From assembly GCA_942493095.1 (NCBI GenBank), contig OW818675.1, positions 1,020,001-1,052,000 of the forward strand: a stretch of 32,000 bases of DNA, read 5' to 3'. A program made the translations under genes and the position numbers. Positions 1 through 32,000 of the stretch are shown in pieces (the first letter of the stretch is position 1; each line of letters opens with the position of its first letter). The DNA is from Candidatus Electronema halotolerans (GTDB taxonomy: Bacteria; Desulfobacterota; Desulfobulbia; Desulfobulbales; Desulfobulbaceae). The notes below the pieces were generated by a model. It did not search any database and was not told where the DNA came from. It saw nothing but the letters and a program-made list of their open reading frames with translations.

Positions 1-49
1 GTAATCTTCCGCACTCATATCATGCAGTTCCTTCCCAAGGAGAAAAGCT

Positions 50-1129
50 ATGGCAACGATTCAATGGCGGCCTGAAGTCAACGCGCTCACCACGCCGCAG
101 TCCTACTGGATTCGCTTCATGCCGCGCAACACAGCGGGCCGGAAAGACATTGCCGCCGACATCGCCCGGATGCACCCGAATTTCAATGAGGCTGACATCC
201 TGACCATTTTGAATGCCCACGACGAGGCGGTCCAGACGCGCCTGCTCAACGGCGAGCAGGTGACAATGGAGGGCAGCTTCAGCTATTTCCTCTCCTTCAC
301 CGGCAGATTGGACAACCCGGACGACCCGTTGCCGCCCTTGGATGACTGCCTGCATGTCAACGTGCGCGTCTCGCAGGCTTTTCTGGATGCCCTGCGCCGG
401 GACGGGCAGGCCGAACGGCTGCCGGAAGAGAAAAAGCTGCCCCTGATCAGCTCGGCTCAAGACAGCCTGCTCAAGCTCAAGGACGTGCTCAACCCGGACG
501 GCGTGCTCCTGCTCACCGGCGATGACCTCTACTTTGACCAGACTGCGCCGGACGCGGGCCAGTGCGTCCTTGCAGGCACGCAGAGCGGCAGCAGCAGCCA
601 GAGCCGCCTGCTCAGAGTCGAGCCGGGCGAAATCATGCTCATGCCGGAGATTCCGACGCAAGCGCAGCCGTGGAACAATGAATACACGGTCTCGGTCAGC
701 ACCCGCTACACTGAGCACGGCACGCTGCGCACTGGCACTTACGGGCGGATGCTGCGCACCCCGCTGACCTTGACCAATATGGGCCATCCCAACCCGCCCG
801 AAGTCGGCATCCTCAGCAGCAAGGAGAGCAGCCCCTTAGTCAGCGTCACCGGCGGCAGCGTCAGTGCGGATGCAACTTTGCGCATTCAGGCGGTCATTGA
901 TACGCGGCAGGACCTGCTCCTCCTCAGCCTGCTCGACATGAGCGAGGGCGGACAGAGCGGCGCGGCTGTGACTGTCACTGCAAACGGCGACTTCACCTTG
1001 CCCGGCTTCAGCGGCTCGGCAGTCAGCAGCCTTGATATTCGGGTCAATGACTATGCGGCCCTGAAATCCCTGATCCGCAACAATTACAGCAGTCGGCTGG
1101 TCGATGTGCTCAAGGTGGAGACGGCGTAA
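50..1129 (+). CDS. HU-like DNA-binding N-terminal module fused to a DUF4469-type (Ig-like) region, plus an unassigned C-terminal domain
   Basis: 359-aa ORF with AAGGAG 7 nt before the ATG. The N-terminal ~95 aa (DIAADIARMHPNFNEADILTILNAHDEAVQTRLLNGEQVTMEGSFSYFLSFTG) fits the HU-fold module that precedes DUF4469, as I remember that family. The last ~120 aa are Ser/Gly/Val-rich and unassigned. The antisense 255-aa ORF is judged a GC artefact. Confidence 0.55.
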   Translation: MATIQWRPEVNALTTPQSYWIRFMPRNTAGRKDIAADIARMHPNFNEADILTILNAHDEAVQTRLLNGEQVTMEGSFSYFLSFTGRLDNPDDPLPPLDDCLHVNVRVSQAFLDALRRDGQAERLPEEKKLPLISSAQDSLLKLKDVLNPDGVLLLTGDDLYFDQTAPDAGQCVLAGTQSGSSSQSRLLRVEPGEIMLMPEIPTQAQPWNNEYTVSVSTRYTEHGTLRTGTYGRMLRTPLTLTNMGHPNPPEVGILSSKESSPLVSVTGGSVSADATLRIQAVIDTRQDLLLLSLLDMSEGGQSGAAVTVTANGDFTLPGFSGSAVSSLDIRVNDYAALKSLIRNNYSSRLVDVLKVETA

Positions 1130-1277
1130 GGTGGTGCAGGGGCAAAAGATTTTTTGCCCCTGCGAGGTGTTATGAACGACGGCGTAAGGTGGTGTGGTAG
1201 ATATCCAATATCCAGCCTGATCTCATAATACAAGGGGCGAAAGATTTTTCGCCCCTACTCAAGGTGGAGACGGCGTA
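1109..1277 (+). repeat. Reiterated gene 3' end, stop codon and hairpin module (about 2.3 copies)
   Basis: CTCAAGGTGGAGACGGCGTA occurs at 1109-1128 and 1258-1277. GACGGCGTAAGGTGGTG occurs at 1120-1136 and 1178-1194. Two perfect hairpins with a 9-bp stem and 4-nt loop lie at 1139-1160 (GGGGCAAAA-GATT-TTTTGCCCC) and 1234-1255 (GGGGCGAAA-GATT-TTTCGCCCC). Confidence 0.8.
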
Positions 1278-1404
1278 GAGCTGAAGCAGCGCTTTTGCAC
1301 AGAGAGTTCCTTAGCCACGGCATTTTCGTCTTGTCTATATGGCCTCGAACATGTTACGTTATGGTTATTTTTCTGTTCAAACTTGATGCAAAAAGGAGGA
1401 AGTC

Positions 1405-1812
1405 ATGTTCGAGGCCTCGACAGAGGCGGTGCAGGTGCTGGCCGCTTATCTTGAGGAACGTGGGATTGAGGTGCCTGTCCGCATCATTCCCATGTCTGGA
1501 AACTGCGCCGGGCCGCATCTGCGGCTGCGGACAGGACAGGTGAAGGAAAACGACCGGGTCTTCCGGCAGGGCGGCATCACCTTTGTCGTGGATCAGGAGC
1601 TGCTGGCTGAATGCGGCTTGATCCGCATGGACTATATGGAGCTGGGCAGTTCCTGCTGCTGCAGCGGCGGCTGTGCTGGCTTCCGCATCAGGGGCGAGAG
1701 AAAATATCCTTTTGTCGGCAGGTGCGCCACTGATGCCAGCCAGTGCGATCATCGCTGCGGCCTTGCCGAGCCGGAGCAGGAGGGCTTGTCGATCTTTGAG
1801 CCGTCGCAGTAA
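1405..1812 (+). CDS. HesB/IscA-like domain protein with a Cys-rich C-terminal tail
   Basis: 135-aa ORF with AGGAGG 5 nt before the ATG. It carries the HesB-like core motif SGNCAGPHLRL. The tail has CCC-x3-C (SSCCCSGGC) followed by C107, C114 and C118. The family call is from memory of HesB-like Cys or Sec proteins of anaerobes. Confidence 0.5.
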   Translation: MFEASTEAVQVLAAYLEERGIEVPVRIIPMSGNCAGPHLRLRTGQVKENDRVFRQGGITFVVDQELLAECGLIRMDYMELGSSCCCSGGCAGFRIRGERKYPFVGRCATDASQCDHRCGLAEPEQEGLSIFEPSQ

Positions 1813-1940
1813 AAAAAATTGTACACTTTTTTATTTTTTGCACTATAGTATGACCTCAGCAACGTGAAGCACGTTGGCCGCTCCGCAGGCTGAAGTCTGC
1901 GAGACCTCATTTTTCCACACTCAATCGGAAGGTTTTCGCC

Positions 1941-2735
1941 ATGATTTGTTCAACACGCACCCTTATTTTTCTTTTCTGCACCATGCTTGTTTCTTCTCCT
2001 GCAGCCGCCTTTCAAAACGGAGGCTGCGGCGCAGGCGACTGCCGCGACTGCCATGCCATCAGCAAGGAAGAGGTTGCTGAACTGCTCAAGGACAAAGTGG
2101 GCGAGGTGCTTGCTGTCAAGCGCAGTGAAGTGCCTGGCCTCTGGGATGTGGAGGCTGTGCAGAATGGCCGGAAAATTCCGCTGTACATTGATTTTTCCAA
2201 GAGCTATCTGATCAGCGGCAGCGTGATCAAGCTGACTGACAACGAGGATCTGAGCAGGCGCAGGTTTGTGGAGATGAACCGGATCGATCTGAACAAAATC
2301 CCGCTTGACGACGCAGTGATCATTGGTGATCCCAAGGCGGCCCGCCGGATTATTGTTTTTGATGACCCGGAATGCACCTTCTGCCGCAAGCTGCACCCGG
2401 AAATGGAAAAAACCGTGCAGCAGCATCCTGAGATCGCCTTTTTCATCAAGATGTTTCCTTTGGCCATGCACCCTCATGCCAAAACCAAGGCTGAGACCAT
2501 TCTTTGCGCCAGCACCAAGGGCGACAACAAACGGGCTGCGGCCATGCTGTCAGACACGCTGCATGGCAGGGAAATTCCTGCCCCGGACTGCAAAAGCGAT
2601 CAGGTCGAGAAAAATATTGCCTTGGCCAAAGAGCTGAACATTTCCTCGACTCCGACCTTGATCATGCCTGACGGACGGGTGCTGCCCGGCTATAAAAAGG
2701 CGGACAAGATAGTCGAAGCCTTGGACGAAAAATAA
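1941..2735 (+). CDS. Periplasmic DsbC/DsbG-family thiol:disulfide isomerase with an extra N-terminal CXXCH motif
   Basis: Signal peptide MICSTRTLIFLFCTMLVSSPAAA. DsbC-type dimerisation segment VPGLWDVEAVQNGRKIPLYIDFSKSYLISGSVIKL. Thioredoxin-fold active site FDDPECTFCRKLHPEM. CRDCH sits directly after the signal peptide (nt 2040-2054). Confidence 0.8.
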   Translation: MICSTRTLIFLFCTMLVSSPAAAFQNGGCGAGDCRDCHAISKEEVAELLKDKVGEVLAVKRSEVPGLWDVEAVQNGRKIPLYIDFSKSYLISGSVIKLTDNEDLSRRRFVEMNRIDLNKIPLDDAVIIGDPKAARRIIVFDDPECTFCRKLHPEMEKTVQQHPEIAFFIKMFPLAMHPHAKTKAETILCASTKGDNKRAAAMLSDTLHGREIPAPDCKSDQVEKNIALAKELNISSTPTLIMPDGRVLPGYKKADKIVEALDEK

Positions 2736-2777
2736 GGCGGAGAGGGCGGGCAGAGTGTCCGCCCTTGTCCTTTTGTC

Positions 2778-3599
2778 ATGTCTGCACCGCTCACCCTCGG
2801 TTATTCTCCCTGCCCGAACGACACCTTTATTTTCTCCGGCCTTGCGCTGGGAAAAATCCCGCTTCATTCCATCGGTTTTGCCGCGCCCCTGCTTGAGGAC
2901 GTGGAAACCCTGAACAGCTGGGCCATGCAGGCCCGGCTGGATGTGACCAAGCTCTCCTTTCATGCCTTGGGTCATGCCGCTGCTTCCTACACCATGCTGG
3001 AAAGCGGCGCAGCCTTGGGCCGGGGCTGCGGCCCGCTTTTGGTCACAGCCCGCGCCACGGGTGATCCGGCAGCATGGACCATTGCCGTGCCTGGCCAATA
3101 CACCACTGCCGCGCTCCTGCTCCGCCTTTTTCTGCCCGCTCATCGCCAAATCTTGATCAAACGTTTTGATCAGATCATGGATGCGGTCTGTTCAGGTCAG
3201 GCAGATGCGGGTGTGATCATTCATGAAAGCCGCTTCACCTATCAGAAGCGCGGCCTGCGCTGTGTGCAGGACTTGGGCGCATGGTGGGAGCAGGAAACTG
3301 GTCTGCCCATTCCGCTCGGCTGCATTGCCGCCCGGAAACATCTTGCTGTGGAAACAGTGCGCGAGATTGAAACAGCCATTGCCGCCAGCATGAGCTGGGC
3401 GACGGAGCATCAGGAGGAATGCCGCCGCTATATCCGCCAATATGCGCAAGAAATGGATGAGGCCGTGCTGGCCGGTCATATTGGTTTGTACGTCAATGAT
3501 TTTTCCCTGCAGCTGGGGCAAGAGGGCAGGGCGGCGGTGCGGGAATTGCTGCGCCGGGGCAGGGAGGCTGGAGTTTTTCATGCTGATGCCGCCATCTGA
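2778..3599 (+). CDS. mqnD: 1,4-dihydroxy-6-naphthoate synthase (futalosine menaquinone pathway)
   Basis: 273 aa. The N-terminal LGYSPCPNDTFIF, and DVETLN...LDVTKLSFHAL, are the MqnD signature as I know it. Confidence 0.85.
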   Translation: MSAPLTLGYSPCPNDTFIFSGLALGKIPLHSIGFAAPLLEDVETLNSWAMQARLDVTKLSFHALGHAAASYTMLESGAALGRGCGPLLVTARATGDPAAWTIAVPGQYTTAALLLRLFLPAHRQILIKRFDQIMDAVCSGQADAGVIIHESRFTYQKRGLRCVQDLGAWWEQETGLPIPLGCIAARKHLAVETVREIETAIAASMSWATEHQEECRRYIRQYAQEMDEAVLAGHIGLYVNDFSLQLGQEGRAAVRELLRRGREAGVFHADAAI

Positions 3600-4650
3600 A
3601 CGGCTGGGGCAATTTCCCCTGCTCGGCATCTGCGGGCGGAGCGGGGCAGGCAAAACCACCCTGATTGAGACTCTGATTCCCCGGCTGCGCAGCTTAGGTC
3701 TGCAAGTGGCTGTGGTCAAAGATGGCGCACGCCGGGTGCAGGCTGATGCGCCGGGCAAGGACAGCGACCGCTTTTTTTGTGCCGGTGCGGATGTGGCCCT
3801 GTTCGGCGAGCAGCACTTTGTCCGCAGCCGTCAGCCAGGCGAACTGACCGCTTTTCTCGCCGCCTTGTGCGGCACGTATGATGTGGTGCTGGTTGAAGGC
3901 CATGCCGCCACCGCTGTGCCGAAAATTTGGCTGACCGGGCCGGACAATGCTGGGCCGCCGCCGGACAATCAGGGCCAGGTTCTGGCAGTCTTGAATCGGG
4001 AAGAGGCGACTGCGGAGCGGCTGTTCATGTTCTTGCAGAACCTGATTGCCGACAAATGGCGGCAGACTCCAGTCTGGGGCTGTGTCCTGATCGGCGGCAG
4101 GAGCAGTCGGATGGGACAACCCAAGCATCTGCTCAAGCAGGGCAGGGCGACATGGTTGGAGCGGGCGGTTGCAAAACTTAGGCCCAAGGTGGAGCAGGTG
4201 GTGATTTCCGGCTCTGGTCACATTCCTGACGCATTAGCTGACTTGCCGCGTGTGCCGGATGCGCCCGGCTTGGCCGGGCCGTTGGCTGGAATTTTAGCAG
4301 TGATGCGCTGGCAGCCTGCGGCATCTTGGCTGGTGACGGCCTGCGACCTGCCGGATGTGCAGCCGGAAAGTCTTGCTTGGCTGCTGCAAGAGCGCAGACC
4401 CGGAAGACGGGCTGTCCTGCCCCGGCTTGCAGACGACCGGCCTCTTGAGCCGCTGTTAGCTTGGTATGACTTCCGCTGCCGCCCGCTGCTGGAGAATCTG
4501 GCGGCTTCCGGCTCCCTGCGTTTGAACAGGCTGGCCGAGCAGGCCGGTGTCTGCGCCCTGCGCCCGCCCGCAGAACTGCACGGCTCATGGCGCAATGTCA
4601 ACACGCCAGACGAACTCCTCCGGCAGGATCAGGACATCATCTCATCCTGA
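3580..4650 (+). CDS. mobA: MobB-MobA fusion (molybdopterin-guanine dinucleotide biosynthesis adaptor plus molybdenum cofactor guanylyltransferase)
   Basis: MobB P-loop GICGRSGAGKTTLIETLIPRL...VAVVKD. MobA motifs LIGGRSSRMGQPKHLL and VTACDLPDV. I start at ATG 3580 (GGGAGG upstream, 20-nt overlap with the mqnD end) rather than ORF-track 3442, whose first 46 codons overlap mqnD out of frame. Confidence 0.85.
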   Translation: MLMPPSERLGQFPLLGICGRSGAGKTTLIETLIPRLRSLGLQVAVVKDGARRVQADAPGKDSDRFFCAGADVALFGEQHFVRSRQPGELTAFLAALCGTYDVVLVEGHAATAVPKIWLTGPDNAGPPPDNQGQVLAVLNREEATAERLFMFLQNLIADKWRQTPVWGCVLIGGRSSRMGQPKHLLKQGRATWLERAVAKLRPKVEQVVISGSGHIPDALADLPRVPDAPGLAGPLAGILAVMRWQPAASWLVTACDLPDVQPESLAWLLQERRPGRRAVLPRLADDRPLEPLLAWYDFRCRPLLENLAASGSLRLNRLAEQAGVCALRPPAELHGSWRNVNTPDELLRQDQDIISS

Positions 4651-5720
4651 TTTTTCTGCGCAATCGCCTCAAATTCATCTTCCGCCCGGATCAGCGCGTC
4701 ATAGACTTCCGGGTCAAAATGCCTGCCCCGGCCCTCTTCTTTGGCAATGATCGTCATGGTTTCAACATGGCTGAACGGCTTTTTATAGACTCTGCGGGTG
4801 CGCAGGGCATCATAAACATCTGCCACAGTCATGATCCGGCCTGCCAAAGGAATATCTTCGCCGACCAGCCCTCTGGGATAGCCGCTGCCGTCATATTTTT
4901 CATGGTGGCCGCCGACCAGATCTTTGGCGCACTCCAAGAACGCCATTGGCTCGCCCGCCATCTTGGCCAATTTGTCAATGACCTCCTCGCCATACGTGGT
5001 GTGCTTTTTCATAATTTCAAATTCCTGCTCATTGAGCCTGCTTTTCTTGAGCAGAATAGCGTCCGGGATGCCCACCTTGCCGATGTCGTGCAAAGGAGCG
5101 GTCTTGTAGAGCAGGGTGATGTATTCCGGCGTGAGAATGTCTAAAAATTTACCTGAATTGAACAGCTCCTCAGCCAAGGCTTTGACAAAAGACCTGGTTC
5201 GCTGAATATGCCCGCCTGTTTCGTTGTCCCGATGTTCAGCCAGCTCGCCCATAGCCACGATCGTGATGTCCTTGAGCAGCACGGTTTCTCTGGTCCGGGC
5301 CAAAACCGTCTGCTCCAAATCCATCCGGTAGCGGTGCAGCTCCAGATGATTACGGACTCGTGAGCGCAGTTCCACGCCATGAAAGGGTTTGGTGATGTAA
5401 TCAACCCCGCCCAGCTCAAAGCCTTTGGCCACATCTTCCGGCTCAGAGCGGGCGGTGAGAAAGATCACCGGCATGGAGCGGGCCTCTGGAATTTTCCGAA
5501 TCTCCTGCATGGTTTCAAAGCCGTCCATGCCCGGCATCATCACATCCAAGAGCACCAGATCAGGAACCCGGCGGCGAATTCTGGCCAAGGCCTGCTCACC
5601 AGAAGTCGCATAAGCAAAATCCATGTCCAAACTTTTCAGATGAGCCAAGGCAATCTGGATGTTTTCCGGCACGTCATCGACAATGAGGATCAGCGGTCGG
5701 CTCAGTCGGCTTCTCATCAA
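4629..5720 (-). CDS. Response regulator with HD-GYP output domain (RpfG-type c-di-GMP phosphodiesterase)
   Basis: Receiver domain ILIVDDVPEN...LVLLDVMMPGMDG...KP. HD-GYP motifs PLHDIGKVGIPD and GGHHEKYDGSGYPRGL. The start overlaps the upstream kinase stop by 4 nt. The 3' end overlaps the mobBA 3' end convergently. Confidence 0.9.
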   Translation of the reverse strand: MMRSRLSRPLILIVDDVPENIQIALAHLKSLDMDFAYATSGEQALARIRRRVPDLVLLDVMMPGMDGFETMQEIRKIPEARSMPVIFLTARSEPEDVAKGFELGGVDYITKPFHGVELRSRVRNHLELHRYRMDLEQTVLARTRETVLLKDITIVAMGELAEHRDNETGGHIQRTRSFVKALAEELFNSGKFLDILTPEYITLLYKTAPLHDIGKVGIPDAILLKKSRLNEQEFEIMKKHTTYGEEVIDKLAKMAGEPMAFLECAKDLVGGHHEKYDGSGYPRGLVGEDIPLAGRIMTVADVYDALRTRRVYKKPFSHVETMTIIAKEEGRGRHFDPEVYDALIRAEDEFEAIAQKNQDEMMS

Positions 5721-7543
5721 TTCTCCTTTTCCACTTTGCTGAGAACAGTCAGCACCTGTTCAACCCCTCTGATATCCATATCCAAGGCAAATCGTTTCAT
5801 TTCCCGGCCTATTACCGTCAGAGCCTCAGCGTCGGCCGCGCTGCCCTGCTGCTCCATGGCCCGGCCCAAGGCCAGCGCGTCTTCCAAATTGCCGCTTTGC
5901 TGCGCTTGGAGATAGGCTGTCTGGAGGGCATCAGTCCATGCCTGACGCAACTCTGCCGCATCAGGTGTCTGGGATATGCTCAGGGAGCGGGAATTCGCCG
6001 CTCTGTTTTTGTCAGTCAGCGGAATGTGCCGGTTGACCACGCGCTGCAGCTCCTGTAGGTGAAAGGGCTTGGCCAAATAATCATCAAAGAGCGGGGACAG
6101 CTCTTCTTTCTCCAAGGACAGCCCGGTCATGACCACAATGGGAATTTTGGCTGTCTGCGGATCATCCTTGAGCTGCCGGGCAATGTCTCGGCCATCAGTG
6201 CCGGCAAGCTCAAGGTCCATCAGGATCAGGTCCGGCTGTTCCGTCCGGCACAAGGCCAGACAGCCTGCGCAACTTGCTGTCTCCAGCACCTTGACTGCTG
6301 AATTGCTGAAATAAATCTTTATAAGATGCGACATTTCCGGCATGTCATCAACAACCAGCATCACCGGGGGACGTTTTTTCTCCGACTGAGCAGCAGGCTG
6401 CTGCGCGGCTTGGCCAGTCGGGCAGGGCTTGTCAGCAGTCTGGGCGGGCATCTGAAAAATAAAGGTGCAGCCTTGTCCAAGAGCACTTTCCAGTTCAAGG
6501 CTGCCGCCCATCATCCGGGCCAGCCGGGCGCAGAGCGTCAGGCCCAGCCGGGTGCCGTCGTGAATGCTGATCTGCTCCTCCTCGCTGAAGAGCTTGAGCA
6601 GGTCGGCCTGCTCCTCAGCAGAAATGCCGCAGCCGGTGTCTTCAACCCGGAAGAGCAGGTCATACATGCCAGGCTCCCCTTCACAGCCTGTGACAGTCAG
6701 TGAGACAGAACCTTTGTCCGTGAATTTAATGCTGTTGCTGATCAGATTGGTCAGCACTTGGCGGCAGTGGTCAGCATCCATGACATACATTTCCGGCAGA
6801 TGCGAAGCCACATCAAAGGAAAAATGCAGTTTCTTGGCCCGCGCCTGGTCCGCGAAGAGATCAAAGGCCTGTCCGATTACAGCCCGCAGGTTTGCTGCTG
6901 ATTTCAAGACCTTGACATTGCCGGTCTCCAGTTTGGACAGCTCCATGACATCGTTGATGATGGAGACTAAGGAGGCTCCGTTTTTGCGGATGGAATTGAC
7001 AAAACGCCGATGCTGATCGCTGAGGCTGGATTCCGCCAAAATTTCCGCATAGCCGATGATTGCGTTCATGGGCGTGCGAATCGCATGATTGATATTGGCG
7101 ATGAATTTGCGTTTGAGGCGGTTGGCGGCCATGAGCTGCTGCTCGGTCCGGCGGAGCGAGGCCTCCTGACCGCTGGTCAGGGTGCGCAGGCGGCGGCCAG
7201 TGCAGAAGATCAAGTCTCTGTCCTGCTCCTCAACCCGGGCCAAGGTCATTTCCAGCAGTAGGGCGGTGCCGTTTTTATCGGTCAGATGGGCATAGAAGAC
7301 ACGGGGGCAGTTCCGGCGCAGCTCGGCGAGCTGATCGCCAATCCCGGGCAGGTGCGCCTCCAAGGCCTCGGCTGGCTGGCCGATCAGTTCGGCGCGGCTC
7401 AGGCCGACCGCATCAATAAAAACCCGGTTGACCGCCTTGATGACGCTGCTGCTGTCCAACAGGAGCGCATGCTGCCCCATCGTGTCAAAGAGCTTGAGCG
7501 CAGTCTGCCAGCAGTCGAATTCTATGGGAGAATCTTTTTTCAT
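5717..7543 (-). CDS. Hybrid sensor histidine kinase (PAS-HisKA-HATPase-REC plus a His-less helical tail)
   Basis: H-box FIANINHAIRTPMNAIIGYAEIL. G-boxes VEDTGCGIS and GTRLGLTLCARLARMMGG. Receiver VMLVVDDMPE...LILMDLELAGTDG...KP. The C-terminal ~95 aa after the receiver contain no histidine. Confidence 0.9.
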   Translation of the reverse strand: MKKDSPIEFDCWQTALKLFDTMGQHALLLDSSSVIKAVNRVFIDAVGLSRAELIGQPAEALEAHLPGIGDQLAELRRNCPRVFYAHLTDKNGTALLLEMTLARVEEQDRDLIFCTGRRLRTLTSGQEASLRRTEQQLMAANRLKRKFIANINHAIRTPMNAIIGYAEILAESSLSDQHRRFVNSIRKNGASLVSIINDVMELSKLETGNVKVLKSAANLRAVIGQAFDLFADQARAKKLHFSFDVASHLPEMYVMDADHCRQVLTNLISNSIKFTDKGSVSLTVTGCEGEPGMYDLLFRVEDTGCGISAEEQADLLKLFSEEEQISIHDGTRLGLTLCARLARMMGGSLELESALGQGCTFIFQMPAQTADKPCPTGQAAQQPAAQSEKKRPPVMLVVDDMPEMSHLIKIYFSNSAVKVLETASCAGCLALCRTEQPDLILMDLELAGTDGRDIARQLKDDPQTAKIPIVVMTGLSLEKEELSPLFDDYLAKPFHLQELQRVVNRHIPLTDKNRAANSRSLSISQTPDAAELRQAWTDALQTAYLQAQQSGNLEDALALGRAMEQQGSAADAEALTVIGREMKRFALDMDIRGVEQVLTVLSKVEKEN

Positions 7544-8052
7544 TGCCTGAAACAGGAGGCGATTTCGGCAGCAATATCCGCTGTTGTCCGTCCAGCCACG
7601 GCAATCTCCATGTCAGCCGCCTGTCGGTACTGCGGCAGCCGCTCGGCAAACAGGGCCTCAGCCCGCGCCAAATCTTGAAGCAGAGGCCGCTTTTTGAACC
7701 GTTTCTCAGCATTGGGATAGCTGCGCATGACGGTCAGAATGTCCTCCAAAGAGGAATGCAGATAGACCACCTGCCCCAGCCGCCGGATATTGCTGACCTT
7801 GAAGAAGCCGCCGCCGGTTGAGATAATGGTGCCGCTCACACAGGTCTCCAGCCAGTCGGCGGTCCGCTGCTCCAACTGGCGGAAACGCGCTTCTCCTTGG
7901 GAGGAAAAAATCTGCCGGATTTTCATTTTGACCATGCTTTCGATCAGGTCGTCCGTATCCACGGTGAAGCGCTCTGTGAGCGCGGCCAAGGCGCGGGCGG
8001 TGCGGCCTTTGCCCACGCCCATGAAACCAATCAGAATAATATTGTCAGCCAT
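7540..8052 (-). CDS. aroK: Shikimate kinase with a deviant Walker A
   Basis: 170 aa from ATG 8052. MADNIILIGFMGVGKGRTARALA...VDTDDLIE...GEARFRQLE...STGGGF...KKRPLL aligns with E. coli AroK as I remember it. The ORF-track start at 8307 adds 85 non-homologous residues. The stop overlaps the kinase start by 4 nt. Confidence 0.8.
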   Translation of the reverse strand: MADNIILIGFMGVGKGRTARALAALTERFTVDTDDLIESMVKMKIRQIFSSQGEARFRQLEQRTADWLETCVSGTIISTGGGFFKVSNIRRLGQVVYLHSSLEDILTVMRSYPNAEKRFKKRPLLQDLARAEALFAERLPQYRQAADMEIAVAGRTTADIAAEIASCFRQ

Positions 8053-8387
8053 AACATTCCCGCCCGGCTCTCTGACCGGGTCAGCAGGATTCACGTCAAT
8101 TATTGGAATTGTCCGAATTGTAAAACCTAAAAGGCGAGCTGTAAAATGAATTTTCAGCAGAAAGCGGCAGGGCAGGGCGGCTGGCCAGCCCGGCAGGAGC
8201 GGCGCGGCAAAGATAATTGTTGACTTGCCGGATGAGACAAGGTTGAATATGCTTGATTGCTGTTTTGAAAAACTATCTGTTTTAAAGGCAGTTGGCTTGG
8301 AGAACAACGAGTTTGCCAGAAGAACAGAATCGCAATATGCGGCGTGTGCGAATAACCTGCAACACTATATTTTTTTGAAACCCCTCT

Positions 8388-9584
8388 ATGAGCAAAACAG
8401 CCTTTCCCTCCCGCAGCTATCCTGATGATGTCGCTGTCATCCATCGTGAAAACCAGACTGTCCTGCTGGTCGGCACAGCCCATATTTCCCGTGAATCTGC
8501 TGATCTGGTTGAGGAGATCATTGAGCAGGAGCAGCCGGACATGGTCTGCATTGAGCTGGATGAAAAACGCTACAAAGCCTTGTCTGAGCCGCAGCAGTGG
8601 CAGAATTTAGACCTGAAGCAGATCATCAAAAACAAGCAGCTTTCCACCTTGCTGGTCAATCTGGTGCTTTCCTCGTATCAGAAGAAATTAGGCGGCAAGC
8701 TGGGCGTGCAGCCGGGCACGGAGCTGCTCACCGCAGCCAAGGCGGCTGAAAAGTATGGCATTACAGTGGAGCTGTGCGACCGGGATGTGCGTGTCACTCT
8801 GCGGCGGGCCTGGAAGGCCACGTCCCTGTTCAAGAAGGGCTATCTTTTGGCCACGTTGCTTGCTTCGCTGTTCGATGAGACCGAGCTGACTGAAGAGAAG
8901 CTGGCCGAGCTGCGCCAGCAGGATGTGCTCTCCGAGCTGATGGATGAAATTGGCAAAGCTCTGCCAGCGGCCAAGACCGCTCTGATTGATGAGCGCGACA
9001 TCTTCATGGCCGAGAAGATCAAGGCAGCGGCGGGCAGGCGGGTGGTGGCCGTGGTCGGGGCCGGTCATAAAGCCGGGATAGTCCGAGCCATGCAGGAGGA
9101 CAACAGCGGCAGAATGGAAGAAATCAACAGCATTCCGCCGGTCTCTGTTAGCTGGAAAATCGCTGGCTGGTCTGTGCCTGCCGCTGTCATCCTTTCCATC
9201 GCCCTGATCGGCGTGAAGCATGGCGCAAGTCAGGCCGGAGCCAATATTCTTTACTGGATATTGGCCAACGGCATTCCCTCAGCCATTGGCGGGGTGCTGG
9301 CCTTGGGGCATCCGGCCACAATCCTTGCCGCCTTTGTTGGCGCGCCGATCACCAGTCTGACACCGGTGATCGGGGCAGGGTATGTCTGCGCCTTTGTCCA
9401 AGTCATGACCCAGCCGCCCTTGGTCAGGGAATTTGAACACGCGGCTGAAGACATCGGCACAGTGCGCGGCTGGTGGAAGAACAAGCTTCTGCGGGTTTTT
9501 CTCGTCTTCCTGCTGACCGGCTTTGGCTCGGCCATTGGCACGTGGGTGGGCGGCTACAAGATCATCACCAATCTTTTTGCCTGA
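8388..9584 (+). CDS. TraB/GumN-family protein with C-terminal membrane segments
   Basis: VLLVGTAHISRESADLVEEIIEQEQPDMVCIELDEKR is the TraB-family N-terminal signature. The C-terminal ~140 aa are hydrophobic helices. Confidence 0.8.
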   Translation: MSKTAFPSRSYPDDVAVIHRENQTVLLVGTAHISRESADLVEEIIEQEQPDMVCIELDEKRYKALSEPQQWQNLDLKQIIKNKQLSTLLVNLVLSSYQKKLGGKLGVQPGTELLTAAKAAEKYGITVELCDRDVRVTLRRAWKATSLFKKGYLLATLLASLFDETELTEEKLAELRQQDVLSELMDEIGKALPAAKTALIDERDIFMAEKIKAAAGRRVVAVVGAGHKAGIVRAMQEDNSGRMEEINSIPPVSVSWKIAGWSVPAAVILSIALIGVKHGASQAGANILYWILANGIPSAIGGVLALGHPATILAAFVGAPITSLTPVIGAGYVCAFVQVMTQPPLVREFEHAAEDIGTVRGWWKNKLLRVFLVFLLTGFGSAIGTWVGGYKIITNLFA

Positions 9585-9591
9585 AAAAGAA

Positions 9592-9641
9592 GGAGAGCGC
9601 GGCAGGCTTCAGGATTTCCGCCGCGCCTCCTCTGCTTTTTT
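9592..9641. terminator. Putative bidirectional stem-loop between the convergent traB-like and ykgJ-like genes
   Basis: GGAGAGCGCGGC (9592-9603) pairs with GCCGCGCCTCC (9620-9630) with one bulge. An A-run lies upstream and TTTTTT (9636-9641) downstream. The right arm lies inside the 3' end of the minus-strand gene. Confidence 0.45.
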
Positions 9642-10556
9642 CTGGGCTGCACGTTCGGCCTTGAGTGCTTTATACTCCTCTTCCAGCCGCTGGAGATTCT
9701 CGCCCTGCTCCTGACGCATGGCCTTGACCTTCTCCTGCACCTTTTCTTGATTCATAGCCAGTCCTTCCGCGCCAAACAAGGCACTGGCCAAATACTTGAA
9801 CGAGAAGTGCATCAGGGCTTCGTCGTCATGCCGGAGCTGCTCAACCGTCTCCGGGTCGATCTGATAGGTCTGGAGAAAGGTGCTTTCAAAGACAAAGCGG
9901 CGGAAATGATCCAAATCCGTGGAAGCCATGAAGAACATGCGCTGGGCCGCCTCAGAGAGGCTGGCTTGCAGACTGAAGGACTTGCGCCGCATCACTAAGC
10001 GCAGCCACTCCTTGTTCATCTCATCGCGGACATCCAGGCCCTGATCCTCGCGCCATTCGCCGATGGTCCAGCGTTTCGGCTCCGCAAAGCCCTTGCAGTG
10101 CGCCTCCTTGACAAGGAAAAAGAATTTCTCCTCTGCGCCTTCCTTGCCGCCTTCGTGAAAATCCGCCATGCCCACTGGATAGTAGCGGCAGGCGGTCGGG
10201 CGGTCAGCATAGACGGTGCAGCCGTCCGGGGTGACAAAGGGGCAGCCTTCTTTCTCGCCGGTCAGCTTGAGCTGCACCCCTGGCAAGTCTGTTTTTTCCA
10301 AATAGATCGGCTCAGTGTATTGGCTGATGAAGTCATGGGCAGACATGTTCAGCCGCCGCCGCAGGATCATAATGTCGTAGGGCGTGAGCACGATCCTGAT
10401 GTTGTGGCAGCAGGCAGTGAAGCAGCTGACTCCTGGATGGCATTCAAACTGCAGCGGCGAATCAAGCGTCAGTTTTTCCGGCATGATGCAGGAGGGGTTC
10501 TTGTCGGTCGCACTGAGAAAATCCTTGGTCATGCCGTCGCCTTTGCTGTCGCTCAT
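9609..10556 (-). CDS. YkgJ/UPF0153-family Cys-cluster protein (putative Zn- or Fe-chelating domain)
   Basis: ECHPGVSCFTACCHN and GCPFVTPDGCTVYADRPTACRYYP match the family pattern. The start is uncertain. I prefer ATG 10556 (AGGAAACACC upstream). ORF-track GTG 10709 and ATGs at 10646 and 10628 are alternatives. Confidence 0.7.
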   Translation of the reverse strand: MSDSKGDGMTKDFLSATDKNPSCIMPEKLTLDSPLQFECHPGVSCFTACCHNIRIVLTPYDIMILRRRLNMSAHDFISQYTEPIYLEKTDLPGVQLKLTGEKEGCPFVTPDGCTVYADRPTACRYYPVGMADFHEGGKEGAEEKFFFLVKEAHCKGFAEPKRWTIGEWREDQGLDVRDEMNKEWLRLVMRRKSFSLQASLSEAAQRMFFMASTDLDHFRRFVFESTFLQTYQIDPETVEQLRHDDEALMHFSFKYLASALFGAEGLAMNQEKVQEKVKAMRQEQGENLQRLEEEYKALKAERAAQKKAEEARRKS

Positions 10557-10745
10557 GGTGTTTCCTGTTGAAATATAGGTTCCGCAGCGGGCCAGCCCGC
10601 GCATGGTATCTGTGTTTTCCTGCAACATCTTACCAGCAAAGGGCATGCTGTCAAAGGAAACTTGCAGGCCGCTTTCTTCTGCTGGAGCAGGTGCGGGTCT
10701 GTTGAGCACAGAAAGGTGGGACCGCCCCGGTCTTCAACCCCGCAC

Positions 10746-10771
10746 AAGTTGCACTTGCAGCTTGAATCCAC
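10746..10771 (+). repeat. Solo copy of the terminal-repeat sequence of the MITE-like element at 31238-31424
   Basis: AAGTTGCACTTGCAGCTTGAATCCAC matches 31400-31424 plus the preceding A (AAGTTGCACTTGCGAGTTGAATCCAC) at 23 of 26 positions by hand alignment. Confidence 0.6.
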
Positions 10772-10806
10772 CCTCGCCGTTGTCGCAGACGTGAACATTG
10801 AATTTC

Positions 10807-10835
10807 TTGTGCAACCGGGCTGTCCATGTTATCAT
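10807..10835 (+). promoter_or_regulatory. Putative sigma70 promoter of the TPR lipoprotein operon
   Basis: TTGTGC, a 17-nt spacer, then TATCAT, about 30 nt before ATG 10866. It overlaps the motif TGTCCATGTTATCATCA, which is shared with the CZB promoter. Confidence 0.4.
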
Positions 10836-10865
10836 CATCTATGATACAAAGCTCCTGCCAACCAG

Positions 10866-12707
10866 ATGCACGCGCCAATGGCCCCACTCAGGCACTCTGT
10901 CCATTTTCTGCTTAAACTGTCCCTGCCCGTTGCCGGACTGCTGCTGGCCAGCAGCGGCTGCGCGGAAAACAACTCATCAGCCGCGCCAGTCCGCCCAGCT
11001 GTGGCCGCTTCTTCTGCTCCGGCTCCGGCAGAGGCCTTGTTTGATCAAAAGCAGGACAGTGATCACGGGTGCAGCTATTTTTATTTTCTCTGGGGCCGTC
11101 ACGCTGAATTGGAAAGCAAATACGACGCAGCCTTGGAGGCGTATGAAAAGGCCCTGATCTGCGACCCTGACGCGAATTTTGTCATCAGCAAGCTGCCTGC
11201 CCTGCTGGTGCGGATGAACCGCCGGGACGAGGCTGCGGCCCGCCTGCGGGACTATCTGCGCCGCCACCCGAAAGAAGCCGAGCCAAGAATGCAGCTTGCC
11301 AAACTGCTGATTGATGCGGGCAAGTTCCAGGAGGCTGCTGATCAATACCGCCAGGCGCATGAGCTGAATCCCAAGGAAACCGCGCCACTCCTCCTCCTCA
11401 GCGAGCTGCATCTTTCGGAAAACAAACCTGAAGAAGCCAAAGCCGCCTTGGAGGAAGTGTTGGCCGCAGACAGCCGCTCCTATCCAGCCCATCTGCTGCT
11501 GGCCCGTCTTCTTGCCGCGCAGGGGGAGCTGGCGCAGGCTGTGGAGCATTATCAGCAGGCTGTCAGTCTCAATGCCTCGGAAGGGCTGCAATTGGAACTG
11601 GCCGAGGTCCTGATTGAGCAGAAAAAATATGCGCAGGCCGCCAGCATCTACAAGGAGCTGCTCAAGCAGGATGAAGAGAACGAGGAGGCGCGGATCGGCC
11701 TGATTCACACCTGCCTGCTCCAGAACAACGAACGCCAGGCAATGGCGGAGCTGAAGCGGCTCAATGACCTGACCGGCAATCCTGAGCAGGCTGAACTGAC
11801 CGTGGCCAAGCTCTACATCCGCTGGGAGGAATACAGCAAAGCCATCACCCTGCTGCACGAGATTCTGAACAAGGAGAAAGATATTTCCGAAGCCCGCTAT
11901 CTGCTTGGCGCGCTGCAAATGCAGGAGAAGCAATATCAAGAGGCCTTGCAGACCTTGGCGCAGATCGACCCGGAGGCGGATGAGCACGAGGATGCGCTGA
12001 TCCTGCAAGTGCGGGTGCTCAAGGAGCTGGGCCAGGAGGACGAGGCGGCCCGGCGGCTGGAGGCGGCGTTGAGGAAAGACTGTCAGCTCAGTCCTGAAGT
12101 CTGGCTGCTGCTGACCAGCATCTATCAGGCGGCAGAGCAGGATGCGGCCTGCCGCAAGACCTTTGCCCGCGCTCTGGAAAATTATCCTGACAATGAGCAG
12201 CTGCTCTATGATTACGGTCTTTTTCTCAATGAATCCGGCAGAAAAAAACAGGCCTTGGCCATCATGAACAAACTGCTGCAGCTCAATCCTGATCATGCGG
12301 GCGCATTGAATTATATTGGCTACACCTGGGCTGAGAGCAAGACAAATTTGAGCAAGGCCTTTCTCTATTTGACCCGCGCTGGCGAGCTGAAGCCGGACAA
12401 TCCCTCCATTCATGACAGTCTGGGCTGGGTCTATTACCAGATGGGCAGTCTGGACAATGCCTTGCGCACCTTGCAGGAAGCAGCGGCAATGGCCCCGGAT
12501 GATCCTGCGGTTCACGAGCATCTGGCTGAGGCCCAGGCTGCTGCCGGACAGCGGGCAGTGGCGGAAAAGGCGTGGCGCAAGGCCTTGGAGCTGTACAGCA
12601 CAGAGGCGGCTGCGGCAATGAGCAAGAGAAAACAGGAACGGGCTGAGAACGGCATCAGGCGGGTGAAGGAAAAACTGGCCCTGCTGGATGCAAAGGAGAA
12701 ACAATGA
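10866..12707 (+). CDS. TPR-repeat lipoprotein
   Basis: 613 aa. Signal and lipobox-like LLLASSGC. Many 34-aa TPR-like units follow (for example ALEAYEKALICDPDA, AADQYRQAHELNPKE, ALRTLQEAAAMAPDD). Confidence 0.8.
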   Translation: MHAPMAPLRHSVHFLLKLSLPVAGLLLASSGCAENNSSAAPVRPAVAASSAPAPAEALFDQKQDSDHGCSYFYFLWGRHAELESKYDAALEAYEKALICDPDANFVISKLPALLVRMNRRDEAAARLRDYLRRHPKEAEPRMQLAKLLIDAGKFQEAADQYRQAHELNPKETAPLLLLSELHLSENKPEEAKAALEEVLAADSRSYPAHLLLARLLAAQGELAQAVEHYQQAVSLNASEGLQLELAEVLIEQKKYAQAASIYKELLKQDEENEEARIGLIHTCLLQNNERQAMAELKRLNDLTGNPEQAELTVAKLYIRWEEYSKAITLLHEILNKEKDISEARYLLGALQMQEKQYQEALQTLAQIDPEADEHEDALILQVRVLKELGQEDEAARRLEAALRKDCQLSPEVWLLLTSIYQAAEQDAACRKTFARALENYPDNEQLLYDYGLFLNESGRKKQALAIMNKLLQLNPDHAGALNYIGYTWAESKTNLSKAFLYLTRAGELKPDNPSIHDSLGWVYYQMGSLDNALRTLQEAAAMAPDDPAVHEHLAEAQAAAGQRAVAEKAWRKALELYSTEAAAAMSKRKQERAENGIRRVKEKLALLDAKEKQ

Positions 12708-13504
12708 GATATGTTTTAGCAGGCTGTTGTCTTTGTATCCTGCTGCTGGGCGGCTGCGCAGTCAAGCTGCCGCAGACTGAGAGGCTCGGCGGGACAGACT
12801 TGGAGGATGCGCAAGAACGGCTGAACCTTTATCTGGCCCAGTCCTGCGTGGCGGCGGTGGACGGCGATGTCACTCTGAGCTGGTCAGCTTATGGCCAGAA
12901 CGACAGGTATGCCGCATCTTTGCAGGCCGCTGCTCCGGCCTTGCTCCGGCTGTCCTTGAACGACCCGCTGGGCCGCCCACTGCTCCTGCTGGGCACAGAC
13001 GGCAAAACCTTCACCTTGGCCGACAACCGGAAAGCGGTCGGCTACACCGGCAGCACTGACTTGCGCTTTGTCCGCCGCTTTCTGCCCGCCTTCATTCCAA
13101 CAGATGATCTTTTTCTCTGGTTGAGCGGCAGGGTTCGGCCAGAAACCATGCGCCGGGCCGCAGCCCGTGCTGACGCGGAAGGCCGAATCTGGTGGCATGG
13201 CGGCTCATCGGACGGCACAACTGTCCATATTCTCGCCTTTGACCGCCAGAATCATCTCAGCCGCCATTTAGTGGCTGATCAAAAAACAAACGAAATCCTC
13301 TTTGAAGCCGATTACAGCGGCTATCAATCCACGAACAAGGACTGCGCCTGGCCCGGCAGGATCAATTTCACCGGCAAAGCTCTGGAAGCAGACTATGCAA
13401 TCACCTTTGAGGAGCTGTTCGGCTTTGGCCCGATTGACAAAAAACACTTCCAAGTCAGCCTGCCGCCTCATTTCACGGTCAAGCAAATGACGGATCAGGA
13501 CTGA
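12704..13504 (+). CDS. Lipoprotein, LolB/DUF4292-like (low-confidence family call)
   Basis: Lipobox LLLGGC. 4-nt ATGA overlap with the upstream TPR gene. The family suggestion rests only on size, lipoprotein nature and the pairing with a TPR lipoprotein. Confidence 0.55.
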   Translation: MRYVLAGCCLCILLLGGCAVKLPQTERLGGTDLEDAQERLNLYLAQSCVAAVDGDVTLSWSAYGQNDRYAASLQAAAPALLRLSLNDPLGRPLLLLGTDGKTFTLADNRKAVGYTGSTDLRFVRRFLPAFIPTDDLFLWLSGRVRPETMRRAAARADAEGRIWWHGGSSDGTTVHILAFDRQNHLSRHLVADQKTNEILFEADYSGYQSTNKDCAWPGRINFTGKALEADYAITFEELFGFGPIDKKHFQVSLPPHFTVKQMTDQD

Positions 13505-13541
13505 GTGCGGCTTGAACAAAGCCAGCAAAAGTCGCTTCATC

Positions 13542-14324
13542 ATGCCCGCACCCATTCTCGAAGTCAGCAGCCTGACTATGAAATTCGGCGGCATCCGCGC
13601 TTTGGACGGCTTGGAACTCCGCGTCCGGCAGGGCGAAATTGTCGCTCTGATCGGCCCGAACGGGGCAGGCAAGACCACCTTTTTCAACTGCCTGACCGGA
13701 ATCTATAAGCCAAGCTCCGGCAAGCTGCTGCTCACTCCACCGGGCAGGAAGTCAAAACGGTTGAACGGACTGGCCCCGCACAAGGTGACGCAGGCAGGCA
13801 TGGCCAGAACGTTCCAGAATATCCGTCTGTTCCCGGAAATGACCGTGCTGGAGAATGTGATGATTGGCCGCCATTGCCGGACCAGGGCCGGGTTGCTCGG
13901 CGCGATTCTGCGGGACAGAAAGACGCGGCGCGAGGAGCAGGACACGGTTGCCCGCTCTTTGGTACTGCTGGAGAAAATCGGCTTGGCCGCCTCAGTGGAT
14001 GAGCTGGCCAAGAACCTGCCTTACGGGGCGCAGCGGCGGCTGGAGATAGCCCGCGCCTTGGCGACCGAACCGCTGATTCTGCTCTTGGATGAGCCTGCCG
14101 CTGGCATGAATCCGCAGGAAACCGATGAGCTGGACGGGCTGATCACCACGATCCGTGACCAAGGCATTTCCATCCTCCTGATCGAGCATGACATGAAATT
14201 GGTGATGAGTCTGTCCGATCATATTTTTGTCATGGATTACGGCAGAAAAATCGCTGAAGGAACACCGGAGGAGGTGCGCCGCAACCCTGAAGTGATCAGG
14301 GCCTATCTGGGCGAGGAGGAGTGA
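13542..14324 (+). CDS. livG: LivG-type ABC transporter ATP-binding protein (orphan)
   Basis: Walker A GPNGAGKTTFFN. LivG-type insertion before ARTFQNIRLF. Signature LPYGAQRRLEIARAL. Walker B ILLLDEPAAG. C-terminal EVIRAYLGEE. I prefer ATG 13542 over the TTG at 13512. Confidence 0.8.
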   Translation: MPAPILEVSSLTMKFGGIRALDGLELRVRQGEIVALIGPNGAGKTTFFNCLTGIYKPSSGKLLLTPPGRKSKRLNGLAPHKVTQAGMARTFQNIRLFPEMTVLENVMIGRHCRTRAGLLGAILRDRKTRREEQDTVARSLVLLEKIGLAASVDELAKNLPYGAQRRLEIARALATEPLILLLDEPAAGMNPQETDELDGLITTIRDQGISILLIEHDMKLVMSLSDHIFVMDYGRKIAEGTPEEVRRNPEVIRAYLGEEE

Positions 14325-14414
14325 CAGAAGAGTCGGTTTGAAAAAATCTCTTGAAAAATACAGCCAAATCGTTCAATGTGATTCATTATACAATCTCAAT
14401 GCAGGAGGATTCTT

Positions 14415-14981
14415 ATGAAGAAAGCTGTACAAACCGTTCTCGTTTTTGCCGCTGCCGTATTTTTTGCCAGTCAAGCCGGGGCGCAAGTGACCTTCAATGC
14501 ACCTATGCAGTTTGCAGGCACAGGCTGCAAAGCCGGTGAATATTCTTTCTCAGGAGATGGCACTGACACCCTGACTGTTTTGTTCAGCGCCTATGATGCC
14601 AGCAATCCGAAAGAAAACGCCGCCAGCGGCATGATGCGCACTGCATGCAGCTTTGTCGTGCCTGTGAAAGTGCCGCCAGGGTTTCAGGTCTCAACCATGA
14701 CCTCAGACTGGCGCGGCTATTCTGAAGGCAGGACCCAGCTGTTCCGTGAGTATTTCTTTGCCGGTCAGCGCGGGCCGCAGGCCAGAAGCAATCCGAAAGG
14801 CAATTACACCGAACGTGACAACCTGATGAACGCCACATGGAGCGGCTGTAGCGGCGGAACCATTCCATTGCGAATCAACAGCTCGGTCCGGGCAATCACC
14901 AGGCCAAGTTATATTGCCGTGGATACGGTTGATCTGAAGAACAAAGTTGTTTTCCATCTTCAGTCGAGACGCTGTCGGTAA
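14415..14981 (+). CDS. Secreted DUF4360-family protein, paralogue 1
   Basis: AGGAGG before the ATG. Signal peptide ...FFASQAGAQ. The motifs GTGC, FSAYDA, CSFVVPVKVPPGF, DWRGY, EYFFAG and LRINSS fit my memory of DUF4360. Confidence 0.65.
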   Translation: MKKAVQTVLVFAAAVFFASQAGAQVTFNAPMQFAGTGCKAGEYSFSGDGTDTLTVLFSAYDASNPKENAASGMMRTACSFVVPVKVPPGFQVSTMTSDWRGYSEGRTQLFREYFFAGQRGPQARSNPKGNYTERDNLMNATWSGCSGGTIPLRINSSVRAITRPSYIAVDTVDLKNKVVFHLQSRRCR

Positions 14982-15020
14982 TTCTGCTGTCATTTTTTGT
15001 TGCTGAACCAGAATCAAGAA

Positions 15021-15052
15021 AGCTCATGTTGTCATCAGCATGGGCTTTTTTT
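15021..15052 (+). terminator. Rho-independent terminator after DUF4360 paralogue 1
   Basis: AGCTCATG (15021-15028) pairs with CATGGGCT (15039-15046), with one G-U pair and a 10-nt loop, followed by a T-run. Confidence 0.6.
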
Positions 15053-15078
15053 ATTTTTTTATCAGGAGATTATCGTTA

Positions 15079-15693
15079 GTGAAAAAAATAGTATTTATTT
15101 CATTCATTGCAATGCTGTTTTTGGTCAGTCTTGCCGCTGAATCTTATGCCCAGGCAGTATATTTCAAAGAACCTATGGATTTTGCAGGAACAGGTTGCGG
15201 GATTGGTTCATATACCATTTCTGGGGACGGAACTGCTATTTTGACTATCCAGTTCAGCGAGTATGATGCTGCTGACCCGGCAGACGGTGCCGCCAGCGGG
15301 CTGCAACATGCTTCGTGCAGTTTTGCTGTTCCCATTCATGTGCCAGCCGGTTATCAAATATCCGAGTTGAAAGCAGACTGGCGGGGATTTGCTGCAGGTT
15401 CAACAGAATTCTCTCGTGAATATTTTTTTGCTGGGAAAACAGGTGTCAGCAAAACATCAAATCCTGCTGACGAGTTTATAGAACAAGATCAGAATATGAA
15501 TTTCAGCTCCTGTGCAAAAGATGGTGAAAAAGATATAATGCTGCGTATAAACAGCTCTATTCAGGCGACGAAAAACGGAAACGAAAGTTATAATTATATC
15601 AACATAGGTAGTCTTGACCAGTCGCTCATCTTGAAGCTGCAATTAGAGAAGTGTCCAAATCCGCTTCCTGCTGTTTTCAACCTGCTTTTGTAA
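15079..15693 (+). CDS. Secreted DUF4360-family protein, paralogue 2 (AT-richer)
   Basis: GTG start 9 nt after AGGAGA. Signal peptide VKKIVFISFIAMLFLVSLAAESYAQA. It is collinear with paralogue 1 (GTGC, FSEYDA, CSFAVPIHVPAGY, DWRGF, EYFFAG, LRINSS). ORF-track ATG 15040 lies inside the terminator loop. Confidence 0.65.
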   Translation: MKKIVFISFIAMLFLVSLAAESYAQAVYFKEPMDFAGTGCGIGSYTISGDGTAILTIQFSEYDAADPADGAASGLQHASCSFAVPIHVPAGYQISELKADWRGFAAGSTEFSREYFFAGKTGVSKTSNPADEFIEQDQNMNFSSCAKDGEKDIMLRINSSIQATKNGNESYNYINIGSLDQSLILKLQLEKCPNPLPAVFNLLL

Positions 15694-15943
15694 TTGCTGA
15701 ATATATTCATACAAAGCTGCTCCGCAGTAGCTGAAATGCCGATTTGACCGGAACTTCCAATCTTCCGTACTGGTGCTCTTGACAGGCTCAGGGTGCCTTT
15801 TAAAGCTGCCTGAGCGAAGTCGAAAGCAGCGGCGGCAGTTTCCTCCTCTCAACCGCCCTTCCCCAAATCAGAAGAAGACAGAACCGTCAACGTAACCTTG
15901 CGGGAGCGCAAGAGAATTCCCATAGTTTCTTCAGAAAAAACAA

Positions 15944-17230
15944 ATGATTGAACTGTTTCCTGTCCAGTCCCTTGATGCAGTTGTCCGCGTTCCCGGCTCC
16001 AAAAGCCTCACCCAGCGCGCCCTGATTGCCGCCGCCTTAGCTGACGGTGAATCGACCCTTGTCGGCCCCTTGGCCAGCGAGGACACCCATTACACGATCA
16101 CCGCTCTCCGCCAGATGGGCATTGCCATTGATGACAGCAACCCAGAACGATGGACAGTGCGCGGCTGCGGCGGCGCAGTCCAGACCCCGGCGGAAGACAT
16201 CTTCCTTGGCAACAACGGCACGGCCACCCGCTTTCTGACCTCAGCAGCAGCACTGGGGAAAGGATGCTGCCGCATCACTGGCGGCGAGCGCATGGCCCAG
16301 CGGCCCATTGCTCCGCTGATGGCGGCCCTGCGCGGCTGGCAGGTGCGGATTGACAGCGAGGCCGGAACTGGCTGTCCTCCCTTGCGCATTGACGCGGACG
16401 GACTTGCAGGCGGCCCGACCGTGTTGCCAGAGGGCAAGTCAAGCCAGTACCTTTCCTCCCTGCTCCTTGTCGCGCCCTACGCCAAGCAGCCTGCTGAACT
16501 GATTGTGCAGGGCGAGGTGCTGTCCAAGCCCTATGTGGAAATGACCTTGGCCGTGATGCGGGATTTCGGCATTCACGTCGAGGCCGCGCCTGCGCTGAAC
16601 CAGTTTCGCATTCCGCAGGGCTGCTACAAAGGCATTGAGTATGCAGTGGAGGGCGATGCCTCCGGGGCTTCCTATTTCTGGGCCGCCGCCGCAGTGACCG
16701 GCGGCAAGGTCACAGTTGCCAATGTGCCGTCGCCGTCCTTGCAGGGTGATGCAGGCTTGGTGCGGCTCTTGGTCCAGATGGGCTGCAAAGTCAGCACAGC
16801 GCAGGGCGGCATCACCGTGCAGGGGCCGGAGCAACTCCACGCCATTGAGGCGGACATGGGCAACATGCCGGATGTTGCGCCCACGCTGGCAGTCGTGGCC
16901 GCCTTTGCCCAAGGCACCACCGTGATCAGCAATATTGAGCACCTGCGGATCAAGGAATGCGACCGGCTGGCAGTCATGGTGACGGAGCTGCGCAAGCTGG
17001 GCGTGGAGGCGGAGGAGGAGCGCGACCGGATGATCATCCACGGCAGGGGCGGGGCTGACTTGCACGGCGCGGAAATCGCCACGTATGAAGATCACCGGAT
17101 TGCCATGTGCTTTGCCGTGGCTGGCTTGCGGGTGTCGGGCGTGAAAATTTATGGCGAGGACTGCGTGGCCAAGTCTTTTCCAGATTTCTGGCAGCGATGG
17201 CGGAAGATGCTGCAACAGGAGCAGAAATGA
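15944..17230 (+). CDS. aroA: 3-phosphoshikimate 1-carboxyvinyltransferase (EPSP synthase)
   Basis: 428 aa with VRVPGSKSLTQRALIAAALADGES, LGNNGTATRFL, EGDASGASYF, RIKECDR and DHRIAMCFAV. Confidence 0.95.
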   Translation: MIELFPVQSLDAVVRVPGSKSLTQRALIAAALADGESTLVGPLASEDTHYTITALRQMGIAIDDSNPERWTVRGCGGAVQTPAEDIFLGNNGTATRFLTSAAALGKGCCRITGGERMAQRPIAPLMAALRGWQVRIDSEAGTGCPPLRIDADGLAGGPTVLPEGKSSQYLSSLLLVAPYAKQPAELIVQGEVLSKPYVEMTLAVMRDFGIHVEAAPALNQFRIPQGCYKGIEYAVEGDASGASYFWAAAAVTGGKVTVANVPSPSLQGDAGLVRLLVQMGCKVSTAQGGITVQGPEQLHAIEADMGNMPDVAPTLAVVAAFAQGTTVISNIEHLRIKECDRLAVMVTELRKLGVEAEEERDRMIIHGRGGADLHGAEIATYEDHRIAMCFAVAGLRVSGVKIYGEDCVAKSFPDFWQRWRKMLQQEQK

Positions 17231-17270
17231 CAGGTTTTTTTTCAATAAACGTATTGCAGGAGACAGGACA

Positions 17271-17588
17271 ATGTCTGAGTTTCACAACGTGACGGTGGTA
17301 AAAAAGGCGAACATCTACTTTGACGGCAAGGTCAGCAGCCGCACTCTTGTTTTTGCGGATGGCTCCAAAAAGACCTTGGGCATCATGCTGCCAGGAGAGT
17401 ATGAGTTCAACACTGATGCCAAAGAGCTGATGGAAATTTTCTCTGGCGAGCTGGAAGTCTTGCTGCCGCAGCATTCAGCTTGGCAGACGATTGCAGGCGG
17501 ACAGTCGTTTGAAGTGCCTGCGCAGGCAAAGTTCCAGCTCAAAGTCAAAAGCACAATGGATTACTGCTGCTCATTTTTAGCCGAGTGA
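17271..17588 (+). CDS. ppnP: Pyrimidine/purine nucleoside phosphorylase PpnP (DUF1255/YaiE)
   Basis: 105 aa from ATG 17271. VVKKANIYFDGKVSSRTLVFADGSKKTLGIMLPGEYEFNTDAKELMEIFSGELEV is typical of the family. The ORF-track start 17151 overlaps aroA. Confidence 0.8.
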   Translation: MSEFHNVTVVKKANIYFDGKVSSRTLVFADGSKKTLGIMLPGEYEFNTDAKELMEIFSGELEVLLPQHSAWQTIAGGQSFEVPAQAKFQLKVKSTMDYCCSFLAE

Positions 17589-17600
17589 TGCAGATCAGGC

Positions 17601-17633
17601 TTGGTCAGATGCGCTGACCAAACCTGTTTTTTT
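17601..17633 (+). terminator. Rho-independent terminator after ppnP
   Basis: TTGGTCAG-ATGCG-CTGACCAA is a perfect 8-bp stem, followed by ACCTGTTTTTTT. Confidence 0.75.
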
Positions 17634-17653
17634 ATACAAAAAACTGACAAAAG

Positions 17654-19279
17654 ATGAAGATATTGTCATACATTGCTGACCTCTTTGCTGGAAAAAGAGC
17701 AGTGAGCAGCACCAAACTTGTTGCATTTGCATCACTGCTTTTTATTCTCTTCTATAACAGGTCATTTTTTCAGCATGTTCTGCTGGTTTACCCGCTTTCT
17801 TGGAAAAATATAGGGTTTCTGCTGTCTTTGAGCTTAGGTGTCACATTGACGATAGCTCTTTTTATCACATTGTTAGCATCAAAATACACGACAAAGCCGG
17901 TAATTATTCTCCTTTTTGTTTTGTCATCATTTTCAATATATTTTATGGACAAATACAATGTTGTCATTGATTATGTTATGATTAAAAATATTTTGCAAAC
18001 TGACTATGAGGAAACATACGACCTCCTGACTTTGAGGATGCTTTGTTATTTCATCGCATTCGGTGCCGTGCCAAGTATTTTTGTTTACAAATTGCGCATA
18101 GAAAAATCTTCCTTGAAGAAATCAGTGCTTTTTAAACTGAGAGATATTTCTGTAATCTGCGTGGTAATTTTTCTTTTGCTGTTCTCCTTCAGCAGATTTT
18201 ACACGTCTTTCTTCAGGGAGCACAAGGAGCTGAGATATTATGTCAATCCAATTTACTACGTTTACTCATTCTGGAAATACGCAGACAAAGAAATCTTTGT
18301 CCGCAAGAAAAAACTTGTTCCTATTGGTCTTGACGCAGCAGTCGAACCTCATGAAAAGAAAAAAATAGTAATTTTTGTTGTTGGTGAGGCGGCAAGAGCT
18401 GATCACTTCTCTCTCAATGGCTATAAGAAAATAACAAATCCTTTGTTGGCAAAAGAAGGTGTTGCAAGTTTCAGCAATGTCTCTTCCTGCGGAACCTCCA
18501 CAGCCTATTCAGTCCCCTGCATGTTTTCCCTCTTTTCACGGGCAGAATTTGACAGCGGCAAAGGAGAAGAATATGAAAACCTTCTTGATCTGTTGCAGCA
18601 CACAGGTTCAGTGGATGTCTTGTGGCGGGACAATAATTCTGATTCAAAAGGTGTGGCCGTGCGTGTTCCGCATCAGGATTACAAAAGTTCTGCATTGAAT
18701 ACAATTTGTGCAGACGGAGAATGCCGCGATGAGGGCATGCTGGTCGGCTTGGATCAGTATATTGCCCAGCATGCCAGCAACGATATTTTAATCGTTTTGC
18801 ATCAGATGGGCAATCATGGTCCTGCTTATTACAAAAGATATCCGAAAGAATTCGCAAAATTCACTCCAGCCTGTCTGACAAATGAATTGGAAGAATGCAG
18901 TGCTGACGAGATCATTAATGCTTATGACAACGCCCTGCTTTATACGGATTATTTTTTGAAAAAAGTGATTGATTTTTTGAAAAAATATGATCCATCGCAT
19001 GATGTCGCCCTGCTCTACTTCAGTGATCATGGCGAAAGCCTGGGTGAGAATGGCGTATATCTGCATGGCATTCCGTACATTATCGCCCCGGAAGCCCAGA
19101 CGCATATTGGCGCGGTGATGTGGTTTGGCAGTCATTTGCAAAAGAAGCTCGATATGAAGGAATTAGCAAAGCATAAGAACAAAAAATACAGTCATGACAA
19201 TATATTCCACACTCTGCTCGGCCTGTTCCATGTTCAAACAAATCTGTACGAAAAACAATTGGATATGCTGGTGCCTTGA
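17654..19279 (+). CDS. eptA: Phosphoethanolamine-lipid A transferase, EptA/MCR family
   Basis: 541 aa. Five N-terminal TM helices plus a sulfatase-fold domain. FVVGEAARADH, SCGTSTAYSVPCMFS, LHQMGNHGPAYYKRY, NAYDNALLYTD and FSDHGESLGENGVYLHGIP are nearly identical to the MCR-1/EptA catalytic motifs as I remember them. All three Cys pairs are present. Confidence 0.9.
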   Translation: MKILSYIADLFAGKRAVSSTKLVAFASLLFILFYNRSFFQHVLLVYPLSWKNIGFLLSLSLGVTLTIALFITLLASKYTTKPVIILLFVLSSFSIYFMDKYNVVIDYVMIKNILQTDYEETYDLLTLRMLCYFIAFGAVPSIFVYKLRIEKSSLKKSVLFKLRDISVICVVIFLLLFSFSRFYTSFFREHKELRYYVNPIYYVYSFWKYADKEIFVRKKKLVPIGLDAAVEPHEKKKIVIFVVGEAARADHFSLNGYKKITNPLLAKEGVASFSNVSSCGTSTAYSVPCMFSLFSRAEFDSGKGEEYENLLDLLQHTGSVDVLWRDNNSDSKGVAVRVPHQDYKSSALNTICADGECRDEGMLVGLDQYIAQHASNDILIVLHQMGNHGPAYYKRYPKEFAKFTPACLTNELEECSADEIINAYDNALLYTDYFLKKVIDFLKKYDPSHDVALLYFSDHGESLGENGVYLHGIPYIIAPEAQTHIGAVMWFGSHLQKKLDMKELAKHKNKKYSHDNIFHTLLGLFHVQTNLYEKQLDMLVP

Positions 19280-19447
19280 TAATTTCTTTGCTTGGACACC
19301 GTGCGATGCACTACAATGAGAGCAGGATGAATTTCCGAAAAGACAGACTGTTTTCCCGCTTTGCTGCCGCTTCGCCGCTGTTGGGCTGAAAGCTGAATTT
19401 TCCCGTATCATGCCGCTCCGCAAATATCCTCCAAAGACCGCATTGCC

Positions 19448-20827
19448 ATGCCTCATGTCCTGATTGTTGATGACGAGCAAAGTGTGCGGGATTTCCTCAG
19501 CATTCTCTTTCAGCGAGATGGCTGTCAGGTGACAACGGCGCCAGATGCGGAGACTGCCTTGACTGCGGCAGCCGGAGCAGACGACTTTGATGTGGTGATC
19601 ACGGATGTCCGCATGCCGGGGATGAGCGGACTGGAGCTGCTGGCTGAACTCAAACACCACCGCCCGGACCTGCCGGTGGTCATGGTCACTGCCTTTGCCT
19701 CGCCTGATGACGCAGTGCAGGCCATGCGCAACGGGGCCTTTGATTACATCACCAAGCCGTTCAATGTTGATGAGCTGCGCAAGGTGGTCAGAACCGCCGC
19801 AGCCAAGCGCAAAAAAGGTGCTGCCGCAGAGCCTGCGGAGGAATTTTCCGGCATCATCGGCTCCAGCCCGGAGATGCTGAAAATTTTCGATCTGATCCGT
19901 CGGGTCGCGCCCACACCGGCCAGCGTGCTGATCTACGGCGAATCCGGCACTGGCAAGGAGCTGATTGCCAAGGCCATCCACAACCTTTCCAAAGCAGCGA
20001 AAAATTCTTTTGTGCCGATCAATTGCAGCGCCATCCCGGAAAGCCTGATGGAAAGCGAGCTGTTCGGCCATGCTAAAGGCTCGTTCACCGGGGCAGTGAC
20101 AGACAAAATAGGGCTGTTTGAGCAGGCCCACACCGGCACCCTGTTTCTCGACGAAATCGGTGAACTCGACCTGTCCATCCAGACCAAGCTGCTGCGGGTG
20201 CTGCAGGAGCGGGAAGTCATGCCGGTCGGCTCAACCAAGAGCAAACGGGTCGATGTGCGGATTGTCTCGGCCACCAACCGCAATCTGGAAGAGGAGGTCA
20301 TGGCCAAGCGGTTCCGGGAGGACCTGTTCTACCGCTTGGCCGTGGTGCCGCTGCGGATGCCGCCGCTGCGTGAGCGCAAAGGCGACGTGCCCATTTTAGT
20401 TGATCATTTTCTCAAGAAATATGCCAAGCTGATGGGAAAAGAGGCGCAGACCATGTCCTCTTATGGTTTGGAAGTCTTGATGAACTACAATTTCCCTGGT
20501 AATGTGCGGGAATTGGAGAACATCATTGAGCGGGGCGTGGCCTTGGAGTCCTCCAGCATCATCCTCCCGGAAAGCCTGATCCTTTCCCGCAAGGAGCAGA
20601 AGGATGCCGCTCCGCCGTCCGCTGCGGAAGAGCCATTTTTTATCGGTGCCGAGAATGAGGAGGAACTGTTTGACCGGGGGCTGGAGGAGTGCATTGCCAG
20701 CATGGAGAAAAAGATGATCAAGCATGCGATTGAGGCTGCTGAGGGATCAAAGATGCGGGCTGCTGATCTGCTCAAAATCAGCTTCCGCTCCCTGCGATAC
20801 AAGGCGAAAAAATATGAGATTGACTGA
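19448..20827 (+). CDS. Sigma54-dependent response regulator (NtrC/AtoC family)
   Basis: Receiver VLIVDDEQSVRD...VVITDVRMPGMSG...KPF. AAA+ module GESGTGKE, ESELFGHAKGSFTGA and FLDEIGEL. C-terminal Fis-type HTH AADLLKISFRSLRYKAKKY. Confidence 0.9.
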   Translation: MPHVLIVDDEQSVRDFLSILFQRDGCQVTTAPDAETALTAAAGADDFDVVITDVRMPGMSGLELLAELKHHRPDLPVVMVTAFASPDDAVQAMRNGAFDYITKPFNVDELRKVVRTAAAKRKKGAAAEPAEEFSGIIGSSPEMLKIFDLIRRVAPTPASVLIYGESGTGKELIAKAIHNLSKAAKNSFVPINCSAIPESLMESELFGHAKGSFTGAVTDKIGLFEQAHTGTLFLDEIGELDLSIQTKLLRVLQEREVMPVGSTKSKRVDVRIVSATNRNLEEEVMAKRFREDLFYRLAVVPLRMPPLRERKGDVPILVDHFLKKYAKLMGKEAQTMSSYGLEVLMNYNFPGNVRELENIIERGVALESSSIILPESLILSRKEQKDAAPPSAAEEPFFIGAENEEELFDRGLEECIASMEKKMIKHAIEAAEGSKMRAADLLKISFRSLRYKAKKYEID

Positions 20828-20886
20828 AACACCGGAAATCAGGCTCAAGATGATTTCCTCTCTTTTCTGCGGCAGGAACTGCATTC

Positions 20887-22617
20887 ATGAGCAGCAAGGC
20901 TAAATTCATCCGGGAGCTGGCTCCGCAGCAGAATACGGGCGAGCAGCTGCGCCTGCACATCCTCTGGCTGCTGCTGATCCGCATTCTGCTCTTCACCCTG
21001 CTGATTGCCGTCACTGTGGTGCTGCAAAAAAAAGGCGGCGACATCATCATCCTGCCGCCGCCCGCAGTGACGATGGCCTTTGTCGGGGTGGTCTTTGTCT
21101 ATTCCATCGGCTCGGCAGGTCTGCTCCAGAACATGATCCGGCATCTGACCCGCTTTGGTCTGATTCAGCTCCTTTCTGATGCCGTCTTCGCCGCCCTCTT
21201 GGTCGCAGGCACTGGCTGCAGCCAGTCGATTTTCACGCCAGTGTTCATTTTTCCTGTGATCGCAGGGGGCATGACCCTGAACCGCACTGGCGGCCTGATC
21301 GCGGCGGCGGCAGCCTCCCTGCTCTACGGCGGCATTCTGATCAGCGAATATCTCGGTTATATTCCCCAGTTTTATGCCCAGACCCGCTATGTGCCGCCGA
21401 CCGATTACCTTACCTTGACCAATGTTTATACGGTCTATGGAATCACTTTTTTCACCATTGGCTTTCTCAGCAGCCTGCTGGCCGGACGGCTGCGGCGGAC
21501 TGAAGAGGCGCTTTCGCAGACCTCGGTCCAGTTTGACCGGCTCAATCAGCTCTACAAACAGGTTTTTGACGACATCAGCACCGGCATTGTCACGGTTGAC
21601 GGACGCAACCGGGTGACCTCCTGCAACCCGGCTTTTGCCCGGATCAGCGGCTATGCTGCCGCAGAGATCATCGGACTGTCTTTCAGCTCCTTCTTTCCCG
21701 CCGCCATGCTGACTGAGACGGATCAAAGCAGGCAGGTGGCGGATCTGGCCAAAAAAGACGGCGGAACAGTGCGGGCTAGGCACACCTTTGCCCGGCTCAA
21801 TTTGCCTCATGATCCGGCAGTGGATGATCCAAGCGATGCCCAGTGCAAGGTGATCACAGTGCAGGACATCAGCCAGCTCGAACAGATGGAGCGGCAGATG
21901 CGGGCAGCGGAAAAGATGGCCGCCATCGGCGAACTGAGCGCGGCCATTGCCCATGACTTCCGCAATCCGATTGCCGCCATTTCCGGCTCGGCCCAGCTCC
22001 TGAAAAACATTCATGCCGCAGACAGCAGCCCTGACCCGGCCAGCCGGGCCAACCGCCATCTGACTGAGATCATTCTCCGGGAAACCACCCGGATGGAAAA
22101 GACCATCACAGACTTTCTCCAGTTTGCCCGGCCCGCAGACCTCAGTCCTGAATGGTTTGATCTCAGGCGGCTGGCTGAGGAGACCATTCTCCAAGTCAAA
22201 GACCGGGACTCCTGCCCGCTGGAAGCAATGATTGAGACTGATATCACCGAGCATCTGGACTGCTGGGCTGACCGGCAGGCCGTGCAGGCGCTCTTGGCTC
22301 ATCTCTTAGAAAACAGCTGCGCGGCGGCGGCCAAGACTGCGGCCTGGCCGGTGCTGATTCAAGCCCGCGAGCAGCGGACAGGGGAACGCAACTGCATCTG
22401 CATTGCCGTGCTCGACCAAGGCCCCGGCATTGCCGCCAATATCCGCGAGATGATTTTCATCCCCTTCTTTTCAACCAAGTCCAACTGCGCCGGGCTGGGG
22501 CTGGCAATAGTCAAGCAGATCGCGGAGCAGCACGGCGGCACGGTCAAGCTGCTGGAGGTGGAGCAAGGCTGCGCAATTGAGGCCTGCCTGCCGCTGCCTG
22601 CCCTGCCGGACGAATAG
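20887..22617 (+). CDS. Polytopic sensor histidine kinase (multi-TM, PAS, HisKA, HATPase; PilS-like architecture)
   Basis: About six hydrophobic helices lie in the first ~200 aa. PAS-like GIVTVDGRNRVTSCNPAFARISGY. H-box AAIAHDFRNPIAAISGSAQLL. G-boxes VLDQGPGI and GLGLAIVKQIAEQHGG. Confidence 0.85.
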   Translation: MSSKAKFIRELAPQQNTGEQLRLHILWLLLIRILLFTLLIAVTVVLQKKGGDIIILPPPAVTMAFVGVVFVYSIGSAGLLQNMIRHLTRFGLIQLLSDAVFAALLVAGTGCSQSIFTPVFIFPVIAGGMTLNRTGGLIAAAAASLLYGGILISEYLGYIPQFYAQTRYVPPTDYLTLTNVYTVYGITFFTIGFLSSLLAGRLRRTEEALSQTSVQFDRLNQLYKQVFDDISTGIVTVDGRNRVTSCNPAFARISGYAAAEIIGLSFSSFFPAAMLTETDQSRQVADLAKKDGGTVRARHTFARLNLPHDPAVDDPSDAQCKVITVQDISQLEQMERQMRAAEKMAAIGELSAAIAHDFRNPIAAISGSAQLLKNIHAADSSPDPASRANRHLTEIILRETTRMEKTITDFLQFARPADLSPEWFDLRRLAEETILQVKDRDSCPLEAMIETDITEHLDCWADRQAVQALLAHLLENSCAAAAKTAAWPVLIQAREQRTGERNCICIAVLDQGPGIAANIREMIFIPFFSTKSNCAGLGLAIVKQIAEQHGGTVKLLEVEQGCAIEACLPLPALPDE

Positions 22618-22774
22618 CTGGCTTCCTTGCATCATCCCATCACTGGTTTTCCTGTTGCGCATTGCCGGACAGCGCAGTAAAGAGAGATGTCAGAAGGCGG
22701 CAGAAAGGAGGAGGGATGCTGCCGCTTGGACATCAACAGGGACAGGGTCATGGACGCTGCCCCGAAGGGGAAAC

Positions 22775-23839
22775 ATGATGACATCTGAAGAGCTGCTCAA
22801 GAAAATTCAAAAGGCTGCGGACAGCAAGGTGGCCCGCTTCAACCTCATCGGCGCCCGGCTGACCGAGCTGCCGCCCGCGCTTTTTGAGCTGACCTGGCTG
22901 GAGGAGCTGAACCTGCGTGGCAACTGCCTGACCGAGCTGCCGCCGGAGATCGCCCGGCTGACCCAGCTGCGCGCTCTCAACTTGGGCGGCAACAGCCTGA
23001 GCTGTTTTCCTGAGCAGATTGCCAGCCTGAGCTGCTTGGAGGAACTGTACCTGCCCAACAACGGCCTGACCGAGCTGCCGCCAGCCATTGGCCAGCTCAC
23101 CAGTCTGACCGAGCTGAACCTGAGCGGCAATAGTCTGACCGAGCTGCCGCCCGAAATCGGGCGGCTGACCCAGCTGCGCACACTTTTGTGCAATGGCAAC
23201 CGCCTGACCTGCCTGCCGCCCGCGCTCTTCCAGCTCACCAGCTTGGAGGAGCTGAACGTGGACAGCAACCGTCTCGGCACTCTGCCGCCAGAAATCGGCC
23301 AGCTTGCCAGCCTGACTGAGCTGTCCCTTCTTGACAACAACTTGCGCAGTCTGCCGCCGGAAATCGGCCAGTTGCGCAGCCTGACCCACATCTATCTGGG
23401 CGGCAACCATCTGCGCGGTCTGCCGCTGGAAATCACCCGGCTGGCCGGTCTGCAAGTCCTTTGCATAGGCAACAACAACCTGACCGAGCTGCCGCCGGAA
23501 ATCTGCCAGCTCTCCGGGTTGACTGAGCTGAACCTGCACAGCAACCATCTCAGCACCTTGCCGCCGGAAATCGCCCGCCTGACCAGCTTGGAGTCAATCT
23601 GCCTGTACGGCAACGAGTTGGACTCGGTCTCACCCGTCCTTCTGCGGCTGCCCTGCCTGATTGAACTGAATCTGCACAGCAACCATCTCAGCAGCCTGCC
23701 GCCGGAGATCATCCAGCTCAGGAGCCTGGCCGAGCTGATGCTGGACAACAACCCGCTGGTCTCGCCGCCGCTGGAGATTGCCGAGCAAGGCATTGAGGCG
23801 GTGCGGGAGTACTTCGCAGAGGCTGAGGCAACAGCATAG
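22775..23839 (+). CDS. Stand-alone leucine-rich repeat protein (14 x 23-aa LRR)
   Basis: 354 aa from ATG 22775 (GAAGGGGA upstream). There are 14 units of the type LxELxLxxNxLTELPPEIgqLtx. It ends NPLVSPPLEIAEQGIEAVREYF. ORF-track start 22577 overlaps the kinase gene. Confidence 0.9.
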   Translation: MMTSEELLKKIQKAADSKVARFNLIGARLTELPPALFELTWLEELNLRGNCLTELPPEIARLTQLRALNLGGNSLSCFPEQIASLSCLEELYLPNNGLTELPPAIGQLTSLTELNLSGNSLTELPPEIGRLTQLRTLLCNGNRLTCLPPALFQLTSLEELNVDSNRLGTLPPEIGQLASLTELSLLDNNLRSLPPEIGQLRSLTHIYLGGNHLRGLPLEITRLAGLQVLCIGNNNLTELPPEICQLSGLTELNLHSNHLSTLPPEIARLTSLESICLYGNELDSVSPVLLRLPCLIELNLHSNHLSSLPPEIIQLRSLAELMLDNNPLVSPPLEIAEQGIEAVREYFAEAEATA

Positions 23840-23859
23840 CCAAGGCTTGGCCGCCGTGC

Positions 23860-23894
23860 CCGCCCCAAGAGGAGGCACTTTTCTTTTGGGGCGG
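23860..23894 (+). promoter_or_regulatory. Intercistronic stem-loop that sequesters an AGGAGG element
   Basis: CCGCCCCAAGAG (23860-23871) pairs with CTTTTGGGGCGG (23883-23894) for about 12 bp including one G-U. AGGAGG spans the 5' arm and the loop. There is no 3' T-run, so it is not a canonical terminator. Confidence 0.5.
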
Positions 23895-23968
23895 CAGAAG
23901 CCTGAGCAAGAAGGCATTGTTCCGGCACCGGCAGGGGCTGCGCGGTTCCAGCAAGTGCGGCGGCTTCT

Positions 23969-25246
23969 GTGCTGAAGATTGCTCTGCCGGCAATTTTGGC
24001 GCAAAAGAATGCAGGCCCTGCTCCAGAGCCACATTGGCGGACAGCTCAAGCGCTGGCTGTAAATTTAGATAATTCTACTTGGCTGCCTCAACTTGCTGCG
24101 GATGGTGGAGGCAACGCACTTGCAGCATGGCCACAAACAGGTGGCTTTTACAGCCGTCGTTATCAGGTTCGCACCGGCTGGCTGGGCGCGGAATACGCAG
24201 GAGGAGGAGGCAAGGAACTACAGATAGCAATGAACTCCGACGGCAAAGCAGTTGCTGTCTGGACGAAATATGATGGAGAAACTGATGAGGCGTATATTTA
24301 TGCCCAGCTCTACACAACAGGTTCTGGCTGGGCTGAAGCAGCGCTGATTGGCAGCAGCGAGATGCCAACGATGAATCCTGTTGCTGCGATGGATTCATCT
24401 GGCAATGTTCTGGCTGTTTGGACAGAAGGCGGCAGGCCGTTCACCAATCTTTGCTCAAGTCGCTATGAAATTAGCAGCAACAGTTGGACAAGTCCACTAC
24501 AGGAACATTACGGTTCAGATGTGACATATCCTGTTCTGGGCATGGATGCTGCTGGCAATGCTGTTCTTGCTTGGCGGCAGCGGGGAGTCAACACCTATCA
24601 TGCCTTTGCCAGACGCTATGAGATTGGTACTGGCTGGGGAAGTCCTGAGCTAATTGAGCAAGACAGCGGCTCCGTGGAAGTGACAACCATAGAGTCTCCG
24701 CGAATTTCTGTCAATGCTGTAGGTGATGCAGTTGCGGTTTGGCAGCAGTCTGGTGAAAATTGGGGAACATGGACGAATAGATATGAAGCAGGCAGCGGCT
24801 GGGGTGCTGCGCAGCTTTTGGCCGACAATACCGGCGCATCTGATATTGCTCTTGATGCGGATGGTAATGCCGTGGCAGTCTGGCAGCAATCGGATGGAAT
24901 CCGCACAAATATCTGGGCCAGCCGCTACACAGTCAGCAGCGGCTGGGGAAGTGCCGAGCTGATTGAGACAAATGACAGCGGCGATGCCCAGCGTCCAAAA
25001 ATCGCTGTGGATGAAGACGGCAACGCTGTTGCTGTCTGGCAGCAGTCTGACGGGACGCACACGCAAATTTGGGCCAACCGCTATGCAGTTGGCAGCGGCT
25101 GGGGCGCAGCTCAGAGCATTGAGACAGAAAACAGCGATGATGCGGACGGGCCGCGGCTTGTCATGTCGGCAACAGGCAAGGCTGTTGCTATTTGGCGGCA
25201 GTTTGATGGAACGCAGTACAGCATCTGGGCGAATCGCTTTGAATAA
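23969..25246 (+). CDS. Repeat protein of unknown family: 8 x ~45-aa units (GNAVAVWQQSDG...IWANRY..GSGWG.A..IE), probably a beta-propeller
   Basis: 425-aa ORF with strong internal periodicity at both protein and DNA level. No signal peptide is visible. The start is uncertain: GTG 23969 has no good SD, and the first in-frame ATG is 86 codons in. Confidence 0.7.
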   Translation: MLKIALPAILAQKNAGPAPEPHWRTAQALAVNLDNSTWLPQLAADGGGNALAAWPQTGGFYSRRYQVRTGWLGAEYAGGGGKELQIAMNSDGKAVAVWTKYDGETDEAYIYAQLYTTGSGWAEAALIGSSEMPTMNPVAAMDSSGNVLAVWTEGGRPFTNLCSSRYEISSNSWTSPLQEHYGSDVTYPVLGMDAAGNAVLAWRQRGVNTYHAFARRYEIGTGWGSPELIEQDSGSVEVTTIESPRISVNAVGDAVAVWQQSGENWGTWTNRYEAGSGWGAAQLLADNTGASDIALDADGNAVAVWQQSDGIRTNIWASRYTVSSGWGSAELIETNDSGDAQRPKIAVDEDGNAVAVWQQSDGTHTQIWANRYAVGSGWGAAQSIETENSDDADGPRLVMSATGKAVAIWRQFDGTQYSIWANRFE

Positions 25247-25261
25247 AAGGAAAAAAGACTG

Positions 25262-26584
25262 ATGAGCAGCCGAATAAGCATCTGGGAAGCCAAGAATCAG
25301 CTTGCCTTCAACGAGCCGTTGGAGCCGGACGACCCTCTTTTTGTTGATACTGCCAAGGCGCGGGGCGATTTCAGTCGCGAGCGGCTTTACCGGCAGCTCA
25401 ATGTCGATAAGCAGGGCATTGCCCACAAGCCGCCTATCAAGCAGTACATCCTTCTCACTGGTCATCGGGGCTGCGGCAAGAGCACTGAGCTGCGCAAGAT
25501 GGCCAAGTATCTGCATCACCCAGACCGCTACTATGTCCTGCGTCTTGACTGCTTGGAAAAGTTAGACATCAACAATCTGAAATATTCGGATGTGCTGCTT
25601 GCCTTAGCTGCGGCCCTCTTTGCCCGGCTGGAAGAAGAGGGCGGGATTGAAATGGAGCAGGTCCATCTGAGCCGCTTGGAGAACTGGTTCAAGGAGCGGG
25701 TGGAAGTGCATAGTCAACTTAAGCAGTTTGCTGCTGAGGTCAAGGCTGGTGCCAAGGCTCAGGCTGGACTGTCTTGGTTGAGCTGGCTCTATGGCGAAGC
25801 GACCAGCAAGCTGGGTATTGATTCCAGCTATCGCGAGGAGTTGCGCTTAGTTGTGCGCAATAACTTCAGCGAGTTTGCTGAAGCATTTAACCAGTTCATC
25901 CGAGCCAGCGAAGATAAAATTCGAGCGGCGGGCAAGGGCCAGCGCATTCTCTTCACCGTGGATGGGACAGACCGCCTCAACAGCGAGGACGCGCACAAGT
26001 TTTTTGTCGAAGATGTTCACCAGCTCACCCAGATCAGCGGCTTGTTCATCTACTGCACCCCTATCCACCTGCTCCATCAGGACAATTGCCTGAGTGCCAA
26101 CTTCACCGGGACAGTACGCCTGCCCATGCTCAAAATTCGGGAGCGCGATGACCAGAAGGTGCCAAAAAATTACCGGGTCATTCAACGCTTGGCTCTGCTG
26201 CGGGTGCCAGAATATCTCTTTGATGACATCACCACGCTGGAATATTTGATTCAGTACAGCGGCGGCCACTTGCGCGATTTGATTCGTTTGCTCAACATTG
26301 CCGTCAATATGGCTGAAGAGGAGCGCATTGATCGGATAGCAGCGGAAAAAGCGGTCAAGCAGGTGGCCAACGAGTACCGCCGTTTCATCAACAGCGCAGA
26401 CTATGCCCGCTTAGTGCAAATTGATCTCCACCCGGATGCGCCGGATGACTTCACAGACGAGCAAAGCGCAGCGATGCTCTACAATTTGATTCTCCTCGAA
26501 TACGACAATTATTTCTGGAAGAGCCATCCCGTAATCACGACCTTGCCCGGCTATCAGAAAGCCTATCAGCAGGTGATAAGCTGA
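25262..26584 (+). CDS. P-loop NTPase of the AAA+/STAND (ORC-Cdc6 / ATPase_2-like) type
   Basis: Walker A LLTGHRGCGKST (nt 25460-25486). Walker B RILFTVDGTDRL. Sensor-2-like SGGHLRDLIRLLN followed by a helical, winged-helix-like C-terminus. It starts 15 nt after the upstream gene. Confidence 0.75.
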   Translation: MSSRISIWEAKNQLAFNEPLEPDDPLFVDTAKARGDFSRERLYRQLNVDKQGIAHKPPIKQYILLTGHRGCGKSTELRKMAKYLHHPDRYYVLRLDCLEKLDINNLKYSDVLLALAAALFARLEEEGGIEMEQVHLSRLENWFKERVEVHSQLKQFAAEVKAGAKAQAGLSWLSWLYGEATSKLGIDSSYREELRLVVRNNFSEFAEAFNQFIRASEDKIRAAGKGQRILFTVDGTDRLNSEDAHKFFVEDVHQLTQISGLFIYCTPIHLLHQDNCLSANFTGTVRLPMLKIRERDDQKVPKNYRVIQRLALLRVPEYLFDDITTLEYLIQYSGGHLRDLIRLLNIAVNMAEEERIDRIAAEKAVKQVANEYRRFINSADYARLVQIDLHPDAPDDFTDEQSAAMLYNLILLEYDNYFWKSHPVITTLPGYQKAYQQVIS

Positions 26585-26587
26585 TTC

Positions 26588-28072
26588 ATGGCTGAGGACA
26601 AGGATTGGCGGCCCGCCGCAGAGCATTCCGGCTGCCTGCTCCGCCTTCAGAGACTGCTGGAGCGGGCGCAGGGGTTCCGCTTGCTCATTCTCTCGCACAA
26701 CCGGCCAAAGTACCGCGACAATTTAATTGCCCGGCTCCGGGAAGCGCAGCCGGACAGCGCAGTGCTTGATCTCAGGCAGCTCGGCAGCTTGGCCGCTTTT
26801 GAGGACGCGCTGGCCCAACAGCAAGTACGGCAGGTGCATCTGCTCAATCTGGAAAGCCTGCGCAAGGAACAGCGGCAGGATTTCTTCAAAGGACTCAACT
26901 ACCACCGCGAGCACATTGCCCGCACCTGCGGCGGCTTTCTGCTTGTCTGGCTGCCAGAGCATCTGATTGCCAAGCTGGCGGTTGAGGCGGCGGATTTCTG
27001 GGCATGGCGGGAGCAGGTATTTGATTTTATTTTGCCGAAAGAGCCGGAGAAGAGGCGTTATACTTCCTTGGTTGACACTGCAAATCTTGATAGGTCCGCG
27101 AAGCAGAAAAGAATTCATGAAATTAAGGAGTTTCTGTCTAACTCTTCTGACCAAGCAAGCCTTACCAATGCAGACCTTAAAGAAGAATTGGGCATCCTGT
27201 TCAAGTCGATTGGCGAATATGAACAGGCAGAATATATGATGAAAGAGGCAATAAAAGAATATACTGAGTTGGATGAGGCGGAATCTTGCGCCAAGACTAA
27301 ATTTGTTTTAGCCAGCTTGCTGACAGCCAAAGGTGATTATGAGCAGGCTATGAAACTGCTTAAAGAACAGATTCTGCCAGTGCTTCGTCAATTAAAAAAA
27401 GATGTTGAAGAGGCTTTGGCAATGGGACAGGTAGCAGACATCCTTGAGACAAGAGGAAAACTGGATGAAGCCTTGGAAATTAGAAAAAAGAAGGAACTCC
27501 CTGTTTACAAACGTTTTGGGCTTGAGAGGCTGAAAGCCTTTGCGATGGGAAAAATAGCAGATATTTTAGTAGCTCGTGGCGAATTTGATAAAGCTCTCAG
27601 GATATGGAGACAAGAAGGCCTCCCAATTTATGAGCGTCTTGGAGATGTGCGGGAGAAAGCTGTAACTATGGGAAGAATAGCAGATGTCCTTCAGTTTCGC
27701 GGCCAATTTGATGAAGCCCTTAAAATTCGAGAACAAGAAGAACTGCCGGTTTATGAACGTCTTGGAGATATACGAGAGCAAGCTGTAACTAAAGGAAAGA
27801 TCGCAGATATTCTTTGGTTCTGTGGTCACGCTGATGAAGCTCTTAGAATTAGAGAACAGGAAGTTTTACCAGTTTTTGAGCATCTTGGAGATACGCAAAA
27901 CTTAATGTTTGGTCGAGTCAATTTCGCAATTTTACTTCATGATATGGATACAATTGCCAATAGAGTTAAAATTGACAAGCTGCTGCGCCTTGCCTTGGCT
28001 GATGCCAAGCGGCTCAAACTGCCGAGAGAGATTGAATGGATTGAGAGCATCATGCAAAAGGTGGCAGCGTAG
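26588..28072 (+). CDS. TPR-repeat protein with an N-terminal alpha/beta domain lacking a Walker A
   Basis: It starts 3 nt after the ATPase stop. The C-terminal half has 5-6 units of ~40 aa (A..MG.IADIL..RG..DEAL.IR..E.LPVYERLGD.RE). The N-terminal ~150 aa (FRLLILSHNRPKYRDNLIARL...VHLLNLES...GFLLVWLPE) have alternating strand and helix character but no GxxxxGK[ST]. Confidence 0.8.
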   Translation: MAEDKDWRPAAEHSGCLLRLQRLLERAQGFRLLILSHNRPKYRDNLIARLREAQPDSAVLDLRQLGSLAAFEDALAQQQVRQVHLLNLESLRKEQRQDFFKGLNYHREHIARTCGGFLLVWLPEHLIAKLAVEAADFWAWREQVFDFILPKEPEKRRYTSLVDTANLDRSAKQKRIHEIKEFLSNSSDQASLTNADLKEELGILFKSIGEYEQAEYMMKEAIKEYTELDEAESCAKTKFVLASLLTAKGDYEQAMKLLKEQILPVLRQLKKDVEEALAMGQVADILETRGKLDEALEIRKKKELPVYKRFGLERLKAFAMGKIADILVARGEFDKALRIWRQEGLPIYERLGDVREKAVTMGRIADVLQFRGQFDEALKIREQEELPVYERLGDIREQAVTKGKIADILWFCGHADEALRIREQEVLPVFEHLGDTQNLMFGRVNFAILLHDMDTIANRVKIDKLLRLALADAKRLKLPREIEWIESIMQKVAA

Positions 28073-28080
28073 TGCAAACC

Positions 28081-29115
28081 ATGACACCGTGGCAGGAACA
28101 ACTGCAACATGCTATCACGGACAGCGCAGGACTGCGCCGCGCCTTGGGCTGCGAAGTCCCAGAGGCGGTCATCGCCCGCTATCCGATGCGGATTTCTCCC
28201 TATTATCTGGATTTGATCCGGCAGGCGGGCGAGCCGCTCTTCCGGCAGGCTGTGCCTGATCTGCGCGAGTTGGAAGACCCGGTCGGCATGGATGATCCGC
28301 TCGGCGAAGAAAACCTGAGTCCGGTTCCTAATCTGGTGCATAAATACCCGGACCGGGTGCTGCTCTTGGTCAGCGGCCAATGCGCCATGTACTGCCGCTT
28401 CTGCACCCGCAAGCGCAAGGTCGGCCAAGCGGCTCTGCGCTTCAGCGAGGAACATTTTGCCGCTGCGTTGGACTACCTGCGTCGCACTCCGACGGTGCGG
28501 GAAGTGCTGATCTCCGGCGGCGACCCGCTGCTGCTGCCGGACGAGCGGCTGGAAGAGATTCTCCGGCGGCTGCGGGAAGTGAACAGCATTGAGGTCATCC
28601 GCATTGGCACCCGCACACCCTGCACCCTGCCGATGCGCATCACGCCGGAGCTGTGCGCCATGCTGCGCCAGTTTCATCCGCTGTACCTCAACACCCATTT
28701 CAACCACCCGGCAGAACTGACTGCGGCAGCGGCCCGCGCCTGCACCCAGCTTGCGGACGCAGGCATTCCGCTCGGCTGCCAGACCGTGCTGCTCAAAGGG
28801 GTGAACGACTCTGCCGAGGTGCTGCGGGAACTGTTCTGCGGGCTGCTGCGTCTGCGGGTCAGGCCCTACTATCTCATGCAGGCTGATCTGACCAAGGGCA
28901 CCAGCCATTTCCGCACCCCGGTCAAGGCTGGCCTTGCGATCATGCGCCAGATGATCGGCACGGTTTCCGGCATGGCGGTGCCCAAGTTTGTCTTGGATGC
29001 GCCGGGCGGCAAGGGCAAGATTCCTCTCAGCCCGGATTACATCATGGCCATGCAGGACGGACGGCTCGACTTTGTCAACTATCAGGGGCTGCCCTGTTCG
29101 TATCCTTTGGAATAA
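28081..29115 (+). CDS. KamA-family radical SAM aminomutase (lysine 2,3-aminomutase / EpmB-like)
   Basis: Radical SAM cluster motif CAMYCRFCTRKRKVG. ISGGDPLLL, NTHFNHP, MQADLTKGTSHFR and VLDAPGGKGKIPL match KamA-family motifs. ATG 28081 is preferred. GTG 28072 overlaps the TPR stop codon. Confidence 0.85.
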   Translation: MTPWQEQLQHAITDSAGLRRALGCEVPEAVIARYPMRISPYYLDLIRQAGEPLFRQAVPDLRELEDPVGMDDPLGEENLSPVPNLVHKYPDRVLLLVSGQCAMYCRFCTRKRKVGQAALRFSEEHFAAALDYLRRTPTVREVLISGGDPLLLPDERLEEILRRLREVNSIEVIRIGTRTPCTLPMRITPELCAMLRQFHPLYLNTHFNHPAELTAAAARACTQLADAGIPLGCQTVLLKGVNDSAEVLRELFCGLLRLRVRPYYLMQADLTKGTSHFRTPVKAGLAIMRQMIGTVSGMAVPKFVLDAPGGKGKIPLSPDYIMAMQDGRLDFVNYQGLPCSYPLE

Positions 29116-29118
29116 CAG

Positions 29119-30228
29119 ATGAACCCGCCGCATCCTGTCCGCATCGGCTGCTGCATCACGCCGCACGGTTTTGGCCACGCCGCCCGCGCCTGCGCCGTGC
29201 TGGAAGCCTTGGCCGCCCGCCTGCCGATTCATTGTCAGATTGTCAGCACGGTTCCAGAGTGGTTTTTCCGGCAATCGCTGACCGCGCCCTTCACCCTCCA
29301 TCCGCTGCTGACCGATGTTGGCCTGGCCCAGCATGATTCCTTGCGGGAAGACATTGATCTGACGCTGGCCCGGCTGGATGCCTTGTATCCGCTCCGGCCT
29401 GCATTGCTCCGGCAGACTGCGGCCCTGCTCGCAGACTGCCGCCTGATTCTCTGCGATATTGCCCCGCTTGGCATTGCCGCTGCTGAACTGGCCCGCAAGG
29501 ATTTGGGTTCAACCGTGCAGTCCGTGCTGCTGGAAAATTTCACGTGGGACTGGATTTATCAGGGCTATGCGGAACAGCGGCCTGCTTTGCGTCGGCATAT
29601 TGACTGCTTGCGCGAGCTGTTCAGCCGGGCGGATCATCATCTTCAGGCCGAGCCAGTCTGCGCGCCCAGCAAAGCTGACTTGCGCATTCCGCCCATAGCC
29701 CGCTCACTGCGGCAGGAACGAAAAGCTGTCCGCAAGCAACTGGGCCTGCCGGAGACCGTCAAACTGGTCTTGGTGACTATGGGTGGAATTGCTGGCACTG
29801 CCCTGCCGCTCAAGCGAATGGCGGCAATGGCGCAGGACTGCTCGTTTCTGCTGGCTGGACAGCCAGTTGACGCGCTGACCGGGCAGGGAAATCTGTATTT
29901 TTTGCCGCAGAACAGCGGCTTCTGGCATCCAGACCTGATTGCGGCCTGCGATGCGGTGGTGGGAAAAATCGGTTATTCAACCTTGGCGGAAGCCTTTCAG
30001 GCGGGAATTCCCTACGGCGCAGTCTGCCGCCCGCGCTTCCGGGAATCAGAGGTGCTGGCCGCCTTTGCAGAACAGGCAATGCCCGCTCTGCTGATCAGCG
30101 AGGAGCAGTTCCAGCACAGCGGCTGGCTCAACCTGCTGCCGGAACTGCTTGCCCTCCGGCCCAAAAACACGCCGCCGGAAAACGGCGCACCAGCGGCGGC
30201 AGAGTTTCTACGCAGACTCCTGCTCTGA
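29119..30228 (+). CDS. GT-B-fold glycosyltransferase-like protein (MurG/GT28-like; resembles the arabinokinase N-terminal domain type)
   Basis: It starts 3 nt after the KamA-like stop. The N-terminal ITPHGFGHAARACAVLEAL resembles the GHGFGHATR motif of that GT-like family as I remember it. C-terminal VVGKIGYSTLAEAFQAGIP resembles the GT-B nucleotide-sugar binding region. Confidence 0.5.
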   Translation: MNPPHPVRIGCCITPHGFGHAARACAVLEALAARLPIHCQIVSTVPEWFFRQSLTAPFTLHPLLTDVGLAQHDSLREDIDLTLARLDALYPLRPALLRQTAALLADCRLILCDIAPLGIAAAELARKDLGSTVQSVLLENFTWDWIYQGYAEQRPALRRHIDCLRELFSRADHHLQAEPVCAPSKADLRIPPIARSLRQERKAVRKQLGLPETVKLVLVTMGGIAGTALPLKRMAAMAQDCSFLLAGQPVDALTGQGNLYFLPQNSGFWHPDLIAACDAVVGKIGYSTLAEAFQAGIPYGAVCRPRFRESEVLAAFAEQAMPALLISEEQFQHSGWLNLLPELLALRPKNTPPENGAPAAAEFLRRLLL

Positions 30229-30411
30229 GCCAGTCTTTTTCAGACTGCGGCGGGCCGTCTCCTCGTTGATCACCCGGATGCGCTCGGCCAGCTCCTCGCT
30301 GACCACCATCCGGCCCTCCAGCACACAGCCTTTGCGGGCTGGAACGCATTCGCCGGAGAGCCTTTTGCAGCGGTTGGCGGCGATATCGTAATTTTTGCAG
30401 TGAAAAGTCAT
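30208..30411 (-). CDS. Small 4-Cys protein of unknown function
   Basis: 67 aa with C5-x9-C15-x6-C22-x6-C29 and then a charged helix. GGAG lies 10 nt before the ATG. It sits 24 nt downstream of the CZB gene. Its 3' end overlaps the GT-like gene convergently by 21 nt. Confidence 0.5.
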   Translation of the reverse strand: MTFHCKNYDIAANRCKRLSGECVPARKGCVLEGRMVVSEELAERIRVINEETARRSLKKTGSEQESA

Positions 30412-30435
30412 TGCGTTACAGCTCCGCCCGGCTGA

Positions 30436-30807
30436 TCAGCTCTTCTTTGCCTCCCGCTCCATTTTTTCCAGTATCTCAATGAAGCGGTTGCAGGTGTCTT
30501 TGAAATTTTGCAGCATCTTTTTGCCATCCTCGCTCATGCGCTGTTCTTTGGAGGTGTTCAGCATCTTTTTAATGCTTTCATGCACATCTTGATGGAGTTT
30601 TTCCATCGCATGCACCTCTGGGAAGGCGGCCAAGTGCTGCATTCCTTCTTGATCATAAAGCCATTTGCCGAAATCACAGCGGGTATGATCCGGCACATCG
30701 CTGGGGTTCAGGTTCTCCACCCCATAGAAAAAATCCACTAACTTGGACTGCCAGTTGAGATGAGCAATAATGGCAGCCTGAATGTCCATGGTGTCTAAGG
30801 TGCTCAT
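30436..30807 (-). CDS. Stand-alone chemoreceptor zinc-binding (CZB) domain protein
   Basis: 123 aa with the full CZB ligand pattern: AHLNW (HxxW), RCDFGKWLY (CxxGxW) and LHQDVH (HxxxH). GAGGAGAAAAC precedes the ATG. Confidence 0.8.
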   Translation of the reverse strand: MSTLDTMDIQAAIIAHLNWQSKLVDFFYGVENLNPSDVPDHTRCDFGKWLYDQEGMQHLAAFPEVHAMEKLHQDVHESIKKMLNTSKEQRMSEDGKKMLQNFKDTCNRFIEILEKMEREAKKS

Positions 30808-30854
30808 GTTTTCTCCTCAAGAGTATTTTTTGCAAGCACGGCTTCTTTGTTTTG

Positions 30855-30884
30855 ATCATAACATGGACAGGCCGCTTCTGTCAA
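30855..30884 (-). promoter_or_regulatory. Putative sigma70 promoter of the CZB / 4-Cys operon, with an overlapping palindrome
   Basis: On the minus strand: TTGACA (30884-30879), an 18-nt spacer, then TATGAT (30860-30855). The near-palindrome TGTTATGATCAAAACA overlaps the -10 element. Confidence 0.5.
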
Positions 30885-30938
30885 CAAATCTTGCGTTTTC
30901 AAACGCATATACCACAGCGTCGGCGCGGAGCCGCTTCC

Positions 30939-31235
30939 TCACCCCCCTGCCTGTTCGGCGACTTTTTTTTCCAGATGTTCCAGCAGTTCAACTAACTGGT
31001 CGCATTCCTTCCTGAACCGGTCCATGACTTCCTGACCAGCAGTGCCCATTCGCATGTCTTTGGGCATGGCCACCAGCTCTTTGATGCCGTCATGCACATT
31101 TTCATGCAAGGTCTCCAAGGTGCTGATTTCTGGAAAATGAGCAAGTTCTTTCAGTCCCTTGGAGTAGAGCCACTTGCCAAAATCACAGCTTGTGTGATCC
31201 GACACATCTGAAGCGTTCAGCTCTTCCACGCCATA
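30939..31235 (-). pseudogene. 5'-truncated CZB-domain paralogue
   Basis: YGVEELNASDVSDHTSCDFGKWLY...LHENVHDG is collinear with residues ~28-123 of the intact neighbour. It lacks the N-terminal HxxW ligand helix. Homology stops at 31235, 2 nt from the edge of the MITE-like inverted repeat, and an in-frame TGA lies at 31245-31247. Confidence 0.65.
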
Positions 31236-31237
31236 AA

Positions 31238-31424
31238 GGTGAATTCAAGTTCCAAGTGCAACTTTTTTTGGTTGCAAGAAAAGGCAGTTACGGGAGTGTC
31301 ACAACTTTGCTTTTGTCGCTAACTAAGAGAAAATAATTGAAAATTTACATGAAGTATTCAAAGTGCCAGCCAACCTATGCTTTTTGGATAACCAAAAAAA
31401 GTTGCACTTGCGAGTTGAATCCAC
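31238..31424. mobile_element. MITE-like element (~187 bp) bounded by ~35-bp imperfect inverted repeats
   Basis: The left arm 31238-31273 (GGTGAATTCAAGTTCCAAGTGCAACTTTTTTTGGTT) matches the reverse complement of the right arm 31390-31424 at 31 of 35 positions by hand. The core is AT-rich with no ORF. A related solo repeat lies at 10746-10771. Confidence 0.55.
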
Positions 31425-31779
31425 ACTAACCAATTGGTATCACATAATTTTCGAGATAGCAACACTCAACAGGGGCACCACCCGATTTTGTCAACCACAG
31501 AAAAACTCGGAGAGCCCACATTTTTCTTATAATTTATTTTACTATGTGTCTCGGTCGTTTGCCAGCCCAACTCAAAAATCTGTGTCAAATAATCACACCT
31601 TTCCGCTCCAGCCTGCTCTTATCCCATTTTCCGATATTTCAAAATCATCCGGGTCTTGACAGTTATGCGCTTATCATTTGAATCCGACTTGCATCCAAAT
31701 TATATGCAGTGAAACCGTGAATTTTATTTTTTACACCTCATTAAAAAAATAATACCTTGCATGTATTTTACTCGTAAAT

Positions 31780-31808
31780 TTGACAACCATGCTCTTTTCA
31801 TCTATACT
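31780..31808 (+). promoter_or_regulatory. Near-consensus sigma70 promoter
   Basis: TTGACA (31780-31785), a 17-nt spacer, then TATACT (31803-31808), about 70 nt before ATG 31881. Confidence 0.65.
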
Positions 31809-31880
31809 GTAAATAAGAACCATTCTTAATAAGAATCTGCTTGAAAAAACAGGTTGCAGATTACACAGGAGGAGACCTTC

Positions 31881-32000
31881 ATGAAAACATTTATCAGCGC
31901 CTTGTGCGCAGCAGCTATTCTTCTTGTTTCCAGTTCAGCCTACGCAGTTGATGTAGAGAAAAACTGCCTCAGAGGCGATGCGAAAACTGTGGATGAGGCT
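31881..32000 (+). CDS. Secreted protein, 5' fragment (runs off the window)
   Basis: AGGAGGAGACCTTC precedes the ATG. MKTFISALCAAAILLVSSSAYA is a typical Sec signal peptide with an AYA-V cleavage site. Only 40 codons are visible. Confidence 0.7.
   Translation, partial: MKTFISALCAAAILLVSSSAYAVDVEKNCLRGDAKTVDEA

Follow-up and report, generated by a model that had tools for sequence, protein, structure and literature searches.

A previously uncharacterised two-gene unit, a proposed NTPase switch, conserved in more than 500 bacterial species

Two adjacent genes of Candidatus Electronema halotolerans, the third and fourth of a four-gene block, make up a real and previously uncharacterised two-gene NTPase switch, whose function we infer. 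Only these two are conserved as a unit, which occurs in more than 500 bacterial species; the LRR, eight-repeat, KamA-family radical SAM and GT-like genes around them are neighbours specific to this cable-bacterium lineage. In the reading that we favour, and to which we give slightly better than an even chance, genes 3 and 4 are a self-contained cassette in which a dead core and a TPR sensor would gate a live ATPase, with a conflict or immune role as the likeliest one.

The ORF coordinates confirmed the arrangement described in the initial annotation of the window (the whole 32,000-nt stretch analysed here), that is, four genes on the + strand separated by gaps of 129, 15 and 3 nt (genes 1-2, 2-3 and 3-4, respectively; Table 1). 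Regarding its proposal of a split system, the NTPase and the TPR array are indeed on separate, linked polypeptides, while the LRR protein and gene 2 fall outside the conserved unit. Conserved synteny of all four genes had been set beforehand as a test, and it failed: in the 80 loci fetched for context analysis, from at least 543 species-level ATPase loci, the LRR gene found no match and the repeat-protein gene a single one.

Table 1. Positions in the window of the four genes and of the motifs and domains discussed in the text.
Feature	Position	Strand	Description
Gene 1, LRR protein	22775-23839	+	354 aa, counted from an internal ATG
Gene 2, eight-repeat protein	23969-25246	+	425 aa
Gene 3, AAA+ NTPase	25262-26584	+	440 aa; first gene of the conserved pair
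Gene 3, Walker A GHRGCGKST	25460-25486	+	G67, H68, G70, G72, K73, S74 and T75 invariant (21 diverse homologues)
Gene 3, Walker B ILFTVDGTDR	25946-25975	+	D234, G235, D237 and R238 invariant (21 diverse homologues)
Gene 3, lid-helix motif SGGHLRDLIRLL	26258-26293	+	G334, G335 and R338 invariant
Gene 3, YFWKSHPV	26510-26533	+	C-terminal winged-helix region; W419, H422 and P423 invariant
Gene 4, partner protein	26588-28072	+	494 aa; second gene of the conserved pair
Gene 4, N-domain (aa 1-150)	26588-27037	+	five-stranded α/β AAA+-like core without Walker A or B
Gene 4, FRLLILSHNRPKYRDN	26675-26722	+	strand β1 and loop at the place of Walker A; no glycine-rich loop, no GK[ST]
Gene 4, AADFWAWR (family consensus APDLWAWR)	26987-27010	+	end of helix α4 into β5
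Gene 4, five 41-aa TPR-like units (LPVYERLGD…GKIADIL…RG..DEAL.IR..E)	27374-27988	+	high internal conservation

Linkage of genes 3 and 4 is the rule among these loci. Of the 74 loci with enough downstream sequence, 69 have a gene-4 homologue immediately after the ATPase gene and in the same orientation, and the N-domain HMM matches 73 of the 80 loci. The divergence of the ATPase is correlated with that of its partner (r = 0.80, Mantel 0/999). Start/stop overlap of the two genes is common outside the window, and in many loci the pair is flanked on both sides by genes on the opposite strand. Some Electrothrix genomes (L004 and L041) carry the ATPase without the partner. The loci come from Desulfobulbales, Thiotrichales, Competibacteraceae, Accumulibacter, Burkholderiales, Syntrophobacterales, Spirochaetia, Verrucomicrobia, Acidobacteriota, Myxococcota, Entotheonella, Saprospiraceae and others, with 35-50% identity across phyla. 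The pair is carried by only around 0.3% of species representatives, its genomic context is different in nearly every genome, and many carriers are filamentous or aggregate-forming bacteria. The distribution is patchy and seems to reflect horizontal spread.

Gene 3 passes the Pfam AAA_16 model with 35 bits (cut-off 32.6) and has more than 500 homologues of about 440 aa spread over many phyla; the homologues are stand-alone proteins of 430-520 aa. Its AlphaFold2 model (pLDDT 90) gave Cdc6, ORC, SSO1545, CED-4, TnsC and RdrA as best PDB matches by Foldseek, with query-normalised TM-scores of 0.35-0.42. The Walker A, Walker B and sensor-2-like motifs were found where the initial annotation had placed them, and the model sets the SGGHLRDLIRLL segment in one of the helices of the lid. 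At this place the family consensus is SGGHPRDLLRLL, in which both a STAND-type GxP motif and an ORC/Cdc6-type sensor-2 arginine can be read. The GxP motif and a C-terminal winged helix bear out the earlier description of the protein as STAND-like, and YFWKSHPV may hold the equivalent of the winged-helix histidine of other STAND proteins (the histidine of their MHD motif). According to these predictions, gene 3 encodes an active AAA+ NTPase of the AAA_16 / ORC-Cdc6 / STAND-like kind.

In gene 4, an α/β N-domain without a P-loop followed by TPR-like units had already been noticed; what had escaped recognition is that this N-domain has the predicted fold of a degenerate AAA+ core. The AlphaFold2 model of residues 10-150 has a pLDDT of about 93, and Foldseek matched it to ORC2 (1w5t, E 1.8e-4), Skd3, NSF/Sec18, Hda and Yta7, as well as to the E. 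coli clamp-loader chains 8giy_A and 1jr3_D, with query-normalised TM-scores mostly between 0.43 and 0.58. None of the Pfam, NCBIfam, PADLOC or PHROG models matched it. At 50% identity the domain family falls into 473 clusters, and 150 of the 150 representatives listed have the domain at the N-terminus. On this modelled fold, we consider it an inactive, nucleotide-blind AAA+ core whose Walker A and B motifs have been lost. Seven columns (N104, R107, W121, D136, W138, W140 and R141) are invariant in the alignment of 49 full-length partners. D136, W138 and W140 are also invariant in a second alignment of 38 N-domains, where R141 is at least 90% conserved, and R43 is nearly invariant. From its position in the predicted fold, R141 is a candidate trans arginine finger; at the equivalent place of gene 3, residue 286 varies among R, K and V in the homologues.

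Gene 4 carries about six TPR-like units in all. An exact 41-residue period was counted in 107 adjacent repeat pairs from 67 proteins, and variability is focused on positions 6, 10, 12, 13, 17, 19, 25, 26, 29, 38 and 41. Sensors of the NLR type likewise combine strong repeat conservation with variability at a few positions. For a sensor of invaders, the two proteins and their repeat consensus are conserved to an unusual degree.

As to outputs, family-model searches found no nuclease, TIR, protease or pore domain in the four proteins, as the initial annotation had noted, and the 49 gene-4 partners showed TPR-type families only and no effector domain. The Pfam SNAP model matched 16 of these partners, probably by generic TPR similarity. 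PADLOC, expected to come back blank for a new system, assigned none to the block, and the Avs models had no match. The suggested defence-island setting gave no signal: the 120 nearest neighbours are mostly assorted housekeeping genes, with only two DNA methylases among them. We found no homologues in plasmids (72,556), phages (50,697) or viral contigs.

The cassette that we propose would work as follows. Gene 3 consists of nucleotide-binding core, lid and winged helix, with neither sensor nor effector domain, and the missing sensor would be supplied by gene 4, with its TPR-like array on a Walker-less AAA+ core. Within a hetero-oligomer, the dead core of gene 4 would pack on its live counterpart in gene 3 and give R141 in trans, so that ligand binding by the TPR array would gate ATP binding or hydrolysis and assembly, much as inactive subunits act in clamp loaders and ORC. 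Because the cassette encodes no enzymatic effector, its output would be the assembly itself or unlinked partners. The patchy, horizontal-looking spread and the many filamentous or aggregate-forming carriers point to conflict or immune-type sensing as the likeliest role. In weighing this proposal, we counted in its favour the pair linkage, the correlated divergence, the fold models, the missing effector, the wide spread, the published precedent and the repeat pattern. We counted against it the modest Foldseek TM-scores (0.35-0.58), an arginine finger deduced from position in a predicted fold, the lack of defence-island signal and of plasmid or phage copies, the high conservation and the partnerless ATPases of Electrothrix.

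One could argue that the pair is a cellular ATPase-adaptor module and not a conflict system, either an NSF/SNAP-like (dis)assembly chaperone or a MalT/AfsR-like winged-helix regulator. The housekeeping flanks, the absence of copies from the mobile elements, phages and plasmids searched, the strong conservation of both proteins and of the repeat consensus, the lack of a toxic effector and the SNAP matches, generic as they probably are, would all fit such a module. However, a pair that is so rare and yet recurs over many phyla fits poorly with a core cellular function, its context differs in nearly every genome, and no conserved client or target gene is linked to it. Hence, we hold this explanation to be possible but rather unlikely.

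Far less probable is that the LRR, putative eight-repeat propeller, ATPase and TPR proteins are one split NLR-like sensing complex, an idea that drew on the common strand and the short gaps and that the missing synteny has largely refuted. Gene 1, described as a 14-unit LRR array, consists of 13 canonical LxxLxLxxNxL units spaced exactly 23 residues apart and a cap unit at the N-terminus (Pfam LRR_8/LRR_4, E ~1e-41). Its tail NPLVSPPLEIAEQGIEAVREYF matches the final part of the LRR domain in a Chlorobium Roco protein, just before Roc (5il7 416-444; 6hlu 439-466), so the Roco-type cap had been assigned correctly. The eight repeats of gene 2 were counted again as G[NKD]AxAxW motifs about 50 residues apart, and its family matches are all sub-threshold (BNR_4, 20.6 bits; PDIAV_lipo, 24 bits). 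Three close relatives, with ATPases 82-89% identical, show every combination of these two genes. L082 has only the LRR gene, a 91% identical copy between a histidine kinase and the ATPase; L001 has only the repeat protein within the reach of its contig, and the gap to the ATPase is 15 nt, as in the window; and L081 has neither, with an unrelated 260-aa gene in the slot upstream of the ATPase. The adjacency in L082 and L001 indicates some association within this narrow lineage, but the whole pattern fits shared ancestry with differential loss. Besides, the L001 homologue of gene 2 (L001:195-1559, 65% identical) begins with MFPQVLSFRFSVKKTVFILLCCAVPASNA, a signal peptide, and is probably exported, which makes membership of a cytoplasmic complex less likely. 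Gene 2 of the window has no signal peptide, and the in-frame stretch 23906-23968 still encodes …CAVPASAAAS with no start codon. A stable hairpin of 15 base pairs in the gap between genes 1 and 2 also speaks against a four-gene complex.

Finally, that the KamA-family radical SAM enzyme and the GT-like protein encoded downstream are the output of the system, as had been suggested, is highly improbable: the radical SAM start overlaps the gene 4 stop (by 1 nt in the window and 4 nt in L081), but this gene lies behind the pair only in those two, neither gene has a match in the 80 fetched loci or co-occurs with the pair outside the closest relatives, the GT-like gene is missing from L081 too, and TIGR00238, the generic KamA family model, is the only one that the radical SAM protein passes (290 bits, cut-off 199).

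By comparing these genes with known systems, several partial likenesses appear. Among Roco / AP-GTPase LRR proteins, Chlorobium Roco has an LRR domain to which gene 1 aligns with its repeats and C-terminal cap, up to the Roc junction; in contrast to such proteins, gene 1 ends after the cap, with no Roc, COR or effector domain, and it is unlinked to the conserved pair outside this lineage. Antiviral STAND (Avs/AVAST) and MalT-type STAND proteins likewise have an ASCE/AAA+-like NTPase, a GxP-type lid, a winged helix and a TPR array as presumed sensor. In those proteins sensor, switch and effector share one polypeptide, whereas the pair described here lacks an effector and carries its TPR array on a second protein, attached to a predicted dead AAA+ core. 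In clamp loaders (δ') and ORC, the site of an active AAA+ subunit receives an arginine from a nucleotide-blind one packed on it. ORC subunits and E. coli clamp-loader chains are among the Foldseek matches of the gene-4 N-domain, but they are replication proteins with lids and collar domains, and the resemblance is one of fold and logic only.

BrxB / iSTAND modules, from BREX and MoxR-vWA ternary systems, are compact, inactive STAND/ORC-Cdc6-like cores in which the Walker motifs and the C-terminal helical bundle are gone; they are encoded beside an active ATPase, are proposed to be sensors or regulators, are described as fast-evolving, in many cases have a β-sheet cap after strand 4, and sit within larger PglZ or MoxR-vWA systems (PMC12839542; PMC7159879). 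Gene 4 also has a compact Walker-less core encoded beside an active ATPase, and is set apart, by description only, by a well conserved, TPR-fused domain in a two-gene unit. The nSTAND2 system is a two-gene operon of an active STAND and an eroded STAND with TPRs and an arginine finger (Kaur, Iyer, Burroughs & Aravind 2021, eLife 10:e70394, Fig. 6C; PMC8195603), in which gating of the active partner by the inactive subunit has been proposed (PMC8195603). No homology to it was detected by hhalign against the published alignment (probability 0.1% for the gene-4 N-domain and 0.3% for the ATPase). The inactive module of gene 4, unlike that of nSTAND2, is the α/β core alone, of about 140 aa, without lid or winged helix, and a HEPN or GT4 effector is absent from the pair. 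Both systems are mobile two-gene operons that begin with the gene of an active, winged-helix STAND-like NTPase, and the active/inactive nSTAND2 pair is the closest described layout to that of genes 3 and 4.

ORF calling in the window recovered four genes separated by spacers of 129, 15 and 3 nt, as the initial annotation had it. That annotation had read them as a split NLR-like sensing complex whose output might be the radical SAM and GT-like genes downstream. Its observation that no effector is encoded held, since none of the four proteins contains an effector-type domain according to Pfam, NCBIfam and PADLOC.

Coordinates of the features discussed in the window, with the regions compared in other loci
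Feature	Window coordinates	Remarks	Region in other locus
Gene 1 (LRR protein)	22775-23839	Counted from an internal ATG giving MMTSEELL…	
Gene 2 (eight-repeat protein)	23969-25246	GTG start	
Gene 3	25262-26584	ATPase	
Gene 4	26588-28072	TPR partner	
Hairpin between genes 1 and 2	23858-23896	15 base pairs	
Frame upstream of gene 2	23906-23968	Ends in …CAVPASAAAS	L001:195-300
Repeat-coding region of gene 4	27001-28000	42% G+C	
KamA-family radical SAM gene	28072-29115	Overlaps the TPR gene's stop codon, also in L081	L081:12820-13854
CZB-type small proteins	30436-30807, 30939-31229 (minus strand)		L081:14108-14476
Separate TPR protein	10866-12707	613 aa	

Homologues of the ATPase, about 440 aa long, number more than 500. 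When one genome per species was scanned, at least 543 ATPase loci appeared, from which we fetched 80, called the ORFs in all of them and searched these by BLASTP with six window proteins (those of genes 1 to 4, the KamA-family protein and the GT-like protein). Of these loci, 74 have at least 600 nt of sequence after the ATPase, and in 69 of the 74 a co-directional gene 4 homologue follows it immediately, the alignment starting no later than residue 40 of gene 4. With an HMM built on the N-terminal domain of gene 4 (N-domain), 73 of the 80 loci gave a match, the seven misses being four contig ends, two loci from Electrothrix (L004 and L041) and one from Methylovulum (L035). By the same BLASTP search, the LRR protein was absent from all 80 loci, the repeat protein was present in one (L001), and neither a radical SAM nor a GT-like gene appeared in any of them. 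The surroundings of the pair vary from genome to genome, often with opposite-strand genes on both sides, and the pairwise divergence of the ATPases correlates with that of the partner N-domains (r = 0.80, a value reached in 0 of 999 Mantel permutations). Given this adjacency, the scarcity of genes 1 and 2, the changing context and the correlated divergence, the conserved unit is two genes, not four. The split between NTPase and TPR protein is real and conserved, while no support was found for a four-gene module, for the roles given to the proteins of genes 1 and 2, or for an output through the radical SAM and GT-like genes; experiments following the four-gene reading would have targeted the wrong components.

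Some loci depart from this layout. The ATPase homologues of the two Candidatus Electrothrix loci are about 70% identical and lack the partner gene; downstream of the ATPase, L004 encodes an exported trypsin-like protease and L041 a small protein whose N-terminus is lipoprotein-like, along with PlsY. In the Methylovulum sp. MAG (L035:7956-11248), the ATPase reading frame extends through an AAA_15/AAA_21 (OLD/AbiEii-like) domain, and a DUF3226 protein is encoded next, where the TPR partner would stand; the partner may have been swapped here for a PARIS/OLD-like module, or the arrangement may be an assembly artefact. This locus is a different fusion or a read-through and not a fusion of ATPase and partner. 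No such Rosetta-stone fusion was found among the best 150 of the 473 N-domain representatives, and the long ATPase ORFs of L040 and L042 turned out to be ORF-calling artefacts. In an uncultured Gammaproteobacteria MAG (L080), ATPase and partner are each split into several short ORFs, either as a decayed copy of the cassette or through poor assembly.

Regarding genes 1 and 2, the closest relatives are three contigs with ATPases 82-89% identical to that of the window. In L082, the same σ54 response regulator and histidine kinase as in the window are followed by an LRR protein (91% identity to gene 1) and by the ATPase, and the repeat gene is missing. In L001 (Candidatus Electronema), a gene 2 homologue with 65% identity lies 15 nt upstream of the ATPase, and the contig stops before any LRR position. 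L081 presents an unrelated 260-aa protein upstream and, downstream of the TPR partner, the KamA-family gene and no GT-like gene. This pattern is as expected from shared ancestry and differential loss, and is no evidence of function.

Gene 1 consists of 13 canonical LxxLxLxxNxL units that recur every 23 residues exactly, together with a cap unit at the N-terminus, and matches the Pfam LRR models with an E-value of about 1e-41. The 29 residues at its C-terminus, NPLVSPPLEIAEQGIEAVREYF…, align with the LRR terminus of Chlorobium tepidum Roco (residues 416-444 of 5il7 and 439-466 of 6hlu), immediately before Roc, so that the Roco-type cap had been correctly recognised. Roco proteins combine LRR, Roc and COR; gene 1 shares only the LRR and the cap with CtRoco, its ORF stopping 3 residues past the aligned cap with neither a Roc GTPase nor a COR domain.

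The eight repeats of gene 2 were also confirmed, as eight G[NKD]AxAxW motifs at a spacing of ~50 residues, and its family matches were all below threshold. A typical signal peptide, MFPQVLSFRFSVKKTVFILLCCAVPASNA, opens the Electronema homologue. Upstream of the GTG in the window, the frame is homologous to it and retains the end of the signal peptide, with no n-region, h-region or start codon. From this start-less remnant and the Electronema signal peptide, the gene 2 family is probably exported and the window copy probably truncated at its 5' end. If exported, the gene 2 protein is unlikely to belong to a cytoplasmic NTPase complex.

The spacer between genes 1 and 2 contains a stable hairpin (GCCCGCCCCAAGAGGAGG…UUCUUUUGGGGCGGC) with no U-tract after it, and folds as a whole at -68 kcal/mol (z = -2.3). 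A promoter and terminator scan of 22400-30400 gave nothing above shuffled controls. On the right-hand side, synteny is conserved between the window and L081, the relative with the 89% identical ATPase. The KamA-family protein does not reach the thresholds for EpmB or for lysine, glutamate and arginine 2,3-aminomutases. Small CZB-type (chemoreceptor zinc-binding) proteins lie further downstream, assigned in L081 by a Pfam CZB match and in the two window ORFs by eye, on the DFGKWLY motif. L081 also encodes a 1265-aa SIR2_2-domain protein (L081:18139-21323) about 5 kb downstream of the pair, with no counterpart seen in the window. Among housekeeping genes, the window carries a separate protein of classical 34-residue TPRs (TPR_19, TPR_16 and others), unrelated to the gene 4 repeats.

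The model of the gene 3 protein (AF2, pLDDT 90) has an AAA+ core. Its Foldseek neighbours are AAA+ proteins with lid and winged helix (Cdc6, ORC subunits, SSO1545, CED-4, TnsC and RdrA), with TM-scores of just 0.35-0.42, and therefore no close structure exists; the top match, Cdc6 1fnn, reaches only 0.35-0.40, and a sequence search of the PDB gave no match. The three motifs that had been reported, GHRGCGKST, ILFTVDGTDR and SGGHLRDLIRLL, are all present, and the first two (Walker A and Walker B) are invariant across 21 homologues, with a long, well-conserved helical insert between them. The family consensus of the lid motif is SGGHPRDLLRLL, with L in place of P in the window copy, and reads both as the STAND GxP and as an ORC/Cdc6-type sensor 2 (GG..R). 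Leipe, Koonin and Aravind (2004) reportedly described STAND proteins by a GxP helical module, a winged helix with a nucleotide-contacting histidine, and sensor repeats plus effector or adaptor domains within one polypeptide. Gene 3 has the ASCE/AAA+-type P-loop core with Walker A and B that is expected of a STAND protein, and its model shows a C-terminal helix-strand-strand region in which W419, H422 and P423 are invariant. Unlike a STAND protein, it has no further domains in its 440 aa, the TPRs being encoded by the next gene. It passes only Pfam AAA_16 (35 bits, cut-off 32.6); it stays below the cut-offs of the Pfam ORC-CDC6-like model (21.6 against 27 bits) and of the Sll1717-family P-loop ATPase (NCBIfam NF047389, 33.1 against 75 bits), and fails the NACHT model.

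The N-domain of gene 4 (residues 1-150) is a five-stranded α/β domain in the AF2 model (pLDDT about 93). The lack of a P-loop had been noted, and it had been overlooked that this domain is a dead AAA+ core: its best PDB matches are the AAA+ cores of ORC2, Skd3, NSF/Sec18, Hda, Yta7 and E. coli clamp-loader chains (query-normalised TM-scores mostly 0.43-0.58), with HNRPKYRD at the Walker A position and HLLNLE at that of Walker B. Residues N104, R107, W121, D136, W138, W140 and R141 are invariant. The APDLWAWR motif spans the end of helix α4 into β5, which we take to be the seat of the AAA+ box VII arginine finger; residue 286 of the ATPase, equivalent to the R141 position, is R, K or V among homologues. 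The domain was considered as a recent dead paralogue of gene 3, and hhalign detected no paralogy (14% probability, misregistered alignment). Word-indexed searches returned 4 and 22 homologues only, and an exhaustive HMMER search was needed to obtain the 473 clusters at 50% identity. The domain is N-terminal in all 150 listed representatives, which are proteins of 77-776 aa. We found no curated model covering it, and a domain family without a Pfam, NCBIfam or PADLOC description is now defined.

The TPR-like units of gene 4 proved to be TPR_12-type repeats with a period of exactly 41 residues and the consensus LPVYERLGDVRSRAVTLGKIADILQARGELDEALRIRREEE, their variability being concentrated at about eleven positions. 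Partners contain 0 to 13 strict-motif units (median 2), a count that is too low, as the strict motif recovers 4 of the about 6 units of gene 4. In the 49 partners analyzed, of up to 1174 aa, only TPR-type families were detected. The kilobase of the window that covers the repeats is low in G+C compared with its neighbours (55-62%).

What the pair does for its carriers can be read in two ways. A conflict or immune role is possible, if short of probable. Although about 0.3% of species have the pair, these are spread over many phyla, with 35-50% identity; its surroundings change almost from one genome to the next; the gene 4 repeats are of a highly internally conserved type; and one locus has the OLD/PARIS-like AAA_15/21 and DUF3226 module in the partner's place. 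Besides, many of the carriers belong to filamentous or aggregate-forming groups, among them cable bacteria, Thiothrix/Thiolinea, Sphaerotilus, Entotheonella, Saprospiraceae, Myxococcota, Accumulibacter and Competibacter. However, both proteins are strongly conserved, and a Pfam scan of the 120 nearest neighbours showed ordinary housekeeping genes, with no enrichment that would indicate a defence island. No homologues of the pair were found in phage, viral-contig or plasmid collections. PADLOC-DB 2.0.0, which includes Avs, gave best E-values of 0.002-0.006 with the window proteins, the generic TPR model aside, and of 5e-5, confined to three members, with 21 ATPase homologues; none of its models matches, which had been foreseen for a new system and which also argues against a conflict role. 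The second reading, a cellular role as an ATPase and its adaptor, we consider about as likely as the first, or slightly less so.

Genes 3 and 4 are a tight, co-inherited pair. The NTPase site is intact in the gene 3 protein, which lacks a sensor, and the gene 4 protein bears sensor-type repeats on an NTPase core unable to bind nucleotide canonically. We propose that the dead core would dock onto the live core of gene 3 and supply R141 in trans, and that docking and R141 would together link assembly and nucleotide turnover to the capture of a ligand by the repeats, a logic that inactive subunits of clamp loaders and ORC also follow. Because no effector is fused or linked, the output would be the assembly itself or proteins encoded elsewhere. 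In its fullest form, our proposal is that of a hitherto undescribed NLR-like switch for immunity or conflict that has no effector of its own, in which a sensor-fused, nucleotide-blind AAA+ core uses a trans arginine to complete the active site of another NTPase and ligand capture leads directly to assembly, with the oligomer itself or effectors recruited from other parts of the genome as output and with horizontal spread mainly among filamentous or aggregate-forming bacteria; we advance it tentatively, as more apt to fail than to hold. If true, STAND-like sensing and switching can be divided between two proteins, an eroded ATPase core can serve as a coupling device with no built-in effector, and the known forms of bacterial NLR-like systems are extended. 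The cassette is a compact two-gene unit and directly testable, since it occurs in the cultured strains Sulfidibacter corallicola M133, Paraburkholderia tuberum STM678, Trinickia symbiotica JPY-345 and Sphaerotilus sulfidivorans D-501.

We found no named equivalent of the pair in the literature. Of the arrangements described so far, that of the nSTAND2 two-gene operon (PMC8195603, Fig. 6C and source data) comes closest: an active NTPase gene is followed by an adjacent eroded NTPase with TPRs, a layout that the pair matches; for nSTAND2, Kaur et al. proposed the same coupling (PMC8195603). In nSTAND2, the inactive module is fused to a variable effector such as HEPN or GT4 (PMC8195603), neither of which is present in the 49 gene 4 partners, and the inactive module of gene 4 lacks the lid and winged helix. 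Identity with nSTAND2 was rejected by hhalign of the N-domain profile against the published alignment (probability 0.1%, E 0.65). Thus, despite the similar layout, the pair is a member of no named family. Compared by description, BrxB-type iSTAND proteins likewise place a compact dead core beside an active ATPase; unlike the pair, they are parts of larger systems and are described as fast-evolving. Finally, Avs and MalT have the same parts as the pair, but in a single chain.
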